Positions 1 to 64,000 of a stretch of 64,000 nucleotides of DNA are shown here, piece by piece. How positions within the stretch are numbered: the first letter of the stretch is position 1; each line of letters begins with the position of its first letter. The translations under genes were made by a program, and so were the position numbers. Source of the DNA: an uncultured Bacilli bacterium (GTDB lineage: Bacteria > Bacillota_I > Bacilli_A > RF39 > UBA660); contig CAKPSB010000006.1 of NCBI GenBank assembly GCA_934183155.1, positions 25,097 through 89,096 on the forward strand, in the 5' to 3' direction. The notes beneath the pieces were generated by a model. That model worked only from the letters and a program-made list of their open reading frames with translations. It did no database searches and had not been told where the DNA came from.

Positions 1-437
1 TGAAGATCTTCTAATATTAGTTCGCTTTTTAAGTCTATTTTATAGTCATTTTGATTACGCATACTGTCTTTTTTTGAAGCTCTATTTTGACTCATCATTA
101 TTATTGGTGCTTGAATTGCTGACAAACATGATAGCACTAAATTTAAAAGAATAAATGGATATGGGTCTATTTGTTTATCTTTTAAAATAACGGTGTTTAT
201 AATAACCCAAGTTATTAAGAAAATAGAAAATATTATTATGAAAGTCCAACTACCTGCTATTTCTGACAATTTATCGGCCATTTTTTCGCCAAATGTTAGT
301 TGGTTTTTTTCTTCTTTATCAACGTCGATGGCTATTGAACTATCAGCAAGCATATCTATAATATCATTTTTATCCTGTTTATCTAATTTTTGGTGCAAAA
401 TCATTTGTACTATTTCTCTTTTGTCTTTTTTTGACAT
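1..437 (-). CDS. DUF1003-family membrane protein (partial; continues past window start)
   Basis: Minus-strand translation from ATG at 437 (RBS GGAGTGAG upstream) gives MSKKDKREIVQM...WTFIIIFSIFLITWVIINTVIL...LSCLSAIQAPIIMMSQNRASKKD. Two TM helices and a QAP-IMMSQNR motif typical of DUF1003. No stop before position 1. Not in ORF track because incomplete. Confidence 0.45.
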   Translation of the reverse strand, partial: MSKKDKREIVQMILHQKLDKQDKNDIIDMLADSSIAIDVDKEEKNQLTFGEKMADKLSEIAGSWTFIIIFSIFLITWVIINTVILKDKQIDPYPFILLNLVLSCLSAIQAPIIMMSQNRASKKDSMRNQNDYKIDLKSELILEDL

Positions 438-740
438 ATTATCTCACTCCTAACATGTAAAGTTTAACATCTATATATTATTTTATCAAGAAAAATATTA
501 CATATACTAAAATAAATTATTTTATGTATTTAAAAAAAGGATTGTTCGATTAATGTGTAGTTAATTTTGGGTTATTTGTAATACCTTATAGGAAATTTGT
601 TTGTCATATAAGGAGGATATTGGATATGACAAATTTGTATATTTTTCTTATGAAGAAAGAAAAAAATTAGAAGGTTGGTTAAACAATAAATTTAATTAAA
701 TTACTTATATTTCTTTATTTCAGAAACAAACAAAAAACGA

Positions 741-783
741 GCAGACTCTTATAAGAAGAGATTAAGCTCGCTGTTTTCATAAA
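741..783 (-). terminator. Rho-independent terminator downstream of tRNA-His
   Basis: Minus-strand reading: imperfect two-part hairpin (CGAGC/GCTCG outer, CTCTT/AAGAG inner) followed by TTTTTTGTTTGTTT run. Confidence 0.45.
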
Positions 784-861
784 TGGGGCGGAATATCGGA
801 ATCGAACCGATGCATAACGGAACCACAATCCGCCGTGTTAACCACTTCACCAATTCCGCCA
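784..861 (-). tRNA. tRNA-His (anticodon GTG)
   Basis: Reverse complement reads GGCGGAATTGGTGAAGTGGTTAACACGGCGGATTGTGGTTCCGTTATGCATCGGTTCGATTCCGATATTCCGCCCCA. Cloverleaf with extra 5-prime G(-1), anticodon loop TTGTGGT, T-arm GGTTCGATTCC. Close to B. subtilis tRNA-His from memory. Confidence 0.8.
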
Positions 862-876
862 TTTGAAGACAAATAT

Positions 877-905
877 ATTTTATCAGTATTTTATTATTTT
901 TTCAA
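877..905 (-). promoter_or_regulatory. Candidate sigma-A promoter for tRNA-His (TTGAAA-17nt-TGaTAAAAT)
   Basis: Minus strand: -35 TTGAAA (900-905), 17-nt spacer, extended -10 TGATAAAAT (877-885), about 15 nt upstream of tRNA 5-prime end. Confidence 0.4.
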
Positions 906-930
906 GTGTTTTATTAATTTTTTGTTTTAA

Positions 931-962
931 AAAAGAGTCAATTACTTTTTAATTGACTCAAT
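931..962 (-). terminator. Hairpin terminator at 3-prime end of M23 gene
   Basis: GAGTCAATT...AATTGACTC inverted repeat followed by T-run on minus strand, overlapping the stop codon. Confidence 0.4.
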
Positions 963-1600
963 GGCTTGTTATAACAACTATTTGGGTTAACATAACTATT
1001 ATTTATAGATATTTTAAATAATATGTGCTTACCTAAGTTTTTATCTAAATTAGAATTACCGGCTTTACCTATTACTGTTCCTTGACTTATCTCGTCGCCT
1101 TCTTTAACGGTTACTTCACTTAAGCTCTGATAAGTTGTTATAATGTTTTGACTATGCTCTATGGTTATTATTTTTCCTAATAGTTTATCATCTTTTATGC
1201 TAGTTATTTTCCCGTCTAATGTGCTTACAACATCAAATGTGTTATTTATGCCACCGTAGGCTATGCCATTATTTTGAATATATGTTGTGTCATAATTTAA
1301 CAATGACTTTTCTTGTTCTGTTTCTTTTCCTTTATAATCGTAAAATGATTTTATTTCTTTTACATTATTATCATTATATGGCTTAATCATGATAGCTTCG
1401 GTGTTTACTACTGATTGTACTGGGGAAGAGAATAGTTTTGATACATATATATGATCTTCATTTTTACTTTGTTTTAATGTATTATTAGCTGTATTTGCGT
1501 ACCAAATTCCTCCCATTAATAGTGTAAGTGTTCCAATTGCTATTCCATATATTGTTTTTTTAGATATTCCTTTCGTCATTTTATTCACCTCTACTATCAT
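938..1600 (-). CDS. M23/LytM-domain membrane protein (possible SpoIIQ-like)
   Basis: 220 aa, N-terminal TM (IYGIAIGTLTLLMGGIWY). C-terminal LytM-like region (GTVIGKAGNSN...GKHILFKISINNSYVNP). Immediately downstream of spoIID on the same strand. Confidence 0.6.
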   Translation of the reverse strand: MIVEVNKMTKGISKKTIYGIAIGTLTLLMGGIWYANTANNTLKQSKNEDHIYVSKLFSSPVQSVVNTEAIMIKPYNDNNVKEIKSFYDYKGKETEQEKSLLNYDTTYIQNNGIAYGGINNTFDVVSTLDGKITSIKDDKLLGKIITIEHSQNIITTYQSLSEVTVKEGDEISQGTVIGKAGNSNLDKNLGKHILFKISINNSYVNPNSCYNKPLSQLKSN

Positions 1601-1625
1601 TTTGGATAGTTTTTGGTAATTTATA

Positions 1626-2537
1626 CTATATTTTTTTTAATTCGGTGTTTTTATAGTAATATTTTAAAATTTCATCATATTTATATCCTTCTTTAGCCAT
1701 TCCATTAGCTCCATACTGACTCATTCCAACGCCATGGCCAAATCCTTTGGTAGTTATCGTTATACTATCACCGTTTTGAATTATATCAAAATAGTTAGAC
1801 CTTAAATTTAATTTTTTAGCAAATTGGCGGCCATTTATTTCTTGACCGTTTATTTTTAATTTTTTTGTTCGTCCAGTTGTTGTTTTTTCGACTTCGGTTA
1901 TTTCTAATTTATTGTTTATGGGGAGTGATAATTTGTTATAAAAATCGTTTATGCTAAATTTATATGTATCTATGTATGATGGTGAGGATTCATCCCATTT
2001 GCTGCTAGTACTTCTTAAATAAGGTAGTGCTGATGAAAATATTTCTTCACTATTTTCGGTGACACCTGTACTGGTGGAGAAGAACATAGCATTTATAACA
2101 GATGAATTATATGTCAAATATTCTCCTGATGTTTGTTCTATGGCTTTTTTTATTTTATTTATTTTTTTGGGGTATTCTTCTTTCCATATTTGTTTTAATT
2201 CATTATCGGTTTTGTAAACTTGATTTGTTGTTGTATTTGTTAGATCATATTCTCTATTTTTACTACCATTTATTTGATACATGGCATAGCTTCTTGAGGC
2301 AACAGCTTGTGCTTTTAAGGCTTCAATTTCAAATGACGATGGCATTTCACTGGCAACCACTCCTTTTATGTAATCTTCAAATGGAATTGTGTTTATATTT
2401 CCTGTTTTTTCGTCTTTTACTCTTACAAAGTTATTTGATATATATTTAAATTTTATATTATCGGTTTTTATAAATATTTTTGTGCATAAAAAAGGTATTA
2501 TAATAACTAACAGCGCTACTACAATAAGCTTTTTCAT
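1626..2537 (-). CDS. spoIID: Stage II sporulation protein D (SpoIID lytic transglycosylase)
   Basis: 303 aa with N-terminal TM and the SpoIID hallmark GHGVGMSQYGANGMAKEGY plus AQAVASRSYA motif. Confidence 0.85.
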   Translation of the reverse strand: MKKLIVVALLVIIIPFLCTKIFIKTDNIKFKYISNNFVRVKDEKTGNINTIPFEDYIKGVVASEMPSSFEIEALKAQAVASRSYAMYQINGSKNREYDLTNTTTNQVYKTDNELKQIWKEEYPKKINKIKKAIEQTSGEYLTYNSSVINAMFFSTSTGVTENSEEIFSSALPYLRSTSSKWDESSPSYIDTYKFSINDFYNKLSLPINNKLEITEVEKTTTGRTKKLKINGQEINGRQFAKKLNLRSNYFDIIQNGDSITITTKGFGHGVGMSQYGANGMAKEGYKYDEILKYYYKNTELKKI

Positions 2538-2551
2538 AATTTAGTTCCTTT

Positions 2552-2749
2552 CTAAATGAATTTTGTATTGATAAAAAAATCATATAAAAAATTTACTACT
2601 AAATACGCTAAAGCCATGCTGATAAGTAAATATAATACTCTTGACGAATAGTATCTATTTTTTTTAAATATTCCTGATATGTTTAGACTTTCTAATGACC
2701 AAATTGTTATTATTATCACTACGATGTATATAAATCCTTTTAATGCCAT
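2552..2749 (-). CDS. Small hypothetical membrane protein (2 TM)
   Basis: 65-aa ORF with two hydrophobic helices between spoIID and rpiB. No recognisable family. Confidence 0.3.
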   Translation of the reverse strand: MALKGFIYIVVIIITIWSLESLNISGIFKKNRYYSSRVLYLLISMALAYLVVNFLYDFFINTKFI

Positions 2750-3267
2750 TAATTTTTATAACTATCTAGCATTTCAATGCGCTTTTTGTGACGTTCTAGA
2801 TTGCTGAAGGGGGTGTTTAAAAATACATCGGTAATGTCTTTTGCTCTATATAATGGCATGCTGCCGCTTATAGCAATTATATTAGCATCATTGTCTTTTC
2901 TTGTATATTTTGTTTCTTTAATATTATCAACTTTGGCACATCTTACTTTATCAATTTTGTTGCAAGCGATGCTTATGCCAATGCCACTTCCACAAATTGC
3001 TATGGCTTTTTCGACATTTCCATCTCTAACTGCTTTTCCCAATTTAAATCCATATTCAGGATAATCATGACTATTTTCATCATCGCATCCGTAGTCAATA
3101 ACAGTATAACCTTTCTTGTTTAAATATTTTGTAAGTTTTTGTTTTAATTTATAGCCTCGGTGATCACTAGCAAGACCTATTTTTTTTGTCGGAATATTTA
3201 TATCAAGCATTGTTTTTTCTTGATAATTGTTTTTTACTATTTCTTTTAATGATGTTTCTTTTTCCAT
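2749..3267 (-). CDS. rpiB: Ribose-5-phosphate isomerase B
   Basis: RpiB/LacAB signature KIGLASDHRGYKLK...AIAICGSGIGISIACNK. Start re-set to ATG at 3267 (MEKETS...) preceded by AGGAGG. The ORF-track 225-aa version runs through the tRNA-Trp gene. Confidence 0.85.
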   Translation of the reverse strand: MEKETSLKEIVKNNYQEKTMLDINIPTKKIGLASDHRGYKLKQKLTKYLNKKGYTVIDYGCDDENSHDYPEYGFKLGKAVRDGNVEKAIAICGSGIGISIACNKIDKVRCAKVDNIKETKYTRKDNDANIIAISGSMPLYRAKDITDVFLNTPFSNLERHKKRIEMLDSYKN

Positions 3268-3365
3268 TTTATGCCTCCTTTTTATATTATAACTTTCTTT
3301 TGTGAAATTTTTTAGAATTTTTAAATAAAAGGTCATAAACAGAGCTATGACCTTAGTTTTAATAA

Positions 3366-3440
3366 TGGCAGGGGAAGCAAGACTTGAACTCACGACATTC
3401 GGTTTTGGAGACCGACGTTCTACCAACTGAACTATTCCCC
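3366..3440 (-). tRNA. tRNA-Trp (anticodon CCA)
   Basis: Reverse complement GGGGAATAGTTCAGTTGGTAGAACGTCGGTCTCCAAAACCGAATGTCGTGAGTTCAAGTCTTGCTTCCCCTGCCA. Anticodon loop CTCCAAA, very similar to B. subtilis tRNA-Trp. Upstream (minus) TTGAAT-17-TGaTATAAT promoter-like sequence at about 3461-3489. Confidence 0.85.
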
Positions 3441-3518
3441 TATTTTTTTTGACAAGTTGATTATATCACATTATTTAAACTTATTCAATGTTTTTTCATA
3501 TAATATATTGGTGAGAAT

Positions 3519-3947
3519 ATGGCAGTTATAAAATATGTTGAAAAAGAGCGGGACCTTTTGGCAAGACTTATGCGTGCTGAGGCTATTGGCGAAGGTGAGT
3601 TAGGGATGTTGATGGTTGGCAATGTGGTTGTTAACAGAGTTTTAGCTAATTGCTTAACTTTTAAAAATACTAATACTATTTCAAAGGTTTTATATCAAAG
3701 TCCTGGGGGATTTTCAGGAATTGATTCTCCTTTGTTTTTTAGTAATCCTACTACTTTAGAGAAAAATTTAGCTGACAGGGTTATTAAGGGCGAATATTAT
3801 TATCCGGCAACACATGCTTTATGGTTTTATGCTCCTAAATCTGGTGAGGCATGTAAAGCAAGTTGGTGGGGGCAATATAATAGTGGAAGGTACAAGAATC
3901 ATTGTTTTTATGTTCCTGAGACTGGAATATGTAATGAAATAAGATAA
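3519..3947 (+). CDS. cwlJ: Spore cortex-lytic cell wall hydrolase, SleB/CwlJ family
   Basis: 142 aa (same length as B. subtilis CwlJ). Hydrolase_2 motifs LLARLMRAEAIGEG...MLMVGNVVVNRV...YQSPGGFSG. Confidence 0.8.
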   Translation: MAVIKYVEKERDLLARLMRAEAIGEGELGMLMVGNVVVNRVLANCLTFKNTNTISKVLYQSPGGFSGIDSPLFFSNPTTLEKNLADRVIKGEYYYPATHALWFYAPKSGEACKASWWGQYNSGRYKNHCFYVPETGICNEIR

Positions 3948-3963
3948 AAGAGACTATTATAAA

Positions 3964-5037
3964 CTAGTCTCCTATTTTATGAGTTAATTTTAAAGTTAGC
4001 TCTTTTTCTTTACCATCTCTGTTGACTGTTACTTTAACGGAATCGCCTATATTGTGTTTATAAAGTAGATATTTTAAATGAGCTGAACTTTTAACTGTTG
4101 TTCCATCTATTTTAGTAATAATATCGTTTTTCTCTAATCCAGCTTTTTCAGCGTCACTATCTTTTTGAACTTCATTTACGATTACGCCTGATTTTACGCC
4201 GTTTATCTTAATGGTAGAATTATAATATTGTACTTTATCTAAGTCATAAAGTGAAACACCTATAAGTGGTCTTTCTATTGTCTTAGAATTTTCTAGTTTT
4301 TCTGTGCCACTCATGGCTACTTCAATTGGAATGGCAAATCCCATTCCCTCAACTGAGCTTTCAACTAATTTTACAGAATTTACGCCTATAACTTGTCCAT
4401 TTATGTTTACTAATGGGCCACCACTATTTCCTGGATTAATAGATGCGTCTATTTGAATTGCCTCCATCATGTATTGTGTTCCAGAATTAGTTATTGTTAT
4501 TTCTCTATTTTCACCTGATATTATTCCTTTGGTAACTGTACCGGCGTAGTCTGTGCTTACTGGAGTTCCAACGGTAAATACTGTGTCACCCACTTTTGAT
4601 TTTGAGCTATCTCCTATTTCAGCCACGCCTAATACTTTATCAGCGTTTATTCTAACAACAGCTATGTCCATGTATGAATCGGTTCCTAATACTTTGGCGT
4701 CTACATCTTCGCCTGAACTTAAGGTTACTTTTATTTCACTTGCGCCGTCTACAACGTGATTATTTGTCATAATATAACCGTATTTATTATCTTTTTTATA
4801 AACAAAGCCAGAACCATAGCCAGATAATCTACCATTTTGGTAGTTGTTAACGACGACGACTGAGTCGTATACTTTTTCAACTGATTCATTTATTGAATCT
4901 TTTGAGGTTATAGTTACATTTTTTTTGACTGATGTTTGATTATTATTTGTACTTTTTTCATTAAAATACAATGTTCCACAAACGCCTATTGATAAGGCTA
5001 TTATAATCATTACTATATTTATTATTTTTTCTCGCAT
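3964..5037 (-). CDS. htrA: HtrA/DegP-family serine protease with PDZ domain
   Basis: 357 aa, N-terminal TM. Catalytic His (TNNHVV), Asp, Ser (GNSGGPLVN), C-terminal PDZ-like region. Confidence 0.85.
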   Translation of the reverse strand: MREKIINIVMIIIALSIGVCGTLYFNEKSTNNNQTSVKKNVTITSKDSINESVEKVYDSVVVVNNYQNGRLSGYGSGFVYKKDNKYGYIMTNNHVVDGASEIKVTLSSGEDVDAKVLGTDSYMDIAVVRINADKVLGVAEIGDSSKSKVGDTVFTVGTPVSTDYAGTVTKGIISGENREITITNSGTQYMMEAIQIDASINPGNSGGPLVNINGQVIGVNSVKLVESSVEGMGFAIPIEVAMSGTEKLENSKTIERPLIGVSLYDLDKVQYYNSTIKINGVKSGVIVNEVQKDSDAEKAGLEKNDIITKIDGTTVKSSAHLKYLLYKHNIGDSVKVTVNRDGKEKELTLKLTHKIGD

Positions 5038-5046
5038 AATATCCTC

Positions 5047-5979
5047 CTAATCTAATTTTTTTATTTCATACCAATTTTCTGGAAAGCCTATTTTGTTTAA
5101 TATGGTTTCTAGAGGAACTGTGTCTATTTTTTCATCTAGCCAATCAACTTCTCTTTTTATTTCATTTATTAATCTTTCAAATTCTTCATTTCTAAGCATT
5201 TCCTTCATTATTATAACTAGACTAAATAGATCGTTTTTACCATAAATATAACCATCTTCTGATTTTGGAATATTTAAAATTTCATGATATTTACTGTCAG
5301 GAACAACCCTTTGGGTGCGATGGTCATATAACATATCTTCGTGCGCACACACATTTCTAAAGTTTGATAATAATACTAAATAGTCTGACAGTTTGCTTGC
5401 TGATATATTATAAACTTTGGCTATTTCATTTTGATCTTCGTTTTTTAATATTCCATAAAATTCAGCCATTATACCAAACGAAAGTATTTTAACAGAAATC
5501 CATAATGGAATGTATCCATAATTACTTATGTAATGCATGGTTGCCGTATGCTTACGTCCGTTTATTCTAATTTGTCTTTTTACTTTATCTAAAACATCAT
5601 AAACTCGTCTTGATTCTAGGCAATCTTGGGCAAAATTTTTGGGATCTAGATATTCTTTTTCTTTAAACCCGTATTTTTTACTCAGCTGGTAACTCATAAT
5701 TGATTTTATATTGTTTTCAACTATTAATATGTTTTTAAAGAATGTATTGCGCAAGGCTCTATCAAAGACAAATGTGGCATATAGTTCTTCAAATGTTGTT
5801 CCTGGCAAAAATTTTTTATCACCAAATTTGGCCATAAACAAATGTCTATAACCACTTATAAAAAAATAGTTTTCTCTAAAAAGTATTTCTCTAGCCTTTC
5901 CTTTATCTCTTATTATCAGGCCTTTATTTTCTAATATTTCTACTTGTTCATCTAGTGTTTTGAATATTTTTCCTGTCAC
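5047..5979 (-). CDS. Abi_2 family (AbiD/AbiD1/AbiF-like) abortive-infection protein
   Basis: 310 aa. N-terminal LENKGLIIRDKGKAREILFRENYFFISGYRHLF matches the Abi_2 (PF07751) consensus L..rGL.i.D...A...L..inYYrLsgY. Upstream minus-strand TTGACA/TGcTATAAT elements (13-nt spacer). Confidence 0.7.
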   Translation of the reverse strand: MTGKIFKTLDEQVEILENKGLIIRDKGKAREILFRENYFFISGYRHLFMAKFGDKKFLPGTTFEELYATFVFDRALRNTFFKNILIVENNIKSIMSYQLSKKYGFKEKEYLDPKNFAQDCLESRRVYDVLDKVKRQIRINGRKHTATMHYISNYGYIPLWISVKILSFGIMAEFYGILKNEDQNEIAKVYNISASKLSDYLVLLSNFRNVCAHEDMLYDHRTQRVVPDSKYHEILNIPKSEDGYIYGKNDLFSLVIIMKEMLRNEEFERLINEIKREVDWLDEKIDTVPLETILNKIGFPENWYEIKKLD

Positions 5980-6044
5980 TTTCTTCTCACCTATGATAAT
6001 TATAGCATAAAAACACTTGTCAAATATGATAAAATGGTGAAATT

Positions 6045-6701
6045 TTAATTCGTTAAATATTTTATTGACGCTTTTGTAATGACGTCTGCTAATTTATTTT
6101 GATAAGTTTCGTTTGTTAATAAAGCTCTTTCCCCCGAATTTGAAAGAAATCCTATTTCTAATAATAGCCCAGGTCTGTTTACTCTTCTTTGAAGATATCT
6201 AGTACTGTTTTCTTTATAATTTCTTTTGGTATTTAAATATTTTTTAAAATAGTCTTGAAAAATAATTGCTAGTTTTTTATTTTCGGGATTAATTGTATCA
6301 TAATGAGCCTCTGCTCCGTGAAGCAAACCTGTATCATCTGCATTTAAATGTATAGAAAGATATAAATCGCAGTTTGATTTATTAATTATGTTTGCTCGTC
6401 TTGATAAATCACTACGTTTTCTATTCCAAGCATTACCAACGGCTAAATCATAATCACCATATCTGGTTAGGTAGACTGTTGCACCAGCTTTTTTTAGAGC
6501 TTTTTCTATTTTTTTTGTTATTTCTAAGTTTATATCTGATTCTTTTATGTTTTTATAAAAGGCGCCACTATCGACTCCTCCATGACCACTATCTAAATAT
6601 ATTACTTTAGATAGTAATGGTAATTTGTTTTCAGCAAAAGTTATATTAAATAAGCATAACGACATTAACAAAGTAAATAATAATAGTGATCTATTTTTCA
6701 T
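6045..6701 (-). CDS. cwlD: N-acetylmuramoyl-L-alanine amidase (Amidase_3; CwlD-like)
   Basis: 218 aa, signal peptide, Amidase_3 motifs VIYLDSGHGGVDSGA...DLYLSIHLNA...GLLLEIGFLSN. Size and context consistent with a germination-specific amidase. Confidence 0.7.
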   Translation of the reverse strand: MKNRSLLLFTLLMSLCLFNITFAENKLPLLSKVIYLDSGHGGVDSGAFYKNIKESDINLEITKKIEKALKKAGATVYLTRYGDYDLAVGNAWNRKRSDLSRRANIINKSNCDLYLSIHLNADDTGLLHGAEAHYDTINPENKKLAIIFQDYFKKYLNTKRNYKENSTRYLQRRVNRPGLLLEIGFLSNSGERALLTNETYQNKLADVITKASIKYLTN

Positions 6702-6809
6702 AAATATCCCCCATAAATTATATGAGTTTATTTATTGTTTAATTATTTTTTATAATATATTTAATGTATTTTTAAAATGATTGTTTTTATTCTTTTATTT
6801 GAAACACCT

Positions 6810-7409
6810 TTAGGTGTTTTTTAAATATCCGATGATAACTATTTGTTTGTCAAATGATTTACAGGTAATTAGCGTTATCGTTTTTTTGCTTTTATCTCGG
6901 AAAATTGATACCTTTCCCGTCTTTAATACTTCATATTTTTTTGATATTTCATAAATATAGTTTTGACCTTTGTAATTTATTTCTATCTTATCTTTTAAAT
7001 TAAGTTCATCTAAATGTTTGAAATATCCAACGGCCGTATTGCCGCTATGGGCCGCTAATATAAAATTACCTCCTTCGATGTTTGGCAAGGATGATGTTTT
7101 TAATATTTCTATGTTCTTATTAACATCATTTAATGGCGAGTCTATATCATACAAGTATTTTTTTAATTTTATTTTAGGAATATTTATGACTCCTATGTAA
7201 TTGTTTTGATTTGTTTTTTCTGTTTTTATTTTTATATCTTCTTTTATTTTGTTTGGATTATTTTTTTCTTGATCTTTATTTATTGTATATGTTTCTTTTT
7301 TTATAGTTCGTTTTGTTTCTTTCAATATGGATATACAAATGAAAAAGCAACCAATTATTATTAAGGCTAAAGCTACTTTTCTAATTTTTTTTATATAAAG
7401 CAAGGCCAT
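6810..7409 (-). CDS. Sortase family transpeptidase
   Basis: 199 aa, N-terminal membrane anchor, catalytic His (NFILAAHSG) and TLITC Cys motif. Conserved Arg after the Cys not evident, so possibly atypical or C-terminally short. Stop codon lies inside a hairpin. Confidence 0.65.
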   Translation of the reverse strand: MALLYIKKIRKVALALIIIGCFFICISILKETKRTIKKETYTINKDQEKNNPNKIKEDIKIKTEKTNQNNYIGVINIPKIKLKKYLYDIDSPLNDVNKNIEILKTSSLPNIEGGNFILAAHSGNTAVGYFKHLDELNLKDKIEINYKGQNYIYEISKKYEVLKTGKVSIFRDKSKKTITLITCKSFDKQIVIIGYLKNT

Positions 7410-8274
7410 GTACTAACATAAAAGTCCCAATAAGTGGAGTAATATCATAAAGTCCCGTGTTTGGAACTTCTATTTCTTCAGGGACTTGTTCGCTTTTTAT
7501 TTCTAATGTTGCCTTTTTGTCAGAAGTTGCTCTTAAAGCGGCTAATTTTTGAGATGTTCCCTTACTATAGATTAATAATGGTGCGCTATCATAATATTTT
7601 CTTGTTAATTCTATCTCTTCATTATATGGGGACTCATTTAAAGTGATTATTAGTTGATTGTTTTCTTTAATTATTTTATGATATTTACTTTGCGCTATAT
7701 CATAGTCTTCTAACACGTTATTTTCATCTGTTAATGTTACTGTCGTTCCCACTTGGCCTTTTATCAGTTTATTAGCGAAACTAGGCATTAATTTATGCTT
7801 AGCTATAAGATTTTTTATTTCATCTTTTTCTTTGGTTACATCTATGATATTACCACTATTATTTTTGGCAGTTGACCATGATACATCAATATCACTTTTG
7901 ATGGCTTTCCATATTAATTCTTGAGTAGCTATATAATAATATTCTGTATTATGTCCTGGGTATTCATATCCATAATAACCAATAAGTTCAATATATTCTT
8001 TAACTTCGTTTGATAAATTGATGTTGTCCCAACTGGTAAATATTTCATAATATCTTTGATTTATTTCTACACCAGGTTCTATACAATATGCTATTCTTTC
8101 TTTTAGTTTAAACATAGTAACACCATTTGATTCTATCTTTCCATTTATGTTTAAATTATAGTATATTTCATTTAAATGAATGTAACTTATTTTTGCTTCT
8201 TCGGCTTTAGCAGAATTAAAATAGACTCCAAACAGTAAGATAAAAAATAATAGTAATGAAAATATTTTTTTCAT
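7381..8274 (-). CDS. Sortase-anchored surface protein (VPNTG sorting signal)
   Basis: Start re-set to ATG 8274 (MKKIFSLLLFF..., AGGAGA RBS). Signal peptide. C-terminal EIEVPNTG followed by a hydrophobic stretch and KKN tail, a classic cell-wall sorting signal. Confidence 0.55.
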   Translation of the reverse strand: MKKIFSLLLFFILLFGVYFNSAKAEEAKISYIHLNEIYYNLNINGKIESNGVTMFKLKERIAYCIEPGVEINQRYYEIFTSWDNINLSNEVKEYIELIGYYGYEYPGHNTEYYYIATQELIWKAIKSDIDVSWSTAKNNSGNIIDVTKEKDEIKNLIAKHKLMPSFANKLIKGQVGTTVTLTDENNVLEDYDIAQSKYHKIIKENNQLIITLNESPYNEEIELTRKYYDSAPLLIYSKGTSQKLAALRATSDKKATLEIKSEQVPEEIEVPNTGLYDITPLIGTFMLVHGLALYKKN

Positions 8275-8342
8275 ATTTTCTCCTTTCTTTTGCCCCTTCA
8301 TTTATTAACATAGTTTATGTTTTATTAAAATCCTGCTTTATT

Positions 8343-8370
8343 GAACAAAAAAAATTAAGCTTTTGCTTAA
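8343..8370 (-). terminator. Terminator after rpsR
   Basis: TTAAGC-TTTT-GCTTAA hairpin followed by T-run on minus strand. Confidence 0.45.
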
Positions 8371-8373
8371 TTT

Positions 8374-8589
8374 TTATTTAACGAATGGTAATAAAGCCAT
8401 AAATCTAGCTTTTTTAACTTCGCCAGCTATATATCTTTGGTGTTTAGCGCAGGCACCAGTCATTCTTCTTGGTAAAATTTTGCCTTTATCTAAACTAACA
8501 TACTTTTTTACGGTGTCATCTTTATAACTTACATGTTTTCCGGCACACATTTGACATATTTTTCTTTTTCTTCTACGAAATTCTGCCAT
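8374..8589 (-). CDS. rpsR: 30S ribosomal protein S18
   Basis: 71 aa, [11 protein letters not shown]...ILPRRMTG...[21 protein letters not shown] is canonical S18. Confidence 0.92.
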
Positions 8590-8599
8590 ATCTATCCTC

Positions 8600-9061
8600 C
8601 TATTCTAAGAAATTATCATCAATTGAAACGTTATCCCCAAAATCGGCGAAAGGATCTCCTGCGACATTTACGTTGTTTTGTGGTGTGCTTTGAGCTGGTT
8701 CATCTTGATAATCATATGGTGTTGCAGCTGGTGCACTATTTGAACGACGTGAGTCCAAGAATTGAACGTTATCAGCAACAACATCTGTTGTATAACGTCT
8801 ATTTCCATCTTTATCTGTGAAACTTCCTGTTTGAATTCTTCCGTCAATTGAAACCTGACTGCCTTTATCTAGGTAATTAACAATGTTTTCAGCTGTACGT
8901 CTCCAAACAAGGATATTTATAAAATCGGCTTCTCTTTCACCTTGGGCATTATTAAATGTTCTATTTACTGCTAAACTGAATCTTGTATATGGAATATTAC
9001 TACTGGTATATCTAAGTTCTGGTTTAGAAGTGATTCTACCTACTAAGCATACTCTATTCAT
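8600..9061 (-). CDS. ssb: Single-stranded DNA-binding protein
   Basis: 153 aa, [21 protein letters not shown]-fold N-terminus and acidic C-terminal tail DDNFLE (ends in the F-like hydrophobic motif). Sits between rpsF and rpsR. Confidence 0.92.
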
Positions 9062-9077
9062 TCAACTTCCTCTTTTC

Positions 9078-9368
9078 TTAATCTTCTACTTTTGTAATTA
9101 AATGACGAACAATATCGTTGTTGATAAGAGCTAAACGGTTGAATTCTTTAATAGCTTTGTCATCTTTAGCTTCAACTTCAAAAACGAAGTAGTAACCACT
9201 TTTGAAATCTTTGATTTCATAAGCTAATTCTCTTTGTCCCATGTTTTCTTCTTTTGTTACTTTAGCACCATTTTCAGTGATAATGCTTGAAAAATCTTTA
9301 ACAACTTTTTTTACTTCTTCTTCACTTAATGTTGGTCTAACGATAAACATGATTTCATAGTTTTTCAT
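9078..9368 (-). CDS. rpsF: 30S ribosomal protein S6
   Basis: 96 aa, MKNYEIMFIVRP...YYFVFEVEA is typical S6. rpsF-ssb-rpsR operon order. Confidence 0.92.
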   Translation of the reverse strand: MKNYEIMFIVRPTLSEEEVKKVVKDFSSIITENGAKVTKEENMGQRELAYEIKDFKSGYYFVFEVEAKDDKAIKEFNRLALINNDIVRHLITKVED

Positions 9369-9489
9369 TTTTCCACCTCCTTATGGTCTTTTGGCTTTTT
9401 TTCAAAAGCAAGGAGTAAATTAATACTCGGTTTAAATTATAACAAAACACATCAAAAAAGTAAATAGAAAGTGATATTTTTATATATAA

Positions 9490-9510
9490 AAAATGCCCTT
9501 ATGGCATTTT
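9490..9510 (-). terminator. Terminator after ychF
   Basis: AAATGCCATAAGGGCATTTT hairpin plus T-run on minus strand, beginning at the ychF stop. Confidence 0.45.
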
Positions 9511-10612
9511 ATACATTAAATCGGAAGTGACATATATCACCATCTTGCATGATGTAGTCTTTTCCTTCTAATCTTAATTTCCCAGCTTCTTTTACTTTTG
9601 TCTCACTACCAAGTTGTTTTAAATCGGTAAAGCTCATTACTTCGGCTTTGATAAATCCTTTTTCAAAATCTGTGTGGATTATTCCAGCACATTGAGGTGC
9701 TTTCATTCCTTGTTTAAATGTCCATGCTCTTACTTCATCTGATCCTGCAGTTAAGTAAGTTGATAGTCCTAGTAGTTTATATGAGCTTTTAATTAATTTA
9801 TCTAGGCCGCTTTCTTTAATGCCTAAATCTTTTAGAAATTCTTTTTTGTCATTTTCTTCTAATTCACTTAATTCGGCTTCTATTTTAGCACATATTACAA
9901 CTACTTCAGCATTTTCTTTATTAGCATATTCTCTTAACCCTTTAACATATTCATTTTCACTATTTATTTCATCATCAGAAACATTGGCAACATAAATTAT
10001 TGGCTTTAATGTTAATAGATTAAATGGTTTTAAAATTTTCATTTCTTCCTCGGTTAAATTCAAATTACGGGGATTGATATTTTTTTCTAAATTTTCTTTT
10101 AACTTTTCTAACAAGTTAGCTTCTTTTAAAGCTTCTTTGTCATTTGCAAGTTTTGCTTTTTTTCCCATTTTTCCTAATCTATTTTCTATTACTTCTAGGT
10201 CAGCAAGTTCTAATTCGACATTAATTATTTCCACATCTTTAATTGGATCAACTTTGCCAGACACATGTGTTATATTGCTATCTTCAAAGCATCTTACTAC
10301 CTCACAGATAGCATCTACTTCTCTAATATGCGAAAGAAATTTGTTACCTAATCCTTCTCCTTTAGAAGCACCAGCTACTAAACCAGCAATGTCTGTAAAC
10401 TCAAAGGTTGCTGGTAAAGTTTTTTTTGGTTTATACATTTTTTCTAAAAATTCTACTCTTTCGTCTGGAACAACAACCATACCAACATTTGGTTCTATTG
10501 TGGCAAATGGATAGTTTGCCGCTAGTATATTTTGTTTTGTTATTGCGTTAAATAGGGTTGATTTTCCTACATTTGGCAGACCCACTATTCCTGCTGTTAA
10601 ACTCATTTTCAT
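9509..10612 (-). CDS. ychF: Ribosome-binding ATPase YchF (Obg-family GTPase)
   Basis: GIVGLPNVGKSTLFNAIT P-loop. C-terminal TGS region ending ...GKDYIMQDGDICHFRFNV. ORF-track start is TTG/GTG; ATG at 10612 or 10606 more likely. Confidence 0.9.
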   Translation of the reverse strand: MKMSLTAGIVGLPNVGKSTLFNAITKQNILAANYPFATIEPNVGMVVVPDERVEFLEKMYKPKKTLPATFEFTDIAGLVAGASKGEGLGNKFLSHIREVDAICEVVRCFEDSNITHVSGKVDPIKDVEIINVELELADLEVIENRLGKMGKKAKLANDKEALKEANLLEKLKENLEKNINPRNLNLTEEEMKILKPFNLLTLKPIIYVANVSDDEINSENEYVKGLREYANKENAEVVVICAKIEAELSELEENDKKEFLKDLGIKESGLDKLIKSSYKLLGLSTYLTAGSDEVRAWTFKQGMKAPQCAGIIHTDFEKGFIKAEVMSFTDLKQLGSETKVKEAGKLRLEGKDYIMQDGDICHFRFNV

Positions 10613-10699
10613 CACCAAGTGTTATTATACTATAAATTTAATTGTTTTTAAAGTTTTGCATAATAATTCTTGAGTAATTTTAGATAATAAAAACTCCAA

Positions 10700-12214
10700 C
10701 TATAAAGTTGGAGCTGCGGCAGTTGGTCCAAGTGGAAGTCCAATTACGAACCAACCGATAACAATTAACAGCCAGATGACCATAATCATTAAGGCAGTTG
10801 GTCTTAACAGTTTTAGCGTTCCAAATACCGTTATTTTATTACTTTCTTTATTATTATACTTTTCCAAGAATGCTAGCATTACTATGAAATAAACAAAAAA
10901 TGGAGTTATACTTTTACCAACACTATCGGCAGCTTTAAAAATAAATTGGGTGAAATCTGGGGTGATATTTGCTTTCATAAATAATGGCACTAAGATTGGT
11001 GATGCTAGTTTCCATTTTGCAATTGATTCTGGTATGAAAAATGACATTAAGATTATAACAAGGAACATCGTTATAATGAGAGGTAATCCAGTAAATTCTA
11101 AATTACTCATAAATGATATTAACCAAGTTCCTATGACTGTTCCTAAACCTGTAAAGTTTAATATGCTTACCATTAATGATGAGAAAAACATTAATATAAA
11201 CATATATCCTAGGTTATCAAATTCTTTCGACAAGCCTACACTGAAGTCATTTGTGTTTTTTATGTTTTTTGAAATATATCCATATATTCCAGAACAAACC
11301 ATCATGATAATTAAAAATACAAAGGCAAAGGCATCTTTAAAGGGAGATGTACCTCCTAAAAGTTGGGCTACATAATCTGTTTTTGTTTTATCTAGAAGTA
11401 TACCTGAGCCTGGTAGGCTTGGTATTATGGTATATATGAATATTAATATTAATAAAACAAACGCTATAGAACTATAGATTAACCCTTTTTTTGAAATTGT
11501 TAGTTCATCTTCTTCTTGAATTGATTCTTTTACTTTTGGCTTTAAAACATTTTCAATGATTAAAGTGCCTGCTACCGATAAAATAAATGTTGCAGATATC
11601 ATAGCATAAGAATTTGACCAAGCATTAAAAATGTAATTTTTATCAACGTCAACGGTAGCGGCAGCTTTGGTTAATATTCCCAATTGATAATCATCATAAT
11701 TAAATACCAATCCGGCTCCATAGCCCATACTAACCCCAACGAAAGCTGTTAATATGCCTAGCATTGAGTTTCTTCCTAAATACTGATAAACAACGGCTGT
11801 AAGGGGAATTAGTAAGACAAAGCCATACTCACCAAAGAAAGATGATATTATGCCTAAAAATAAGGTTAAAAATGTTACTACAGATGGTTTTAGTCTTCTT
11901 AATGGAGTAAACATTGCTTTGAATAAACCACTTGCTTTACCGATTGAAATGGCCATTAATGAAACAATTAATAACACTAATGGTTCAAATGTTTTAAATG
12001 TTGATACGGGAGAGGAAAGAATATATTTTATTCCTTCTTCTGAAAAAATGCTTTTTACAGTAACAACTGATGTTTCTAAGGAAGCATTGTTTATTTTTGT
12101 TATTTCACCTTGAACACCTAAAACAGAAAATATTGCACTTACTAGGATTACTAAAATTGTTAATATTATTATGGTAATTACGGGTCCTAGTAAAATCTTT
12201 TTCTTTTTTTTCAT
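10700..12214 (-). CDS. Polytopic membrane transporter, AbgT/YfcC-like
   Basis: 504 aa, about 12-13 hydrophobic helices, polybasic N-terminus. Family assignment from overall architecture only. Confidence 0.45.
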   Translation of the reverse strand: MKKKKKILLGPVITIIILTILVILVSAIFSVLGVQGEITKINNASLETSVVTVKSIFSEEGIKYILSSPVSTFKTFEPLVLLIVSLMAISIGKASGLFKAMFTPLRRLKPSVVTFLTLFLGIISSFFGEYGFVLLIPLTAVVYQYLGRNSMLGILTAFVGVSMGYGAGLVFNYDDYQLGILTKAAATVDVDKNYIFNAWSNSYAMISATFILSVAGTLIIENVLKPKVKESIQEEDELTISKKGLIYSSIAFVLLILIFIYTIIPSLPGSGILLDKTKTDYVAQLLGGTSPFKDAFAFVFLIIMMVCSGIYGYISKNIKNTNDFSVGLSKEFDNLGYMFILMFFSSLMVSILNFTGLGTVIGTWLISFMSNLEFTGLPLIITMFLVIILMSFFIPESIAKWKLASPILVPLFMKANITPDFTQFIFKAADSVGKSITPFFVYFIVMLAFLEKYNNKESNKITVFGTLKLLRPTALMIMVIWLLIVIGWFVIGLPLGPTAAAPTL

Positions 12215-12224
12215 AATGGCCTCC

Positions 12225-12425
12225 TTATTTTATTATTTTTTTTATTTTTTTGTTGAACTCAACCCTTGGAAGCATGATACTGTGGGAACAGCCTAGACAT
12301 TTTATTTTAATATCAGCACCTAACCTTGTTATTTCCCATTCATTGTGTCCACAAGGATGGGCTTTTTTCATAACAACAATACTACCTAATTTATAATCAG
12401 ACATTGTGAACATCCAATTTCTCAT
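12225..12425 (-). CDS. DUF951 (YyzM-like) small protein
   Basis: 66 aa with Cys pairs (HPCGHNEW...KCLGCSH). Conserved ori-region neighbour of ychF in Bacilli. Confidence 0.55.
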   Translation of the reverse strand: MRNWMFTMSDYKLGSIVVMKKAHPCGHNEWEITRLGADIKIKCLGCSHSIMLPRVEFNKKIKKIIK

Positions 12426-13185
12426 AAGATAATGTTAGGTTTCCTTTTTCAGCTTCCTTTTTAATTTCTCTTTGAAAAACTCTTTTAAATTCAAAGTCTT
12501 TAGTTGCATTTACTGTTGCTTCTATTCGGTATACAACATAGCTTGGCTGAAGTTCTTCAATTCCTAATATTTTAATAGGTTTTTTTAAATATGTAATTTG
12601 TTTGCTTACGCTTTCACAAACATTTTTTAAAGCTGTTTCTATTTTGTTTATATCATCTTCGTAAGAAAGACCCAAGTCTAAAACACATACTGATGGCATC
12701 ATACTGTAGTTTATTACTTCGGTAATATTTCTATTTGAAATGGTTTTAACTTCTCCTGTATAGGCTCTTATTTTTGTTGATTTCATTCCTAGTGAAATAA
12801 CTGTTCCTCTAAAGTCTCCTATTTTTATATTATCGCCTACTTTGAATTGATTTTCGGTTATAATAGCGGTTCCGCTAATAAAGTCTTTTAGTAAATCTTG
12901 CATAGCAAGTCCGGCAACGACGCCGACAACTCCAAGAGACGCTACTAACGCTTTGGTATTTACTCCCCATATGTCTAAAATTGTTAATATGGCAACAATT
13001 ATTAATATGTACTTTAAAACATTTAATGTTAGGCTAAGCATAGTCATTGCTTTTCTATTGCCTCTGGCTTTAGCTTTTTTTAAGCCTATTTTGCTAAACA
13101 ATTGTTTAAATATTAGATATATTAAAACGGTTATAAAAATTACAAAAATTGTGCTTACAACTTCTTTGGTAAATATTCTTTCCAT
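12397..13185 (-). CDS. Small-conductance mechanosensitive channel (MscS family)
   Basis: 262 aa, N-terminal TMs. MscS core motif GDNIKIGDFRGTVISLGMKSTKIRAYTGEVKTISN. Overlaps DUF951 by 29 nt, so the true start may be internal. Confidence 0.75.
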   Translation of the reverse strand: MERIFTKEVVSTIFVIFITVLIYLIFKQLFSKIGLKKAKARGNRKAMTMLSLTLNVLKYILIIVAILTILDIWGVNTKALVASLGVVGVVAGLAMQDLLKDFISGTAIITENQFKVGDNIKIGDFRGTVISLGMKSTKIRAYTGEVKTISNRNITEVINYSMMPSVCVLDLGLSYEDDINKIETALKNVCESVSKQITYLKKPIKILGIEELQPSYVVYRIEATVNATKDFEFKRVFQREIKKEAEKGNLTLSYEKLDVHNV

Positions 13186-13189
13186 AAAT

Positions 13190-14065
13190 TTACTCCTTTA
13201 TGTTTAAAATTTCCAATATACGGTTTAAATCAGCATCATTTGTGAAACTTATTTCTATTTTTTTCTCTTTTACTTTTACTTTGGTATCTAGTCTTTCTCT
13301 AAGCATATCTTGAACATAAATATATTCATTATTTTTTATTTTTCTGATTGTTTGATGTTTCTTTGTGGCATTTTCACTTTTTTCTTCAATGTCTCTTACA
13401 GTTAAACCTTTTTCAGCTATTTCGTTTGCCATTTTTATTATTTCTTCATCATCATCTAGTTTGCTTAATGCTCTGGCATGACCCATTGTTATTTTACCTT
13501 CAATTATCATATCTTGCACTTCGCCCGGAAGTCTAAGGAGGCCAATCATATTAGTGATATGACTTCTTGATTTGCTTACTTTTTTTGCTAATTCTTCTTG
13601 CGTTAAGTTTAATTTTTCTAGTAAACTTTTATAGGCTTTAGCTTCTTCTAGGGCATTTAAGTTTTCTCTTTGTAAGTTTTCAAGTAAGGCTATTTCGGCC
13701 ATTTTTTCGTCGCTTAGTTGTCTTATGATTGCCGGTATTGTTTGTTTTCCTGCTATTTTACTGGCTCTTAGTCTTCTTTCACCAGCAATTACATCGTATC
13801 CTTTTATACTTTTTTTAACTATTATTGGTTGAAATACACCATTTTCTTTGATTGATTCAGCAAGTTCATTTAATGCTTCTTCATCAAATATTGTTCTTGG
13901 TTGATATGGATTTGGTCTTATTTCATTAATGTTTAATTCAACAACTTCTTCACCACTAGCTTCTTTGTACATGTTTTTTTCAAAATCACTAACGTTATCT
14001 ACATTTAAATTATCTAAATCAAATAATTGTTCTAGGCCTTTGCCTAGGGCTCTTCTACTTTCCAT
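13190..14065 (-). CDS. parB: Chromosome partitioning protein ParB/Spo0J
   Basis: ParB-box motifs IRPNPYQPR and GERRLRA. HTH region and C-terminal dimerisation domain. Confidence 0.88.
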   Translation of the reverse strand: MESRRALGKGLEQLFDLDNLNVDNVSDFEKNMYKEASGEEVVELNINEIRPNPYQPRTIFDEEALNELAESIKENGVFQPIIVKKSIKGYDVIAGERRLRASKIAGKQTIPAIIRQLSDEKMAEIALLENLQRENLNALEEAKAYKSLLEKLNLTQEELAKKVSKSRSHITNMIGLLRLPGEVQDMIIEGKITMGHARALSKLDDDEEIIKMANEIAEKGLTVRDIEEKSENATKKHQTIRKIKNNEYIYVQDMLRERLDTKVKVKEKKIEISFTNDADLNRILEILNIKE

Positions 14066-14858
14066 TTCTTGAAATCACCTCTTTTGCTAAATTTATATAA
14101 GCTTCTGCTCCTCTGCTTTTTGGATCATAGCTAATTATTGGTTTGCCATGTGATGGAGCTTCAGATAACCTTACTAGTCTTGGTATTATAGTATCATACA
14201 CTCTTTCTTTAAAATAACTTTTTATATCTTGAACTACCTCTAATCCTAAATTTGTTCTATTATCAAGCATGGTTAACAATACCCCTTCTATGTCTAATGT
14301 TGGGTTTAATGTTTTTTGGGCAAGCATGATTGAATTTAATAACTGCATTATTCCTTCTAGTGCGAAGAATTCACATTGAACAGGGATTATTACTGAATCT
14401 GCGGCTGTTAAAGCATTTGTTGTTAAAATTCCTAATGATGGTGGACAATCTATTATAATATAATCAAATAAGTCTTTTACATATTCTAATTTGTTTTTTA
14501 ATTGTCTACTTTTTGAAAATTCAGGGTCTAAACGACTTTGTTCAACGAGTTCAATATCAACACCGGCTAGACTTATCGTAGCTGGAATAATATATAAATT
14601 TTTAAATTTTGTTTTTTTGATAACTTTTTTTGCTTCGGCTTTTCCTGTTAGTAAATCATATATACTTTGTTTTATACCACCTTTGTCAATGCCTAATCCT
14701 GTTGTACTATTTCCTTGAGGATCTAAATCTATTAACAAAGTTCTTTTTCCTAGATAACCTAATGAAGCGGCCAAATTTATGCTGGAAGTTGTTTTTCCAA
14801 CGCCGCCTTTTTGGTTAACAAGGGCAATTATTTTTCCCATTATATCACCAGTTTCCAT
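14055..14858 (-). CDS. parA: Chromosome partitioning ATPase ParA/Soj
   Basis: Deviant Walker A KGGVGKTT. Likely start at internal ATG 14840 (MGKIIALVNQKGGVGKTT). 11-nt overlap with parB. Confidence 0.9.
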   Translation of the reverse strand: METGDIMGKIIALVNQKGGVGKTTSSINLAASLGYLGKRTLLIDLDPQGNSTTGLGIDKGGIKQSIYDLLTGKAEAKKVIKKTKFKNLYIIPATISLAGVDIELVEQSRLDPEFSKSRQLKNKLEYVKDLFDYIIIDCPPSLGILTTNALTAADSVIIPVQCEFFALEGIMQLLNSIMLAQKTLNPTLDIEGVLLTMLDNRTNLGLEVVQDIKSYFKERVYDTIIPRLVRLSEAPSHGKPIISYDPKSRGAEAYINLAKEVISRNGK

Positions 14859-14932
14859 TTTTAAGCTATATTCATTTTAACACATTAGATGAAATAAATC
14901 TATTAATTTTAATTAGAAAATAAAGAGAAGAA

Positions 14933-15268
14933 TTATTTATTTTCTTGTTTTGTTAATTTTAGCATTTCATCATATTGTTTATATAGATATTGTACTTTGT
15001 TTTCTAAGAAGAAATAATGTCTCACATAAAATATTAAAATTACTAAAATTATGTATAAGATTATTAAGAATAATGGCGTTTTTATGGAGATTATAGTTGA
15101 AATTAATAGAAAAAGACCATAAAAAAGAGTTACCAACAAATGTATTAATCTTTCATGTTGAAAAAATTTTATTTTTATTTGATGATTTTCTAGATCTTGT
15201 TTTTCTATTTGCTTCATCTTTATTTTTTTATCTATTTCATTTATATAATTTTGTAAATATTCTCGCAT
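14933..15268 (-). CDS. Hypothetical membrane protein
   Basis: 111 aa, charged N-terminal half followed by two TM helices. No family recognised. Confidence 0.35.
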   Translation of the reverse strand: MREYLQNYINEIDKKIKMKQIEKQDLENHQIKIKFFQHERLIHLLVTLFYGLFLLISTIISIKTPLFLIILYIILVILIFYVRHYFFLENKVQYLYKQYDEMLKLTKQENK

Positions 15269-15352
15269 AATTAAGCTCCTTTATTATATTTTAGCACAGT
15301 TTGAATATTTTGAGTTAAAAAGTTATAATGTTGGTAGAAAGGTGGAATTAAT

Positions 15353-15841
15353 ATGAATTTTTTTGATGTTGTTGGCAAAAGATTTTCTTGTCGTAATTTT
15401 TCAGATGAAAAGGTTACTGATAATGATTTATCGCGTATTTTAGATGCAGGAATGATGGCTCCTGTTGGTAGAGGAAAATATGAAGATGTTCATATTACAG
15501 TGATTCGCAATAAGAGTCTACTTGATGAAATTTCTAAATTGTCTGATAAAAGCTTATTTTATAATGCTGATATTTTAATTATTATTTCTTCTCATGATGA
15601 TGGCTTTGGTTTGGGTGATCAAAACTGTGGTTGTGTAGCTGAGAATATGCTTTTAGCGGCGAGTGCTTTGGGGTTAGGTTCTATTTATTTAAATTTGGTT
15701 ATTGGATTTATTAAGAATAATGAAGATATATTAAATAAATTAAATTTACCTGAAGGCTTTACTCCTGTGGTTGGAGTTGGCATTGGACATTTCAAAGAAG
15801 AGCTTATTAAAACACACAAAATAGACGTTAATTATATTTAA
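15353..15841 (+). CDS. Nitroreductase-family protein
   Basis: 162 aa, RFSCRNF N-terminal motif and overall nitroreductase-like layout. AGGTGG RBS. Confidence 0.65.
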   Translation: MNFFDVVGKRFSCRNFSDEKVTDNDLSRILDAGMMAPVGRGKYEDVHITVIRNKSLLDEISKLSDKSLFYNADILIIISSHDDGFGLGDQNCGCVAENMLLAASALGLGSIYLNLVIGFIKNNEDILNKLNLPEGFTPVVGVGIGHFKEELIKTHKIDVNYI

Positions 15842-16164
15842 TATTCTTTAAATCTTGATTTTTTATAAAACAAAAACGATATTAGATTTTTTCTAATATC
15901 AGTTTTTTTATTTACATTTTTGATTCTTATTTGGGTGCTGTTTTTTTATAAATTTCTGTTTGGCGTCTGAATCAATTATAATTAGTTGTTTGCTTGTGTT
16001 TTGTGGATCAAATGGATTATATATATATTTTAAGTGGTTTTTTTGATGAATGTTTGAACTGGTTGTTTTTTGATTAATCTCTTCTTTTTTAAACATTTTG
16101 CTTCCTCTTTTCTTGTGCTTATTATACTTAACTTTATATACCTTGTCAAATTAAAAATTTATGT

Positions 16165-17538
16165 TTAGCTATTTAATATATCTCTAGCGGCTACTAATCC
16201 AGTGGCAGCAGCAGTGACAATGTTTCCGGCTTTACCCGCACCGTCACCGATAAAGTACACATCATAATCTTTTAATTTAAATTTATTATTTGTTTCAATT
16301 TCATTACTAAAGAATTTTATTTCTGGGCCATATAATAATGTTTCTCCATTATTTACACCTGGAATAATTTCATTTAATTTATCTAATCCTTCAATTATAT
16401 TTGTGATTATTCTATATGGTAATATTAATGCTAAATCACCAGCTACACAATCTTTTAAGGTTGGAGTTATAAATCCTTTGTTTATTTTGTGCCACTGACT
16501 GCGCCTGCCTTGTTTTAAATCTTTCAATGTTTGGATTATTGGTTTTCCATCACCCAAAACATTTGCAATATGGGCAATACTTTCTCCATATTCTCTTGTG
16601 TTAGTTGCTGGCTCAGTTAAGGTTATTTTTGAAATGAAAGCAAAATTGCTGTTATTTGATTTTACTTCTTTTAGAGCATGCCCATTTACACAAATATATC
16701 CATAATAATTTTCTTTGGCAACAAAACCGCCTGGATTAGTGCAGAAGGTTCTTATTTCATCACCATAAGTGTTTGTTTTTATAAATATTGTTGGGTCGTA
16801 GATAATGCTGCATAGCTTTTCCATTATTTCTTTTCTTACCTCTACTCTAACACCTATTTCAATGCTTTGTGATAGGTATGATATTTTATATTTGTCAGCT
16901 AATGTTTGAACCCATTTGGCGCCTGTTCTTCCTGGGGCGACTATTACTTTTTTGGATATATATGTTTCGTTTTTACAAATAATTTCATGTTTTGTTTTAC
17001 TTATGCTGTGGATATCTATTACTTTTGTTTTATCTTTTATTTCAACACCATTGTCTTTTAAATATTTTGTAAAATCTTCTATATATTTTGGTAATTTATC
17101 ACTACCTAAGTGTTTTTGCTTAATTAAAAGCATTCTCGCTCCAGTTAGTGCTACTTGACTTTTTATTTTTAACGCTTCATCGAAGTTTGAAGGATATACT
17201 TTGCTGTTCATATTAAATTTATTAAATATTTTTTCGCAATCTTCTATTAATTGATTTGCTTCTTGCTCATTCATATATTTAAATAAATCACTTTTACCTA
17301 ATTTGGGAATGAAGTTTAACTTTCCATCGGAAAATGTTCCTGCTCCTCCATATCCTGATAAGATATTGCATGGGTTACAATTTGCACATATGCCTGTTTT
17401 GGACATTGGACATTTTCTATGATTGGCAAATTTTCCTTCATCTAATAGTAATATTTTTAAATTTTTTTTACTTTCAATTAATTCATAGGCGGAAAATAAG
17501 CCTGCTGGTCCCGCTCCCACTATTATTACGTCATACAT
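16165..17538 (-). CDS. FAD-dependent dehydrogenase (COG2509-like)
   Basis: 457 aa, N-terminal Rossmann motif MYDVIIVGAGPAGLFSA and Cys-rich insert KCPMSKTGICANCNPCN. C-terminal second FAD-binding motif. Confidence 0.7.
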   Translation of the reverse strand: MYDVIIVGAGPAGLFSAYELIESKKNLKILLLDEGKFANHRKCPMSKTGICANCNPCNILSGYGGAGTFSDGKLNFIPKLGKSDLFKYMNEQEANQLIEDCEKIFNKFNMNSKVYPSNFDEALKIKSQVALTGARMLLIKQKHLGSDKLPKYIEDFTKYLKDNGVEIKDKTKVIDIHSISKTKHEIICKNETYISKKVIVAPGRTGAKWVQTLADKYKISYLSQSIEIGVRVEVRKEIMEKLCSIIYDPTIFIKTNTYGDEIRTFCTNPGGFVAKENYYGYICVNGHALKEVKSNNSNFAFISKITLTEPATNTREYGESIAHIANVLGDGKPIIQTLKDLKQGRRSQWHKINKGFITPTLKDCVAGDLALILPYRIITNIIEGLDKLNEIIPGVNNGETLLYGPEIKFFSNEIETNNKFKLKDYDVYFIGDGAGKAGNIVTAAATGLVAARDILNS

Positions 17539-17583
17539 ATTATCACCAGTTTAAGTATATCAAAAAAAGCAAGATTTTTTCAA

Positions 17584-19611
17584 TTATTTATCTTGCTTTT
17601 CATTTAATTTATCAATTAATTCTTTTTTTGTTAGTTTATCATAGTCTTTTATTTTTTCTTCGTGGGCAATGCTTTTTAAATCATCTAAAGTTAAATCTTC
17701 TAATTTAGCTACTTTTATTTCTTTTTTTGTTTGCTCTTTTGTCTGTTCATCTTTGGTGATTTCTTTTTCGGCTTCTTCAGGCATTTTACCATTTTTTACT
17801 AAATATTCGATTTGTTCTTTAGTGATTGTTTCATATTTTAATAATGTTTCGGCTATTAATTTTAATAAATCCATATTTTCACTAATGATTTTTTTAGTTA
17901 CTTTATACTGATTCATAATAATTTTATGAACTTCTTCGTCAATTTGTTTAGCAACTTCATGTGAAAAGTTTTGGGCTTTATTATAGTCTCTTCCTAGAAA
18001 TACGCTTGACTGTTGTTCTTCAAATTGAATTGGACCTAAGTCACTCATTCCATATTCAGTAACCATTGCTCTAGCTATTTTTGTGGCTTTTTCAAAGTCA
18101 TTTTGAGCACCTGTTGTTACTTCTTTAAACATTAGTTCTTCAGCTACACGGCCACCTAAGAATCCACTAATTGAATCTAATAAATCATTTTTTGTTCTTA
18201 AGTAGGTTTCTTCTTTTGGAAGCATTAAGTTATAACCACCTGCTTGTCCTCTTGGAATAATGGTTATTTTTTGAACATCATTAGCTCCATCTAACTTTAT
18301 ACCTACTACGGCATGCCCTGCTTCGTGATAAGCAACGGTGCGTTTTTCTTTATCGGTATATTTATGGCTCTTTTTGGCTGGTCCCATTAAAACTCTATCA
18401 TGTGCTTCGTCTATTTCGGCCATGGTAATGGCTTTTTTATTTCTTCTAACTGCTAGAAGAGCAGCTTCATTAAGTAGATTTTCAAGATCTGCACCTGAGA
18501 AACCAACAGTTCTTTTTGCTATATTTGTTAAAGTTATGTTTGGAGCAAAAGTTTTGCCTTTTGCATGAACTGATAAAATTTCTTCTCGTCCTTTTGCATC
18601 TGGATAGTTAACTGTTACTTGTCTATCAAAACGCCCTGGTCTTAGTAGGGCTGGGTCTAAAACGTCTGGTCTATTTGTTGCGGCAATTATAATAATTCCT
18701 TCATTAGCACCAAAGCCATCCATTTCAGTTAGTAATTGGTTTAATGTTTGCTCTCTTTCATCATGTCCACCACCTAGGCCTGCTCCTCTTTGGCGACCAA
18801 CAGCGTCTATTTCATCAATAAATACTAAACAAGGTGCGCTTTGTTTAGCTTGTTTGAACATGTCTCTTACACGAGATGCTCCAACACCAACAAATAGTTC
18901 AACAAATTCTGAACCACTTATAAAATAAAATGGAACGTTTGCTTCTCCAGCTACAGCTTTAGCTAATAATGTTTTACCTGTTCCTGGAGGGCCTACTAAT
19001 AGAACACCTTTTGGAATTCTAGCTCCCATTTTTTGGAACTTTTTAGGTGCTTTTAAGAAATCAATTAATTCTGACATTTCTTCTTTTTCTTCGTCTAAAC
19101 CGGCAACATCTTTGAATGTTACTTTAGTATCGCCACCACTTAGGCGAGCTTTTGAACGACCAAAGTCCATTGATTTATTACCTGCTCCCATTTGTTTTGT
19201 GATGAAGTAAAAAGCGGCTCCTACAATAATTACCATTGGTAAAACATTTATTACAAATAGTAAAAATGGGCTTGAGCTTGGGTCAGCTTGGGTTGTTAAT
19301 TTAAAGCCTGCGGTTTCTTCTGCTTTTAATAATTTTACCATTGTTTCATCGGTAAGCGGCATATTGAAAGCAAAAGTTTCATTTACTTGGTAGCCTTTTA
19401 GTTTACCTTTAATTAAATAAACACTTGATTGGCTATTTGGAATAACATTTATAGATTGTACTTCTTTTTTTGTGGCAGCTTTCATGAAATCCCCGTAAGT
19501 TATTTCATTTACTTTTGTATTCATTGTGCCTACTAGGGCATACATACAAAATAAGAAAACTGCTAGAAATACATAAGGAACTAATCCTTTTTTTATATTT
19601 TTTTTATTCAT
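17584..19611 (-). CDS. ftsH: ATP-dependent zinc metalloprotease FtsH
   Basis: Two TMs. AAA Walker A GPPGTGKT, second region of homology. HEAGH zinc site. About 70-aa Lys/Glu-rich C-terminal tail. Hairpin plus T-run overlaps the 3-prime end (17556-17597). Confidence 0.95.
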
Positions 19612-19625
19612 TAAAAACTTCCTTT

Positions 19626-20942
19626 CTAAAAGTACCTCATTATTATATCATAGTTTTCGTTATTTGACTTATCAAATTTGCTTTTTTTTAGGCCTGGAAG
19701 CCAAATTATTTGACCGTTATCATCGGTTACGACTGGCCATGTGTTTCTTTTTTCTTTTGGTATTTTCTCGTTTATAAAAATTTCTTTTATTTTTTTTGAT
19801 TTGTTTAATCCTTTTAAGATGATTTTATCACCTGGTTGTTTATTTCTTATATGAATTGGCATTTTGATTTCTTTTGAATTGATTTTTATTGTGTAATTTG
19901 AATTATCAGTTGTTTCGCCTTGAATTTTTATCATATGACCATTTGCCAGAATTATTTCCTTATTTAATATATAATTATATTCTTTTGTTTGATTAATTTT
20001 TTTTATGTATGCTTTATTATATTCTTTGACAAAACTTCTTTTTAAGGGGAGGGATAACGATTGATTGGGCTTGTTTGAATTTATAATATTTATGATTTGA
20101 TTTAGGTGGTTTTCATTTATTTTTGTAATATTTTCACCATATTCTTCTATTAAAATTTTAGAAATTGTCTTCTTTTGAATTAACTTTTTTTCCCTCCTTA
20201 ATTTAGATATATTTATTGCTTCATCTTCATATATTTGTGGTAATTTTTCTTTTATTATATTTTCAAAATAATTTTCAGTTTCATTGATGGTTTTACTAAA
20301 ATTTAAAAATTTTAGATGGATATTTTTATTTTCTTTTTTTAAATAAGGTAAAATATGCATTCTTATTCTATTTCTTGTAAACTTTTCGCTTTCGTTTGTT
20401 TTATCGACAGCGTATGGAATATTATTTTTTTGGACATACTTTAATATTTCTTCTTTTGTTTTAGTAATCAATGGGCGGTATATTTTATACCCTTCTTGAT
20501 TTGTTATTTGTGGAAAGGCTCCATACCCTTTTAGGGACGACCCTCTTATTATTCTCATTAATATGGTTTCGGTTAAATCATCGCCATGATGTGCGGTTAA
20601 AAGATATTTGGAGTTATATTTTTTTATTAGGCTTTGAAAAAATTGATATCTTTTTTTTCTGGCATAATTTTCTGTATTTCCTTTATAGTTTGTTATTTCC
20701 ATATATTCAAAGATAATATTGTTTTTTTGGCAATACGCTTGTACCATTTTTGCTTCGGCTTCACTTTCTTTTCTTAATTTATGATTTACATGAGCACACA
20801 CTATTTTTAAATTATTTTTTGTTTTTAAAAGAAGCGATAATAGAGCCATAGAATCTGGGCCACCCGATGTAGCCATTATAACTGTTTGATTTGGTTCTAT
20901 TTTGTTTTCTATTTCTCTAATGATATCATTCATCTTCATCAC
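19626..20942 (-). CDS. tilS: tRNA(Ile)-lysidine synthetase
   Basis: PP-loop SGGPDSMAL near the N-terminus, 438 aa. Directly upstream of ftsH as in Bacilli, but no hprT between them. Confidence 0.85.
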   Translation of the reverse strand: MMKMNDIIREIENKIEPNQTVIMATSGGPDSMALLSLLLKTKNNLKIVCAHVNHKLRKESEAEAKMVQAYCQKNNIIFEYMEITNYKGNTENYARKKRYQFFQSLIKKYNSKYLLTAHHGDDLTETILMRIIRGSSLKGYGAFPQITNQEGYKIYRPLITKTKEEILKYVQKNNIPYAVDKTNESEKFTRNRIRMHILPYLKKENKNIHLKFLNFSKTINETENYFENIIKEKLPQIYEDEAINISKLRREKKLIQKKTISKILIEEYGENITKINENHLNQIINIINSNKPNQSLSLPLKRSFVKEYNKAYIKKINQTKEYNYILNKEIILANGHMIKIQGETTDNSNYTIKINSKEIKMPIHIRNKQPGDKIILKGLNKSKKIKEIFINEKIPKEKRNTWPVVTDDNGQIIWLPGLKKSKFDKSNNENYDIIMRYF

Positions 20943-21591
20943 TCCATTTTATTGGCGTTATACCGTGGCTCACAAGAAAATTATTGGTTTTGGAAAAGGG
21001 CTTACTACCAAAGAATCCTCGATAAGCTGATAATGGTGAAGGGTGTGGTGCTTGTATTATGTAGTGATTTTTATTTGTTATTAATTTCTTTTTGCTTTGA
21101 GCGTAGCCTCCCCATAATATGAACACTATAGGTTTTTCTCTTTCATTTAATATTTTTATTAAATCATCGGTGAAAATTTCCCATCCTTTGTCTTTATGTG
21201 ATAATGGAGTATCCTTGACAACCGTCATGATTGAATTTAGTAGAAACACTCCTTGTTTAGCCCAGTCTGTTAGATTATTATTTGTTCTGGTTATACCTAG
21301 ATCATCTTTTAATTCTTTAAATATATTGTTTAATGATGGTGGTCTTTTGACGTTTGCTTCAACGGAAAATGAAAGTCCATGGGCTTCATGGGGGCCATGA
21401 TATGGATCTTGTCCCAATATTACAACTTTTACCTCATCATAATCAGTATACCTTAGAGCGTTAAATATATTCTTATATTCTGGATATATGATTTTTTTAT
21501 TATATTCATTTTTAATAAAGATGCCTAATTTTTGAAAATATGGTTTTTCCATTTCTTCTTTTAGAATTATATCCCATTTTTTGTTAATCAT
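20926..21591 (-). CDS. ung: Uracil-DNA glycosylase
   Basis: GQDPYHGP catalytic motif. HGLSFSV and HPSPLS motifs. 17-nt overlap with tilS start. Confidence 0.9.
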   Translation of the reverse strand: MINKKWDIILKEEMEKPYFQKLGIFIKNEYNKKIIYPEYKNIFNALRYTDYDEVKVVILGQDPYHGPHEAHGLSFSVEANVKRPPSLNNIFKELKDDLGITRTNNNLTDWAKQGVFLLNSIMTVVKDTPLSHKDKGWEIFTDDLIKILNEREKPIVFILWGGYAQSKKKLITNKNHYIIQAPHPSPLSAYRGFFGSKPFSKTNNFLVSHGITPIKWSDEDE

Positions 21592-21743
21592 GTTTTACCT
21601 CCTTTTGGAATATATTGTAGCATTTTTTTTATTATATATAAAGATATATTAATATTTTGAAATGTGTTTTAATAAAATATTTTGTGTAAATTTGACTTTT
21701 AATAAAATAGTGCTATAATATGTTCTCGCAAAGGGGGAAATGT

Positions 21744-22010
21744 ATGAAAAAATTAGTATATAAGCCTGGTGAACACAAGGTAATAGGTCTTGTAATGGCT
21801 AACACTGTAGAGAACGGAGAGGTGTTTGTTGCTAAAGTAGCACCTCATGATGGCTATAAATTTGTTAAAAAGATTTGTGATTTGGGTTTAAAAAGCAATA
21901 ACAAAAGCTCACAGACAGTTTATGGCGAATATGTTAATGTAGTTCCTGTTATTACAAGTGACCCAGAATTTATGGGTAAACCACTTACTAAAATTCGCAA
22001 GGAATTATAG
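21744..22010 (+). CDS. Hypothetical small protein
   Basis: Start re-set to ATG 21744 (MKKLVYKPGE...) after GGGGG RBS. 88 aa, no recognised family. Lies at the left edge of the toxin island. Confidence 0.4.
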   Translation: MKKLVYKPGEHKVIGLVMANTVENGEVFVAKVAPHDGYKFVKKICDLGLKSNNKSSQTVYGEYVNVVPVITSDPEFMGKPLTKIRKEL

Positions 22011-22145
22011 AAATCATATAAAGAAGCTTTATATGGTTTTTTTGTTGTTTTATTAATTCGTTTATCGATAAATTTTACAGGCTTTTACAATTTTTTGTCT
22101 TTTTTTTGATAACTTTTTTTATTATTGTTTTATTTAGCCTTAAAA

Positions 22146-22154
22146 ATGATATAA
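22146..22154 (+). promoter_or_regulatory. Extended -10 element (TGaTATAAT) upstream of the toxin module
   Basis: TGATATAAT at 22146-22154, about 45 nt upstream of the first island gene. No good -35 found. Confidence 0.3.
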
Positions 22155-22200
22155 TTTAAGAGATTATTTAACGTAGTTTACAATGGAAAGGAGTAGTTTA

Positions 22201-22473
22201 ATGAGCAAAGCAGTTTTATCAAATGCAAACGAGAATGCAAATAAATTATATAGCGCTACTCAGAATTTATATAATGCAAGCAACCATTTAAACGAGGTTA
22301 TAAATGATTTAAATAATGGAGCTACAGCAAATAGAATTAAATTTACAGTAACTATTTTGAGTACTTTACGAGATGAAATAAACGAAGAGATACTTTTGTT
22401 GCGAAATACTGCTAACGATATTGTTAGCGTGGCAAATTCAATTGAAAATGAAAATAAAGCACGTTCAGATTAA
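22201..22473 (+). CDS. Small all-helical protein, candidate WXG100-like / LXG-associated (Lap-type) targeting factor
   Basis: ATG 22201 preceded by AAGGAG (7-nt spacer). 90 aa. Heptad-like Asn/Leu/Ile pattern predicts two long helices. No WXG motif. Positioned immediately upstream of the large toxin gene. Confidence 0.45.
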   Translation: MSKAVLSNANENANKLYSATQNLYNASNHLNEVINDLNNGATANRIKFTVTILSTLRDEINEEILLLRNTANDIVSVANSIENENKARSD

Positions 22474-22546
22474 GTAATATTTATTTTATTTTTACTGATT
22501 TAATGTAACTATTTTTTAATTATTTTGAGTGATAGGATATGGTATT

Positions 22547-24658
22547 ATGAGTTATTTTAAACCGAATAAAATTAGTAATGGTGTTCTTGGCTTGGATATT
22601 GTTTATAGCCAAATAGAAGATGCATATGAAAAAATAAATAGTTGTAATAACTGTTTAAATTATTTAATTAAAGAAAATTTGAACTATAGTATTTCAAATA
22701 TTGCTGATAAAGTTTCTAAAAATCTTAGGACTAGTAAAGAGATGCAGAATAAAATTATTGATGTTATCGATGATTATAATAAAACGATGAGGCTAACTAC
22801 CGAAAATAGTATTGATTTAAATAGTATTTTACAAATGCCAGAAGAGCTTTTCTCATTTTTAGAACATAGCTCTGGTTCAATGGTAAAAATGCTTCAAAAT
22901 AGCTGTGATGTTCTTTATGATGTTGCTAGCGATACTGGAGCTAAATTTGTAGGCGATGTCAAGAGTTGGTTTACTAATCTTTATGAAACAAATATAGTTT
23001 ATAGAGCGGCTGCGTCAACTGGGGCTTCTCTTATAAATACTGGAATATCTTTTTTAAGCGGAGCAGCAAAATTTGTTGAAGGACTATTTGATGGGGCTTT
23101 TCTTTCTTTAGCTACTTTGGCTGTACCTATTACAGGACTTATAGATATGTCTTGGAATTGTTTAACTGGGGAAAATTTGGGTTTAACTGATACGATGTTA
23201 GAAAGTACGCGAGGTGTGGTACAGTATAACGCGGTTCAGTCTTGGTGTGACTGGTTATACAACACAGATTTTGGTAAAACTATTAATGATTGCTCATTTC
23301 CTTCATTTAAAAGAGATGGAGCCATATACAACTTGACAAATCAGGCCGGCACATTAGTCACTCCAATTCTTTTGTCAGCAGTTTTAGCATATTTTGGCGT
23401 TGATCCATCTATATCTTTGCCTCTATTAGCAGGTATTTCCTCATTTGGAAATACAACAGAAAATTTTTGGCAGAATGGCACTGGAACTGTGGAGGGAATG
23501 GCAGCTGGATTTTTAGATGGTTTATATAACGCCTTTCAATGGGCTATAGGTGGAAAATTAGATGGGACAGGGGCGAAATCTATATTATTTTATACCGTTG
23601 GTGGTTTTATTGAGCCTTTATTCCAAAGCTCCTTATTTGGCTTTGCTACTGGTGATGATATATTGAAAGTTTATAATGATAGTGGTGGATTAATGACCTC
23701 ACTTCAAAGTGCATTTTTATCTGGAATTATCGCTGGATGGGGTGAGCATAGTTATAATACAAAAATAAACACACAAAGATTAGAAGAGATCAATACTAAA
23801 AAAATAGATCTTGATATTTTTAACAATAAAATATCAGAAATAAATATTGAAAGAAATATAGATTCAGATACTTTTTCAAGCTTTAATGATATTGTTAATT
23901 TTTATAAAGTACATGGTAAAGCGCCCGGTGCATACTCTGTTGATGAAATTAATAATTTTTTAAATAAATATTCCAAAGAGGGATTTGATACTTTTAATTT
24001 TCTTAATTGCAGTGTAAAAGCTGAGCAAAAAAGTGTTATACATGACATTGGAACCGACTTAACTTACGTTGGAACCGAAAAAGGCAAAATTGGAAATACC
24101 GAATTAACATTTAATGTTTTACAAGATTCTGATGGAATACGTTATCGCATTCAAAATAGTGATGTCAATAATCACTTCCGTTTAAATGAAATATATGATT
24201 CTGTTTCAAAAGTAAAAGACTTTAGTGAATCTGGGGATTTAATGAAAAACGTTAAACAAATCGATGTTGTTTCTGTAAAAAATCCAGATGATGAGTTTTG
24301 GGCACAATTTCATGGTGATGGAACATTTACTTCTGCAGCAACTTTCAATAATGGTTATGTAACTATATACAAATTATCTCCAACTATAGATCAAACAATT
24401 GCTCATGAAGCAGGTCATGGTATAGATAAAAATAATATTTTATCTGGTTCAGATTTATGGGCTAAAGCTGCTGAGTTAGATGGAAATTTTGCGAGTGAAT
24501 ATGCTCGTTCATACAGAAATGGGGCAGCAGAAAATGGAGAGAAAAATTTGTATATTGAGGATTTTGCAGATTCAATTAGAAATCTTTATTCTTTAGGCTT
24601 TGAAAGGTTTCGCCAAAAATATCCTAACAGGGCTAAATTGTTGGAATTATTATTTTAG
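22547..24658 (+). CDS. Polymorphic toxin, LXG/EsaD-like architecture, with C-terminal ATLF/M34-like zinc metallopeptidase domain
   Basis: About 703 aa from ATG 22547 (ORF-track start is GTG at 22529). N-terminal about 150 aa is helical. A Gly/Ala/Ser-rich hydrophobic central region (AAASTGASLINTGISFLSGAAKFVEGLFDGAFLSLATLAVPITG...GTGAKSILFYTVGGFIEPL) resembles the EsaD/YeeF mid-region. The C-terminus has HEAGH (nt 24404-24418), then ELDGNFASEYA and YIEDFADSIR about 35-45 aa later, like the HEFGH...EFFAEAF of the anthrax lethal factor family. Confidence 0.6.
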   Translation: MSYFKPNKISNGVLGLDIVYSQIEDAYEKINSCNNCLNYLIKENLNYSISNIADKVSKNLRTSKEMQNKIIDVIDDYNKTMRLTTENSIDLNSILQMPEELFSFLEHSSGSMVKMLQNSCDVLYDVASDTGAKFVGDVKSWFTNLYETNIVYRAAASTGASLINTGISFLSGAAKFVEGLFDGAFLSLATLAVPITGLIDMSWNCLTGENLGLTDTMLESTRGVVQYNAVQSWCDWLYNTDFGKTINDCSFPSFKRDGAIYNLTNQAGTLVTPILLSAVLAYFGVDPSISLPLLAGISSFGNTTENFWQNGTGTVEGMAAGFLDGLYNAFQWAIGGKLDGTGAKSILFYTVGGFIEPLFQSSLFGFATGDDILKVYNDSGGLMTSLQSAFLSGIIAGWGEHSYNTKINTQRLEEINTKKIDLDIFNNKISEINIERNIDSDTFSSFNDIVNFYKVHGKAPGAYSVDEINNFLNKYSKEGFDTFNFLNCSVKAEQKSVIHDIGTDLTYVGTEKGKIGNTELTFNVLQDSDGIRYRIQNSDVNNHFRLNEIYDSVSKVKDFSESGDLMKNVKQIDVVSVKNPDDEFWAQFHGDGTFTSAATFNNGYVTIYKLSPTIDQTIAHEAGHGIDKNNILSGSDLWAKAAELDGNFASEYARSYRNGAAENGEKNLYIEDFADSIRNLYSLGFERFRQKYPNRAKLLELLF

Positions 24659-24666
24659 AAAGGACG

Positions 24667-24876
24667 ATGTTTTTGAAAAGAATTGATGGACCTACACCAA
24701 ATGGTGGAACGTATGCTGAGGTATATTATTATGATGAGCATGATAAAGAAACTGATGATGTTAAAAAGGCTGTAAAAGCATATGGCCGTGAATATGATAA
24801 AAATGGCAAATTAATAAATGAAGTCTTTTTTACAAAAAACAATAATGATATTGAAGAAAAGGAGAAAATAAAATGA
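24667..24876 (+). CDS. Small acidic protein, candidate cognate immunity/inhibitor protein
   Basis: 69 aa, GGACG-type RBS. Starts 9 nt after the toxin stop. Its TGA stop overlaps the ATG of the next gene (ATGA coupling). Acidic (D/E-rich), no family recognised. Confidence 0.4.
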   Translation: MFLKRIDGPTPNGGTYAEVYYYDEHDKETDDVKKAVKAYGREYDKNGKLINEVFFTKNNNDIEEKEKIK

Positions 24877-25187
24877 GAGAAAAATATTTACCAATAGGAA
24901 CAGTTGTTACTTTAAAAGGAGCGACAAAAAAAATTATGGTTATAGGTTACTTACCAATGGTTGGTGACAAAAAGGAAGTTTATGATTATAGTGCTTGTAC
25001 TTTTCCAGAAGGAGTTTTGTCTTCAGATAAAACATTAGCTTTTAATCATAATCAAATTGAAAAAATTAACTTTGTTGGACTTGAAAATGAAGAAAGTAAA
25101 AAATTTGATGAAACTATTAAAAAGATGGTAAAAGGATTCCATGAACTTAAAGATGCAAAACTTCCTAATGATACAGAAATATTATAA
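24873..25187 (+). CDS. DUF4176-family protein (T7SSb/LXG-locus associated)
   Basis: 104 aa. LPIGTVVTLKG...KIMVIGY...YDYSACTFPEGV...FNHNQIEKINFVG matches the recalled DUF4176 consensus (LPIGSVV.LKG / YDYaGv.YPEG / FNH..I). Confidence 0.65.
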   Translation: MREKYLPIGTVVTLKGATKKIMVIGYLPMVGDKKEVYDYSACTFPEGVLSSDKTLAFNHNQIEKINFVGLENEESKKFDETIKKMVKGFHELKDAKLPNDTEIL

Positions 25188-25204
25188 TTTTTGATTAATT
25201 TGAT

Positions 25205-25230
25205 AAAACAGATAATTTCTGTTTTTTTGT
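25205..25230 (+). terminator. Rho-independent terminator after the DUF4176 gene
   Basis: AACAGA-TAATT-TCTGTT hairpin followed by TTTTTTG. Confidence 0.5.
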
Positions 25231-25318
25231 ATAGTTTACTTTTAATATAAATTATTTATAAATTTAAATATTGCATATTAAGTATAAGTGCTATAATTTA
25301 TTATAGGGAGCTGATGAT

Positions 25319-27907
25319 ATGGAAAATAAACATATTGATGATGAAATTTTAAGTGAATATAGAAAAATTAGTTCTTTGACTAATGATAAACTTTTTAATA
25401 ATTTTAAAAGTAAGGAAGATGGTCTTTCTAATAATGAGGCTAATTATCGCTTAAAAGTTTATGGAAAAAACGTTATAAAAGATGAAAAAATTAAAAAATG
25501 GTATGATTTTTTATTTGATTCTTGTAAGGATCCCTTTATTTATATTTTAACTGTTTTAGCTATTATTGACTTGATTTTAGGTGATGTACTTGGTGCCTTA
25601 ATTATATTTGTTTTAGCTTCAATTAGTATTATTATTAGGCTTGTTCAAGATTATTCAGCTTATAAATTTGATAGAAAATTAAGAAATAGACTTTTTACTA
25701 AAGCTAATGTATTAAGAGATAATAAAAATGTGGAAATTAAAACTTCTAACTTGGTTGTTGGGGATATTGTGCAATTAAATGCTGGAGCAATTATTCCCGC
25801 TGATATAGTTTTACTATCTTCAAATGATTTATTTATTAATCAATCTGTTTTTACTGGTGAGAGTGTACCTACTGAGAAAAAATCAGGTGAATGTGATATT
25901 AAGTCTTTACTAACGGCGGATAATATTTGCTTAATGAACTGCTGCGTTGTTAGTGGTAGTGCGACTGGTTTAGTAATTGAAACAGGAAAGAACACTTATA
26001 TTGGACGAATTTCAAAGGAAATGGGGGAAAAAGCTCCACTTACTAATTTTCAAGTTGGTATGCAGGCAGTAAGCAAAACTTTAATTACTTATATGGTGGT
26101 AATTACTATTGCGGTATTTATTTTAAATTCTTTATTACATCGTGATTTACTTCAAGCGTTGCTTTTTTCTATATCAGTAGCAGTTGGTATAACTCCGGGT
26201 ATGCTTCCTATGATTGTTAATGTTAATCTTTCGAAGGGTACTAAGACGCTTGCTAAAAAAAGAACTTTAGTAAAGCGGATTGAAGCTATTGAAAATTTAG
26301 GTGCTATTGATATTCTTTGTACTGATAAAACAGGAACTCTTACTCAAAATCAAATTACCTTACAATATTATAGAAATGTAAATGGTAAGGAGGATGAGAC
26401 AATTTTAAAATATGCTTATCTTAACAGTTTATATTCTACTGGTATTAAAAATATTATTGATAGAGCTATTATGAGTTATGCGACTAGTCATGATGTTAAA
26501 AACAAGGTATCACACTATAAGAAAATTGACGAGATTCCATTTGATTATAATAGACGTTTGGCTAGTGTTGTTGTTAAAAATGGGGAAAAGGTAAGAATAC
26601 TTACTAAAGGAGCTTTAACTGAAGTTTTAAAAAAATGTACTAAAGTTAAATATCAAAATAAAGTTATGGATATTAATAGTGACTTAATTTATAAAATTAA
26701 AGCGGATGTTCAAAAGTTAATATCTGATGGTATGCAAGTAATTGCCCTTGCTGAAAAAGAGGATTATAGTGGTGTTAATAATTTTAGTGTTAAAGATGAA
26801 TGTGATTTAATATTTATTGGCTATGTTGCTTTTTTAGACCCTCCTAAAAAAGAAGTTAAAACTGTTTTAAAAAAATTACTTTCAGTTGGTGTTCATACTA
26901 AAATTTTAACTGGGGATAATCCCGAAGCTACTAAAGTAATATGTAAAGAGGCTGGATTAAATATTAATGAGGTTTTGATTGGTGAAGATGTTGATAAATT
27001 AACTGATAAAGAGCTTGCTAAAAAGGTTGAAATTTCAGATATATTTGCTAGACTTACACCTTTACAAAAACAAAGAATCGTAGATACTTTAAAAAGAAAT
27101 GGCCACGTTGTCGGATATATGGGAGATGGGGTTAATGATGCCCCTTCACTAATACAAGCGGATGTTGGAATTAGTGTTGATTCGGCTACTGATATTGCTA
27201 AAGAATCTAGTGATATTATTTTACTTGAAAAAAGTTTAAAAGTTGTCTATGATGGTGTTTTAGAAGGTAGAAGAGTATATGGTAATATCATGAAGTATAT
27301 GAAAATGGCTTTATCAGCTTCATTTGGCGATGTGTTTAGTGTCTTTTTGGCTAGTATTTGTTTGCCATTTTTACCAATGATTCCGATTCAATTTTTGCTT
27401 CAGGATTTACTTTATGACACTTCTCAAATAGCTATTCCTTTTGATAATGTTGATGAAGATTTTTTAATTAAACCTCACAAATGGGATACAAGTGATTTAA
27501 AAGATTTTATGAATGTTATGGGAATTACTGCTTCAGTTATTGATTTGATTGCTTTTGCAGTATTCTGGTTCTTGCTTGGATATAATACGGTGGAAAAAAC
27601 AGTTGCCTTCCAAACAGCTTGGTTTATTGAAGGTGTTATTTCTCAAACAATGATTGTTCATTTTATTAGAACAGAGAAAATTCCTTTTGTTGAATCAATT
27701 GCAAATAAATGGTTACTTCTTTCAACATCACTTTGTATTATTGCTTCAATGATTTTACCTTTGCTACTAAAGGGTGTTAAAGATTTTCATTTTACAGCTT
27801 TACCTTTTGCGTTTTATATGTATGTAATTATTTTAATGATTTTGTATGCTATATTAACAGAATTTGTGAAACATTATTACATAAAAAAACATCACAGATG
27901 GTTATAA
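25319..27907 (+). CDS. mgtA: Mg2+-importing P-type ATPase (MgtA-like, P3B)
   Basis: 862 aa. Phosphorylation site ICTDKTGTLT. TGES-type actuator motif (TGESVP). Hinge MTGDGVNDAPSL. 10 TMs. No M-box-like leader seen upstream. Confidence 0.85.
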   Translation: MENKHIDDEILSEYRKISSLTNDKLFNNFKSKEDGLSNNEANYRLKVYGKNVIKDEKIKKWYDFLFDSCKDPFIYILTVLAIIDLILGDVLGALIIFVLASISIIIRLVQDYSAYKFDRKLRNRLFTKANVLRDNKNVEIKTSNLVVGDIVQLNAGAIIPADIVLLSSNDLFINQSVFTGESVPTEKKSGECDIKSLLTADNICLMNCCVVSGSATGLVIETGKNTYIGRISKEMGEKAPLTNFQVGMQAVSKTLITYMVVITIAVFILNSLLHRDLLQALLFSISVAVGITPGMLPMIVNVNLSKGTKTLAKKRTLVKRIEAIENLGAIDILCTDKTGTLTQNQITLQYYRNVNGKEDETILKYAYLNSLYSTGIKNIIDRAIMSYATSHDVKNKVSHYKKIDEIPFDYNRRLASVVVKNGEKVRILTKGALTEVLKKCTKVKYQNKVMDINSDLIYKIKADVQKLISDGMQVIALAEKEDYSGVNNFSVKDECDLIFIGYVAFLDPPKKEVKTVLKKLLSVGVHTKILTGDNPEATKVICKEAGLNINEVLIGEDVDKLTDKELAKKVEISDIFARLTPLQKQRIVDTLKRNGHVVGYMGDGVNDAPSLIQADVGISVDSATDIAKESSDIILLEKSLKVVYDGVLEGRRVYGNIMKYMKMALSASFGDVFSVFLASICLPFLPMIPIQFLLQDLLYDTSQIAIPFDNVDEDFLIKPHKWDTSDLKDFMNVMGITASVIDLIAFAVFWFLLGYNTVEKTVAFQTAWFIEGVISQTMIVHFIRTEKIPFVESIANKWLLLSTSLCIIASMILPLLLKGVKDFHFTALPFAFYMYVIILMILYAILTEFVKHYYIKKHHRWL

Positions 27908-28100
27908 GTATAGGCTTTGGCTTATGCTTTTTTTGTTTTTAAATATTTTAATTGTTTTTCCTTATACTTTTTTTAACTTGCTACTCATATGAATTTTTCA
28001 ATATTGATGGGCTGATTTTCAATTTAAGTTAACAATTTTTAAATTAGTTTCTTTTTAACTGAAAATATAGTATAATACCTATGGAAAAACGGGTGATTTT

Positions 28101-28664
28101 ATGAAGTTAATTGTTGGCTTGGGTAATCCTGGCAAAGAGTATGAAAACACAAGACATAATGCAGGTTTTAAGTTTATTGATAAATACGCTAAATATAAAA
28201 ATTTAACTTTTAATAAAGAAAAATTTGGTGGCCTATATACAGAGTTTATGAATAATGGTGAAAAAATTATCTTGTTAAAACCGCAAAAATTTATGAATTT
28301 ATCAGGTGAGGTTGTTTTTGAATTTTATAAATTTTATAAAATCAATGTTAATGATATATTGATTATATGTGATGATTTAGATACACCTCTTGGAAAATTA
28401 AAATTAAAATACAAAGGTTCTCCAGCTGGTCATAATGGCCTTAAAAATATTGAAAATCATCTTAAAACAAATGAATATAAGAGAATTAAAATAGGAATTT
28501 CAGAGGTTTCTGGAGATGATAGAATAGATTACGTTATTGGCAAAATGCCTAAAGAGGAACTTAATGTTTTAGAAAAGGTTACTGATAGATCACCAGAGAT
28601 ACTTGATGATTATTTGAATATGTCATTTGATAATTTAATGAATAAATATAATCAAAGGGGGTAG
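28101..28664 (+). CDS. pth: Peptidyl-tRNA hydrolase
   Basis: MKLIVGLGNPG...TRHNAGF Pth signature, 187 aa. Confidence 0.9.
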   Translation: MKLIVGLGNPGKEYENTRHNAGFKFIDKYAKYKNLTFNKEKFGGLYTEFMNNGEKIILLKPQKFMNLSGEVVFEFYKFYKINVNDILIICDDLDTPLGKLKLKYKGSPAGHNGLKNIENHLKTNEYKRIKIGISEVSGDDRIDYVIGKMPKEELNVLEKVTDRSPEILDDYLNMSFDNLMNKYNQRG

Positions 28665-28669
28665 TTACT

Positions 28670-31600
28670 TTGAGTTTTTTGGATAATATATTTAAAAAAG
28701 ATGCTCATGAGATAGTTGGCTTGAATAATGAATTAAAAAGCATATATATTTATAATAAGTTTAAAACTAAAAATAAATCAATACTTTTAGTTACTTCTAA
28801 TTTACATGAGGCTGAACAACTATATAGTAGCCTTACTCACCATACTGATAAAGTATGGCTTTTTCCGATGGATGATTTTATTACTTCAGTAGCGGTTGCG
28901 ACTTCTCCAGAATTAAAAGTTACTAGATTAGAAACTTTAAATAATATTATTAATGAAGATAAAGTAATTGTTATTACTAATCTTATGGGATATTTAAGAT
29001 ATTTACCTAGTAAGGATTTATTTAAAGAAAGTCATATTACTTTAAAAAAGAAAGAGGTATACAATATTGACAATATTGTGGAAAAGTTATTTTCTTTGGG
29101 TTACAAAAGAGAAGTTACAGTTAATATGACTGGAGAAATTGCGACTAGAGGATTTGTTTTAGATATATTTCCAATTAATTGTGATAATCCTGTCCGTATT
29201 GAATTTTGGGGAGATGAGATTGATAGTATTAAGTCCTTCAATGTTGATACCCAAATGACTACTGATAAATTGGAACAAATAACAATTAATCCTAATACGG
29301 AAACTTTATTTAAAAATCATAAATTTGGCGCAGCTCACGATGAGTTAAAAAACGAAGATGGAACTGTTAATATTGCTGGTTATTTGAATAATCCTCAGAT
29401 AATTTTTAATAATTATCAAGCTTTATATGCAAATTATGCTTTACTTGTTGATGAGATTACTAATTATAATAAGGGAATAGAGAAAAACATAAAATATATG
29501 TTTAATCTTGATGAACTATTACCAAGTGATTTAATAGTTTTTGAAGAGTTGGATGAACTATCTTTGAATATTAAAGATAGGTTAATATATAAAAAGGTGA
29601 ATGTTGAGTTTTTTCCAAAGGACTCAAAAGATATAAATAAACGATTAAATGAATATTTAAAACTTAGAAAAACAGTTATTATTTGTTTATCTACTAGGTA
29701 CCAAGTTAATCATTTAATAGAATTTTTAGGTAATGATAAGGTAACTTATACGAATGAAGATAACATTTTTTCTGATAGAATAAATGTTATTGTTAAAAAC
29801 TTAAATGATGGTTTTCAAACAGAAGAATATGTTGTAATTACTGAGTCTGAACTTTATGGTAAAAAAAGTGAAAGCAATTATAAAACTAAATTTAAATATG
29901 GTACTAGAATAAAAGATATAACTAAATTAAACATTGGTGATTTTGTTGTTCATGGTTCTTATGGTATTGGTAGATATGTTGGGCTTAAAACTATTGTTAA
30001 AAATGGACTAAAAAAAGATTATTTAACGATTGTTTATCGTGATGAAGATAAATTATATATTCCTGTTGAGAAGATAGATTTAATTACTAAATATTCATCT
30101 GGTGATGGAATGCAGCCAAAATTAAGTAAACTTGGAAGTTCTGATTGGCAGAAAACAAAAGCTAGAGCTAGAAAACATGCGGAAGATATTGCTGAAGATT
30201 TACTTAAAGTTTATGCAATTAGAGAATCAAAGAAAGGATTTGCTTTTGATAAGGATGGGAAAGAACAAATAGAATTTGAGAAAGAATTTAAGTATACAGA
30301 GACAGCTGACCAGCTTAGGGTAACAGAAGAGATAAAAAAAGAGATGGAATCTGATAAGCCGATGGACAGATTGCTTTGTGGCGATGTTGGCTATGGTAAA
30401 ACAGAAGTTGCTTTTAGGGCGATATTTAAGGCAATTATTTCTGGCAAACAAGCCGCTATTTTATGTCCTACAACAATTCTTTCTAATCAACATTATAAAA
30501 ATGCTTTAGAACGTTTTAAAAATTTTCCTGTGGATATTGCTCTTTTAAACCGATTTGTTTCTAAAAAAGATATTGGTGAAACTTTAGATAAGCTTAAAAA
30601 AGGGCAAATTGATTTATTGATTGGAACTCACAGAATATTAAGCGATGATGTGGAGTTTAAAAATTTGGGTTTGCTTGTTATTGATGAGGAACAAAGATTT
30701 GGGGTAAAACATAAAGAAAAAATTAAAAAATATAAAAATAATATTGATGTTTTAACTTTATCGGCAACCCCTATTCCAAGAACATTACAAATGTCAATGG
30801 CTGGTATTAGGAGTTTATCTTTGATTGAAACGCCTCCTAAGGATCGATATCCAATTCAGACATATGTTCTTCCAGAAAATGCTCAAATAATTAAAGATGC
30901 TGTTTTAAAAGAATTAGCTAGAGGCGGACAAACTTTTATTTTATATAATAATGTACAAAATATTGAAAGTAAAAAAGTTGAACTTGAAAGATTAATTCCT
31001 ACGGCTAAAATTGGGGTGGCTCATGGTCAAATGACTAAGGATAAACTTGAAATGGTCATGCTTGATTTTATAGATAAAAAATATGATGTGCTTTTATGCA
31101 CTACTATTATAGAGACTGGTATAGATATTGAATCGGCTAATACTTTAATTATTATTGATGCAGATCATTTTGGATTGTCACAACTTTATCAAATTAGGGG
31201 ACGTATTGGTAGAAGTAATAAAATTGCATATTGCTTTTTGATGTATGATAATAAGAAAATATTATCGGAAATAGCTACTAAGAGGTTAAAAGTTATTAAA
31301 GATTTTACAGAACTTGGTAGTGGATTTGCAATTGCAATGCGTGATTTATCAATAAGAGGAGCTGGAGATTTACTTGGTAGTGAACAAGCTGGATTTATTG
31401 ATAGTATTGGTGTTGAATTGTTTATGCAGATGGTTAATGAAGAAATTAACAAGCTACAAGGTAAAGAAATTATACCGGAAGATACTAATAATAAATTACC
31501 TCTTATCGATGTTGAAACTTCTATTGATGACAATTATGTTAGTGATGAAGAGTTAAAAATTGAAATACACAAGAAAATTGCTTCTATTTCTTCCTATGAA

Positions 31601-31957
31601 TCTTTGAAAAACGTTAAAAATGAACTTGAAGATAGGTTTGGAAAGTTATCTGATGATTTAATTATTTATATGCATGAAGAATTATTTGAAAGAATGGCTG
31701 ATAAGATTAATATTAGAAAAATTAAACAAACTAAAAATTCAGTTGAAATTATGCTTGATAAATCATTAACTAATAGTTTAGATGGAGAAAAATTATTTTA
31801 TGAAGTTTCTATGTTATCACGAATGTTTAGATTTAGTATGAATTCTGGCAATTTGACAATTACTTTAGATACTGTTAAGCTAGATAAACATTTTATTTAT
31901 TATTTGCTTGATTTACTTAAGATTATTGATAAATGTAGAAAGAAGGAGATAAAGTGA
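28670..31957 (+). CDS. mfd: Transcription-repair coupling factor Mfd
   Basis: 1095 aa. UvrB-homology N-terminus, RNAP-interaction domain, DExH helicase motifs (GDVGYGKTEVA, DEEQRFG), TRG motif. pth-mfd adjacency as in Bacilli. TTG start with AAGGGGG RBS. Confidence 0.95.
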   Translation: MSFLDNIFKKDAHEIVGLNNELKSIYIYNKFKTKNKSILLVTSNLHEAEQLYSSLTHHTDKVWLFPMDDFITSVAVATSPELKVTRLETLNNIINEDKVIVITNLMGYLRYLPSKDLFKESHITLKKKEVYNIDNIVEKLFSLGYKREVTVNMTGEIATRGFVLDIFPINCDNPVRIEFWGDEIDSIKSFNVDTQMTTDKLEQITINPNTETLFKNHKFGAAHDELKNEDGTVNIAGYLNNPQIIFNNYQALYANYALLVDEITNYNKGIEKNIKYMFNLDELLPSDLIVFEELDELSLNIKDRLIYKKVNVEFFPKDSKDINKRLNEYLKLRKTVIICLSTRYQVNHLIEFLGNDKVTYTNEDNIFSDRINVIVKNLNDGFQTEEYVVITESELYGKKSESNYKTKFKYGTRIKDITKLNIGDFVVHGSYGIGRYVGLKTIVKNGLKKDYLTIVYRDEDKLYIPVEKIDLITKYSSGDGMQPKLSKLGSSDWQKTKARARKHAEDIAEDLLKVYAIRESKKGFAFDKDGKEQIEFEKEFKYTETADQLRVTEEIKKEMESDKPMDRLLCGDVGYGKTEVAFRAIFKAIISGKQAAILCPTTILSNQHYKNALERFKNFPVDIALLNRFVSKKDIGETLDKLKKGQIDLLIGTHRILSDDVEFKNLGLLVIDEEQRFGVKHKEKIKKYKNNIDVLTLSATPIPRTLQMSMAGIRSLSLIETPPKDRYPIQTYVLPENAQIIKDAVLKELARGGQTFILYNNVQNIESKKVELERLIPTAKIGVAHGQMTKDKLEMVMLDFIDKKYDVLLCTTIIETGIDIESANTLIIIDADHFGLSQLYQIRGRIGRSNKIAYCFLMYDNKKILSEIATKRLKVIKDFTELGSGFAIAMRDLSIRGAGDLLGSEQAGFIDSIGVELFMQMVNEEINKLQGKEIIPEDTNNKLPLIDVETSIDDNYVSDEELKIEIHKKIASISSYESLKNVKNELEDRFGKLSDDLIIYMHEELFERMADKINIRKIKQTKNSVEIMLDKSLTNSLDGEKLFYEVSMLSRMFRFSMNSGNLTITLDTVKLDKHFIYYLLDLLKIIDKCRKKEIK

Positions 31958-32250
31958 CTTTTCCTAAATATAGTAAAGAAAATGAAATCGATTTAAATAA
32001 GGTTATAAAAGTTAAATATAAAAACTGTCAGCCTTATAAAAAAATGAAATTATTTACGAATGATATTAAATTGGCTTTAATTTCTTCTTCTTCATTTTTA
32101 TTACTTTCTCAAGTTCAACCTGAATTTGCTACTACTTATTATGTAATTGCTGGCAGTCTTCTTATTTATTCTTTTGCCAATCTTTATTCACATAAGGCAA
32201 ACAACAATAAGATTAAAAAAATAAATAAAAAAAAATTCACTATTAAATGA
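31954..32250 (+). CDS. Hypothetical small membrane protein
   Basis: 98 aa, overlaps mfd stop by 4 nt, two hydrophobic segments, Lys-rich tail. Confidence 0.3.
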   Translation: MTFPKYSKENEIDLNKVIKVKYKNCQPYKKMKLFTNDIKLALISSSSFLLLSQVQPEFATTYYVIAGSLLIYSFANLYSHKANNNKIKKINKKKFTIK

Positions 32251-32278
32251 GGATTAATAAATATATTTGAAAATAGAT

Positions 32279-32312
32279 AAAGGAACTGTTTTTTGGCAGT
32301 TCCTTTTATATT
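32279..32312. terminator. Bidirectional hairpin terminator between convergent mfd-side and addA transcripts
   Basis: AAAGGAACTG/CAGTTCCTTT 10-bp stem, T-rich on plus side. addA stop lies in the 3-prime arm. Confidence 0.5.
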
Positions 32313-35300
32313 TTGGTAAATTTTTCATCTAATATTGAATATAAATATATTTTTGTTTCTTTATTTGTTATATTTTCTATATACTTTTTATAGCCTTGTA
32401 GTTGTTTTAAATATTCTTTGTCTTCGGTATGTTTAAGTTTATAATCAACTATTATATTTTCTTTTTCTTTTATTAAAAGCAAATCTATTATTCCGTGATA
32501 TTCTTTTTCGTCAGTATAAATAAACTCATATTCTTTATATATTTCAAGGGCGTTTTTTAAAATGCCGCTATTTATAAATGCCATTACTTTTTCTTTTTCA
32601 AAGTTGTTTAATGAGGATACGTTTGGATTAGAAAAATCTATGTTTTCAAATATACTGTGCATTCTAAGACCCAATTCAATATTTGCTTTTTCTTCTTTGG
32701 TATATAGCTTATGAGTTACTTTAGAGAAATGTGATTTATTTATTATCTGTTTTTCAATATTGATTTCCTTAACATCTAATTTTTTATTTGTTTTAGAAAT
32801 ATAGTTGCTTGTTTTTGATAAATTGTAATTTTTTGTTAAATCTATTTTAGTTAAATCTATTTTTACTATATATTTTTCAAGTGATTTATAAATTGAATTT
32901 AAAATATCTTGAAATGATTTGTATTTCAATCTAGTATAGTTTAATACTATACCTTCCTGTTTTTCTGTTAATTCCTCTTGCATGTTTGTTATTAAAATCA
33001 TTTTTTCTCTGGCTCTTGTTAAAGCAACATAAAAAAGTCTTATTCTTTCAGATATTTCTTCTTGCATATAATTATTTTTTAATAAGGTTTTTAAAATTGT
33101 TGTTTTTGGTGTTTCCTCAAAATATGGTGAAATTATTCCATACTTTTCTGAAAAATAAAATAGGCTTTTTAAATCTGCATCATTAAAATTTTTAGATAGA
33201 CCACTAAAATAGCATATTGGAAATTCTAGCCCTTTTGAAGCATGAATTGTCATTATTTTAACTGAATTAGATTCTTCTTTATTTAAGGATAATTTTATAT
33301 CAAGACCTGTTTCTAATACTTCTGATAGATAGTTATAAAAATCAATTGGTTGATAGGCTAATTTATCACAGTCTTTAGCTATTTTTAATAGTGAATCTAT
33401 AACGGTTGTTCGTTGATTAATATTTCCTACTTTAAGCATTTTCATATATATATCAAATGTATCAATTATTTCGTATAATAACATCTCATTGGTTTTTGTT
33501 TTTATATTTTCTTTTAATTTGTTGCATTTTTGACAGATAATATTATCTTCAAAATTACCATTTATTATTTCAAATATTTCATTATCCTTTATTTCAAACA
33601 AATAACTTCTTGCTAAGGATACAAATGAATATTTGAATTTTTCGTCTTTTTTGTTAGATAAAATTAAGTTATATATATGTTTAAATAAAATGATTTCATC
33701 TGAATTGTTAATGGCTTTATCTCGATATATGGTTATAGGGATGTTTAAGTATTCAAATATTTTTTTATATAGTTCAAAAGATGTAGAACGGTCTATTAGT
33801 ATAGCTATATCTTTATAATTAAGTTTATTTTTATTTCCTGTTTCTTTATCCATTATTTCATAATTATTTATTTTCTTTTTTATGTCACTAGCGATAGTAA
33901 ATATTTCTATTTCCTCTTTTGAAAATTGGCTTCCTTTAGCCACTTCATAATTTAATATTTCCATGTTATAATTTTCTTTGTTTATTTTATTATATGAAGT
34001 ATTACCAAATATCATTTGATGAGATGTCTGATAATCAGCACCACCTATATCAAAGTCCATTATTTGATTAAACATTTTATTTATATTATCTAAGACTTCA
34101 TTTCTTGAACGGAAATTTTTATTTAAATCTATTTTTATACCGCCTATATTTTTTGAGTAATTTTCGTATTTATTTTTAAAAAGTAGGGGATTTGTGTGTC
34201 TAAAACGATATATTGATTGCTTTATATCGCCGACCATATATATGTTGTTTTTTTCAATATATGATATAAATTTTTCTTGAATATCATTTGTATCTTGATA
34301 TTCATCAATAAGAATTTCAGAATATTTTTCCTTTAAACTATTTGCTATTGATTTGTTTTCTTTTAATAAATTTATGGCCATTCGTGATATATCAGTAAAT
34401 TCAAAAGTATTTTTTTCATTTTTGAATTTTAATACTTCTTCATCTAATTTTAAAATTATTTTAACTATTATATCAACATAATCTTTTGTTTGGTATAAGC
34501 TTTTTTTTATGCTTTCTTCATCTTGATAGCAAAAAAGTTTTTGAAGTTCTTTGATGGTAGAAGTTAATTGTTTTTTTATTTGTTTGGCTTCTTCCTCACT
34601 ATTTTTTGGTAAACTTGGAAGACGATCGGGAAAATTGATTTTTATATCATCATATTTTTCAGATGTTAGTATCATATTTAGCGAGGTGGTTAATTTATTT
34701 ATATAGTTTTCTTCAGTATAAAAACTTAGTGAGTGTATTAGTTCTTTAATTTCATGTTTTTTTTCGTTTATAAGTTTGTAATATTCTTCTAAATAATAAT
34801 TTATTTTTTCAACACTATAATACTGATTAAGGTAGTTTTCTAAAAACTCTTTTTTATTATATAAATTATCTAATGAACTGTTTAGATGCATTATATTATT
34901 CTTAATTGTTTGATCATCTTTTAAGGTGAATTTTTCAATAAGATTTAAAAAATCTTTGTTTTCTTCTTGATAATATTTATCAAATATTTTATCTAAAATA
35001 TGTTTTTTTTGTAATTTTATAATGCTTTCGCTGACGATGGAAATATCAGGTGATATGTTCAGCAAATGACTATATTTTTTTACTAATGAAAGGGCGTAAG
35101 CGTCAAATGTTGTTATATCTGCTATATCAACTTTAGGCAATTCACTTTGTAAATTTTCTTTTATTATTTTATTTTTTATACGTTGTTTCATTTCAGCAGC
35201 GGCGGCATTTGTAAAGGTTAAGATGAGTAGGGTATCTAATGATATTCCTTGTTTTAATTTAGTTATTACACGCTCTGATAAAACAGCTGTTTTTCCTGAC

Positions 35301-35386
35301 CCAGCTCCTGCTGAAACGATGATATTTTGACCTGTCTTATTGATAGCTTCTGTTTGTTCTTTAGTCCAATTTGGCATTTTCTTCAC
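32306..35386 (-). CDS. addA: ATP-dependent helicase/nuclease subunit A (AddA/RexA, UvrD-like + PD-(D/E)xK)
   Basis: 1026 aa. UvrD Walker A AGAGSGKTAVLSERV, helicase motifs (DEYQDTN, TIHASKGLEFP). C-terminal RecB-type nuclease motif GIIDLLLIKE...DYK. Confidence 0.8.
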   Translation of the reverse strand: MKKMPNWTKEQTEAINKTGQNIIVSAGAGSGKTAVLSERVITKLKQGISLDTLLILTFTNAAAAEMKQRIKNKIIKENLQSELPKVDIADITTFDAYALSLVKKYSHLLNISPDISIVSESIIKLQKKHILDKIFDKYYQEENKDFLNLIEKFTLKDDQTIKNNIMHLNSSLDNLYNKKEFLENYLNQYYSVEKINYYLEEYYKLINEKKHEIKELIHSLSFYTEENYINKLTTSLNMILTSEKYDDIKINFPDRLPSLPKNSEEEAKQIKKQLTSTIKELQKLFCYQDEESIKKSLYQTKDYVDIIVKIILKLDEEVLKFKNEKNTFEFTDISRMAINLLKENKSIANSLKEKYSEILIDEYQDTNDIQEKFISYIEKNNIYMVGDIKQSIYRFRHTNPLLFKNKYENYSKNIGGIKIDLNKNFRSRNEVLDNINKMFNQIMDFDIGGADYQTSHQMIFGNTSYNKINKENYNMEILNYEVAKGSQFSKEEIEIFTIASDIKKKINNYEIMDKETGNKNKLNYKDIAILIDRSTSFELYKKIFEYLNIPITIYRDKAINNSDEIILFKHIYNLILSNKKDEKFKYSFVSLARSYLFEIKDNEIFEIINGNFEDNIICQKCNKLKENIKTKTNEMLLYEIIDTFDIYMKMLKVGNINQRTTVIDSLLKIAKDCDKLAYQPIDFYNYLSEVLETGLDIKLSLNKEESNSVKIMTIHASKGLEFPICYFSGLSKNFNDADLKSLFYFSEKYGIISPYFEETPKTTILKTLLKNNYMQEEISERIRLFYVALTRAREKMILITNMQEELTEKQEGIVLNYTRLKYKSFQDILNSIYKSLEKYIVKIDLTKIDLTKNYNLSKTSNYISKTNKKLDVKEINIEKQIINKSHFSKVTHKLYTKEEKANIELGLRMHSIFENIDFSNPNVSSLNNFEKEKVMAFINSGILKNALEIYKEYEFIYTDEKEYHGIIDLLLIKEKENIIVDYKLKHTEDKEYLKQLQGYKKYIENITNKETKIYLYSILDEKFTKI

Positions 35387-37652
35387 CTCCTAAAATATCT
35401 TCAAATTTGGTGTTTTTTAAGTCTTTGACATTTTCTTCTTTGACAAAGCAAAGATCTTTAAATGGACAATTTTTGCAGCTAATGTCTTTTTCAATTCTTT
35501 TTGGTTCGATTTTAAAATCAGCTTTTAAAATTTTATCAATTGTATTATCCAAGTTTTTTTCAACCAATTCTTTGATATAGTTTATTTCATTTTTGCTAAT
35601 TATTTTGGTATATGATGAAAATCCATTTTTTGTTTGTTTCATTGAACTTATTATTTCACTATTTTGATATGTTTCATCTATTTGACTAATTATGTTTTCA
35701 TCACCGATAGTATATCCATTTAATTTTAAATTGTTTTTATTTTGTTTTTCATAATCAGTTTCATCTAAAGATGGTTTAGTTAATATTTTTTGAAGATAGA
35801 AACCATCAACAGAATATTTAGGACCTAGACCTTTTTGAATTAAATATATATATGTTGGTAATTGCATATTTAATCCATAATTAATATTGTCTAAGTTTGT
35901 TTTGATATCACCAGTTTTATAATCAATTATTATACAGTTTATATTATCTTTTTGAATATAGTTTAACTTATCTATTATTCCTGTAAATGTAATTTTTATT
36001 TCTTTTGATTTATTAATTTCTATTTTCTTTTCTGTTAAATGACTGCTGTAGGTGGTGTGCGTTTCTTGCCATTTTATAACATCGATGTCATTTTTTAAAA
36101 TGGAAAATAGTTTATTTATATAAAATTTTTCTTTTGCATTTAAGTTTTTATTTTTTAAATATGAATAATATTCTTTTTCTAAGTCAAATTCTTTTTCATA
36201 CATTTTGGATAAACAAAAGTGAAATAAGTTTCCAATTAATATAGGAAATGTTTCTTCATATGGCTCTAATTTTAATATGTTTTTAGCATAAAATTTAAAT
36301 GGGCATAGGGCATAATTATTTAATGATGTATATGATAGTGTTAAATGATTTTTTAAATATTTTTTTAAGCTTTCGGTGTTTATTTGAGTATAATTGTTAC
36401 TATAATTTAAAAAATCTGTGTTTTGATAATTACTATACAATATATCTAAGGCAGAATCTTTTTCGTTATAATTAAAGTAATCATCTAATTTTTGAACTAA
36501 GGAAAATTTGTTGTAATTATTAGAACAGTTATATTTTTTTTGATAGTCTTTAATTGTGCTTAAATTAAGTTCACTTATAATAGAAGAGGGATAATAGGTT
36601 TTAAATAAATCTTTTAGCTTATATGATATGGTTAAATTGGGGATTGATTTAATTAAAAATTTTATTTTATCTTTTTCTATTTTGTTTTTATCCGTGGATG
36701 TTAATGCATCTATTTTTATTTTTTCTTTATCACTTATTATATCATCATCTTTATATATGTGTGGAATAACCCCTTCATTTAGGCCTGCTATATAATAGTA
36801 ATTATTCGGATTATTTATCTCATTTATGCTTATTATTTGAACAGCGTTTGAAACAGTTTCTTTGTCTAATGATATTGTTTTTAATTCGTTTTTGATAATT
36901 TCAATTGAAACTTCATCAAGAGGATCTGGTAGGTTTAACTTATTTAATTTATCAATTATTTTGTTTTTTATATCACCATTTTCTATATTTTCTAAAGTTT
37001 CTTGAATTGAGAGATCTTTTTTTAAACTGTTTAAGAAGTGTTGAACTTCTTGCGTGCTATAACAATTATTTGCCTTTTCTAAATTAAATGGAATTTTAAA
37101 TAAATTGAATATTCTTATAAACTCGCTTTTATAGTCATCAGTAATTCCTGCTATAAAAATATTATTTATATTTACTTTTTTTAATTTTTCTATTATATCC
37201 TCAGCGATAAATGTTAATTCATCCGTTTGAGTTTGAAATTCATAAACTTTTGGAGTATAGCTACCGCAACTATTTTCTAAGAATTTTACATTTTTTATTT
37301 CTTTTAAGATATATGGTTCAATGTCTGTGTAAGCCACGGTTATATCGTGGTATTTTTCTTTAAAAAGTGGGTTTTCTTCAATCATGGCGTTTTCTTTTAA
37401 ATAAGCATAGTATGGAGTTATAATTTCTGATTTTAAATGTATATTTTGAAGATATTTTTTGGCTGTTCCATAGTTTAAATTAAATTTTTTCATTAATAAA
37501 TATAAACTTTTTGGATTTATTTTACCATAATAGTTATCTATAAATTCTTCTTTGTTTATTATTTTTAGGTTACATAATTTTTTTTCTGTGGAATATTTTT
37601 TTAATATTTCTTTTTTTAAATAATTAGGCGCTATTAATAATTGTTGTTTCAT
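35361..37652 (-). CDS. addB: AddB/RexB-like nuclease subunit (shortened, Fe-S nuclease domain retained)
   Basis: 763 aa. No N-terminal Walker A. C-terminal nuclease region with four Cys (YALCPFKF ... CKNCPFKDLC) and GIIDKLNY...DYKTG RecB-nuclease motif. 26-nt overlap with addA start. Confidence 0.6.
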   Translation of the reverse strand: MKQQLLIAPNYLKKEILKKYSTEKKLCNLKIINKEEFIDNYYGKINPKSLYLLMKKFNLNYGTAKKYLQNIHLKSEIITPYYAYLKENAMIEENPLFKEKYHDITVAYTDIEPYILKEIKNVKFLENSCGSYTPKVYEFQTQTDELTFIAEDIIEKLKKVNINNIFIAGITDDYKSEFIRIFNLFKIPFNLEKANNCYSTQEVQHFLNSLKKDLSIQETLENIENGDIKNKIIDKLNKLNLPDPLDEVSIEIIKNELKTISLDKETVSNAVQIISINEINNPNNYYYIAGLNEGVIPHIYKDDDIISDKEKIKIDALTSTDKNKIEKDKIKFLIKSIPNLTISYKLKDLFKTYYPSSIISELNLSTIKDYQKKYNCSNNYNKFSLVQKLDDYFNYNEKDSALDILYSNYQNTDFLNYSNNYTQINTESLKKYLKNHLTLSYTSLNNYALCPFKFYAKNILKLEPYEETFPILIGNLFHFCLSKMYEKEFDLEKEYYSYLKNKNLNAKEKFYINKLFSILKNDIDVIKWQETHTTYSSHLTEKKIEINKSKEIKITFTGIIDKLNYIQKDNINCIIIDYKTGDIKTNLDNINYGLNMQLPTYIYLIQKGLGPKYSVDGFYLQKILTKPSLDETDYEKQNKNNLKLNGYTIGDENIISQIDETYQNSEIISSMKQTKNGFSSYTKIISKNEINYIKELVEKNLDNTIDKILKADFKIEPKRIEKDISCKNCPFKDLCFVKEENVKDLKNTKFEDILGGEENAKLD

Positions 37653-37724
37653 TTTATCACCACTTTCTATTTAATTATAACATTAGAATAGAGAAAAAGT
37701 ATAAAGTTTTTTCTTTATACTTAA

Positions 37725-40700
37725 TTATTCATTGTCGATTGCAAGAAGCATCTTGATATCTTCCTCGGTAAGCTTTGAAAATTGATTTTCGGTATGTTTT
37801 TCATTATCAATAAGCATTTCAGCTAATTTTCTTTTTTTGTTTTGTAATTCTAGAATTTTTTCTTCAATGGTTCCTTTGGTAATTAATCTAATTACTTCAA
37901 CGGTATTTTTTTGACCTATGCGATGCGCTCTATCTGTTGCCTGATTTTCTACTTGGGGATTCCACCATAAATCTAAATGAATAACAACTGTGGCTGAGGT
38001 TAGATTTAAACCAGTTCCTCCAGCTTTTAGGGTTATGATAAATGCATCGGTAGTATCTTTGTTAAATTTTTCAACTAATTCCATGCGTTTTTTTGATGAT
38101 ATAGTTCCATCTATATAATATGTGGTTATTCCTTTTTTATTTAATTTGGGAATTATTAACTCTAAAGCTTTTCGATATGTTGTAAATATTAACATTTTAT
38201 GTCCATTTTGTTTTGCTTCAGAGGCTATTTTTAATAGTTCATTTATTTTCGAACTTTCACCTTTATAATTTTCAAATTCTAAGGCTGGAGATATACATAT
38301 TTGTCTTAATTTTGTTAGTAATTGCAATATTTTTAGTTTTGATTTAGTAAATCCTTCTTGTGCTATCATTTCATCAAGTGTTTCTTTTGTTTTTTCGACT
38401 TCGGCGGCATATATTTTCTTTTGTTTACTTTCTAAGTCAACATATATATTGTTTTCTATTTTAGCAGGTAGATCTTTAACAACATCTTTTTTCTTTCTCC
38501 TTAATATAAAATACTGTATTTGTTTATTTAATCTATCCATAACTTCTTTATTTTCAATATTTTTAATACTATATTTATTTTGAAATTTTTCTTTTCCTGC
38601 GAGATATCCTGGCATTATGAAGTCAAATATACTCCAAAGTTCCATTAAACTATTTTCTATTGGTGTTCCTGTTAAAGAAATCTTTACATTACTTTTTAAT
38701 TTTTTGATTGCTTTTGAAATTCCAGTGTTGGGATTTTTGATGTTTTGTGCTTCATCTATGGCTATTAAATCAAAACTTATTTTTTGATATTTTTCTAAAT
38801 CATTTCTAATTAATCCATAGGATGTTATTAAAATATTTGTATTATTTAAATTATTTAATTCATTTTGTCTTATTATTTTATTTTCGGCGATAACTTTATA
38901 ATTTAGTTCTGATCCAAATTTATCAAATTCTTTTTTCCAGTTATATATTAAAGAAGTTGGCGCTACTATGAGAATTTTAGCATTTTTGTTTTCTTTAATT
39001 ATCAATTTTATCAAGTATATTAATTGAATTGATTTTCCAAGGCCCATTTCATCTGCCAAAATACAGCCAAAACCTGTTTTGTATATATTATAAAGCCATT
39101 TTACACCAATTAGTTGGTAATCTCTTAATATTTTTAATTCTTCCTTTGGAAGGGGAATTTCTTTATCCTTATATGCTTTGAAATTTCTTATTAGTTCATT
39201 AAAAGCATCGTTTGTTTTAAGAATGTCTTGATAGTTTTCTTTTAGGCTATCAAGATATATAGCACGGTATCTTGGTATTTGTCCTTCGCCTTTTTGAAGT
39301 TGTTTATTTTCTATATTTATGATTTGCGTTAATGATTCTAACTTTTTGATATTTTCATCGGTGTTTAAATCAATTATGTTTCCATTTTTTAATTTATAAT
39401 AATGTTTTTTTTCTCTTAGAGAAGATAAAACGCTGGGTATTTCAGATTGTTCAATATTATCTAAATTAAAGTTATATGAAAGTATTCCATTTTGTCCTAT
39501 TTTAAATGTAACGTTGGTGGCTGTTTTTTTAATAATTTTTGTTTCTTTTATCTTTTGTGATGTAAATACTTCATAATCTTTACTTATTTCATAAATTCCC
39601 ATTTCTAAAAATTTTCCTATTTCATCTGTTTTATCTAGAATAAATGAATTGGCATTTACTTTAAACTTATATTTTGCTAATTTTGCTATTAAAATATTTT
39701 CATATTCGCTGTCCCGAACAATAGAAGGTGTTTTGTCAAAGTAATTTACTTCTTTTCCATAATTTAATTTTACTTCACATTTGATTGAATTATAATAAAA
39801 ATCAAAATATAATTTTGCACATGGTTTGGTAGGTATAGTTATTTCGGTTATGCTTTCATCTAACTTGATTTTTTCTTTTAATTTTGAGAGTAATCCACCG
39901 GTAAATTTTCCTAATTCTTTTTGTGAAAACATAAATTTATCTATTTTATTTTCTTTAAAAATGGTATAAAGTTTAAATAAATTTTTATCTAATTTATATA
40001 GTGTTTTTTTGTCATATATAAATGATGCGGTTTCGGTTAATTGTTTAAATAAAGAGATATTTTTTATTGATAAAAGATAATTTTCATTTTCTTTAGTAAG
40101 TTCTATGTCAAAGGGATTTTCTTCTTTATAGCCATTATATTGATTTCCATCCATTGTAAATTGTTTATTCTTTAATGTTTCCATAAAGGTGTTTAGGTAT
40201 TTTTCTGTTATTATACATTCATAATTTCCAATTTGGTAGAGATTAATGTTATAGTCTAAAATTTGTTTGTCAATTTTATCAAAATAATTTTGCTGTGGAT
40301 CATAGGTGAATTTTGTGGATATTTTGTATGGTTCGCTTTTACTATAAGCTCTCATAAAGTTGCGGTATTTATTATTTAGCGTATACATTTTATCTATTCC
40401 TATTTTATAATTTACTTTTATATAATTTCCTTGGTAATAGCTTTCTTTTTTTTCAAGATCAACGTCTAAAAATACTTGCTTTTTAATTATGTTTGTTTTT
40501 GAATCATAAAAACTGTCTAAAATCTTTTTGCCTAAAGCAAGTTGGTAAGTTATTGGATTTATTGTTTCACCATTAAAAAGAGCATCTTCGTATTTTAATA
40601 TACATGCGGCGATGTGTTTGCATGTATCCATTTTTTGATATTCTGGACAAGTACATGTATATTTTTCTAAATTTTTATTTTCTTTGTCGACTGTTATTTT

Positions 40701-40868
40701 TACAGTGTAATTTCTATCAATTTTTTCTGATTGTATTTGAAATTTAGCGTCTCTATATTTTTCTATATCCTCGGTTTCAATTATTTTTATTTTGTTTGCT
40801 TGATAATTTAATCCTCGCATGAAATTTGTTGTTCCACATATTTTAATTATTTTATCATATAACTTCAC
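37725..40868 (-). CDS. SNF2-family helicase with N-terminal SWIM zinc finger (YwqA/RapA-like)
   Basis: 1047 aa. SWIM CTCPEYQKMDTCKHIAAC. SNF2 motifs LADEMGLGKS, DEAQNIKN. C-terminal helicase domain (DLWWNPQVENQATDRAHRIGQ). Confidence 0.85.
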   Translation of the reverse strand: MKLYDKIIKICGTTNFMRGLNYQANKIKIIETEDIEKYRDAKFQIQSEKIDRNYTVKITVDKENKNLEKYTCTCPEYQKMDTCKHIAACILKYEDALFNGETINPITYQLALGKKILDSFYDSKTNIIKKQVFLDVDLEKKESYYQGNYIKVNYKIGIDKMYTLNNKYRNFMRAYSKSEPYKISTKFTYDPQQNYFDKIDKQILDYNINLYQIGNYECIITEKYLNTFMETLKNKQFTMDGNQYNGYKEENPFDIELTKENENYLLSIKNISLFKQLTETASFIYDKKTLYKLDKNLFKLYTIFKENKIDKFMFSQKELGKFTGGLLSKLKEKIKLDESITEITIPTKPCAKLYFDFYYNSIKCEVKLNYGKEVNYFDKTPSIVRDSEYENILIAKLAKYKFKVNANSFILDKTDEIGKFLEMGIYEISKDYEVFTSQKIKETKIIKKTATNVTFKIGQNGILSYNFNLDNIEQSEIPSVLSSLREKKHYYKLKNGNIIDLNTDENIKKLESLTQIINIENKQLQKGEGQIPRYRAIYLDSLKENYQDILKTNDAFNELIRNFKAYKDKEIPLPKEELKILRDYQLIGVKWLYNIYKTGFGCILADEMGLGKSIQLIYLIKLIIKENKNAKILIVAPTSLIYNWKKEFDKFGSELNYKVIAENKIIRQNELNNLNNTNILITSYGLIRNDLEKYQKISFDLIAIDEAQNIKNPNTGISKAIKKLKSNVKISLTGTPIENSLMELWSIFDFIMPGYLAGKEKFQNKYSIKNIENKEVMDRLNKQIQYFILRRKKKDVVKDLPAKIENNIYVDLESKQKKIYAAEVEKTKETLDEMIAQEGFTKSKLKILQLLTKLRQICISPALEFENYKGESSKINELLKIASEAKQNGHKMLIFTTYRKALELIIPKLNKKGITTYYIDGTISSKKRMELVEKFNKDTTDAFIITLKAGGTGLNLTSATVVIHLDLWWNPQVENQATDRAHRIGQKNTVEVIRLITKGTIEEKILELQNKKRKLAEMLIDNEKHTENQFSKLTEEDIKMLLAIDNE

Positions 40869-40980
40869 GCTACCACCTCAAGCATATATATTACTATTTT
40901 TTCATTTAAATAACAAGGGTAATTATTATGCCTATACTTTGTAGAAGCTTTGTCATAGTATATTGCGGGGGGGATAATAG

Positions 40981-41502
40981 ATGAACGACTATTTTCAAGG
41001 ATTTTCAAATGCTTTTATGATGAAATATCCAAGTGATTTAAATGATTCAAATTATCAAAATACACTTAATGAACATAATATTTTGAAAGAAAAACTTAAT
41101 AAACAAGCTGGTGACAATATGAATTTTAATAAATGTAATTTTAATAGTAGTACTAAACCGGCTCAACTATACGATGTTTATAATGGCTTTATAAGAGGTA
41201 ATATGTTTCCAAATTTATTTAATCAATATAAAATTTCTAGGCCTTTTGATATTAGACCTTTAAATGAACAAGCAGAACTTTTAACTAAGGTTGATGCTTA
41301 TACGTTTGCAGCTCATGATGTTAATTTATATTTGGATACACATCCTGATGACAAAGAGATGATTGAACTTTTTAATCAATATAGTGGGGATGCAAAAACT
41401 GCTAGAGATGAATTTGAAAATAAATTTGGTCCTCTTTTGGTAAATTCTAAAGAGGGGTTTCCTTGGGCTTGGAACAATAGACCTTGGCCATGGGAAAATT
41501 AG
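40981..41502 (+). CDS. cotJB: Spore coat protein, apparent CotJA-CotJB fusion
   Basis: 173 aa. C-terminal half has the CotJB signature (AHDVNLYLDTHPDDKEMIELFNQY). N-terminal half has a CotJA-like GNMFPNLFNQY motif. Followed 10 nt later by cotJC. Confidence 0.6.
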   Translation: MNDYFQGFSNAFMMKYPSDLNDSNYQNTLNEHNILKEKLNKQAGDNMNFNKCNFNSSTKPAQLYDVYNGFIRGNMFPNLFNQYKISRPFDIRPLNEQAELLTKVDAYTFAAHDVNLYLDTHPDDKEMIELFNQYSGDAKTARDEFENKFGPLLVNSKEGFPWAWNNRPWPWEN

Positions 41503-41511
41503 GAGGTTTTT

Positions 41512-42069
41512 ATGTGGAAATATGAAAAAAAATTGCAATATCCGGTAAATATTAAAAAAAGAGATTTAAATCTGGCTAAATGTATACTTGTTCAGTATGG
41601 AGGACCAGCTGGGGAATTAGCTGCTGCTTGGCAATATCTTGATCAACGTTATAATATGCCTGATGACAGAGGAAAGGCTTTACTTACAGATATTGGAACT
41701 GAAGAACTTGCTCACGTAGAGATTATATGTGCTATGATATATCAACTTATGAAAGGGGCTAGTAAGGAAGAAATTAAAAAAGCTGGATTAGATGGTATGT
41801 ATGCTCAGTTTGGAAATGATTTATTTCCTGCTGATGCCTTTGGCAATCCTTTTAACATGAGTTATATTAAGGTATCTGGCGATTATATTGCTGATTTAGA
41901 AAGTAATATGGGGGCAGAGCAACGAGCTAGAGCAACGTATGAACATTTAATGGACCTGACAGATGACGCTGACGTGCTTGGACCACTTTCATTTTTAAGA
42001 CAACGCGAAATAGTTCATTATCAAAGATTTAAAGAGCTTAGAGATTATTATTTGAGTTTTAGAAAATAA
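41512..42069 (+). CDS. cotJC: Spore coat protein CotJC (Mn-catalase-like ferritin fold)
   Basis: 185 aa, GGPAGELAAAWQYLDQRY and EELAHVEII di-metal motifs typical of CotJC. Confidence 0.85.
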   Translation: MWKYEKKLQYPVNIKKRDLNLAKCILVQYGGPAGELAAAWQYLDQRYNMPDDRGKALLTDIGTEELAHVEIICAMIYQLMKGASKEEIKKAGLDGMYAQFGNDLFPADAFGNPFNMSYIKVSGDYIADLESNMGAEQRARATYEHLMDLTDDADVLGPLSFLRQREIVHYQRFKELRDYYLSFRK

Positions 42070-42077
42070 ATTTTATT

Positions 42078-42103
42078 AAAATGACTTAATGGTCATTTTT
42101 TTG
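42078..42103 (+). terminator. Terminator after cotJC
   Basis: AATGAC-TTAATG-GTCATT hairpin followed by TTTTTTG. Confidence 0.5.
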
Positions 42104-42146
42104 TATTGTTTTTTTATTTTTTCTAATAATAATTATAGGTGATATA

Positions 42147-42812
42147 ATGAAGAAATTGGTTTTTTTGTTACTTATTTTGATAGTTGGCTGTACGAATAAA
42201 TTAGAAATTGATGATAATATTACAGAAATTAAATATAATAATTACTATATTTCTAAGTATGATTTTTATAAGGTTAAAAAAATGATTAATAAAAAATTTA
42301 AAAAAAACAGTAAAAGAAAGTTGAGTGATAAATTAACTATTAAGACTAATAAGAATATATATTATTTTTCTTTAGATGATAATTTTATTGAATATAATGG
42401 AAAAATTGCAGAAAATAATAGATTGAATAGTTTTTTAAAGGATCTTTCTTTCAAATATATTAGTAATGATTTTTATACTGTTCAATATGTTAAAAAATAT
42501 GAGACAAGTAAACAGGATAAATTTATATCAATTGATAAAAATTCCAATTATATTATTTTTGATTTTAATGATGATATTTATGATTTTAAAATTTATGAAA
42601 TTGAAAAAAATGGTGATAATTTTAGCGATGTAAATTTAATTTATGATGATAAAAGTAGTAATAGAGTAATAATTAGAAAAACTGTTAACTATAATATTCC
42701 AGATATTAGAATTTCTTTTAAAAATAAATATGGTTATACTTTTTCTATTATTCCTTGTTATAGAGAAAATATAGAATTTGATACAAAAGTATATAAAAAA
42801 ATCGCTTCTTAA
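42147..42812 (+). CDS. Putative lipoprotein
   Basis: 221 aa. Signal peptide with lipobox LIVGC. Asn/Lys-rich, no family recognised. Confidence 0.45.
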   Translation: MKKLVFLLLILIVGCTNKLEIDDNITEIKYNNYYISKYDFYKVKKMINKKFKKNSKRKLSDKLTIKTNKNIYYFSLDDNFIEYNGKIAENNRLNSFLKDLSFKYISNDFYTVQYVKKYETSKQDKFISIDKNSNYIIFDFNDDIYDFKIYEIEKNGDNFSDVNLIYDDKSSNRVIIRKTVNYNIPDIRISFKNKYGYTFSIIPCYRENIEFDTKVYKKIAS

Positions 42813-44624
42813 GCGGTTTTTTTGTATTCATGTTTTTTTCTTTCATTTGTGTTTAATATTTTTTTTCTCAAGCGATAAGATGCTGGGGTTACTTCAACTA
42901 ATTCATCTTCATTAATATAATCTAAGCATACTTCTAGGCTCATTTCTCTAGGTCTTTTTAGAACTACTGTGTGATCTTTATTGGCACTTCTTGTGTTTGT
43001 TAGCTGTTTACCTTTAGTAACATTAACGGCTAAGTCATTTTCATGGTTGTTTTCACCAACAATCATTCCTTCATAAACATCCGTTCCTGGGGCTACAAAC
43101 ATAACACCTCTATCCTCTAATGATCCTAGGGCATAGGCTGTTGCTTTTCCGTTATCAATTGATACTAAAACGCCGGCTTTTCTTTCACCTATATTACTAT
43201 TTGACATTTTTTCATATGATTTAAAGGCATGTGATAAAATTCCATATCCCTTAGTTAATGTCATAAATTCTGTTGTAAAACCAATTAATCCTCTTGATGG
43301 TATTGTATATAATAGTTTTGTTTGATTATCAAATGGTTGCATATTTTCCATATTACCACCACGGTTTCCTAAAGCTTCAATTACAGATCCTACATATTCT
43401 TCTGGAACTTCTATTTCAACATCTTCATATGGTTCACATTTTACGCCATCAATTTCTTTAATTATAATTTGAGGCTTTGATACTTGCAATTCATAACCTT
43501 CACGGCGCATTGTTTCAATTAATATTGATAAATGCAATTCACCACGACCAGAAACCATCCATGATTCTGAATCTATTTGTTTTACTTTTAAAGAAACATC
43601 TTTATCGGTTTCTTTCATTAATCTTTCTTCTATTTGTCTTGCTGTTAAAAATTTTCCTTCTCTACCATTGAATGGACTTGTATTGACTCCAAAGGCCATT
43701 TGTAATGTTGGTTCATCTATACGTAATTTTGGCAAGGCTTCTTCGTGACCTACTTCACAAACAGTTTCTCCTACTGAAATGTCTGGCAAACCAGCTATAG
43801 CAACTATATCTCCAGCGTGAGCTTCATTAACTTCTATTTTGTTTAATCCTAAATATCCAAATATTTTTTGTATTCTAAATTGCTTAATGCTGCCATCTAA
43901 TCTCATGCATGAAACGTTGGAATTTACTTTTATATGACCTCTCTTAACTACGCCTATTCCAATACGGCCAACAAAATCATTATAATCTAAAAGGGCTGGT
44001 TGGAATTGAAATGGCCCATTTTCGTCAACGTTTGGTTCTGGAATGTTTTCTATAACCGCATCTAAAATTGGATCCATTGTTTTTTCTTGCGTTTGAATAT
44101 CTGGACTTGTACTTGAAGTTCCATTTATAGCTGAAGCATATAAAACAGGGAAATCTAACTGTTCTATTGATGCGCCTAATTCAATAAATAAATCCATTAC
44201 TTCATCAACTACTGCTTGTGGTCTTGCTGCTGGTTTATCAATTTTATTAACAACAACTATAGGAGTTACACCAGCGGCTAGAGCTTTTTTTAAAACAAAT
44301 CTTGTTTGAGGCATTGTTCCTTCATAAGCATCTACTACTAATAAAACTCCGTCAACCATGTTCATGATTCTTTCTACTTCTCCACCAAAATCGGCGTGGC
44401 CTGGTGTATCTAATATGTTTATTCTATAGCCTTTATATTTGATGGCGGTTGTTTTAGCTAAAATTGTGATTCCTCTTTCTCTTTCTATATCATTTGAATC
44501 CATTGCTCTTACTTGTACTTCTTCGTTTTCTCTAAATGTTCCGGATTGTTTTAATAATTGATCTACCAATGTTGTTTTGCCGTGGTCAACATGGGCGATT
44601 ATTGCAATATTTCTTTCTTTCATA
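42809..44624 (-). CDS. typA: Translational GTPase TypA/BipA
   Basis: Start re-set to ATG 44624 (MKERNIAIIAHVDHGKTTL, AAGAGGTAG RBS). G-domain motifs, EF-G-like domains. ORF-track start is GTG and swallows the RBS. Confidence 0.95.
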
Positions 44625-44652
44625 ATTACTACCTCTTTTCGCACTAGGCTTA

Positions 44653-44681
44653 ATTATAGCACTTATAGTTTTGGTTGTAAA
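44653..44681 (-). promoter_or_regulatory. Near-consensus sigma-A promoter for typA (TTTACA-17nt-TGcTATAAT)
   Basis: Minus strand: -35 TTTACA (44676-44681), 17-nt spacer, TATAAT (44653-44658) with TG at -15/-14. Confidence 0.5.
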
Positions 44682-44693
44682 CCTTTTTTAGGT

Positions 44694-44724
44694 AAGAAAA
44701 AAGTAAGATAATTTATTATCTTAC
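44694..44724 (-). terminator. Terminator after NUDIX gene
   Basis: GTAAGATAA-TAAA-TTATCTTAC hairpin followed by TTTTTT on minus strand. Confidence 0.5.
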
Positions 44725-44769
44725 GGTGTTCATTATTAAGTCACAATGCAATTATTTACAAAAATTGTT

Positions 44770-45216
44770 TTAGTTACCTTTAATATTAAAATAGTTTTTT
44801 AATATATAATCAATTGTGATTTTGACATCAGGAAACACAGACATTTCTTCTAATTCAGCTCTGGAAAACCATCCTATTGCGGTACTTTCAGTACTCATTT
44901 TTAGTTCAGCATTAGGATTATTTGGCACACCAACATATATTATATCAATATGTCTATCACCATTTTCTTTCCGATTACACTGAATACCTAATGGTCTTAT
45001 CAAGTCATCTTCTCTTGGAAAATGCTCCCCTAATAAAGTTATTTTTAAGCCTGTTTCCTCATAAACTTCTCTAATAGCTGTTTCTTCAGGGATTTCATTT
45101 TCTTCTATGTGCCCACCAGGTTGGATCCATTTATTAAAAATTGCATGTTTAACTAATAAAACTTTTTTGTTATCTGGATTAATTACAAATGCAGAGGCAC
45201 AAAAGTGTCTTTTCAT
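44770..45216 (-). CDS. NUDIX hydrolase
   Basis: 148 aa, Nudix box GGHIEENEIPEETAIREVYEETG. Confidence 0.75.
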   Translation of the reverse strand: MKRHFCASAFVINPDNKKVLLVKHAIFNKWIQPGGHIEENEIPEETAIREVYEETGLKITLLGEHFPREDDLIRPLGIQCNRKENGDRHIDIIYVGVPNNPNAELKMSTESTAIGWFSRAELEEMSVFPDVKITIDYILKNYFNIKGN

Positions 45217-45258
45217 ATTATCACCAATTGTTAGTATAGCAAAATAAATATTATAATA

Positions 45259-45978
45259 CTAGTTTAAAACGTCATAACTTTTCTTGTTGACATTTTTTTC
45301 GTAAATTTCTAGGTTTTCTTTCAAATCTATGGTTGCTAAAATTATGTTTTCTATTTTTTTACCTTTTATTTTTAATTCATGCTTTAACCATTGCTCGTCT
45401 TTATGCATAACTTTTAAAGATTCTACTATTATTTTACCGTCAACTATTATATTTGCACATAATCCTGATTTTGTTTTTTGAATTTTTAAATCTTTATTAT
45501 TTGGTGTTTGATAATCAGGTTTTAGTAGAAAGCTTATTTTTCCGTTTGCTTCCATTAAAGCGTAGTCTATTTCTGATAAATCAAAATAACCATTAATTCG
45601 GCATTCTTCTAAAAGGTCATTTATATCAAATTTTGTTTTTTTTAAATTTTTATATAAAACTTTGCCATCTTCTATTAGTATTGTTGGGTCCCCTATAAAA
45701 AATTTCCTTGCTTTTAAGCTTTTTAATGTTAGTATGGAAACTAGGTAGGCTACTAAACCAAATACTATTACAGCTATTATTCCATGAAGATATTCTGATT
45801 TTAGGTTTATAGACATTTCGGCGGCAAAATTGCCAATTGATATTCCTATTACATAATCAAATAAACTAAACTGTGATACTTGTTTTTTACCAATCATTTT
45901 TGTAGTAAAAAATAATGTTATTAATGACAATAAACATCTTAGAATAACGTCTAAAATTTCAATTATTTCTTTTTCCAT
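45259..45978 (-). CDS. DUF421 (YetF/YdfS-like) membrane protein
   Basis: 239 aa. N-terminal TMs with FSLFDYVIGISIGNFAAE motif and DUF421-like C-terminal domain. Confidence 0.55.
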   Translation of the reverse strand: MEKEIIEILDVILRCLLSLITLFFTTKMIGKKQVSQFSLFDYVIGISIGNFAAEMSINLKSEYLHGIIAVIVFGLVAYLVSILTLKSLKARKFFIGDPTILIEDGKVLYKNLKKTKFDINDLLEECRINGYFDLSEIDYALMEANGKISFLLKPDYQTPNNKDLKIQKTKSGLCANIIVDGKIIVESLKVMHKDEQWLKHELKIKGKKIENIILATIDLKENLEIYEKNVNKKSYDVLN

Positions 45979-46028
45979 AATATCACCATTTTTATTATGA
46001 TATTAAAAAAAATAATTATGTATAATAA

Positions 46029-47114
46029 TTATTTTTCTTTATGTTTTCGGTGCATATGAGCTTTGTCAACAACTATATCTGTTTTTAATACAAAGGTTAC
46101 AACAATTATGGTTAATACCGCATATATGACATAACCAACTTTTTGATCGTGTAGAACATATATAATTGATGCGGCTGCGAACAGTATATCAATAGCATAA
46201 ATAATAAGGACTGTTGTCTTGTGAGAAAAGTTTTTATTAAGTAATTGATGATGAAGATGTGATTTGTCTGGGTGGGAAATTTTTTCTCCTTTTAATAATC
46301 TTCTTATTATAGCAAATACTGTGTCTAATATTGGAATTGCTAGTATAAGTAGGGGAATTATTAATGATGTTAGAGTAACACTTTTAAATCCTAACAAAGC
46401 TATTACGGCTATCATAAATCCCATGAAAAGTGATCCTGAGTCTCCAGCAAAGATAGAGGCTGGATGGAAATTATGAACTAAAAAGCCTAAAACTGAACCA
46501 AGCATTATGAATGTTAGGACAAAATCTAAACCCATTTTACCCATGATAATTGATATTATTCCAATGGTTGCAAAATAAATAGCACTTATTCCGGCTGCTA
46601 GTCCATCTAATCCATCAATTAGATTTATGCAGTTTAGACATCCTAGGATGAAAAATATGGTTATTGGATAGGCAAATATTCCTAAGTCAATATATAAACC
46701 AAAGGCGGTTATATCTTGAATTAATAGCTTTCCGTAACAACTAACTACAATTGCCGCCATTAATTGAGCAGCAAATTTAACAGACGCTTTTAATGGCTTT
46801 ATATCGTCAATAGCTCCTGTTAAAACGATTATGAAACTTCCTATTAAAATGGAATTCATAGTACTACTTGGTTCTCCAAATAGCATATAGCCAAATAGAA
46901 ATCCTAAGAATATGGCAAGGCCACCTAATCTTGGCATTGGTTTATTGTGTACTTTTCTAGCATTTGGAATATCTAATGCTCCTACATGAATAGCTATTTT
47001 TTTTATAAATGGAACTAGGCATACAACAAATACAAATGTTGTCATAATCATAAGAAAGATTTTCATTATTTCATTTTGTCCCATAAAACTCACCTCTTGC
47101 ATTAATTTTATCAC
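46029..47114 (-). CDS. tagO: MraY/WecA-family polyprenyl-phosphate N-acetylhexosamine-1-phosphate transferase (TagO/TarO-like)
   Basis: 361 aa, 10-11 TMs. Motifs NLIDGLDGLA and the DD-containing cytoplasmic loop (GAIDDIKP). Confidence 0.7.
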   Translation of the reverse strand: MIKLMQEVSFMGQNEIMKIFLMIMTTFVFVVCLVPFIKKIAIHVGALDIPNARKVHNKPMPRLGGLAIFLGFLFGYMLFGEPSSTMNSILIGSFIIVLTGAIDDIKPLKASVKFAAQLMAAIVVSCYGKLLIQDITAFGLYIDLGIFAYPITIFFILGCLNCINLIDGLDGLAAGISAIYFATIGIISIIMGKMGLDFVLTFIMLGSVLGFLVHNFHPASIFAGDSGSLFMGFMIAVIALLGFKSVTLTSLIIPLLILAIPILDTVFAIIRRLLKGEKISHPDKSHLHHQLLNKNFSHKTTVLIIYAIDILFAAASIIYVLHDQKVGYVIYAVLTIIVVTFVLKTDIVVDKAHMHRKHKEK

Positions 47115-47117
47115 ATT

Positions 47118-47654
47118 TTAGTCAATATTACCATCTTCTTGTTTCAATTGGTAATTTATACTATATATTGCTATAATAATATATAAAATCATATATAGGA
47201 TAGGATTTTTAAAGGAAACTACGGAAGATATAGTTTTTACTAATAAAGTTGTTCCAGATAATGATGTTGTTACTATTATTAATGGTTTTGTAAAATTAAC
47301 TCCTATTATGCCAGCTATTAAGCCAGCAGTTAAGCCGATTATTACTCTTAATGATTCATCAATACCTATAGTTTGACATAAACTATATACAACTGTGGCA
47401 CATAAAGCAAATATACCAATTAAATATAATTTGTAAGATATAAAACCGGCTATTAGACCAATTATTATAGATATAGTTATATTCATCCATGGTTGTAGTA
47501 TATATGATGGTAAAAATTGCATACCAAATTTATACCCAATTATAAATCCAAATATTGATAAAATTGCTTTTGAAAAACGGTATCCAAAAAAGCAACTAAT
47601 AAAGCCTAATACCATGTCAATAATTTTTGTCATTTTTTGCCTCCTTTTTATCAT
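47118..47654 (-). CDS. Hypothetical polytopic membrane protein
   Basis: 178 aa, five hydrophobic helices, Gly-rich small-residue motifs. Family uncertain. Confidence 0.4.
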   Translation of the reverse strand: MIKRRQKMTKIIDMVLGFISCFFGYRFSKAILSIFGFIIGYKFGMQFLPSYILQPWMNITISIIIGLIAGFISYKLYLIGIFALCATVVYSLCQTIGIDESLRVIIGLTAGLIAGIIGVNFTKPLIIVTTSLSGTTLLVKTISSVVSFKNPILYMILYIIIAIYSINYQLKQEDGNID

Positions 47655-47675
47655 TATAGCACGAAAAAAGATGAA

Positions 47676-49091
47676 TTACTCATCTTCATAAAATGTTTTA
47701 TAAGCTTTATATGCATTATATATATCAAATTTACTTGTAATTTCATATGGTGAGTGCATAGACATAACGGGAATTCCACAGTCTATAACGTCTAAGCCTT
47801 TATTGGCTAGAATGTAGGCAATAGTTCCACCGCCACCGATTCCTATTTTTCCCATTTCACTGTTTTGATAAGCTATGTTATTTTTTTCGAATAGATTTCT
47901 AATATATCCGGTGTATTCAGCATTAGCGTCTGATGCACCACCTTTACTTGCTGAACCAGTATATTTTATTATTGAAATTCCATGACCAATATATGATTCG
48001 TTATTTTTTTCATAAATATTTGGAAAATTTGGATTATACGCTCCTGTTACATCTGCTGATAAAACTCTTGTATTATTAAATATTTCTTCTAATTTTCCTA
48101 TGGTATTTCCTATTGTTTTGTTTAATAGTTGATATAAAAAGTATTCAAATGTTCTTGAACACATTCCGGTATTTCCCACGCTACCAATTTCTTCTTTATC
48201 AGCAAGTAGGCATATACATGTCCTTTTTGGATTATTAATATTTAATAATGCGGTTAAAGAAGTATAGGAACAAGATCTATCATCTTGACCATATCCGGCG
48301 ATTAAGCTTTTATCTAGTCCAAGACTTTTTGCTTTTATGGCAGGTACAAACTCTAATTCACTACTGACAAAATCTCTTTCAACTATTCCATATTTTTTAT
48401 TTAATAAATCTAAAATGTTTAGTTTTATTTTTTCACTTATTTCTTCATCTGTTTCATAGGGAATACTTCCAAATAAAATATTTAAATCTTCTCCATCAAT
48501 TGCTTCTTCTAATTTCTTTTTGTTTTGGTTTGAAGAAAGGTGGGGTAATAGATCAGCTATTGTAAATATTGGATCATCATCATTTTCACCAATGTTAATA
48601 TTTATTTTTTCATTATTTTCTTTTATTATAACGCCGTGCATGCTTAGGGGAATATTTACCCATTGATATTTTTTTATTCCACCATAATAGTGAGTTTTTA
48701 ACATGGCTAATTCGCTTGATTCATATAATGGATTTGGTTTTAAGTCTAGTCTTGGACTATCAATATGAGCTCCAATTATATTAAAACCTTTTTCTAAATC
48801 TTCTTTTCCTATAACGGCGGCATATATATTTTTATTTCTATTAATATAATATATTTTGTCTCCTGCTTTTAAGTTTTCTGTTTCTTCAATGTTTTTGAAG
48901 CCTTTTTCTTTTAACTGTTCAACTATTTTTAGAACACATTCCCTTTCAGTTTTGGCTTCATTTATAAACTTAATATATTTATCACAAAATGCAAAAATTT
49001 TATCTTTTTCTTCTTTGTTTAAATCTTCCCAACCATTTTTGGATTTTTTAAATAATTTTTCTTTTAAATCTTTTGTTTGTGGTTTTTCCAT
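47676..49091 (-). CDS. M18-family aminopeptidase
   Basis: 471 aa. GAHIDSPRLDLKPNP and C-terminal GGGGTIAYILANKG...MHSPYE match the M18 aspartyl-aminopeptidase family. Confidence 0.75.
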   Translation of the reverse strand: MEKPQTKDLKEKLFKKSKNGWEDLNKEEKDKIFAFCDKYIKFINEAKTERECVLKIVEQLKEKGFKNIEETENLKAGDKIYYINRNKNIYAAVIGKEDLEKGFNIIGAHIDSPRLDLKPNPLYESSELAMLKTHYYGGIKKYQWVNIPLSMHGVIIKENNEKININIGENDDDPIFTIADLLPHLSSNQNKKKLEEAIDGEDLNILFGSIPYETDEEISEKIKLNILDLLNKKYGIVERDFVSSELEFVPAIKAKSLGLDKSLIAGYGQDDRSCSYTSLTALLNINNPKRTCICLLADKEEIGSVGNTGMCSRTFEYFLYQLLNKTIGNTIGKLEEIFNNTRVLSADVTGAYNPNFPNIYEKNNESYIGHGISIIKYTGSASKGGASDANAEYTGYIRNLFEKNNIAYQNSEMGKIGIGGGGTIAYILANKGLDVIDCGIPVMSMHSPYEITSKFDIYNAYKAYKTFYEDE

Positions 49092-49121
49092 ATTTAGCCT
49101 CTTTTCTAATTATATTATGGA

Positions 49122-50129
49122 CTAATAATTTTTATTTAAACCACTTTCTAGTAGTGGAATATTTTCTAACAATATTCCTGTTCCTTCAACCACACAGGTA
49201 AGTGGACTTTCCGCTACAAATACAGGAACTTTTAATTCATGTGATAATAATTTATCAATTCCGTCCAAAAGTGCTCCTCCACCAGTTATTACTATGCCTT
49301 TGTCAATAATATCGGCAGATAACTCTGGAGGTGTTTGTTCTAAAACTGATTTTGCTGTATTAACAATAACGTAGGCACTTTCTCTTAAAGCTTCTTCTAC
49401 TTCTTCTGAGGTTAAAGTTATGGTGTGGGGAAGTCCTGTTACTAAATCTCTTCCTCTAACTTCCATTTTCTCTTCTTTTGAACCTGGAAAAACTGTTCCA
49501 ATTTGAAATTTAATTTCTTCGGCTGTTCTATCACCAACTAATAATTTATATTTTTCTCTAATATATTTTATTATATCATTATCAAAAACATTACCAGCTA
49601 TTTTTATTGATGAAGAGGTTACTATTCCACCTAATGACAACACCGCTACATCCGTTGTTCCACCACCAATATCAATTACCATATTTCCACTTGGTTTAGA
49701 TATATCCATTCCAGCACCAACAGCAGCTACTTTTGGTTCTTCTTCTAGATAAACTTTTCTTGCTCCAGTTTTTTCAGCAGCTTCTCTTATGGCATTTTTT
49801 TCAACTTGTGTAATATTTGATGGACAGCAAATTAATATTCTTGGTCTACCAAAAAAACTCTTACCATTTACTTTTCTTATAAAGTTATTAAGCATTATTT
49901 CGGTTATTTCAAAGTCTGCGATTACACCATCTTTCATTGGTCTTATGGCTTTTACTTGTCCTGGCGTACGTCCTAACATTTCTTTAGCGGTTGCACCAAC
50001 AGCTACTGGTCTTTTTGTCTCTTCATCTATGGCTACTACGCTAGGTTCATTTAGAACAATTCCTTGACCTTTAATATAAATAAGAACGTTAGCTGTTCCT
50101 AAGTCTATTCCTATATCTTTTGAAAACAT
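49122..50129 (-). CDS. mreB: Actin-like rod-shape protein MreB/Mbl paralog
   Basis: MFSKDIGIDLGTANVLIY...DIGGGTTDVAVLS...GIVITGGGALL. No mreC/mreD adjacent, so Mbl/MreBH-like. Confidence 0.9.
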   Translation of the reverse strand: MFSKDIGIDLGTANVLIYIKGQGIVLNEPSVVAIDEETKRPVAVGATAKEMLGRTPGQVKAIRPMKDGVIADFEITEIMLNNFIRKVNGKSFFGRPRILICCPSNITQVEKNAIREAAEKTGARKVYLEEEPKVAAVGAGMDISKPSGNMVIDIGGGTTDVAVLSLGGIVTSSSIKIAGNVFDNDIIKYIREKYKLLVGDRTAEEIKFQIGTVFPGSKEEKMEVRGRDLVTGLPHTITLTSEEVEEALRESAYVIVNTAKSVLEQTPPELSADIIDKGIVITGGGALLDGIDKLLSHELKVPVFVAESPLTCVVEGTGILLENIPLLESGLNKNY

Positions 50130-50198
50130 TTTATCACCCTTTTTCTTTAATCATTATATCACAGTGCAAAGTTTATTCGCAACTACATATTCATAATT

Positions 50199-51071
50199 TT
50201 AATGTCTATAGTAGTGTGTTTTATTTATGTATTTTTTTCTTTTTTTGTTTTTTATCATTAATATTATAATTAGTATAATAATAGGTGAGGCAAGTATTAA
50301 TATTCCGATAGTTGCGCCAACAATATCGGTTAAAATGCCGCTTTTTGAATAATTTATATAGTAATTTTGTGTATTTCCATTTTCAGCGGTCATTATTATT
50401 GTTATTTTACCAGTACCACTTTTTAAATTATTGTTATTTTCAATTGTTACTTTTGCTTTTTTATCTTCAGGTGAAACATTTATATTTAAATTTTTTCTAT
50501 TTGAAGTGATAAAAATGCCACTTATTTCATTGTTTTGAAATACATATTGTTTGCCATCTATCATTATTTTTCTTATGTTATTGTTTGATGATAATATTTT
50601 TTTTCTTATGATATCTAGTTCATAAGTTTTTTTCATACCACCTGGGGTTGTTAGTTTGATGTTTATTTTATTATGACCTATAGTTAAATTTTTTACTTTT
50701 TCATATTCGACTTTTGAATAATTATATGTTGGTATTACAGCTATTGTAGCGGTTGTGTCGTAAGTTTGAAAAACCATTTTGTCTTTAAGTTGAACACTGC
50801 TGGTATTTACTGTGACACTTTTTAGTGTGGTGTTATTGTATTCGGCACATGGATCAGTGTAGATAGGGTCTCCTGTGGCAATATATTCTTCGCCATTTTG
50901 AATGGCTTTATGATAGTGATTATTATGATACCCATAGATATTTCCATCACATGATTTAATACTATTTGAATAAAGCGGTCCCTCGTCTGCTTTAACAATA
51001 TTTAAATTAATAATAGAACATAATAATAGTATAATAATGTATTTGCTTTTTTTCATACCAACCAACTCCAC
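50199..51071 (-). CDS. Hypothetical secreted protein with C-terminal membrane anchor
   Basis: 290 aa. Signal peptide, Asn/Thr-rich body, C-terminal TM (IVGATIGILILASPIIILIIILMI) plus polybasic tail. Confidence 0.4.
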   Translation of the reverse strand: MELVGMKKSKYIIILLLCSIINLNIVKADEGPLYSNSIKSCDGNIYGYHNNHYHKAIQNGEEYIATGDPIYTDPCAEYNNTTLKSVTVNTSSVQLKDKMVFQTYDTTATIAVIPTYNYSKVEYEKVKNLTIGHNKINIKLTTPGGMKKTYELDIIRKKILSSNNNIRKIMIDGKQYVFQNNEISGIFITSNRKNLNINVSPEDKKAKVTIENNNNLKSGTGKITIIMTAENGNTQNYYINYSKSGILTDIVGATIGILILASPIIILIIILMIKNKKRKKYINKTHYYRH

Positions 51072-51150
51072 CTTAAAAATTTAACACTATATAATAGTAT
51101 ACAGCAAGAATATATTAATATCAAAAAAAATTGATTTTTTTATCAATTTT

Positions 51151-52770
51151 TTAATTGTCCATATAATTCATTATTTTTGGAACAATTTGTTTTTTGCGAG
51201 AAACAAGGCCTTCGAAGAAATAACCTTCTTCTAAATTTTCGATGCCAAATGATTTAGCAAATATTTCTTTACTATTTTCGTTAAAGAAGATATATGAGCC
51301 ATTTTTTAATATATCAGTTACAAATAGGGCAATGGCTGTGTAATCTTCTTCAGAAGCATCCTCATTTAATTGGTTAATAAACTCTTTTTGCTTACTTAGT
51401 ATTTCGTCTGTTGACATGGTTGAAACTTGGCCAATACCAACTTTTTGATTATCAACCATAAAGTTTTTAAAGTCACCACGAATAATTTCTGAAATACTTT
51501 TTCCTTTTATTGATGAACCTGCTTTAAACATTTCCATTCCATATTCTTTATAGTCTACTTTGGCGATTTTGCTAAGCTCTTTTAGAGCTTTTTTGTCTAT
51601 ATCGGTAGTTGTTGGAGAAGAAAGTAATAGGGTATCAGAAATGATTCCTGACATCATTAATCCTGCTATTTTTCTTGGAATTTCAATGTTGTTTTCTTTA
51701 TACATTAGGTAAAGTATTGTTTCAGTACATCCTAATGGCATATTTCTAAAGTTTATTGGCATAGTTGTGCCAATGTTACCAATTTTGTGATGGTCAACTA
51801 TTTCAATAATATCGGCCTCGTCTAGACCTATAACGCTTTGTTCTTTTTCATTATGATCAACAAGCATTACTTGTTTTGGGTGTCTAGAGTAAGCTGTACT
51901 TACTCTAAATACTCCTAGGCAATTATTCTCATTATCTAAAACTGGGTAGTTGCTGTATTTTTTCTTGTTTGCTAGTTCTAATACTTCTGATAATGGATCA
52001 TTTTCATTTATAGTTATGATGCTTTTTGTTTCTAGTTTGGTTTTAACAAAGTTACTTAAGACAACTAAATTAGAAGCTATTAAGGTATTGTAATCTGTGC
52101 TTATAACATCAACATGATTTTTTTTGGCTATTTTTAAGTGTTCTTCTTTCATTTTTACACCATTTGTTAATATTATAATAGATGCACTATTTTCAACGGC
52201 ATATTCGATTATGCTGTGCCTATCACCAACAATCAAAACGCTTTCTTTGTTTATTTCTACTTTTTCTTTGAAGGTTGTTGATCTATATCCAGCTGTTATT
52301 ATATTTCCTTTGATTTCTTTGTCGAATCTTAAAATCTCTTTTCCGTTTAAGGCTTCAAGTAAGTTATCATATGAAGTATCTAGTTTGTTTAAATTTCCTT
52401 CGATTAGGTTGCTTAAGGCTGTTTTCATTGAAATTGTTCCCAAATATTTTCCTTTCGAATTAATAACAGGTATGGTACTTATTTTTGTTTCATTCATATA
52501 TTTGTAGCCATCAAATATTGAATTATTTTCCTTTAAGAAACAATTTTTCGTATAGTCAACGTCTTTTATTTGAAGTCTAACGTCATTTAAAAATTTTGGT
52601 GTCTCTACTTTAAAATAATCTAATACAAATTTTGTTTCATTGTTAATGTTTCCAAGAATCCTTGGCTCACTGTTCATGCCTAATTTGTTTTTTAAATATG
52701 AAAGTACGATTGCTGATGTTACTGTATCAGTATCAGGTTTTTGATGTCCAAAAACTAAAATTTTTTCCAA
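51151..52770 (-). CDS. ppaC: CBS-domain-containing family II inorganic pyrophosphatase (DHH-CBS-DRTGG-DHHA2)
   Basis: 539 aa. N-terminal DHH (KILVFGHQKPDTDTV). CBS pair inserted. Conserved MLVDHNE, DHH (VDHH), C-terminal DHHA2 with GxGxxST-like motif. Confidence 0.8.
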   Translation of the reverse strand: MEKILVFGHQKPDTDTVTSAIVLSYLKNKLGMNSEPRILGNINNETKFVLDYFKVETPKFLNDVRLQIKDVDYTKNCFLKENNSIFDGYKYMNETKISTIPVINSKGKYLGTISMKTALSNLIEGNLNKLDTSYDNLLEALNGKEILRFDKEIKGNIITAGYRSTTFKEKVEINKESVLIVGDRHSIIEYAVENSASIIILTNGVKMKEEHLKIAKKNHVDVISTDYNTLIASNLVVLSNFVKTKLETKSIITINENDPLSEVLELANKKKYSNYPVLDNENNCLGVFRVSTAYSRHPKQVMLVDHNEKEQSVIGLDEADIIEIVDHHKIGNIGTTMPINFRNMPLGCTETILYLMYKENNIEIPRKIAGLMMSGIISDTLLLSSPTTTDIDKKALKELSKIAKVDYKEYGMEMFKAGSSIKGKSISEIIRGDFKNFMVDNQKVGIGQVSTMSTDEILSKQKEFINQLNEDASEEDYTAIALFVTDILKNGSYIFFNENSKEIFAKSFGIENLEEGYFFEGLVSRKKQIVPKIMNYMDN

Positions 52771-52877
52771 TTTGATTCCTCCTCAATTAAACGCTATTAA
52801 TTATAACACGATTTTCTTTTGTTTTAAAGTATAATTATATGTTTTTCAAACACAATATATGTTAGATGGAGGTTATT

Positions 52878-53381
52878 ATGAGACATATTGGTTTTATCAG
52901 ACGAATAGATGAACTTGGTAGAATTGTTATTCCAAAAGAAATTAGAAAAAATTTAAGAATTAAAAGTGGTGATAATTTAGAAATTGGGGTTAATGATGAT
53001 AAGATTGTTTTAGAAAAGTATTCTGAAATTAAAAATTTTATGAAGTTTTGCAATAAATATGCTCCTATTTTGAGTAATAGCTTAAAATGTGTTGTCTTAA
53101 TTTGTGATACTGATGGTGTTTTAGCAACCTATGGTGGAATGAAAAACTGTATTGGAAAGAGAATAAATAGCGAATTTTTTAATAAAAGAGAGCTTTTGTT
53201 TTCTAACGAAGTAACTTTCGAAGATTATAAAGTTATTGGTAATTTTATTGTTAGTCCGATTATATCTGAGGGTGATGTTATTGGCTTTTTAGTTGCATAT
53301 AGGGAAGAGGCTTTTTTTACTTATAGTGAAAACATGATAAAACTATTCACACAAATTTTGGGTAAATATGTTGAAAACTAA
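52878..53381 (+). CDS. spoVT: Stage V sporulation protein T-like regulator (AbrB-type N-domain + GAF-like C-domain)
   Basis: Start re-set to ATG 52878 (GGAGG RBS, 6-nt spacer). MRHIGFIRRIDELGRIVIPKEIRKNLRIKSGDNLEI matches the SpoVT/AbrB swapped-hairpin domain. 167 aa total, unlike 96-aa AbrB. Confidence 0.75.
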   Translation: MRHIGFIRRIDELGRIVIPKEIRKNLRIKSGDNLEIGVNDDKIVLEKYSEIKNFMKFCNKYAPILSNSLKCVVLICDTDGVLATYGGMKNCIGKRINSEFFNKRELLFSNEVTFEDYKVIGNFIVSPIISEGDVIGFLVAYREEAFFTYSENMIKLFTQILGKYVEN

Positions 53382-53399
53382 CATTTAAAATGTTATAAT

Positions 53400-53612
53400 T
53401 GCTTGGAAAAGCGATGAAGGAAAGAATAGTAGGAATCTTTTTAGAGAGTCTATGGCTGGTGAAAATGGGCAAGTGAACTACTTTAAATGGCTCTGGAGCT
53501 GTTTAGCTGAATAAGCTAGAACGTATACACACGTTATGTGTTTAAGGTAAGTTGTCTTACAAATTAAGGTGGTACCACGTTTTAAACGTCCTTATATATT
53601 AAGGATGTTTTT
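53400..53612 (+). promoter_or_regulatory. T-box riboswitch leader (Met specifier) controlling metG
   Basis: Stem I AGAGAG element with AUG in specifier position (AGAGAGTCTATGGCT). Conserved T-box AAATTAAGGTGGTACCACG (53563-53581). Terminator ACGTCCTTA-TATAT-TAAGGATGT plus TTTTTT (53586-53613). Confidence 0.75.
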
Positions 53613-53629
53613 TGTTAGGAGGGATAGGT

Positions 53630-55195
53630 ATGAAACCAAAATTTTATATAACTACATCTATTTTTTATGCATCTGCGAAACCACATATAGGAAATACTTA
53701 TGAAGGTGTTTTAACAGATGCTATCGCAAGATATAAAAGATTGATGGGATTTGATGTTAGATTTCACACTGGATGTGATGAACATGGGGAAAAAGTAGAA
53801 TCAAAAGCTTTAGCGGCTAATAAAAGTCCACAAGAGTATGTTGACGAAATATCGCTTGAGGTTAAAAGAATTGATGATTTGCTTAATATAAGTTATGACA
53901 AGTTTGTTCGAACTACTGATTTAAATCATAAAGAAGTGGTGGCTAAAATATTTAAAAAACTTTATGATAAGGGAGATATTTATAAAGGAAAATATGAAGG
54001 CCTTTATTGTACACCTTGTGAGTCATTTTTTACGGAAAAAGATTTAGTTGGTGGTAAATGTCCTGATTGTGGAAGGGAAGTTCATAAAACTGAAGAAGAA
54101 GCTTACTTCTTAAAATTGAGTAAATATAATAAATGGCTTGAAGAATATATAGAAAATCATCCTGATTTTATTAAACCAGAAAGCAGAAAAAACGAAATTG
54201 TTAATAATTTTATTAAACCTGGTGTACAAGATTTATGTGTTTCAAGGACATCTTTTGACTGGGGAATTAAAGTTCCGTTTGATGAGAAACACGTTGTTTA
54301 TGTATGGCTTGATGCATTGGTTAACTATATAACTTTTGTTGGATATGATCCTGATAATGAAAGTGAAGAGTTTAATCATTACTGGCCTGCGGATGTACAC
54401 ATAATAGGAAAAGATATTCTTAGATTTCACACGATTTACTGGCCTGTGATATTGAAAGCGTTGGATTTACCTATGCCTAAATGTGTTTTTGGTCATCCTT
54501 GGGTTCTTTCTTCTGATAGTGATAAAATGAGTAAATCTAAGGGAAATGTTTTATATGCAGATGATTTAGTTCATTTATTTGGCTGTGATGCAATTCGTTA
54601 TTATGTTTTACATGAAATTCCTTATGGACATGATGGAAATATTGGTTATGAATTAATTATTGATAGAGTAAATTCTGATTTAGCTAATACTTTAGGAAAT
54701 CTTGTTAATAGAACAATAAGTATGAGTCATAAATATTTTAATGGCGTTGTTTTTAAACCTAGTGAAATAAATGATATTGACAAAGGTTTAATTGAAATGG
54801 CAACTAGCCTAGGTGATAGAATTGAAAGCAAAATGAAAGAATTAAAAATTGCGGATGCTTTAGAAGAAATAATTGATTTGTTTAGGCAATGTAATAAGTA
54901 TATTGATGAAACTACTCCTTGGATTTTAGCAAAAGATAAAAGTCAAGAAAAAAGATTACAAACTGTTTTATATAATTTATTAGAGTGTATTAGAATTGCT
55001 GCTGTTTATTTACAAGCTTTTTTACCTCAGACAGCTGATAAAATATTTGAACAGTTAAATACTCAAAATAGGAAACCCGAAAGTACTAAAGATTTTAATG
55101 GTATGGATGATGGTATTATATTAAACAAACCGGAAATTTTATTTACTAGAATAGATAAAGCCGAGTTTTCTTCAAAGATGAAAGCTAATGATTAG
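53630..55195 (+). CDS. metG: Methionyl-tRNA synthetase (short form, no C-terminal tRNA-binding extension)
   Basis: Start ATG 53630 after GGAGGG. HIGN(T) variant of HIGH, knuckles with CPDCG zinc motif, KMSKS. About 521 aa. Confidence 0.95.
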   Translation: MKPKFYITTSIFYASAKPHIGNTYEGVLTDAIARYKRLMGFDVRFHTGCDEHGEKVESKALAANKSPQEYVDEISLEVKRIDDLLNISYDKFVRTTDLNHKEVVAKIFKKLYDKGDIYKGKYEGLYCTPCESFFTEKDLVGGKCPDCGREVHKTEEEAYFLKLSKYNKWLEEYIENHPDFIKPESRKNEIVNNFIKPGVQDLCVSRTSFDWGIKVPFDEKHVVYVWLDALVNYITFVGYDPDNESEEFNHYWPADVHIIGKDILRFHTIYWPVILKALDLPMPKCVFGHPWVLSSDSDKMSKSKGNVLYADDLVHLFGCDAIRYYVLHEIPYGHDGNIGYELIIDRVNSDLANTLGNLVNRTISMSHKYFNGVVFKPSEINDIDKGLIEMATSLGDRIESKMKELKIADALEEIIDLFRQCNKYIDETTPWILAKDKSQEKRLQTVLYNLLECIRIAAVYLQAFLPQTADKIFEQLNTQNRKPESTKDFNGMDDGIILNKPEILFTRIDKAEFSSKMKAND

Positions 55196-55210
55196 CTTTC
55201 TTTTTTTGTC
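55180..55210 (+). terminator. Terminator overlapping metG stop
   Basis: AAAGCTAAT-g-ATTAGCTTT palindrome followed by CTTTTTTTG. Confidence 0.5.
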
Positions 55211-55309
55211 AATTTGTTGTAAATTGTCGATGATTTTTGATTGCTTTTATTATATTAATCGTGTTATTCTTATAGTGGACGAATTAATAAAACAAGAGAG
55301 GAAAAAATC

Positions 55310-55474
55310 ATGAACCATAAAAGCATTAGTGGAATTGGTGTGATGTTTGTTTTAATAATTTTTTACTTAACTATGAATGTTATAGAAAAATTTAATTTTT
55401 TAGATTTTTGTTACCTTTTATTTATAGTTGGCTGTTATGTCAAACTTATTTTTATTAGAAAAGAGCAAAATTAA
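55310..55474 (+). CDS. Putative small membrane peptide (54 aa)
   Basis: GAGAGGAAAAAATC-ATG. MNHKSISGIGVMFVLIIFYLTMNVIEKFNFLDFCYLLFIVGCYVKLIFIRKEQN. Not in the ORF track (<60 aa). Confidence 0.3.
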   Translation: MNHKSISGIGVMFVLIIFYLTMNVIEKFNFLDFCYLLFIVGCYVKLIFIRKEQN

Positions 55475-55479
55475 AGAGA

Positions 55480-55740
55480 TTAATTTTTTAAATTATTAAT
55501 CTCTTTTTCTATGGCTTTAAGTATTTTTTCTAATAAATATATTGTATTTTCTTTATCGCTTTTACTTCCTTTTTCTTCTTTTAGTTGAACAAAATAAGCA
55601 TTTGTACAAAGCATCTGGGCTATTAACATAAGCCAGTTACCAAGGGCATTTTGTTCATTTGCGGTTGTGTCATCTAAAAGGAGATACCCTATGGCAACAG
55701 CACTTAACGTAGACATTTTTGGAGGAAATTTTGAAAACAA
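55480..55740 (-). CDS. Hypothetical protein (TTG start)
   Basis: 86 aa, AGGAGA RBS 7 nt before TTG. No family recognised. Occupies a slot where metG and tatD are adjacent in B. subtilis. Confidence 0.3.
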   Translation of the reverse strand: MFSKFPPKMSTLSAVAIGYLLLDDTTANEQNALGNWLMLIAQMLCTNAYFVQLKEEKGSKSDKENTIYLLEKILKAIEKEINNLKN

Positions 55741-55882
55741 ACTAAGTCTCCTTTTTATAAGTATATTTTATTTTATTATATTAAATTACTTATTTATTAT
55801 AATTTTTTTTAATTTGATGATTATCTTTATATTCGCAATATTAATCAGATAATGTTATAATTTTATTGGGGATGTGATTTTT

Positions 55883-56635
55883 ATGTTGATAGATACACAC
55901 TGTCATATTAGTAAAAATGAGTATGATAATATAGAAGAAGTTATTAAGAATATGGGGGATAATATAATGATAGTATCGACTGCGAATCCTTCTGATATTG
56001 ATGAAGTCATAAAGTTATGTGAAAATTATCCTAATATTTATGGAACAGTAGGTATTCATCCAGAATTTGCTGACACTTATACGGAGAATGATTTAAAAAA
56101 AGTTGAAAAAAGCTTAACCCACTCTAAGATTGTTGGTGTTGGAGAGATTGGTTTGGATTATCACTATACAAAAAACAATATGGAAAAACAAAAAAAATTA
56201 TTTATTGAACAAATTAAGCTTGCAAATAAATATAAGAAAACAATTGTTATTCATAGTAGAGATGCTATTGAGGATACATATAATATAGTAAGTAAATATA
56301 AAAATACAAAATGTCATATGCACTGTTATAGTGGAAGTTTAGAAATGGCAAAAAGATTTATTAAACTTAATGTTACTTTAGGTATTGGTGGGGTTTTAAC
56401 TTTTAAAAATGAAAAGAAGTTAAAAGAAGTTGTAAAAGAACTTGATTTAAAATGGTTTCTTTTAGAAACGGATAGTCCTTATCTTACGCCAGAACCCTTT
56501 AGGGGTTATAAAAATGAGCCTATTAATGTTAGGTTTGTAGCTAAAAAAATTGCGGAAATTAAGGGTAAAAGTTACGACGAGGTTGCCCTTAAAACAACAG
56601 CTAATGCGTTGAGCCAATTTGACATAAATATTTAA
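55883..56635 (+). CDS. tatD: TatD-family metal-dependent DNase/hydrolase
   Basis: MLIDTHCHI...GEIGLDYHY...HSRDA...ETDSPYL are TatD motifs. ORF-track start is GTG at 55874. Confidence 0.9.
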   Translation: MLIDTHCHISKNEYDNIEEVIKNMGDNIMIVSTANPSDIDEVIKLCENYPNIYGTVGIHPEFADTYTENDLKKVEKSLTHSKIVGVGEIGLDYHYTKNNMEKQKKLFIEQIKLANKYKKTIVIHSRDAIEDTYNIVSKYKNTKCHMHCYSGSLEMAKRFIKLNVTLGIGGVLTFKNEKKLKEVVKELDLKWFLLETDSPYLTPEPFRGYKNEPINVRFVAKKIAEIKGKSYDEVALKTTANALSQFDINI

Positions 56636-56683
56636 TGGTGTTATTATACTTCTCGGTTTCAATTTTGAAATATGAGGTGAAAT

Positions 56684-57388
56684 ATGAATAAAGATCACCT
56701 GTTGAAATTAAGTTTAAATGGCTTTTTGTCATTATTGATTTTAACAGGATTATTGAGTTCTGGTAACCTAATTTCAGAAAAGAAAGTTGAAGTAAAAAAC
56801 TTAAACCAGACAAAAAATTCAGTGGCTTTAACTAAAGTCATTGAGTATGATACGGTTAAGTCTTATAACAAGTCTCTTCCTACGGGGACAACTATCACGA
56901 AAACTGAGGGGCAAAATGGACTTGCTTATGTTGATAATGAGAATAATTCTCAAATTATTGAAAGTCCTATAAATGCAGAAATCGAAATTGGAACTGGTGA
57001 TAAGGCTGATTATGTGGGAAAAATGACAGGTTATGGGGCTGACTGCGAAGGTTGCTCTAAATCAGGAACTTTATATTGTAAAACAAAAAGTGGAAATTAT
57101 TATAGTTTAACTAATGATGGCAATACGTATATGGATGATGAATATGGAAACGTTCGTATTATGGCGGCGGCTTTAGATAAATTTCCTTGTGGTACAATTA
57201 TTGAAGTTAATAATCCTAATTTAGGGACTTTCAATGCTATTGTTTTAGATACTGGTAGTGCAATGAAAAATGCTTGGTCAAGAGGTGTAGTTCATATGGA
57301 CTTAGCTTATGGTTCTGAAAAAGATCCTGAGGTTAATATTACTACTAGTTCAAATGTTAAGTATAGCGTTAAAAGATGGGGTTGGTAA
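56684..57388 (+). CDS. yabE: YabE-like G5 + 3D (MltA-like) domain cell-wall protein
   Basis: Signal/TM. G5-like middle (TEGQNGLAYVDNEN). C-terminal 3D domain with invariant Asp triad (DTGSAM, VHMDLAY). Synteny with tatD and ksgA. Confidence 0.7.
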   Translation: MNKDHLLKLSLNGFLSLLILTGLLSSGNLISEKKVEVKNLNQTKNSVALTKVIEYDTVKSYNKSLPTGTTITKTEGQNGLAYVDNENNSQIIESPINAEIEIGTGDKADYVGKMTGYGADCEGCSKSGTLYCKTKSGNYYSLTNDGNTYMDDEYGNVRIMAAALDKFPCGTIIEVNNPNLGTFNAIVLDTGSAMKNAWSRGVVHMDLAYGSEKDPEVNITTSSNVKYSVKRWGW

Positions 57389-57428
57389 AATCTCATCTTT
57401 TTAGTATAATTGTTTTGGAGGTTTTAAA

Positions 57429-58259
57429 ATGGAATATTCACCTAAAAAAATCAAGAATGATCTTGATGGCGAAAATTTTAAGTTTAAGAAAAAGTTTGGT
57501 CAAAATTTTATTGTGGATAAAAATATTATTCACAGTATTGTAAATAAAGCTAATATTGATAAGGATACTTTAGTAATTGAAATTGGCCCAGGTGCAGGGG
57601 CTTTAACAAGTGAACTTGGGAAGGTTGCAGGTAGTGTTTTAGCTTATGAAATAGATACAAGTTTAAAAAATATTTTAAATAAAAATATTGAAGATAATAC
57701 TACTGTTATATATGATGATTTTTTAAAAAGGAATGTGGCTGGTGATTTAGTTAATTATGATTTTAAAAAAATTTATGTTGTTGCTAATTTACCTTATTAT
57801 ATTACTACACCAATAATAATTAAATTAATTGAAGATAAACTTAATATTGATAAAATTGTGGTTATGGTTCAAAAAGAAGTTGGAGATAGATTTAAAGCTG
57901 TTCCAAATAGTAAGGATTATAATTCTTTATCTGTGTTTTTAAATTACTATTTTACTGTGGAAAAACTTTTAAATGTTAGTAAAAATGTTTTTATGCCTAA
58001 ACCAAATGTAGATAGTATTGTAGTAGCTTTTACAAAACGGGAAAAGAAGCCTTTTTTAAAGGATGAAAATATATTTTTTAAATTAATTAGAGATGCTTTT
58101 AGGCAAAAAAGGAAAACCCTAAAAAATAATTTAAGTAATTATAATTTGAAAAAAGTCGATGAGGTTTTAAATAAATACGGTTTTTCTTTAAGTGTTAGGG
58201 CAGAGGCTTTACCTATTGAAGTTTTTGTTGATATTTCTAACAATTTAGCTGATAATTAA
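57429..58259 (+). CDS. rsmA: 16S rRNA (adenine1518/1519-N6)-dimethyltransferase
   Basis: KKFGQNFIVDKNII, EIGPGAGALT SAM motif, NLPYYITTPII are the KsgA signature. Confidence 0.9.
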   Translation: MEYSPKKIKNDLDGENFKFKKKFGQNFIVDKNIIHSIVNKANIDKDTLVIEIGPGAGALTSELGKVAGSVLAYEIDTSLKNILNKNIEDNTTVIYDDFLKRNVAGDLVNYDFKKIYVVANLPYYITTPIIIKLIEDKLNIDKIVVMVQKEVGDRFKAVPNSKDYNSLSVFLNYYFTVEKLLNVSKNVFMPKPNVDSIVVAFTKREKKPFLKDENIFFKLIRDAFRQKRKTLKNNLSNYNLKKVDEVLNKYGFSLSVRAEALPIEVFVDISNNLADN

Positions 58260-58276
58260 AAAAATAAGGACTTGCC

Positions 58277-59113
58277 TTATATTTTATGATATATTGCGTA
58301 TATTTCACTTTTAGGTATGCCTCTTTCTTTGGCTACTTTTTTTATGGCTTCTTTGGAATTTAGACCATCTTCTATGTACAAATCAACGTGTTCTTTTACT
58401 GATAGGTTGTCAAAGTTTTTTTGCTGTTTGTTTCCTTCAACAATAATAACTATTTCACCTTTTATATTTTCTATCTCTTGGAGAATATTTTCTATATTGT
58501 CCCTAATTACTTCTTCGTATTTTTTTGATATTTCACGAACGATGGCTACTTGACGATTTCCAAATATTTCTTTTATGTTTTTTAATGTTTTTAAAAGTCG
58601 ATGAGGCGCTTCATAAAATGCTATTGGATGAGTAATATTTTTTAAGGCTTCTAATTCTTTTTTTCTTTTAGTTTCTTTGCTATTTAGAAAGCCATAGAAT
58701 GTGAATGGTCCACCTGATAGACCTGACATTACTAAAGCTGGTATTAGGGCGGTTGCTCCTGGTAGGCAAACAACATTATATCCATTTTTGATGGCATTAT
58801 TAACTAATATAAAACCTGGGTCACTAATTACAGGGGTTCCTCGATCACTGACAATGGCAATGTTTTTTCCTTGTTTTAAATATTCTAATTCTTTGTCTTC
58901 ATTTTTGTCTTCATTATATAGATGACTTGATATTAGTTTTTGTTTTATATCGAAGTGTTTTAATAATTGATTGGTTGTTCTGGTATCTTCGGCGAAAATA
59001 ACATCTACTGTTTTTAGTATATTTAATGCTCTTATGGTTATATCTTCCATGTTACCAATAGGGGTTGGAACTATATATAAAATAGGGGTTCCATCATAAC
59101 TTTTTTGTTTCAT
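58277..59113 (-). CDS. rsmI: 16S rRNA (cytidine1402-2'-O)-methyltransferase RsmI
   Basis: LYIVPTPIGNMEDITIRALNIL...AEDTR...DRGTPVISDPG tetrapyrrole-methylase-fold motifs. Confidence 0.9.
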   Translation of the reverse strand: MKQKSYDGTPILYIVPTPIGNMEDITIRALNILKTVDVIFAEDTRTTNQLLKHFDIKQKLISSHLYNEDKNEDKELEYLKQGKNIAIVSDRGTPVISDPGFILVNNAIKNGYNVVCLPGATALIPALVMSGLSGGPFTFYGFLNSKETKRKKELEALKNITHPIAFYEAPHRLLKTLKNIKEIFGNRQVAIVREISKKYEEVIRDNIENILQEIENIKGEIVIIVEGNKQQKNFDNLSVKEHVDLYIEDGLNSKEAIKKVAKERGIPKSEIYAIYHKI

Positions 59114-59122
59114 TATATCATC

Positions 59123-59842
59123 TCACTTAAAATATTTTTTTATTTCGTTTGTATATGAGCCATCATTGTTGTGGGTATATAGTGGAGGTAAAATTTTTAT
59201 TCCTTTATTTCCATTTTTCTTACCTTCTATTAATAATATATTAGCTTCTTTGTCTTTTTTTGGATAAATTAGTCTTATTTTTTTTGGCTCTATATTATAT
59301 TTTCGCATGGCTAAAAGAATATCTATTAATCTCTCTGGTCTATGAACTATGGCTAAATTGCCACCATTTTTTAGTAATTTTCTGGCACATTTTAATAAAT
59401 CTTCTAGTGTTAAATTAATTTCATGTCTTGCTGTTGTTTTATAATCATTTTTGTTTAATTTCGATTTTTCTTTAATTTCAAAATATGGTGGATTACATGT
59501 TATAGTGTCGTATGATTCATTTTGTGTCTTTTTTTTATATTCTTTTATATCATCGTTTATAATGTTTATTTGTTTTTCTTTGTTATTTAGCTTAACACTT
59601 TCTTCGGCCATTTGACTTACTTCTTTTTGAATTTCTATTCCTGTTATTTGGGCATTTGTTTTTTGTGATAATATTAGAGGAATAGGGGCGTTTCCACAAC
59701 CTATATCTAAAATTTTCTTTGCTTTTTTATTTATGGTTACAAAGTTAGCGAGTAAAACACTATCTAATGAAAAATTAAACATTTCATTGTCTTGAATTAT
59801 TTTTAAATTTTCATATCCTAATAAATAATTTGTTACTTTCAT
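59123..59842 (-). CDS. SAM-dependent N6-adenine-type methyltransferase, YabB/TrmN6-like
   Basis: Motif I DIGCGNAPIPLIL, motif IV TCNPPYF. 4-nt overlap with ricT. Confidence 0.7.
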   Translation of the reverse strand: MKVTNYLLGYENLKIIQDNEMFNFSLDSVLLANFVTINKKAKKILDIGCGNAPIPLILSQKTNAQITGIEIQKEVSQMAEESVKLNNKEKQINIINDDIKEYKKKTQNESYDTITCNPPYFEIKEKSKLNKNDYKTTARHEINLTLEDLLKCARKLLKNGGNLAIVHRPERLIDILLAMRKYNIEPKKIRLIYPKKDKEANILLIEGKKNGNKGIKILPPLYTHNNDGSYTNEIKKYFK

Positions 59843-60615
59843 TTTTTATCTATCTCAACAATTCCATAGTCTTTTACGTTTACTTTGTATTTTTGTCTTA
59901 ATATGTCTAATCCTATTATAGTACCTTCTCCTTGTTCGGTTTTGATTGTATCACCAATTTTTTTCATTCCTTTACGGCATGTTTGGTAACATTCATCTTC
60001 ATACTTTAGACAACACATTAATCTGCCACATACTCCATTTATTTTTGACGGATTTAAAGCTATATTTTGATTTTTTGCTTGATTTATTGAGACGGCATTT
60101 AAATCTTTTAAAAACCTTGCGCAGCATAGTTTTTGACCACAAGGACCATATCCACCGATTTCTTTGGCTTTATCTCTAATTCCTATTTGTCTTAATTCTA
60201 TTCTTACTTTATATATAGATGCAAGACTTTTGGCTAGTTCTCTAAAGTCAATACGGCTATCAGCTACGAATTTAAATATTATTTTATCACGATCAAAAGT
60301 ATAATTTGCTTCTATAACATTCATATTTAGTTTGTTTTTATTTACTAATTCACGACATTTTTTTAAAGCTATTAGAGAATCTTTCTGATTTTTTTTATGT
60401 TTTAAATAATCTTTTTTTGTAGAAATTCTTATTATGTTATTTTCTTCTTTTAATACTTTTTCAGAAGTAATATGGGGATTTATTACTGTTCCAAATTCTA
60501 TTCCTTGTTTTGTTTTGACTATTACAGTTAAATTTTGTTTTAAATTTAACTTACCTTTTGTACAGTAATGAATTGGCCCGTTTTTTTTGAATTGTACTCC
60601 AGCGAAGGTTTCCAT
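59839..60615 (-). CDS. ricT: RicT/YaaT (PSP1 C-terminal domain; stage 0 sporulation protein)
   Basis: Cys-rich PSP1 domain (YGPCGQKLCCARFL...CGRLMCCLKYE). Adjacent to holB as in B. subtilis. Confidence 0.8.
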   Translation of the reverse strand: METFAGVQFKKNGPIHYCTKGKLNLKQNLTVIVKTKQGIEFGTVINPHITSEKVLKEENNIIRISTKKDYLKHKKNQKDSLIALKKCRELVNKNKLNMNVIEANYTFDRDKIIFKFVADSRIDFRELAKSLASIYKVRIELRQIGIRDKAKEIGGYGPCGQKLCCARFLKDLNAVSINQAKNQNIALNPSKINGVCGRLMCCLKYEDECYQTCRKGMKKIGDTIKTEQGEGTIIGLDILRQKYKVNVKDYGIVEIDKK

Positions 60616-61538
60616 TATATTCCTCCTTCTAAACTTATTATTAATTTGTCCATTAATAAACCTGTATTGGCATTATATTTTATTTTTTCTTTTAAATTGG
60701 TTATAATATTTATTTTTGTGCATATTTGGTTTATAGTGTTTTTTTCGGCTATTTGGTTTATACTTTCGCTTTGCTCAAATATTTCTAGTTGTTTGTTTAA
60801 TTTGCTATTTAATATATCTTTATAGTATAGTGTCATTATTTCGAATGATGAATACATTTCATCCTTTGTTTTTATATAATCGTTCCATAGTTTTCCAAAA
60901 TAAAGTAGGGTATTTAAGTGATTTTTTTCATAATAATTTATTAATTCAACAACTTTATTTATTTTTTCTTCATCCATTGTTTCATTATTTATTATTTGTT
61001 TTATTTTATCAAGTTCACTTTCTTGTTTGTTTATGGTTTGTTTTAATCTTAGTATTTGGCACCTTGATCTAATTGTGGTTAAAATACTATAAATGTTATC
61101 TGTTAATAGTATGGCAATTATGCTTCCTTCTGGTTCTTCTAGAAACTTAAGAATTGAATTGGCGGCAGATTTATTTAATCGTTCAGCATTTTGAATTATA
61201 TATATTCTTTTGTTGCCTATAAGTGGCTTAGTTTCAAATTCTTTTTGTAAGTTTTGAAGTTGTTCTTTTTTTATCCACTGACCGTCTGGCTTGATTATTT
61301 CTATTTCAGGAAAATTGCCGGATTCGATTACTTCGCATTGATGACATTCACCACAGTTTATTTTTTCTAAATTTTTTTTAGGACACATTAATGATTTTAC
61401 AAATGCCATGGTAAAATTTAGATAATCATAAAAACCGCCTGTTTCTATTAAATAGGCGTGAGAACATTTATCATTTAATATGGCATTTTTTAGTATTTTA
61501 TATGTTACTTGTTGTGTGGTTTTGTAATCATTTAGCAT
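60615..61538 (-). CDS. holB: DNA polymerase III subunit delta-prime
   Basis: 307 aa. HAYLIETGG, Zn module CGECHQC, sensor SRCQ motif. Confidence 0.8.
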   Translation of the reverse strand: MLNDYKTTQQVTYKILKNAILNDKCSHAYLIETGGFYDYLNFTMAFVKSLMCPKKNLEKINCGECHQCEVIESGNFPEIEIIKPDGQWIKKEQLQNLQKEFETKPLIGNKRIYIIQNAERLNKSAANSILKFLEEPEGSIIAILLTDNIYSILTTIRSRCQILRLKQTINKQESELDKIKQIINNETMDEEKINKVVELINYYEKNHLNTLLYFGKLWNDYIKTKDEMYSSFEIMTLYYKDILNSKLNKQLEIFEQSESINQIAEKNTINQICTKINIITNLKEKIKYNANTGLLMDKLIISLEGGI

Positions 61539-61549
61539 ACTTCGTCCTC

Positions 61550-61756
61550 CTAGTAGACTACTAGTCTTATTATTATTAAAAATATTAGTGCGGGAATGCT
61601 GAAAAAGGTTATAAGAATGACAGTTATTACGTTTATTGGAATGATGGCTGTTGCTGGGGCTATAACATTGTAGCCGTATAACATAAAAAAACTTGCTACT
61701 ATTCTTTTTAGTATTTTGAATAATTTATTCAGAATTTTTAACATGTAACACCTCAA
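61550..61756 (-). CDS. bofA: BofA-like pro-sigma-K processing inhibitor (2-TM small protein)
   Basis: 68 aa. C-terminal IIPINVITVILITFFSIPALIFLIII resembles B. subtilis BofA HVPINLVTTAISGILGIPGIAALVV (from memory). Positioned next to recR as bofA is in B. subtilis. Confidence 0.5.
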   Translation of the reverse strand: MRCYMLKILNKLFKILKRIVASFFMLYGYNVIAPATAIIPINVITVILITFFSIPALIFLIIIRLVVY

Positions 61757-61781
61757 TAAATTATATAGATTTTATATTTTT

Positions 61782-62381
61782 TTATGAAATGGTTGTTCTA
61801 TCTTCAATGGCCATTTCGAGTGTTAATGGATCTATATAATCTATATCAGCTCCCATTGGAATCCCATGGGCTATTTTTGATATTTTCGTGGTTGTTCCTT
61901 CTAGCATTTTTCTTATATAAAGTGCTGTTGTTTCGCCTTCAACACTTGGTTTAAATGCTAGAATTACTTCTTTTATATTTTCTTTTTTTATTCTATCTAT
62001 TAGCTTATTTATATGGATGTCTTCAGGATTTATTCCTTCTAATGGAGAAATTAATCCACCAAGCACATGATATAGTCCTTTGTATGACCCTATTTTTTCA
62101 AATAAAACGACGTTTTTACATTCTTCTACTACGCATAGGGTTTGTTTATCTCTTGATGAATCTTGGCAGATTTGACATAATTCATCTTCTGTTAAACTAC
62201 CACAACGTGTGCAGTGTTTTATTTTTGCTTTGCCATCTTTAAGTGATGTTGAAAAAAGTTCAACTACATCTTCATCCATGTTTATTGATGCGAGGGCTAA
62301 GCGTTCAGCAGTTTTTTCACCTATTCCTGGATATTTTTTAAAACATTCTATTAAATTTAATATTGTTTTAGGGTAATTCAT
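61782..62381 (-). CDS. recR: Recombination protein RecR
   Basis: C4 zinc finger (CTRCGSLTEDELCQIC), Toprim region. 199 aa. Confidence 0.9.
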   Translation of the reverse strand: MNYPKTILNLIECFKKYPGIGEKTAERLALASINMDEDVVELFSTSLKDGKAKIKHCTRCGSLTEDELCQICQDSSRDKQTLCVVEECKNVVLFEKIGSYKGLYHVLGGLISPLEGINPEDIHINKLIDRIKKENIKEVILAFKPSVEGETTALYIRKMLEGTTTKISKIAHGIPMGADIDYIDPLTLEMAIEDRTTIS

Positions 62382-62677
62382 TAGAAAAGGCCTGGCATTC
62401 CTTGGGTATATTTGCCCATTTTTTGTTCTGTTTCTTTATCTATTTGTTTGTTTGCATCATTTACGGCTACTTGAATCATATCTTGTAACATTTCAATATC
62501 TTCTTTTTCTAAGGTGTCTGCTTCTATTTTAACGTCGGTTATTTCTTTTGTTCCTTTTACTGTTACGGTTACTATTGATGCTTTTCCAATAAAGTTTTTT
62601 TCATCTATTTCATTCTTTGCTTTTAGCATATCTTTTTGTAATTTTTGTGCTTGTTTCATCATTGCTTGTATATTCAT
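62381..62677 (-). CDS. ybaB: Nucleoid-associated protein YbaB/EbfC
   Basis: 98 aa. MNIQAMMKQAQKLQ...MPGLF is typical YbaB. Stop overlaps recR start. Confidence 0.85.
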   Translation of the reverse strand: MNIQAMMKQAQKLQKDMLKAKNEIDEKNFIGKASIVTVTVKGTKEITDVKIEADTLEKEDIEMLQDMIQVAVNDANKQIDKETEQKMGKYTQGMPGLF

Positions 62678-62694
62678 TTTATTCCTTCTTTCTT

Positions 62695-64000
62695 TTAATT
62701 ATATTCTATGATTTCTTCAAAGAGGTTATTTATGTTTTCATTTTCTTTTGAATCTTTGAAGATACTATCAAGTGGTTCTTTTTCTTCTTGATAGGTGAAC
62801 TGACGTAACTTTTGATTGAATTCTTTTTTTATTATTTCCCAGTCGTCTATATCAGTTGCAATTAAATTATATTTTTTATTTAAAATTTTTTCAATGGTTT
62901 GTTCTATAATTGGTAAATTTTCATTAAATAAGTTGGCTAATCTGTTTGTTTTATATACAAATATTAGGTTTGTATTACTGGCGGCTTTTAGCGTTCCGTC
63001 TAATATTATGGATGCTGAGTGGCTATAATCTGGATTTATAAGCATGTCATTTAATTTTTCTAATTTGGGGATTAATTGTTTTAATTCGCTTTTGTTAAAG
63101 TAGGAAAGTGTATTATCTATTCTTATATGTTTTAATTTTTCTAATTTTTCATGTATTTTTTTATTTTCTTCTATGGTTGTACTTTCTAGTTGCCTTGTTT
63201 TTTTTGTTGATGTTTGTTTGGAAAATTCTGCTGGGGTTGTATTTTGTTTCGTTTGTTCGTTTTTTGTTCTGTATTTTTCTGGGTTTTCCACAGTTTTTAT
63301 TTGTTTTTCCACATTATTTTGCTCGTTTTGGGTGTTTTTTTCTATTTTTTTGGTATTTTGAAGATTATTTTGCTCTTTTTCCACTTCTTTTTTTTGACTT
63401 TCATTTATTATTTTTATTAAAGCTAATTCAAATAGAAGTTTTGTATTATTGTTGTTTTTCATTTCAAATGAATATTTATTTAATGTTTCGATGTATGAAA
63501 ATAATTGGTTTATTGTTATTTCTTTGCTTATTTTCTCATAGTTTTCGGCATTTTGAACTTTTGTTTCAAAATATGTTTTTGCTTCTTTATAAAGTAATAT
63601 GTTTTTGATAAAATCTATTAGTTCTTCAGTTAATTTTACAAAATTTTTTCCTTTATCGTTGTAATTATCTATTTTTTCTAATAATTTATCTATTTTTTCT
63701 TCTTTTATGTCTTGAATTAGTTCTATTAAATCGTTTTCTGTTAGTGTTCCATTTATGTCATGGATATCTTCTAAGGTTATTTTACCTTCTGTATATGCTC
63801 TTGCTTGGTCTAGCATTCCTACTGAATCACGCATTCCGCCGTCGGCGAGGTGAGCTATTTCTTTTAGGGCGTCTTTATCTATGTCTATTTTTTCTTCTTG
63901 GGCTATTTTTTCTAAGTTTTTTATTATTGCGTCTTCACTTATTTTTTTGAAGTCTAATCTTTGACATCTTGATAGTATTGTTTCTATTATTTTATGTGGA
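62695..64000 (-). CDS. dnaX: DNA polymerase III subunit tau/gamma (partial; N-terminus beyond window end)
   Basis: Frame stays open upstream of the ORF-track Met to position 64000 (..IAHLADGGMRDSVGMLDQ, sensor-2 region). Low-complexity K/Q/N/E linker, conserved C-terminal domain. Confidence 0.85.
   Translation of the reverse strand, partial: PHKIIETILSRCQRLDFKKISEDAIIKNLEKIAQEEKIDIDKDALKEIAHLADGGMRDSVGMLDQARAYTEGKITLEDIHDINGTLTENDLIELIQDIKEEKIDKLLEKIDNYNDKGKNFVKLTEELIDFIKNILLYKEAKTYFETKVQNAENYEKISKEITINQLFSYIETLNKYSFEMKNNNNTKLLFELALIKIINESQKKEVEKEQNNLQNTKKIEKNTQNEQNNVEKQIKTVENPEKYRTKNEQTKQNTTPAEFSKQTSTKKTRQLESTTIEENKKIHEKLEKLKHIRIDNTLSYFNKSELKQLIPKLEKLNDMLINPDYSHSASIILDGTLKAASNTNLIFVYKTNRLANLFNENLPIIEQTIEKILNKKYNLIATDIDDWEIIKKEFNQKLRQFTYQEEKEPLDSIFKDSKENENINNLFEEIIEYN

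Follow-up and report, generated by a model that had tools for sequence, protein, structure and literature searches.

A predicted abi2–htrA operon in low-GC gut Bacillota and its relation to AbiF-type toxin–antitoxin systems

The best-described relatives of the gene analysed here are the AbiF, AbiD and AbiD1 proteins, among them PbAbiF (Protein Data Bank (PDB) 8vz6), AbiF_Cd with its RNA RCd22 from C. difficile, and the lactococcal AbiD and AbiF. In the characterised AbiF systems, a non-coding RNA (ncRNA) encoded in cis acts both as antitoxin and as transcription attenuator, and the arginine and histidine of the HEPN motif are needed for the toxicity of AbiF_Cd and the activity of PbAbiF (PMC12373285). 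AbiF-family genes are patchily distributed even within species and are enriched beside mobilome and defence genes (PMC12373285). All AbiD/F-group systems described in PMC13064643 carry an RNA directly upstream of the toxin gene, and AbiF has been proposed as the ancestor of Cas13 (PMC12373285, PMC13064643).

Here, we analysed an Abi_2 gene, abi2, in a 64-kb stretch of DNA (hereafter the window). An earlier note on this DNA had described a gene for a 310-aa protein lying between htrA and a cwlD-like amidase gene, and both the reading frame and its position hold. The abi2 gene occupies positions 5047–5979 of the reverse strand, with a GTG start codon at 5979–5977 and a TAG stop codon at 5049–5047. 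Pfam profiles identify both neighbours. On one side lies htrA (3964–5037, reverse strand), encoding a membrane-anchored serine protease with Trypsin_2 and PDZ domains, and on the other an Amidase_3/CwlD-like gene (6045–6701, reverse strand).

Family, catalytic motif and relatives of Abi2

A search with Pfam PF07751 bears out that Abi2 is a true member of the Abi_2 (AbiD/AbiF-like) family. The profile matches residues 31–219 over its entire length (model positions 1–184 of 184) at 136.8 bits (cutoff 25.6; E = 1.3e-39). The AbiD model of PADLOC likewise matches end to end (positions 4–276 of 277; E = 2.7e-62), and PHROG 2158, annotated 'abortive infection resistance protein', matches at E = 1.2e-70; NCBIfam contains no model for the protein. 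An AlphaFold2 monomer model of Abi2 (pLDDT 86.3, pTM 0.84) adopts the all-helical AbiF-like fold. Its top PDB match in Foldseek is 8vz6_A, from the PbAbiF dimer with ncRNA (E = 5.1e-9; TM 0.71–0.73), to which Abi2 can also be matched by sequence (E = 8.4e-15). Family, fold, a length of ~300 residues and a full-length Abi_2 domain are shared with the characterised proteins.

The HEPN catalytic motif, R-φ-xxx-H with φ = N, H or D, can be read in the sequence as RNVCAH (R208–H213; 5341–5358, reverse strand). It aligns with RNSCCH of 8vz6, and its arginine and histidine occupy equivalent positions in all three proteins: R208/H213 in Abi2, R210/H215 in PbAbiF and R202/H207 in AbiF_Cd. All 28 orthologs have R208, N209, A212 and H213 without variation, and 116 outgroup cluster representatives conserve these residues at 99–100%. 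Together with E88, D73 and P158, they are kept in orthologs and outgroups alike. The catalytic residues found across the family are all retained in the Abi2 subfamily. The ortholog alignment contains 96 invariant columns. By analogy with PbAbiF and AbiF_Cd, we infer that Abi2 is a dimeric HEPN endoribonuclease.

The same HEPN RNase chemistry is used by Cas13, the effector of type VI CRISPR systems, and EsCas13d gives a weak fold match to the Abi2 model (Foldseek probability 0.92, TM 0.28). Unlike Cas13, Abi2 has a single HEPN domain in ~310 residues, and no CRISPR array or crRNA is evident at its locus.

Abi2 and its orthologs form a discrete subfamily, set apart in a library of 50%-identity representatives by a fall in score from 503 bits to the 288 bits of the full-length protein that comes next. 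The nearest outgroup representatives share at most 41–43% identity and have hairpins upstream of the gene. Phage-borne homologs reach at most 31% identity, and a scan of viral contigs returned a single relative, at 30%. The surroundings of one outgroup representative (P0126) resemble a phage lysis module; for three others, the contigs were too short for the context to be informative.

Operon arrangement, synteny and selection

The Shine–Dalgarno sequence of htrA, AGGAGGA (5042–5048, reverse strand), overlaps the abi2 stop codon, with a gap of 9 nt between the two coding sequences. In loci L001–L019, this gap measures 8–13 nt and the htrA Shine–Dalgarno sequence likewise falls on the abi stop codon, while L020–L024, L026 and L027 show an ATGA stop/start overlap or an overlap of 8–14 nt. 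An intrinsic-terminator-like hairpin (3948–3973, reverse strand), bidirectional with a convergent sleB-like gene, ends the abi2–htrA unit, and our scan found no terminator-like sites between cwlD, abi2 and htrA. Judged by this arrangement, abi2 is the predicted promoter-proximal cistron of a two-gene operon in which htrA, the second cistron, is translationally coupled to it. None of the AbiF systems above shares this coupling. The view that abi2 is solitary and lacks a partner gene is therefore not sustained, the partner being htrA. We also considered an embedded RNA or an internal htrA promoter within abi2 and rejected both; synonymous variation is not suppressed in any window along the gene (mean 0.65, s.d. 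0.06), the lowest window, at 0.48, being derived from only 4 codons.

Orthologs were found at 28 loci in species genomes and at 80 in metagenomes; these come from related organisms, so the loci are not independent samples. Retrieved through HtrA, all 28 of the 28 related low-GC species genomes carry an Abi ortholog directly upstream of htrA, and this synteny persists where HtrA identity is only 40–47%. In the metagenome loci, which were collected with the Abi protein as query, htrA directly follows abi in 64 of the 77 that could be assessed. Nine metagenome loci with ample downstream sequence are clear exceptions, in which orthologs of 59–67% identity have no htrA following them; the abi genes there are intact and the surrounding genes are ordinary chromosomal ones. 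Because of these nine loci, the linkage is strong but not obligatory. At one locus with short flanks (L071), a reverse-transcriptase-like open reading frame lies upstream. The set includes two closed chromosomes of the clade from metagenome-assembled genomes (OZ007038.1 and OZ007025.1), of 1.34 and 1.54 Mb.

Pairwise identities of Abi and HtrA are closely correlated (r = 0.95), a value reached by none of 2,000 Mantel permutations. Abi is the more conserved protein in 275 of 351 pairs, and dN/dS lies at 0.03–0.09 for Abi versus 0.055–0.23 for HtrA. On these comparisons, a deep clade of low-GC gut Bacillota shares the abi2–htrA pair, and abi2 is vertically inherited, with purifying selection no weaker on it than on HtrA. 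This contradicts the earlier note, which had taken abi2 for a lone Abi insertion wedged into an envelope gene cluster and had itself held that conservation at this position throughout the clade would speak against that view. The relatives share the junction, the two proteins diverge together and dN/dS is low. Whereas AbiF systems are patchy or mobile, abi2 is chromosomal, origin-proximal and syntenic, and its distribution is not of the patchy type that marks mobile elements or defence islands.

The composition and surroundings of abi2 were also analysed. Its GC content (0.28–0.29) equals that of the flanking DNA, leaving no compositional sign of horizontal transfer. Nearby in the window lie parB, ychF–rpsF–ssb–rpsR, ftsH, tilS, mfd, addAB and mreB, and neither mobile-element genes nor a complete defence system can be seen in the profiled parts of the window. 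The absence of a mobile-element context, which the note had remarked on, is thus confirmed for these parts, and the genes flanking abi2 are housekeeping ones. As for other defence genes, PADLOC, run on 10 proteins of the window, returned only generic matches to helicase or nuclease domains without system partners (SNF2 to DpdE/ZorD, AddA to GajB and, weakly, AddB to Cas4).

The upstream region: promoter, RNA antitoxin and repeated boxes

An extended −10 element, TATGCTATAAT (TRTGnTATAAT; 5999–6009, reverse strand), ends 19 nt before the abi2 start codon and encompasses TGCTATAAT (6007–5999, reverse strand), the −10 region as read before. In an alignment of 25 upstream regions, TRTGnTATAAT is nearly invariant. 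Of 103 loci, 83 have TGnTAnAAT at a distance of 15–27 nt from the start codon, and most of the others have TGnTATACT. A −35-like hexamer, TTGACA (6018–6023, reverse strand), is 13 nt from TATAAT and 16 nt from AATTAT, and a promoter scan returned TTGACA-16-AATTAT as an alternative to the pairing with the 13-nt spacer. The promoter proposed earlier for abi2 is thus upheld in part: both hexamers and the 13-nt spacer are real, but TTGACA is peculiar to the window, the other species in the upstream alignments lacking it. Since the conserved element is the extended −10, the short spacer need not matter. The Shine–Dalgarno sequence of abi2, AGGTGA (5987–5992, reverse strand), starts only 6 nt beyond the −10 hexamer. 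The loci share a conserved TAGGTGA, and in 61 of 103 of them AGGTGA is no more than 17 nt away from the start codon. Because the promoter adjoins the start codon, the predicted abi2 leader is only ~10–15 nt long, compared with structured upstream regions of 220–380 nt in the phage and outgroup homologs examined.

This geometry, with the −10 element 15–27 nt from the start codon, leaves no room for an upstream ncRNA, and the cwlD–abi2 intergenic region, of only 65 nt, is taken up by the promoter. The Rfam abiF model (RF03085) found no match between positions 3400 and 7000 even at E ≤ 10, none at the gathering threshold in the 64-kb window and none in 8 orthologous loci, while the phiC2 positive control was detected. 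Being narrow, the model also failed to find the ncRNA-like hairpins that close outgroups possess, so that this negative result is weak by itself; it is backed by the promoter geometry, by folding and by a search for the hairpin motif. The 101 nt upstream of abi2 fold with a z-score of +0.95 (unstructured), compared with −2.1 for the outgroup locus L116 and −3.0 for phiC2. A hairpin common to the outgroup upstream regions, CTCTGG-ATACCTTCGGG-TCCAGAG, was sought as well, and neither the window nor any orthologous locus has a copy that could form the stem. A structured ncRNA encoded in cis is thus absent from abi2 loci. In contrast to the AbiF systems, the abi2 locus presents no upstream ncRNA, no abiF motif and no terminator, and the structured upstream antitoxin RNA ending in a terminator, by which AbiF-type type III toxin–antitoxin systems are recognised, was not found.

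Upstream of the promoter lie two direct-repeat boxes (6026–6042, reverse strand), TTTCAC (6042–6037) and TATCAT (6031–6026), which form a candidate site for a CssR-like response regulator. They are spaced 11 nt start to start, and the first begins 3 nt past the cwlD stop codon. Among 6-mers upstream of the −10 element, TTTCAC shows the strongest enrichment (20 of 82 de-duplicated loci versus 1.4 in shuffles). Box spacings peak at 11 nt (20 observed versus 0.2 expected) and 22 nt (7 versus 0.2), and the boxes hold a fixed register to the −10 element. A phased TTCAC pair is present in 31 of the 82 de-duplicated loci (~38%), which, as related sequences, are non-independent samples. From this pattern, we infer that the TTCAC boxes may be a regulator-binding site; WalR-type boxes are a possible alternative identity. 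No cssRS or other regulator gene for the boxes was identified here. The CssR box is TTTTCACA (PMC6749698). In a way that recalls the htrA and htrB promoters controlled by CssRS in B. subtilis, repeated TTTCAC(A)-type boxes lie 5′ of the htrA unit at these loci; unlike there, in this clade the HEPN RNase gene stands between the putatively regulated promoter and htrA. Another candidate role for the conserved TTTCACC, anti-Shine–Dalgarno pairing with GGTGAGA in read-through transcripts, was rejected; the longest duplexes between upstream region and Shine–Dalgarno sequence measured 7.57 nt versus 7.79 nt in shuffles.

Explanations for a fixed abi2–htrA pair

Our preferred explanation, an even call when taken as a whole, is that Abi2, a genuine Abi_2 HEPN protein, is the product of a fixed chromosomal gene, co-expressed with HtrA and either domesticated or hard-wired, as opposed to a mobile defence insert. 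The likeliest role, which by our estimate falls a little short of an even chance and is read from context, is that of a domesticated stress or housekeeping RNase, which would adjust translation or RNA turnover when envelope quality control is induced. Since Abi2 must be made whenever htrA is transcribed, it is presumably not toxic in a freely active form. It would be a substrate-specific or latent RNase whose production is tied to the HtrA programme of envelope or secretion stress, in many lineages probably through an OmpR/PhoB-type regulator acting on the 11-bp-phased TTCAC(A) boxes. Envelope or secretion stress may thus be connected with cytoplasmic RNA cleavage, as the phased boxes and the conserved htrA coupling suggest. 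No such link via Abi_2 and htrA is described in the literature we searched, where the combination of Abi_2 and htrA returned only unrelated eukaryotic ABI2 papers; a review of Gram-positive HtrA proteins does not mention an Abi neighbour.

The main alternative is a hard-wired abortive-infection gene. Abi2 would then be a clade-fixed anti-phage HEPN toxin, which its own structure or a host factor would hold in a latent state. Either a phage product or damage that phage cause to the envelope would trigger it, and co-transcription with htrA would be the sensing route. We regard this as possible though doubtful. Full membership of the AbiD/F family, an intact catalytic motif and a strong predicted promoter of its own all agree with it, and among lactococcal systems an AbiD-like protein is triggered by a phage protein and the efficiency of AbiD1 is raised by one (PMC13064643). 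However, synteny down to 40% HtrA identity, dN/dS of at most 0.09 and co-divergence with HtrA are atypical for defence genes, and the patchiness of AbiF-family genes and their enrichment beside mobilome and defence genes have no parallel at this locus, which lacks both the antitoxin RNA and other defence genes nearby. Defence genes conserved in a core genome are unusual, not impossible. A canonical AbiF-type type III toxin–antitoxin system with its ncRNA encoded in trans, elsewhere in the genome, is improbable in our view. RCd22 can neutralise AbiF_Cd in trans (PMC12373285), and a divergent RNA could escape notice because the Rfam abiF model is narrow; but the window gave no abiF-like match at the gathering threshold, the outgroup hairpin has no stem-forming copy there or at the orthologous loci, the described AbiD/F-group systems have their RNA directly upstream, and separating toxin from antitoxin would abolish the logic of addiction and attenuation.

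Two further explanations seem very improbable. Under one of them, Abi2 is a non-catalytic relic whose frame is kept only for the promoter and translational-coupling signals of htrA, which has no room for a promoter of its own and whose ribosome-binding site overlaps the abi2 stop codon. Against this, all 310 residues, R-N-x-x-A-H included, are under strong purifying selection, as the invariant columns and the dN/dS values attest; an active site would not be conserved in a mere spacer, and abi orthologs without a downstream htrA are still intact. Slimmer still is the chance of the lone insertion of the earlier note, here taken as a recent entry of abi2 into the envelope cluster. Mobility is frequent in the Abi_2 family and abi2 has a promoter of its own, yet every one of the 28 species loci has the same junction, the GC content matches the flanks, Abi and HtrA diverge together, mobile-element genes are lacking nearby and the closest phage and outgroup homologs are at most 31–43% identical.

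Within the reading of Abi2 as a domesticated RNase, a more specific version, which we think unlikely, draws on a eukaryotic analogy. A branch of AbiF would have lost its RNA antitoxin and gained an HtrA-type stress promoter, becoming the cytoplasmic, RNA-cleaving arm of a response to unfolded envelope proteins. Cuts in mRNA, tRNA or rRNA would reduce the load on secretion, and on the outer side of the membrane HtrA would meanwhile remove misfolded proteins. The parallel is with the KEN-domain RNases IRE1 and RNase L of the eukaryotic unfolded-protein response. It is conceptual only, an HEPN RNase joined to envelope or secretory quality control; the homology of Abi2 goes no deeper than the superfamily, and Abi2 has no kinase or sensor domain. 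KEN was reportedly classed as HEPN by Anantharaman et al. in 2013. If true, this version would give IRE1-dependent RNA decay a counterpart in bacteria and would be a case of a defence toxin turned to core physiology in reduced-genome gut bacteria.

The locus suggests that HEPN toxins of the AbiF type can endure over long evolutionary times without an RNA antitoxin in cis, locked into an operon with a housekeeping protease, and raises the question of how the nuclease is kept harmless and what use it serves. Such an RNA-free, host-integrated branch would be a third outcome in the story of Cas13, beside toxin–antitoxin system and CRISPR effector. For genome surveys there is a practical consequence: annotation pipelines that accept a lone Abi_2 match, such as PADLOC with its single-protein AbiD model, would report an anti-phage system for each genome in the clade, and defence counts would be inflated by a gene that behaves as a core gene.

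An AbiF-family HEPN protein encoded upstream of htrA

The product of abi2 (5047..5979, minus strand, GTG start, 310 aa) matches the full Pfam Abi_2 model PF07751 (136.8 bits, cutoff 25.6, E = 1.3e-39). The PADLOC AbiD match likewise runs the whole length (E = 2.7e-62), and PHROG 2158, 'abortive infection resistance protein', was matched as well (E = 1.2e-70); no NCBIfam model matched. The Pfam and PADLOC results bear out the family assignment of an earlier note, made from the sequence alone. By sequence, the sole solved relative is 8vz6, 'Abi family protein' (E = 8.4e-15). An AlphaFold2 model (pLDDT 86.3, pTM 0.84) had one strong PDB fold match, 8vz6_A, 'PbAbiF dimer bound to ncRNA' (E = 5.1e-9, TM 0.71/0.73), followed by a weak match to EsCas13d. 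The HEPN motif (R-phi-xxx-H) is present as RNVCAH at residues 208–213 (5358..5341, minus strand) and aligns with RNSCCH of PbAbiF. The equivalent Arg and His are required for the toxicity of C. difficile AbiF and the activity of PbAbiF (PMC12373285). All three defining features of the Abi_2/AbiD-AbiF family that we tested were found, and the abi2 product is an intact AbiF-family HEPN protein. Its homology with PbAbiF and the C. difficile toxin AbiF_Cd predicts a dimeric HEPN endoribonuclease.

Conservation and operon structure of abi2–htrA

Pfam searches confirmed that abi2 lies between htrA (Trypsin_2 and PDZ domains, 3964..5037, minus strand) and a cwlD-like gene (Amidase_3, 6045..6701, minus strand). 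The earlier note took it for a lone Abi insertion without mobile-element context. The context is as described: no mobile-element genes occur among the profiled window ORFs, and the surrounding 64 kb is origin-proximal housekeeping DNA (parB, an MscS-type channel, ychF-rpsF-ssb-rpsR, tilS, ftsH, mfd, addAB, an SNF2 helicase, bipA and mreB). The lone insertion did not survive comparison with relatives. We retrieved 29 loci, one genome per species, with HtrA as the query to keep sampling blind to the Abi gene. One (L028) was set apart, as it is a high-GC HtrA paralog from Lachnospiraceae and has a histidine kinase upstream; all 28 remaining low-GC species loci carry an Abi_2 ortholog directly upstream of htrA. 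It is kept where HtrA is only 40–47% identical to the window protein, the Abi proteins there being 52–61% identical. The upstream neighbour is cwlD-like in closer species and not in the most distant ones, so the conserved unit is abi2–htrA.

A converse search with the Abi ortholog alignment against metagenome contigs found at least 478 relatives, the best 80 of which (57–75% identity) were kept. htrA lies directly downstream in 64 of these 80 (64 of the 77 assessable, three having no downstream sequence). Of the 14 without an htrA match, nine have ample downstream sequence; their surroundings are ordinary chromosomal genes (for example pheST, and genes for a P-type ATPase and a PP-loop ATPase). 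A reverse-transcriptase-like ORF lies upstream in one short-flank metagenome locus (L071). A scan of viral contigs yielded one Abi relative (30% identity), and homologs in phage records do not exceed 31%. Among the 28 species loci we saw one disrupted copy, in the uncultured 'Tenericutes' UMGS1410 (L029, ~6990–7100), where the ortholog occupies two frames with a break at a poly-A run near codon 20, either an error of MAG assembly or a true frameshift or pseudogene. Four records (L001, L014, L016 and L018) are titled Sphaerochaetaceae, Oscillospiraceae or Muribaculaceae yet hold a low-GC Bacillota locus, and these public bins are probably wrongly binned or labelled.

Pairwise identities of Abi and HtrA correlate closely across 27 species (r = 0.95, reached in 0 of 2,000 Mantel permutations), with Abi the more conserved in 275 of 351 pairs. 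For the same genome pairs at similar dS, dN/dS (Nei-Gojobori) is 0.03–0.09 for abi2 versus 0.055–0.23 for htrA, and 96 of 319 columns are invariant in the alignment of 28 Abi orthologs. The GC content of abi2 equals that of its flanks. Among representatives of 50%-identity clusters, a single cluster holds the orthologs (503 bits), the next full-length protein scoring 288 bits; the nearest outgroup Abi_2 representatives are 41–43% identical or less. Given this co-divergence with HtrA, the low dN/dS, the cluster gap and the GC match, we regard the abi2 subfamily as discrete, vertically inherited and under housekeeping-grade constraint. Such clade-wide conservation is the result that the earlier note had named as refuting its reading. 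Two closed MAG chromosomes among the relatives measure 1.34 and 1.54 Mb, and that genomes this small keep abi2 fits an important function.

The abi2 stop codon TAG (5049..5047, minus strand) overlaps the htrA Shine-Dalgarno sequence AGGAGGA (5048..5042, minus strand), leaving 9 nt between the coding sequences. The same arrangement recurs in L001–L019 (gap 8–13 nt), and L020–L024, L026 and L027 have ATGA stop/start overlaps or overlaps of 8–14 nt. We found no terminator-like sites between cwlD, abi2 and htrA in the window; one follows htrA (3973..3948, minus strand). Synonymous-site variability along abi2 is flat in 106 orthologs (mean 0.65, s.d. 0.06), arguing that there is no conserved internal htrA promoter or embedded RNA and that htrA is transcribed through abi2. 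The promoter hexamers described earlier are present (TTGACA, 6023..6018; 13-nt spacer; TGCTATAAT, 6007..5999; minus strand), but TTGACA is not conserved in the aligned upstream regions of other species. What is conserved instead is the extended -10 TATGCTATAAT (TRTGnTATAAT, 6009..5999, minus strand), nearly invariant upstream of abi2, with TAGGTGA(G) and then the start codon after it. TGnTAnAAT lies 15–27 nt before the abi2 start in 83 of 103 loci, most others carrying TGnTATACT. Extended -10 promoters work without a -35 element. As the Shine-Dalgarno sequence begins 6 nt after the -10, the leader would be only ~10–15 nt long. At the level of sequence, our comparison shows that abi2 is necessarily co-transcribed with htrA from a conserved promoter and coupled to it in translation.

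The missing RNA partner

Characterized AbiD/F-group systems are type III toxin–antitoxin pairs, in which a structured ncRNA, encoded immediately upstream, co-transcribed and ending in a terminator before the coding sequence, blocks the HEPN site (PMC12373285; PMC13064643). The cwlD–abi2 intergenic region is 65 nt long and filled by the promoter; phage and outgroup homologs have upstream gaps of 220–380 nt. The Rfam abiF model RF03085 gave no match at the gathering threshold in the whole window, at E ≤ 10 in 3400..7000 or in eight orthologous loci, and it detected the motif upstream of abiF in phage phiC2, the positive control. The model also missed close outgroups, and upstream regions were hence compared directly. 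A hairpin, CTCTGG-ATACCTTCGGG-TCCAGAG with a T run behind it, is common to those of the three nearest outgroup Abi_2 genes (L114, 3940–3990; L116, 285–365, two copies; L117, 80–111). It resembles an AbiF-type ncRNA antitoxin or a terminator that RF03085 misses, and neither the window nor any orthologous locus has a stem-forming copy. A similar hairpin lies on the opposite strand just after the L114 Abi_2 gene (~4979), and one outgroup Abi_2 gene neighbours a CHAP/LysM endolysin, a phage-like context. Folding of the 101 nt that precede abi2 is not better than in shuffled sequence (z = +0.95); comparison regions scored -2.1 (L116), -3.0 (phiC2) and -0.9 (L114, not significant).

Neither the cis-encoded ncRNA that defines an AbiF system nor the patchy, mobile distribution expected of such a module was found for abi2. 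For these reasons, abi2–htrA should not, on present sequence comparisons, be filed as an AbiF-type type III toxin–antitoxin or abortive-infection module. In defence annotation, a single-gene 'AbiD' call would arise for each genome that belongs to the clade. According to the AbiF papers, what the chromosomal copies do is unknown; the neighbourhoods are given there as general categories only. In the literature searched we found no description of an Abi_2–htrA operon or of an AbiF branch that is core-conserved and lacks the antitoxin; a direct search on Abi_2 and htrA returned nothing relevant, and none of the many htrA neighbourhoods in a review of Gram-positive HtrA includes an Abi gene (PMC12826053).

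Candidate regulation and possible roles

The 6-mer most over-represented upstream of the -10 is TTTCAC, in 20 of 82 de-duplicated loci versus 1.4 in shuffles, these related loci not being independent. The spacing of [TA]CA[CT]A sites has sharp maxima at 11 nt (20 observed, 0.2 expected) and 22 nt (7 versus 0.2), and the sites stand in constant register to the -10, at -47/-46, -36/-35, -25/-24 and -14. In the window, a TTTCAC box (6042..6037) and a TATCAT box (6031..6026) form 11-bp-phased direct repeats on the minus strand; at the equivalent positions of L001–L027 and L033–L112, a phased pair of TTCAC(A)-like boxes occurs in only 31 of the 82 de-duplicated, related loci. A usual mark of OmpR/PhoB-type response regulators is direct repeats in helical phase that overlap the -35 region. 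The TTCAC core is also that of TTTTCACA, the CssR box through which htrA and htrB are controlled in B. subtilis (PMC6749698; PMC12826053). The boxes suggest, as a lead rather than a demonstration, control by an OmpR-family response regulator. We also tested whether the TTTCAC box acts as an anti-Shine-Dalgarno sequence, and rejected this.

Made whenever htrA is made, the abi2 product would have to be a latent or substrate-specific RNase rather than a free toxin, and its dosage would track the HtrA envelope/secretion-stress programme. We tentatively favour a domesticated stress or housekeeping RNase, at somewhat less than even confidence. A hard-wired nuclease that is still anti-phage and triggered by infection is a less probable reading. 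A canonical toxin–antitoxin pair whose RNA is encoded in trans seems improbable, given no abiF match at the gathering threshold within the 64-kb window. The conservation data contradict both a recent insertion and a non-catalytic relic, and we consider either very improbable. As a domesticated RNase or otherwise, abi2 offers a natural case of an AbiF-type nuclease without an RNA antidote, possibly tied to envelope stress.

Other profiled window ORFs gave generic, domain-level PADLOC matches only. A 1,047-aa protein with SWIM zinc-finger, SNF2_assoc and SNF2 helicase domains (37725–40868, minus strand) scored strongly against the helicase parts of DpdE/ZorD; no system partners lie nearby, and the match is probably a generic domain match, not a defence system. 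A 709-aa ORF (22529–24658, plus strand) has no Pfam (E ≤ 1e-5) or PADLOC match. A thioester-domain (TED) surface protein (7381..8301, minus strand) has a C-terminal VPNTG-type sorting signal and hydrophobic tail; its gene overlaps a sortase gene (6810..7409, minus strand) by 29 nt. The overlap suggests a dedicated adhesin–sortase pair, found upstream of cwlD in most related loci and diverging fast (43–64% identity). Within 2749–3441 (minus strand), the longest call for an RpiB/LacAB-like gene, with a TTG start at 3426, runs into a tRNA gene (3369..3441); translation probably begins at an internal Met instead. There is a second tRNA at 787..859, and the ORF at 53612..55195 has a T-box leader ahead of it (53405..53596).

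Follow-up and report, generated by a model that had tools for sequence, protein, structure and literature searches.

A compact plus-strand operon of four genes lies between ung and mgtA in an uncultured human-gut species of Bacilli, and it raises the question of whether such an operon encodes a polymorphic toxin for a type VIIb secretion system (T7SSb) located elsewhere in the genome, or serves a different function or route of export. The window, that is, the entire 64-kb stretch of DNA analyzed here, had been proposed from the nucleotide sequence to contain a type-VIIb-style module composed of a 90-aa protein, a toxin of roughly 700 aa, a small ORF, and a DUF4176 protein, and the ORFs and their order are as described in that sequence-only reading (Table 1). 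The predicted housekeeping flanks were likewise borne out by Pfam, with ung (PF03167) on one side and a P-type Mg/cation ATPase on the other. Translation of the toxin from an alternative GTG start codon at 22529 would yield a product of 709 aa.

Table 1. Features of the cassette and its immediate surroundings (positions in the window)
Feature	Position	Strand	Description
Extra 88-aa ORF	21744-22010		Between ung and the cassette
Extended -10 promoter box	22147-22155	+	TGATATAAT, 45 nt upstream of ORF A; read from sequence
ORF A ribosome-binding site			GGAG, 8 nt upstream of start
ORF A	22201-22473	+	90-aa helical protein, first gene
Toxin gene	22547-24658	+	703 aa from ATG
Toxin residues 1-106	22547-22864	+	Targeting domain at the N-terminus; the YF-P start is conserved, and two long helices are predicted
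Toxin residues 151-430	22997-23836	+	Gly/Ala-rich hydrophobic middle domain
Toxin residues 541-703	24167-24658	+	Zinc metalloprotease domain, PPEP/anthrax lethal factor fold
orf67	24673-24876	+	67 aa from TTG
DUF4176 gene	24873-25187	+	104 aa
Probable intrinsic terminator	25205-25232	+	AAAACAGA-loop-UCUGUUUU, then U-run
mgtA promoter box	25289-25297		3′ of the cassette terminator

The extended -10 promoter, previously placed at 22146, was found upstream of ORF A, and a consensus scan revealed no good -35 box upstream of it. The window contains 28 copies of TGNTATAAT, compared with 10.6 expected, situated largely 5′ of genes, so that this is the usual promoter type of the organism. At the other end of the operon, the hairpin followed by a U-run is a plausible terminator but a weak one, rather than the clean terminator described earlier: its 8-bp A-U-rich stem has a folding energy of -7.4 kcal/mol (z = -1.3), and the hairpin was not detected by a consensus terminator scan. 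The last two genes do overlap, by ATGA at 24873-24876, and are translationally coupled, as had been claimed. The 88-aa ORF, which is served by a separate promoter and a strong terminator (-12 kcal/mol, z = -4.5), lies outside the operon. The G+C content of the cassette does not differ from that of its surroundings. Two short promoter-like direct repeats, which precede the 88-aa ORF and mgtA, were considered as insertion scars and rejected, their overall alignment being unconvincing.

The last gene points to type VII secretion. Its assignment to DUF4176 was upheld by a match to Pfam PF13780 (E = 5e-27; 94.2 bits, cut-off 25) covering all 74 profile positions, and the protein also matches the solved small DUF4176 structure 9DCS (E = 1.9e-8), is 55% to 73% identical to the products of the DUF4176 genes closing the cassettes of seven type VII loci, and matches a PHROG family of no assigned function. 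Members of the DUF4176 family have been shown experimentally to be T7SSb toxin chaperones, and those of the small class, 70-130 aa in length, are typically encoded after immunity genes (PMC12478183). The protein from the window belongs to this small class by its length and by the overlap of its gene with the stop codon of orf67, and is predicted from the function of the family to be an Ltc-type chaperone that binds the toxin. The other profiles anticipated in the sequence-only reading gave no match at E ≤ 1: neither LXG (PF04740) nor WXG100 (PF06013) nor the Lap families DUF3130, DUF3958, DUF5082, and DUF5344 were matched by the proteins of the cassette, the toxin and ORF A included.

Support for a type-VIIb-style polymorphic toxin module comes instead from related genomes. 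In at least 6 related lineages of uncultured Bacilli (loci L009, L010, L017, L018, L027, and L028/L029), homologues of ORF A, of the N-terminal and middle domains of the toxin, and of the DUF4176 protein are encoded directly after type VII genes, in the order EssC-like ATPase, YukD-like ORF, WXG100 genes, 85-106-aa ORF, toxin, 219-250-aa ORF, and DUF4176. The EssC-like ATPase, approximately 1530 aa in length, combines FHA and FtsK_SpoIIIE domains, the YukD-like ORF encodes 83 aa, and most of these loci contain two WXG100 genes. The more distant relatives carry the cassette in their type VII locus and not at the ung-mgtA junction. Locus scans with narrow alignments returned 2 loci from genomes, 1 from viral contigs, and 5 from metagenomes.

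ORF A is 41% identical to the 85-aa ORF that immediately precedes the L017 toxin homologue (E = 1e-16) and 34% identical to a 92-aa ORF in L009 (E = 6e-13), and all three share a central turn, GAT(A/T)N(R/K)IK. Homologues of ORF A (32% to 41% identity) lie directly 5′ of the toxin in L009, L017, and L027, and the equivalent position in L010, L028, and L029 is held by 93-aa ORFs. ORF A has no match among Pfam, NCBIfam, or PHROG families, and its hhalign comparison with the WXG100 proteins of the relatives gave a probability of 2.2%. Like Lap proteins, it is about 100 aa long, is encoded directly 5′ of its toxin, and is conserved along with that toxin, and by this analogy it is probably a helical-hairpin, Lap-like targeting partner of the N-terminal domain of the toxin. 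Characterized LXG toxins have two or more small helical partners each. The cassette encodes a single one, which counts against its being a T7SSb toxin cassette.

The N-terminal domain of the toxin is 33% to 35% identical to that of the essC-adjacent toxins of L009, L010, L017, and L028, is common to seven proteins (P0006, P0007, P0008, P0012, P0013, P0023, and P0038), and has invariant residues F4, P6, and L45 in the N-terminal alignment, which contains no conserved LxG column that would correspond to the Leu-x-Gly motif. The toxin has no match in NCBIfam, and none of the 88 toxin relatives scanned matched LXG at E ≤ 0.001. Comparison of the domain with the WXG100 proteins of the relatives using hhalign gave a probability of 0.4%, and its profile retrieved only coiled-coil noise (spike HR1, keratin) from solved structures, with EsxA at E = 0.44. 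The LXG/EsaD-like architecture proposed earlier finds no counterpart in LXG or WXG100 models, whereas a type-VII-style modular toxin is supported by the gene context.

The middle domain, 26% to 28% identical to that of toxins in the relatives' loci, is the most widely shared toxin module in the representative search, whose 276 cluster representatives (E ≤ 0.001) divide among three independent toxin modules. It includes two segments with Kyte-Doolittle scores of 1.65-1.82 and is a candidate region for DUF4176 binding and membrane translocation. Proteins carrying this domain end in various C-termini, including ADP-ribosyltransferases (in 10), HD domains, and others. A structure model of the full-length toxin, built with only five close sequences, had a pLDDT of 31 and was unusable. 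Across eight loci, the C-terminus and the downstream gene switch together, and the relatives' cassettes differ from that of the window in these two parts only. A polymorphic toxin with its immunity gene should show just this pattern, a conserved trunk being joined to alternative C-termini, each with its own downstream gene. The homologues in the relatives display the features of LXG-like T7SSb substrates, namely linkage to essC/esxA, a partner, a variable C-terminus, and an immunity gene; in the window, the partner, the immunity candidate, and the chaperone are present, and essC/esxA are not within the 64 kb.

The C-terminal domain of the toxin contains the active-site residues H620-E621-x-x-H624, Y652, and E671 (within EDFAD), which constitute the HExxH motif, catalytic Tyr, and downstream Glu as third zinc ligand of a gluzincin with the lethal-factor/PPEP fold. 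These catalytic residues are invariant and retained in 4/4 alleles. Identity to solved lethal factor/PPEP members is 13% to 15%, the Pfam ATLF model (PF07737; MEROPS M34) does not match the toxin at E ≤ 1, and ATLF is absent from the families matched by 44 relatives. No homologue of the protease domain was found in the type VII cassettes of the relatives. The domain does occur on phage proteins, 5 relatives having it joined to Phage_Mu_F and 2 to Phage_min_cap2, and these fusions, along with the PHROG match of the DUF4176 protein, would suit a cassette left behind by a MuF-type polymorphic toxin of a prophage. However, the toxin itself has neither a MuF or capsid domain nor a PHROG match, its N-terminal and middle modules belong to an essC-linked family, no phage genes were found in the neighborhood of the cassette, and the scan of viral contigs yielded a single weak locus, making such a remnant extremely improbable. 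A phage origin was rejected on the basis of the PHROG comparison and the neighborhood scans.

The gene following the toxin, orf67, starts 15 nt past the toxin stop codon. It had been described as a 69-aa acidic ORF; the ORF is present, with 69 aa if translated from an ATG at 24667, but the protein is only mildly acidic (pI 5.4). It is very hydrophilic, without a hydrophobic segment, and has neither a signal peptide nor a membrane segment, as would suit an immunity protein located in the cytoplasm. Together with the protease domain, orf67 is the only part of the module without a homologue in the relatives' cassettes. Database searches retrieved only orf67 from the same species and one 72%-identical protein, encoded on a 1.1-kb contig, where the preceding gene likewise ends in ...RHEILKQIL. 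An HMM built from small ORFs that follow other lethal-factor-like domains ranked orf67 first or second among the 536 ORFs of the window, with E values of 0.2-0.45 that are not significant. Based on its position and co-variation, orf67 probably encodes the immunity protein that is cognate to the protease domain.

Comparison of the ung-mgtA junction among strains revealed the cassette in 24/24 contigs read for this species, so that the locus is not the strain-variable island implied by the earlier reading. Accessory toxin islands are not typically fixed between housekeeping genes, and this counts against a T7SSb toxin cassette. Conservation is nevertheless not of the housekeeping kind, given that the toxin alleles are 78% to 92% identical between strains, as opposed to 97% to 100% for the flanking genes, with dN/dS of approximately 0.42 for the toxin versus 0.03-0.16 for the flanks, and every allele is intact. 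The middle domain is the most divergent part of the toxin (67% to 75% identity, dS 0.42-0.56) and the N-terminal domain the best conserved (approximately 91%); ORF A and the DUF4176 protein are 90% to 100% identical. A physiological operon, in which a zinc protease (intracellular or at the surface) works with a small regulator and a chaperone and no interbacterial toxin is made, would also be found at one site among housekeeping genes in all strains read and have native G+C, and PPEP-type enzymes are secreted proteases that cleave the surface proteins of their own producer. We consider this very unlikely, because the N-terminal and middle modules also occur in proteins with an ADP-ribosyltransferase or another toxin domain at the C-terminus, relatives exchange the C-terminus and the downstream gene as a pair, allelic divergence far exceeds that of the flanks, and both DUF4176 and the essC context in relatives point to toxin export.

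The absence of a type VII core from the window, as previously claimed, was confirmed by Pfam scans of all large ORFs and by tblastn with the type VII proteins of the relatives: no homologues of EssC, YukD, or WXG100 are encoded in the 64 kb, and no core genes lie in the 22 kb upstream or the 39 kb downstream of the cassette. As 64 kb is a small fraction of the genome, this absence says little, which weakens its value as evidence for a true orphan, that is, a cassette whose T7SSb core was lost or never present and whose toxin uses another export route or acts inside the producer, in the manner of toxin-antitoxin or abortive infection systems. Such an orphan would be compatible with the displacement of the cassette from the position held in all relatives examined, with its core-gene-like fixation in the species, and with the delivery of the same protease domain elsewhere by phage MuF proteins; yet ORF A and the DUF4176 protein, for which T7SSb export is the only known role, are intact and conserved, and the targeting domain is the part of the toxin that has changed least. 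A true orphan is therefore unlikely, and we favor as the likely explanation a T7SSb polymorphic-toxin cassette that has been separated from its secretion locus. It is unlikely that the cassette works without a canonical T7SSb, either in a genome with no essC and by another route, or through a pared-down machine of EssC, YukD-like, and WXG100 proteins that recognizes a new, short non-LXG targeting domain paired with a single helical partner, an idea suggested by the lack of EssA, EssB, and EsaA families beside essC in every relative's locus examined. If either version were true, the toxin would be the first lethal-factor/PPEP-fold protease to act as an interbacterial type VII toxin.

For a cassette separated from its secretion locus, the following mechanism can be proposed. 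By analogy with Lap-LXG pairs, ORF A would pair with the helical N-terminal domain of the toxin, of about 100 residues, to generate the export signal, and the small DUF4176 chaperone, judging from the function of its family, would shield the hydrophobic helices of the toxin until export, most likely those of the middle domain. Within the producer, orf67 would block the zinc protease, as its position and co-variation with the toxin domain suggest. The toxin may then be exported by an EssC-driven T7SSb encoded outside the 64 kb, and in a competitor cell the middle domain would carry the protease across the membrane, allowing cleavage of a cytoplasmic target.

The closest parallel in gene order is the TelD cluster of Streptococcus intermedius GC1825, comprising LapD1/LapD2, TelD, TipD, and the small DUF4176 protein MQE10_09270 (PMC12478183), in which the helical partner, toxin, immunity gene, and small DUF4176 gene follow each other as in the window, and the hydrophobic helices of the toxin are proposed to be shielded by the small DUF4176 protein (PMC12478183). 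The window cassette differs in having one partner gene instead of two, a targeting domain of about 100 aa that is not recognized by the LXG model, a soluble 67-aa immunity candidate in place of a DUF443 membrane protein, and no adjoining secretion genes; furthermore, its toxin ends in a protease domain behind the hydrophobic middle, whereas TelD is a membrane-depolarizing toxin. The LXG toxins TelA and TelB, which function with Ltc, similarly combine a targeting domain, a poorly predicted hydrophobic or amphipathic middle, and an enzymatic domain acting in the cytoplasm, and have a DUF4176 partner, on which the window toxin is predicted to depend as well. In TelA/TelB, however, a large DUF4176 protein is encoded upstream and the middle is a short disordered linker, whereas here a small-class chaperone is encoded downstream, no LXG homology is detected, and the middle is a conserved, widely shared module of 280 aa. 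The 2012 catalogue of polymorphic toxins described the lethal-factor-like Tox-ALF class only with PVC or type II delivery and SuFu-type immunity (Zhang et al. 2012, PMC3482391), in contrast to the window protease, which is attached to a trunk of the type-VII style and accompanied by a different small immunity candidate; elsewhere, phage MuF proteins carry this domain. A link between the PPEP/lethal-factor fold and type VII delivery is absent from that catalogue (PMC3482391) and from the literature searched.

The cassette would add a new cargo, the PPEP/anthrax-lethal-factor protease fold, to type-VII-style delivery, and it reveals that uncultured Bacilli of the gut have a large family of toxins linked to type VII secretion that has so far escaped annotation (276 representatives, with 0/88 of those scanned matching LXG). 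Because the targeting domain and its partner escape the LXG, WXG, and Lap models, surveys based on these models undercount such toxins. The hydrophobic middle domain of 280 residues offers a concrete candidate for both the long-sought membrane translocation step and the binding site of small DUF4176 proteins, and a cassette that is fixed, unlinked from its secretion locus, and represented by hyper-divergent alleles provides a useful case for understanding how toxin diversity persists.

We interpret the four plus-strand genes between ung and mgtA as a polymorphic toxin module with its immunity gene, a reading supported by sequence comparison with related loci, whose gene context decides the secretion system involved. 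The relatives comprise two assemblies of uncultured Bacilli, in which a scan of species-representative genomes detected homologues of the toxin, and further loci traced from the DUF4176 homologues that are closest outside the species. Loci L009, L010, L027, and L028/L029 start with a gene for an EssC-like ATPase of ~1530 aa (FHA plus FtsK_SpoIIIE), followed by an ~83-aa ORF, two WXG100-sized genes (94–100 aa), a 92–106-aa ORF, the toxin, a 222–250-aa ORF, and a DUF4176 gene; the ~83-aa ORF matches YukD weakly and in L009 only. L017 starts and ends in the same way, with extra effector genes preceding the WXG100 pair, and L018 follows the same overall order, with no WXG100 match on record. Homology to these cassettes extends over ORF A (32–41% identity, with a central GATANRIK turn in common), the toxin N-terminus (33–35%), the toxin middle domain (26–28%), and the DUF4176 protein (55–73%), whereas the protease domain and orf67 have no counterpart in the relatives' loci compared. 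A conserved trunk with its helpers, joined to a C-terminus and a next gene that are swapped together, typifies a polymorphic toxin with its immunity gene. The type VIIb-style module proposed in the sequence-only reading is thus supported overall, with corrections, by the relatives' essC context and by DUF4176.

In the relatives, the type VII loci seem reduced to EssC, the YukD-like 83-aa ORF, and two WXG100 genes: no family match to EssA, EssB, or EsaA was found beside essC in L009, L010, L028, and L029. The other core parts may lie elsewhere, or the clade may run a minimal system. Immediately upstream of essC in L009 (1–9700), L010 (1–9700), L028 (1–5700), and L029 (1–6200) lies smpB or the sporulation gene yunB. 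The additional effectors of L017 (2123–6269; 272, 270 [NlpC/P60-like], and 575 aa) have the same N-terminal domain, and a small helical ORF lies ahead of every one of them, so that this domain would act as a reusable export module in that locus.

The gene coordinates bear out the predicted plus-strand operon, its extended -10 promoter, and the ATGA overlap of its last two genes. The element TGNTATAAT is found 28 times in the window, where 10.6 copies would be expected. Many of these copies precede genes, the 88-aa ORF and mgtA among them, which marks the element as the standard promoter type of this organism. The terminator, described from the sequence as clean, is present as an A-U-rich 8-bp hairpin with a U-run 3′ of the DUF4176 gene, but it is weak (-7.4 kcal/mol, z = -1.3) and only plausible as the element closing the module. 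The G+C content of the module matches its surroundings.

Features of the ung–mgtA region and of the methionyl-tRNA synthetase gene (window coordinates)
Feature	Position	Strand	Remarks
ung	20926–21591	-	upstream flank
Promoter-like direct repeats	21680–21724 and 25223–25302		28 nt at 82% and 16 nt at 88% identity
88-aa ORF	21744–22010	+	own promoter 21692–21719; strong terminator 22009–22045
Four-gene module including signals	22147–25232	+	
Extended -10 box TGATATAAT	22147–22155	+	perfect; ahead of module
ORF A, 90 aa	22201–22473	+	GGAG ribosome-binding site 8 nt upstream
Toxin, 703 aa	22547–24658	+	
Toxin middle domain	22997–23836		
orf67, 67 aa from TTG	24673–24876	+	69 aa from ATG at 24667
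DUF4176 gene, 104 aa	24873–25187	+	overlaps orf67 by ATGA
P-type ATPase gene (mgtA)	25319–27907		downstream flank
T-box leader	53405–53596	+	118.6 bits
Methionyl-tRNA synthetase gene	53612–55195		directly downstream of T-box leader

The 88-aa ORF is a separate transcription unit. It is found in every strain and encodes a basic protein (pI 9.4) that is more variable than the flanks (91–97% identity between strains) and has no Pfam, NCBIfam, or PHROG match; because it is absent from the related cassettes and the relatives' type VII loci, we place it outside the module. The direct repeats upstream of this ORF and of mgtA flank a 3.5-kb segment, align unconvincingly overall, and are probably similar promoters in A+T-rich DNA.

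Matches from an exhaustive profile search with the toxin (E ≤ 0.001; 276 cluster representatives) split into three independent blocks. The N-terminal domain (residues ~1–106), with a conserved YF-P start, is common to a handful of proteins; the Gly/Ala-rich, hydrophobic middle domain (residues ~150–430), two segments of which attain transmembrane-like hydropathy, is the block with the largest number of carriers; and the C-terminal domain (residues ~540–703) ends proteins of many lengths. Carriers of the middle domain have varied C-termini, such as ADP-ribosyltransferase (10/44) and HD domains. The LXG architecture attributed to the toxin was not recovered: it has no LXG match in Pfam, and profile comparisons link neither its N-terminal domain nor ORF A to the LXG/WXG superfamily. 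Structure prediction for the full-length toxin gave no usable model.

The C-terminal domain is a gluzincin of the lethal-factor/PPEP fold with a complete active site, an assignment that follows from conserved motifs together with profile and structure matches. Five residues (H, E, H, Y, and E) are invariant in alignments of 34 and of 44 relatives and fall in the motifs HExxH, YA, and EDFA(E/D), onto which the HEFGH, Y, and E-x-F-A-E of anthrax lethal factor align. Against solved structures, the domain profile matched lethal factor (E = 6e-6), Pro-Pro endopeptidase 1 (~3e-5), and a zinc metallohydrolase lipoprotein (3e-6), and the confident AlphaFold2 model built from the 34-sequence alignment (pLDDT 93.2, pTM 0.90) had lethal factor and PPEP-3 as its best Foldseek matches. 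Pro-Pro sites are the preferred substrates of PPEP enzymes. All four alleles of the species retain the complete active site. The domain also occurs on five proteins with phage MuF head-morphogenesis domains and on two with minor-capsid domains (among P0005–P0153, protein relatives of the toxin domains, and on viral contig L011); the same cargo would therefore serve two different delivery vehicles.

Among the module proteins, only the DUF4176 gene product matches a known family (Pfam DUF4176, E = 5e-27; solved small DUF4176 protein 9DCS, E = 1.9e-8). This part of the predicted family content was recovered, but the toxin, ORF A, and orf67 had zero matches in Pfam, NCBIfam, and PHROGs, including the LXG, WXG100, and Lap DUF families. 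Published work (PMC12478183) shows DUF4176 proteins to be chaperones, which bind a hydrophobic or disordered middle region of type VIIb toxins and so stabilise them, and reports that small members usually adjoin immunity genes; this fits the module layout. The small ORF, noted from the sequence as acidic, is only mildly so (pI 5.4), with the length then given (69 aa) depending on the start codon; its product is strongly hydrophilic and free of hydrophobic segments. It ranks first or second of 536 ORFs in comparison with small ORFs that follow other lethal-factor-like domains, a likeness that is suggestive only (E = 0.2–0.45), and its one homologue outside the species follows a truncated gene that closes with residues similar to the PNRxxIL ending of the protease domain.

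The window was expected to hold no type VII core gene, and this held in both searches: Pfam scans of all large ORFs returned housekeeping functions (for example, AddAB, SNF2 helicase, Mfd, FtsH, TilS, ParAB, BipA, and MetG), and tblastn with the relatives' EssC, YukD-like, and WXG100 proteins found nothing. One of 48 scanned ORFs matches the abortive-infection-like family Abi_2 (E = 1e-39) and is a possible phage-defence gene.

Comparison of the junction shows that the module is no strain-variable island: all 24 contigs read share the layout ung, 88-aa ORF, four-gene module, and mgtA, so that the cassette is a fixed element of the species. One of these contigs, ERZ28617214 scaffold_46 (159 kb), matches the window without a difference over the locus, and exact copies of the window's Pth protein are recorded in 93 index blocks of gut metagenome assemblies. 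The source samples are metagenomes of the human gut, some of them from Hadza. A search of the species-representative genome collection did not recover the species, and no sequence looked up for it has an NCBI source listing; it seems to be a gut bacterium, of ~28% G+C and with sporulation genes, that is common yet unrepresented.

Divergence between strains (toxin figures for the divergent alleles in contigs L001, L003, and L006; L023 is the same as L006)
Gene or domain	Amino acid identity	dS	dN/dS
Flanking housekeeping genes	97–100%	0.03–0.16	0.03–0.22 (tilS vs L001 highest)
Toxin, whole	78–92%	up to 0.30	~0.42
Toxin N-terminal domain	~91%	0.11–0.14	0.31–0.38
Toxin middle domain	67–75%	0.42–0.56	~0.4
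Toxin protease domain	87–91%	0.04–0.13	0.45–0.97
orf67	96–99%	~0	not computable
DUF4176	94–100%	0–0.05	0–0.48

The toxin diverges much faster than the surrounding genes, and all alleles are intact (that of L021 is identical to the window, that of L024 99% identical). The higher synonymous divergence is better explained by old alleles or imported segments than by relaxed constraint alone. In the middle domain, dS against L003 and L006 exceeds the flanking-gene values of the same strain pairs about tenfold, which is suggestive of recombination with distant alleles or of allelic lineages maintained over a long time.

Among known systems, the TelD cluster of Streptococcus intermedius is closest in layout (helical partners, toxin, immunity gene, and small DUF4176), and TelA and TelB are closest to the three-part plan of the toxin. 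In the LtcA–TelA structure, a helix occupies the DUF4176 cleft. Unlike the Tel systems, the cassette has a single partner gene, lies apart from the secretion locus, and encodes a toxin with a short targeting domain, non-LXG by any model, and a lethal-factor/PPEP protease as cargo. In a catalogue of polymorphic toxins from 2012 (PMC3482391), the class of lethal-factor-like metallopeptidases appears only with PVC and type II delivery, and the literature searched held nothing connecting this class to type VII toxins. Judging from the protein families, ORF A would pair with the N-terminal helices of the toxin to form the export signal, the DUF4176 protein would cover the hydrophobic helices of the middle domain, and the middle domain itself would carry out membrane passage. 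The orf67 product, soluble and cytoplasmic, would inhibit the protease, and the target of the protease in the victim would accordingly be cytoplasmic.

Follow-up and report, generated by a model that had tools for sequence, protein, structure and literature searches.

A probable polymorphic toxin of an uncultured Bacilli bacterium with a C-terminal metallopeptidase domain of the ATLF fold and a small candidate immunity partner

The gene described here, which lies in a 64,000-nucleotide stretch of DNA from an uncultured Bacilli bacterium (hereafter the window), probably encodes a modular polymorphic toxin with a gluzincin-type, ATLF-fold payload in residues 541-703, served by a small immunity partner and exported by a T7SSb. 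Comparison with its homologs places the payload in a widespread and uncatalogued family of peptidase domains, which is carried at the C-termini of T7SSb-type toxins and of phage MuF and minor-capsid proteins. The features of the gene and of the five-gene island around it are collected in Table 1.

Table 1. Coordinates of the island and of the parts of the putative toxin (positions are those of the window).
Feature	Position	Strand	Basis or remark
Promoter-like site, TTGACT-16-TATAAT with extended -10 TG	21692..21719	+	11/12 consensus matches, best in region; consensus match only
orf1, 88 aa, first gene of the five-gene island	21744..22010	+	Called in all syntenic orthologous loci
orf2, ~90 aa, directly upstream of the toxin gene	22201..22473	+	Position conserved
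Putative toxin gene, 703 aa	22547..24658	+	ATG start; orthologs P0001-P0003 are 703 aa and begin MSYFKP
N-terminal domain, residues 1-135	22547..22951	+	Presumed trafficking role, from position in the protein
Central Gly/Ala-rich hydrophobic module, residues 136-400	22952..23746	+	jackhmmer and alignment
Linker or accessory region, residues 401-540	23747..24166	+	Lies between central module and peptidase domain
ATLF-fold zinc metallopeptidase domain, residues 541-703	24167..24655	+	159 homologs, PDB profile matches, structure model
HEAGH; H620 and H624 predicted zinc ligands, E621 predicted catalytic base	24404..24418	+	Invariant; aligns to PPEP-1 HETAH
Tyr652 (ASEYA), equivalent to PPEP-1 Tyr178 and lethal factor Tyr728	24500..24502	+	Invariant; aligns to Tyr of PPEP-1 NYLGV
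EDFAD; Glu671 predicted third zinc ligand, equivalent to PPEP-1 Glu185 and lethal factor Glu735	24557..24571	+	Aligns to PPEP-1 EFFAE
Candidate immunity/inhibitor protein, 67 aa, cytoplasmic	24673..24876	+	TTG start; 69 aa if ATG 24667
DUF4176 protein, 104 aa, Ltc-type T7SSb toxin chaperone family	24873..25187	+	PF13780 E 5e-27; start overlaps partner stop (ATGA)

The ATG at 22547 is the called start of the toxin gene in all orthologs and is preceded at a distance of 9 nt by AGGA, as read from the sequence, with the GTG at 22529 an unlikely alternative; because this likely start gives a protein of 703 aa, the glutamate that an earlier note on this DNA had numbered E627 is E621. Sequence analysis revealed no signal peptide in the protein. 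The N-terminal domain (residues 1-135) had no sequence match in the PDB, and neither the full protein nor its isolated N-terminal 140 residues matched LXG or WXG100 at E<10. The earlier note had labeled the protein an LXG toxin, a label that was not borne out by these searches, and the link to T7SS rests on gene context. The missing LXG match is nevertheless compatible with T7SS export, since sub-threshold trafficking domains have been documented in T7SSb toxins of this type (PMC13483458).

The central module (residues 136-400), for which Pfam and PDB searches returned no match, is common to at least 18 related toxins as determined by jackhmmer. It contains two borderline transmembrane-like stretches, at residues ~180-200 and 267-290, with Kyte-Doolittle values of 1.6-1.8, and by analogy with published LXG toxins it may bind DUF4176 or serve in translocation (PMC12478183). 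The toxin gene as a whole is a divergence hot-spot in conspecific strains (76-93% nucleotide identity vs. 98-99.5% in the flanking genes), and the central module is its most divergent segment (76%). In the homolog scan, alignment from about residue 495 onward was with the closest relatives only. Prediction of the structure of residues 401-703 from a four-sequence alignment was unreliable (pLDDT 35.7). The toxin domain had been placed by the earlier note at 23780-24658; its C-terminal position is upheld, but its extent is not, as the folded core covers only 24167-24655.

The motif on which the earlier note had focused, HEAGH at 24404-24418, is confirmed by the sequence, where it reads CAT GAA GCA GGT CAT in frame with the ORF 22529/22547..24658, and it is invariant across the family alignment described below. 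The two downstream segments that had been singled out with it are likewise present, with ELDGNFASEYA beginning 19 residues and NGEKNLYIEDFADSIR beginning 39 residues past the second His of HEAGH. Histidine is scarce in the protein (8 of 703 residues), such that HExxH is expected by composition 0.005 times and was seen in 0.33% of 20,000 shuffles; the occurrence of HEAGH is not due to chance.

Single-sequence searches with the 703-aa protein and its C-terminal fragments yielded no match in Pfam, NCBIfam, PHROGs or the PDB; at the relaxed limit of E<1 the protein still matched neither PF07737 (ATLF) nor any other Pfam or NCBIfam model. The full protein was also without a match to Tox-MPTase2-5, Peptidase_Mx1, Peptidase_M90 or TIGR04549, and to any protein of the GTDB species representatives. 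A word-indexed homology search returned only four near-identical proteins for the full protein, nothing for the C-terminal 303 residues (even a 91%-identical ortholog was missed), and only a truncated ortholog for the central-module profile; a scan of a genome collection with the peptidase-domain alignment recovered only two loci. The family signal emerged only after an exhaustive HMMER scan and profile building; the scan gave 159 homologs at E<1e-3, counted as clusters at 50% identity, and the family signature reads HExxH...(S/T)xYA...EDFAE(S/A)...(Y/F)PNR. The HExxH...Y...E pattern was kept in 146 of 148 family hits, and in 121 of the 148 (82%) the domain ended no more than 25 aa from the C-terminus of host proteins that range from 146 to 2249 aa. 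Genes of this family are currently annotated as hypothetical because neither Pfam nor NCBIfam holds a model for it.

When the family profile was searched against the PDB, the best match (E 3.6e-9) was to metallohydrolases of the Peptidase_Mx1/TIGR04549 type (PDB 9urd, 4l7a) and included the YA...EDF.E region. Matches were also obtained to PPEP-1/Zmp1 (E 5e-7), to lethal factor (E 8e-7 for the catalytic fragment, 1.2e-5 for the full-length protein), to the ATLF-like PPEP-3 (E 9e-4) and to MtfA. The structural model of the peptidase domain was confident (pLDDT 94.7, pTM 0.91) and adopts the ATLF three-dimensional fold, with consistent structural matches, lethal factor among them; its best viral fold matches were phage minor capsid proteins (TM 0.78). 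At the level of sequence models, 75 relatives gave sub-threshold matches to PF07737 in 17 cases (best 2.1e-5), to Peptidase_Mx1 in 25, to TIGR04549 in 23, to Peptidase_M90 in 11 and to Tox-MPTase2 in two (E ~0.03). The domain is therefore best termed "ATLF-fold" and is not a demonstrable member of M34, because the protein itself has no PF07737 match and only 17 of 75 relatives have one, below threshold. Accordingly, of the ATLF/M34 signature proposed in the earlier note, the fold and the ligand set stand and M34 membership is not demonstrated, and the Tox-MPTase match that it had suggested looking for did not materialize beyond the two relatives just mentioned. Its proposed likeness to lethal factor and PPEP-1/Zmp1, and to HExxH peptidases generally, was recovered through the family profile.

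An alignment of 75 family members shows no variation in the two His and the Glu of HExxH, the SEYA Tyr or the EDFA Glu; within EDFAD the E and A are invariant, and conservation of the D and F is 90% or higher. Profile alignment places H620, E621, H624, Y652 and E671 opposite PPEP-1 H142, E143, H146, Y178 and E185 (residues of PPEP-1 and lethal factor are numbered as is established for those enzymes), in agreement with the earlier suggestion that a downstream Tyr/Glu pair forms the third-ligand region. In the predicted structure HExxH lies inside a helix (model residues 74-86) within blocks of pLDDT 92-96, and thus not in an unstructured region. By homology, H620, H624 and E671 would hold the zinc, E621 would activate the water and Y652 would stabilize the transition state.

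The 67-aa protein encoded 14 nt downstream of the toxin gene is most likely the immunity protein of the peptidase, judging from the company that its homologs keep. It matched no known family and has no hydrophobic segment by sequence analysis; a resemblance to YwqK/MORN_2 (E 0.11-0.14) appeared in only two of six members and is not claimed. A homolog of this partner (55% identity, E 2e-21) lies directly 3' of the peptidase domain in locus L003, and others occupy the same position in L007, L012 and the phage MuF fusion L011, with a truncated candidate, weak and found by eye, downstream in L010. The partner is in fact present 3' of the domain in all complete loci examined but one, the exception being L004, where the ORF after the MuF-fused peptidase is 83 aa long and bears no evident similarity to the partner. 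The small downstream gene thus appears to co-vary with the peptidase domain, as polymorphic-toxin immunity genes do, and its protective function is putative. A reverse search with the partner found this peptidase immediately upstream in three of seven loci; the upstream neighbor in the other four was an SprT-like, M48 or EEP enzyme, or there was none. The partner is consequently not an exclusive cognate of the peptidase domain, because it also adjoins other genes. Its homologs are 58-88 aa long and share a near-invariant, proline-containing N-terminal segment, RIDGPTPNGG.

The remaining genes of the island bear upon the route of export. The first, orf1, encodes a protein that is 91-97% identical between syntenic orthologous loci and has no Pfam match; its start at 21744 is favored over an alternative ATG at 21720 because of the position of the promoter-like site. 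No family match was found for orf2, including WXG100, DUF3130 and DUF3958, and from its position and published LXG operon layouts it is a candidate Lap/WXG100-like targeting partner (PMC12478183). The last gene is assigned with confidence to DUF4176 (PF13780, 94.2 bits vs. a cut-off of 25; PDB 9dcs_A, itself a DUF4176 protein, E 1.9e-8), and DUF4176 proteins are T7SSb toxin chaperones, of which the small ones usually lie beside immunity genes (PMC12478183). This gene does not differ at all (100% conserved) between strains in which identity of the central module is down to 76%, which is not obviously to be expected of a chaperone specific to that module. A terminator scan of the region found none. 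The neighbors of the island are housekeeping genes, and in several strains it is located between ung and mgtA; it contains no phage genes. No T7SS core genes were detected in the window, nor any ORF large enough for EssC. Among the relatives, the peptidase gene of L007 adjoins two DUF4176 genes and EssC (FtsK_SpoIIIE, 1537 aa), that of L012 is preceded by three WXG100 genes and a DUF4176 gene, and the isolated N-terminal segment of relative P0006 gave a weak WXG100 hint (E 0.029). We infer T7SSb export of the 703-aa protein from the adjacent DUF4176 gene and from these relatives beside EssC and WXG100 genes.

The domain arrangement of the relatives is that of a polymorphic toxin family. The peptidase domain follows unrelated N-termini in different relatives and the central module is joined elsewhere to another C-terminus, as in the second toxin of L007 (9860-12055), which combines the module (E 4e-19) with a different C-terminal domain. 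Phage_Mu_F was detected in 14 of 101 relatives and Phage_min_cap2 in four, and L011 is a phage morphogenesis module in which portal, MuF-peptidase, small partner, scaffold and capsid genes follow one another. MuF fusions have been read as polymorphic toxins of temperate phages, and a metallopeptidase domain is reported in 20% of MuF toxins (PMC5576092).

These phage fusions raise an alternative, namely that the peptidase is a phage-derived or host-directed effector (virion-borne with MuF, or acting on eukaryotic or envelope targets) instead of an interbacterial toxin, that the gene is a domesticated copy, and that the partner is an inhibitor which protects the producer until release. The 14 Phage_Mu_F and four Phage_min_cap2 relatives, the gene order of L011 and the minor-capsid fold matches all fit such an origin, and lethal factor and the PPEPs act outside the bacterial cytoplasm. 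We nonetheless consider it unlikely, as the island between ung and mgtA is free of phage genes, the N-terminus of the protein is not MuF, a gene of a T7SSb chaperone family flanks the toxin, and EssC and WXG100 loci are where the closest relatives are found; the MuF fusions, moreover, are themselves read as polymorphic toxins (PMC5576092). Quite improbable, in our view, is that the central Gly/Ala-rich module is the real toxin, a membrane-depolarizing glycine zipper like TspA/TelE, and the peptidase a processing or release enzyme like the PVC-metallopeptidases. Against this, the partner tracks the peptidase: L003 and the MuF fusion L011 have the partner but no module, and another gene follows the module-bearing second toxin of L007. 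This outweighs the borderline transmembrane-like segments, the sharing of the module by many toxins and the fact that no part of the gene diverges faster. Polymorphic toxins are known to include releasing metallopeptidases (PMC3482391), but these are normally N-terminal to the toxin domain, and here 82% of members carry the peptidase at their very C-terminus. Pore-formers, furthermore, would not usually be paired with a soluble cytoplasmic immunity protein.

The best sequence match of the family is annotated only as a "metallohydrolase", which leaves some room for the ATLF-fold domain being no protease at all and instead another metal-dependent hydrolase, acting for instance on lipid-linked precursors or the stems of peptidoglycan, or else a binding module without catalysis, as in Certhrax and edema factor, whose N-terminal domains are lethal-factor-like. 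That reading is very improbable given that none of the residues H, E, H, Y and E varies among 75 diverse members and that all of them align with the PPEP-1 active site; non-catalytic lethal-factor-like domains are not known to contain HExxH, and a cytoplasmic partner would speak against a cell-wall substrate outside the cytoplasm of the producer. As for HExxH having arisen by chance in a low-complexity, AT-rich-encoded protein, in a region without enzymatic meaning, the empty single-sequence searches of Pfam, NCBIfam and the PDB are what could be said for it, and we reject it as having practically no probability: 0.3% of shuffles contain the motif, 159 homologs conserve the motifs, the family profile matches known peptidases, and the confident fold model has consistent structural matches. 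The reading that we retain is that of a polymorphic toxin with a peptidase payload.

Compared with known enzymes of this fold, the present domain is distant in sequence and different in setting. Identity to PPEP-1/Zmp1 of C. difficile, PPEP-2 and PPEP-3 (M34) is 12-14%, and the spacing from Tyr to Glu is 19 residues vs. 7 in PPEP-1. The PPEPs are secreted by Sec, stand alone as enzymes and trim surface adhesins of the cell that makes them, and they are not known to have an immunity partner, whereas the present domain is the C-terminal cassette of a signal-less 703-aa protein with a small partner. Lethal factor has the same fold and the same HExxH, Tyr and Glu ligand set at no more than 15% identity, and it is a toxin payload delivered into the cytoplasm of another cell, as is proposed here. 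It is a four-domain protein that cleaves MAPK kinases of eukaryotic cells after delivery by protective antigen; neither a bacterial target nor an immunity gene is known for it. The C-terminal metallopeptidase of VgrG2b of P. aeruginosa belongs to a different zincin family, is delivered by T6SS in Gram-negatives and acts in the periplasm. The Peptidase_Mx1/TIGR04549 proteins (PDB 9urd, 4l7a) are, by their family description, lipoproteins beside SusC/SusD-type importers and not C-terminal toxin cassettes.

Zincins of polymorphic toxins were predicted in 2012, with Tox-ALF-metallopeptidase assigned to PVC/T2SS and Tox-MPTase4 to T7SS WXG/LXG/LDXD leaders (PMC3482391). Tox-ALF-metallopeptidase and Tox-MPTase1-5 embody the same concept, a zincin that serves a modular polymorphic toxin as its C-terminal toxin domain (PMC3482391); Tox-ALF-MPTase goes with PVC/T2SS and Imm-SuFu, in contrast to the T7SSb-like/MuF setting and the unrelated 58-88 aa partner of the present family, a distinction that is drawn from the descriptions and from the Pfam Tox-MPTase models. 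In gene order the island resembles TelA/TelB of S. intermedius (LXG with Ltc), with a small upstream partner, a three-part toxin, an immunity gene and DUF4176 in the same sequence (PMC12478183). Unlike the LXG/Ltc systems, the present toxin has no detectable LXG and the small upstream proteins match no Lap family. The MuF polymorphic toxins are connected through the 18 of 101 relatives that are MuF or minor-capsid fusions with the same domain (PMC5576092), but the 703-aa protein has no MuF domain and lies outside any prophage.

A peptidase payload also sets the protein apart from characterized LXG toxins, which are NADases, lipid II phosphatases, nucleases or membrane-depolarizing proteins; the T7SSb/LXG activities listed in one published account are NADase, nuclease, peptidoglycan-synthesis inhibition and membrane depolarization, with no protease (PMC12482557). 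In the literature searched, we found no study of toxicity, immunity or proteolysis for any member of the peptidase family, and no experimentally studied metallopeptidase toxin delivered by T7SS. The earlier note's view that a protease payload would be unusual thus holds among characterized toxins, but such a payload has a precedent in the computational prediction of metallopeptidases for T7SS polymorphic toxins (PMC3482391).

In the mechanism that we propose, the 67-aa cytoplasmic protein would bind the peptidase in the producer cell and keep it inactive, and the DUF4176 protein and the small upstream protein would stabilize the toxin and target it to a T7SSb whose genes lie elsewhere in the genome. 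Once exported into a neighboring Gram-positive cell, the peptidase would cleave one or more cytoplasmic proteins and growth would stop.

The predicted protease cassette of 160 residues and its 67-residue partner are compact and make an easily tested pair. Phages appear to reuse the same pair as MuF fusions, which would link interbacterial conflict with phage-host conflict. The substrate, once found, would be a new essential bacterial target and would reveal a cleavage specificity that is new to the lethal factor/PPEP fold, and the partner may represent a new type among small protein inhibitors of zincins. RIDGPTPNGG proteins are also encoded directly 3' of an SprT-like peptidase and of an M48 peptidase in unrelated metagenomic loci, and we advance, tentatively and as a possibility with the balance against it, that the 58-88 aa proteins represent a family of protein inhibitors of zincins that is new and extends beyond this toxin, with the N-terminal segment acting as a pseudo-substrate in the PPEP-like cleft. 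If so, this protease toxin-immunity pair would be the first to be delivered by T7SSb and by phages; its specificity would be proline-directed and its cytoplasmic target discoverable.

Residues of the toxin were numbered from the ATG at 22547 because its orthologues, each 703 aa in length, all begin with MSYFKP and an AGGA lies upstream of this codon. The HEAGH motif, in which the earlier note had seen the signature of an anthrax-lethal-factor-like (ATLF/M34) peptidase, is coded at 24404-24418 (residues 620-624), with ELDGNFASEYA and NGEKNLYIEDFADSIR following 19 and 39 residues past H624, and the observation as a whole was confirmed. The toxin contains only 8 histidines, and an HExxH motif occurred by chance in 0.33% of composition-preserving shuffles.

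Searches with the single toxin sequence against Pfam, NCBIfam, PHROGs and PDB returned no match. An exhaustive HMMER scan (E<1e-3) resulted in the identification of 159 representative proteins related to residues 401-703, with a common core at residues about 557-703. Alignment of 75 core sequences gave the consensus HExGH...SxYA...EDFAES...PNRxxxL, in which H80, E81, H84, Y112, E131 and A134 (protein residues 620, 621, 624, 652, 671 and 674, respectively) are invariant. The HExxH...Y...E pattern was kept in all but 2 of the 148 family matches, and in 121 of the 148, from proteins of 146-2249 aa, the domain ended 25 or fewer residues from the C-terminus. Sub-threshold matches to Peptidase_Mx1, TIGR04549, ATLF and M90 were obtained for 25, 23, 17 and 11 of the 75 family members, respectively.

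Comparison of the family profile with solved structures recovered a Bacteroidota [quoted passage not shown] (9urd, E 3.6e-9), PPEP-1/Zmp1 (5e-7), the lethal factor catalytic fragment (8e-7) and full-length lethal factor (1.2e-5), the ATLF-like PPEP-3 (9g0j, 9e-4) and MtfA (2e-3). In the profile alignment, from which the PPEP-1 numbering offset was counted, the family HExxH, Tyr and EDFA-Glu correspond to PPEP-1 H142, E143, H146, Y178 and E185, residues whose roles in PPEP-1 are established. An AlphaFold2 model of the domain built on the 75-sequence alignment (pLDDT 94.7, pTM 0.91) places HExxH within helix 74-86 rather than in an unstructured region, and the best 12 Foldseek matches in the PDB were all lethal factor or Certhrax; the best viral fold matches were phage minor capsid proteins (TM 0.78). 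Taken together, the profile matches, aligned residues and predicted fold support the proposed ATLF-like structure and HExxH plus Tyr/Glu chemistry, and we regard the assignment as an ATLF-fold metallopeptidase as highly probable. The domain represents an ATLF-fold gluzincin family that has no curated model; its fold and active site resemble those of lethal factor, yet it is not demonstrably M34.

Features of the window and of other loci carrying relatives of the toxin or its partner (window coordinates unless a locus is named)
Feature	Location	Strand	Remarks
tRNA genes (two)	787-859; 3369-3441	minus	
Sigma-70-type promoter	21692-21719		near-consensus, TTGACT-16-TGnTATAAT, 11/12 matches
orf1, first island gene	21744-22010		88 aa; protein 91-97% identical across all syntenic strains
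Toxin ORF	22529/22547-24658	+	single ORF holding the whole peptidase region
N-terminal region	residues 1-135		no LXG or WXG100 detectable
Central module	residues 136-400 (22952-23746)		265 residues, Gly/Ala-rich, hydrophobic
Linker	residues 401-540		
Peptidase	residues 541-703		
Partner ORF	24673-24876	+	67 aa; TTG start, well-spaced AAGGA; starts 14 nt past toxin stop
CotJB and Mn-catalase-family (CotJC-like) gene	40981-42069		
T-box leader	53405-53596		Rfam RF00230, 118.6 bits; upstream of class I tRNA synthetase gene 53612-55195
77-aa ORF	L003 3402-3635		directly upstream of P0005-type peptidase toxin
209-aa protein	L003 2582-3211	minus	divergent to P0005-type toxin; WxG-like motifs KWKGTAA and AWRGNAAGEF
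MuF-type peptidase fusion	L004 1615-2616		contig binned as Methanobrevibacter MAG
T7SSb toxin island	L007 1-15423		
Second toxin, 731 aa	L007 9863-12058		same central module, different HExxH motif (ELHEMGHAF); unrelated 82-aa gene downstream
SprT-like peptidase with partner homologue	L014 2260-3168		partner homologue directly 3'
EEP-family enzyme with partner homologue	L016 2054-3162		adjoins partner homologue
Peptidase_M48 with partner homologue	L017 1-1446		partner homologue directly 3'

The central module, which had no match in Pfam or PDB, is common to at least 18 other family members and also occurs in the neighboring L007 toxin with a different C-terminus, while the L003 toxin and the MuF fusions have the peptidase and lack the module. 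Among 101 relatives scanned, Phage_Mu_F was found in 14, Phage_min_cap2 in 4 and WXG100 in 1. The family thus has the modular pattern typical of polymorphic toxins (Zhang et al., 2012, PMC3482391; Jamet et al., 2017, PMC5576092). The L004 fusion may belong to an archaeal provirus, or its contig may have been misbinned.

Metallopeptidase toxin domains as such had already been described, and the earlier note overstated the novelty of a protease payload. Anthrax-lethal-factor-like toxin domains with PVC and T2SS delivery and Imm-SuFu immunity, as well as Tox-MPTase4 with T7SS leaders, were listed by Zhang et al. (2012; PMC3482391), and metallopeptidase domains were reported in 20% of MuF toxins (Jamet et al., 2017; PMC5576092). 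Our literature search found no experimentally characterized T7SS-delivered metallopeptidase toxin. What is new here is the combination of a new partner family with an unmodeled toxin family of ATLF fold that occurs in T7SSb-like as well as MuF contexts.

The LXG label given to the toxin was likewise too strong, as neither an LXG nor a WXG100 domain was detectable in the window protein; no signal peptide was found in it either. The small DUF4176 protein (Pfam E 5e-27; PDB 9dcs_A E 1.9e-8) is encoded by a gene whose start overlaps the partner stop (ATGA). DUF4176 proteins are T7SSb toxin chaperones which bind a disordered middle domain, and the small ones typically adjoin immunity genes (PMC12478183; PMC12482557). 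Two relatives reside in clear T7SSb loci: P0006 (L007) is flanked by DUF4176 genes near EssC, and P0009 (L012) is preceded by three WXG100 genes and one DUF4176 gene. The L007 island also encodes a 1524-aa ADP-ribosyltransferase toxin and a protein-kinase-like gene, alongside two DUF4176 genes, P0006 with its partner, and EssC. In L003, an uncultured mouse-gut Bacilli MAG, the 209-aa protein and 77-aa ORF are likely T7SS-type partners. Against this, the 64-kb window holds no T7SS core gene, the neighbors being ftsH, tilS, ung, mgtA, pth, mfd and addAB. T7SSb toxins with sub-threshold trafficking domains have precedent (PMC13483458). Weighing the DUF4176 gene and the relatives' loci against the missing LXG/WXG100 domain and core genes, we therefore infer, by reasoning and not by demonstration, that the toxin is exported by a T7SSb.

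The five-gene island orf1-orf2-toxin-partner-DUF4176 is syntenic in several metagenomic strains; orf1 had no family match. The near-consensus promoter lies at the island head, in the divergent intergenic region adjoining ung. Nucleotide identity between the window and the conspecific strain L005 was 96.3-99.5% (mostly 98-99.5%) for flanking genes, 99.5% for the partner and 100% for DUF4176, and within the toxin 90.9% for the N-terminal domain, 76.4% for the central module, 89.0% for the linker and 93.1% for the peptidase. The toxin gene, and the central module above all, is a local divergence hot-spot. Within 1-32000, the genes change orientation and the GC skew reverses near 20-22 kb, exactly at the island (cumulative skew minimum about 20 kb), and the window holds the origin-proximal genes ParB, ParA-type ATPase, ssb, rpsF and ychF. 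A GC content of about 28%, CotJB and the CotJC-like gene suggest a spore-forming low-GC Bacillota.

The partner, which we read as a putative immunity or inhibitor protein, matched no known family and has no detected hydrophobic segment; its homologues keep the N-terminal motif (R/K)I(D/P)GPTP(N/A)GG. Homologues lie directly 3' of the peptidase in L003 (55% identity, E 2e-21), where the toxin N-terminus is unrelated, in L007, in L012 and in the phage MuF fusion L011, and tBLASTn confirmed matches in L003, L007-L009, L011 and L012. The truncated downstream ORF of L010 resembles the partner weakly by eye and was not recovered by tblastn. The exception is L004, whose peptidase is followed by an 83-aa ORF without evident similarity to the partner. 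Overall, we consider a toxin-immunity pair served by a T7SSb the likely explanation of the locus.

Metagenomes searched with only the partner sequence yielded 7 loci, with this peptidase directly upstream in 3, other zincins upstream in 2 (SprT-like in L014, 7e-13; Peptidase_M48 in L017, 7e-28), an EEP enzyme in one and nothing recognizable in one. The SprT-like, M48 and EEP neighbors show that the partner family is not confined to this toxin domain. The "RIDGPTPNGG" family may be a general zincin-associated protein, and the fact that it accompanies several zincin families may be what is most novel about the locus.
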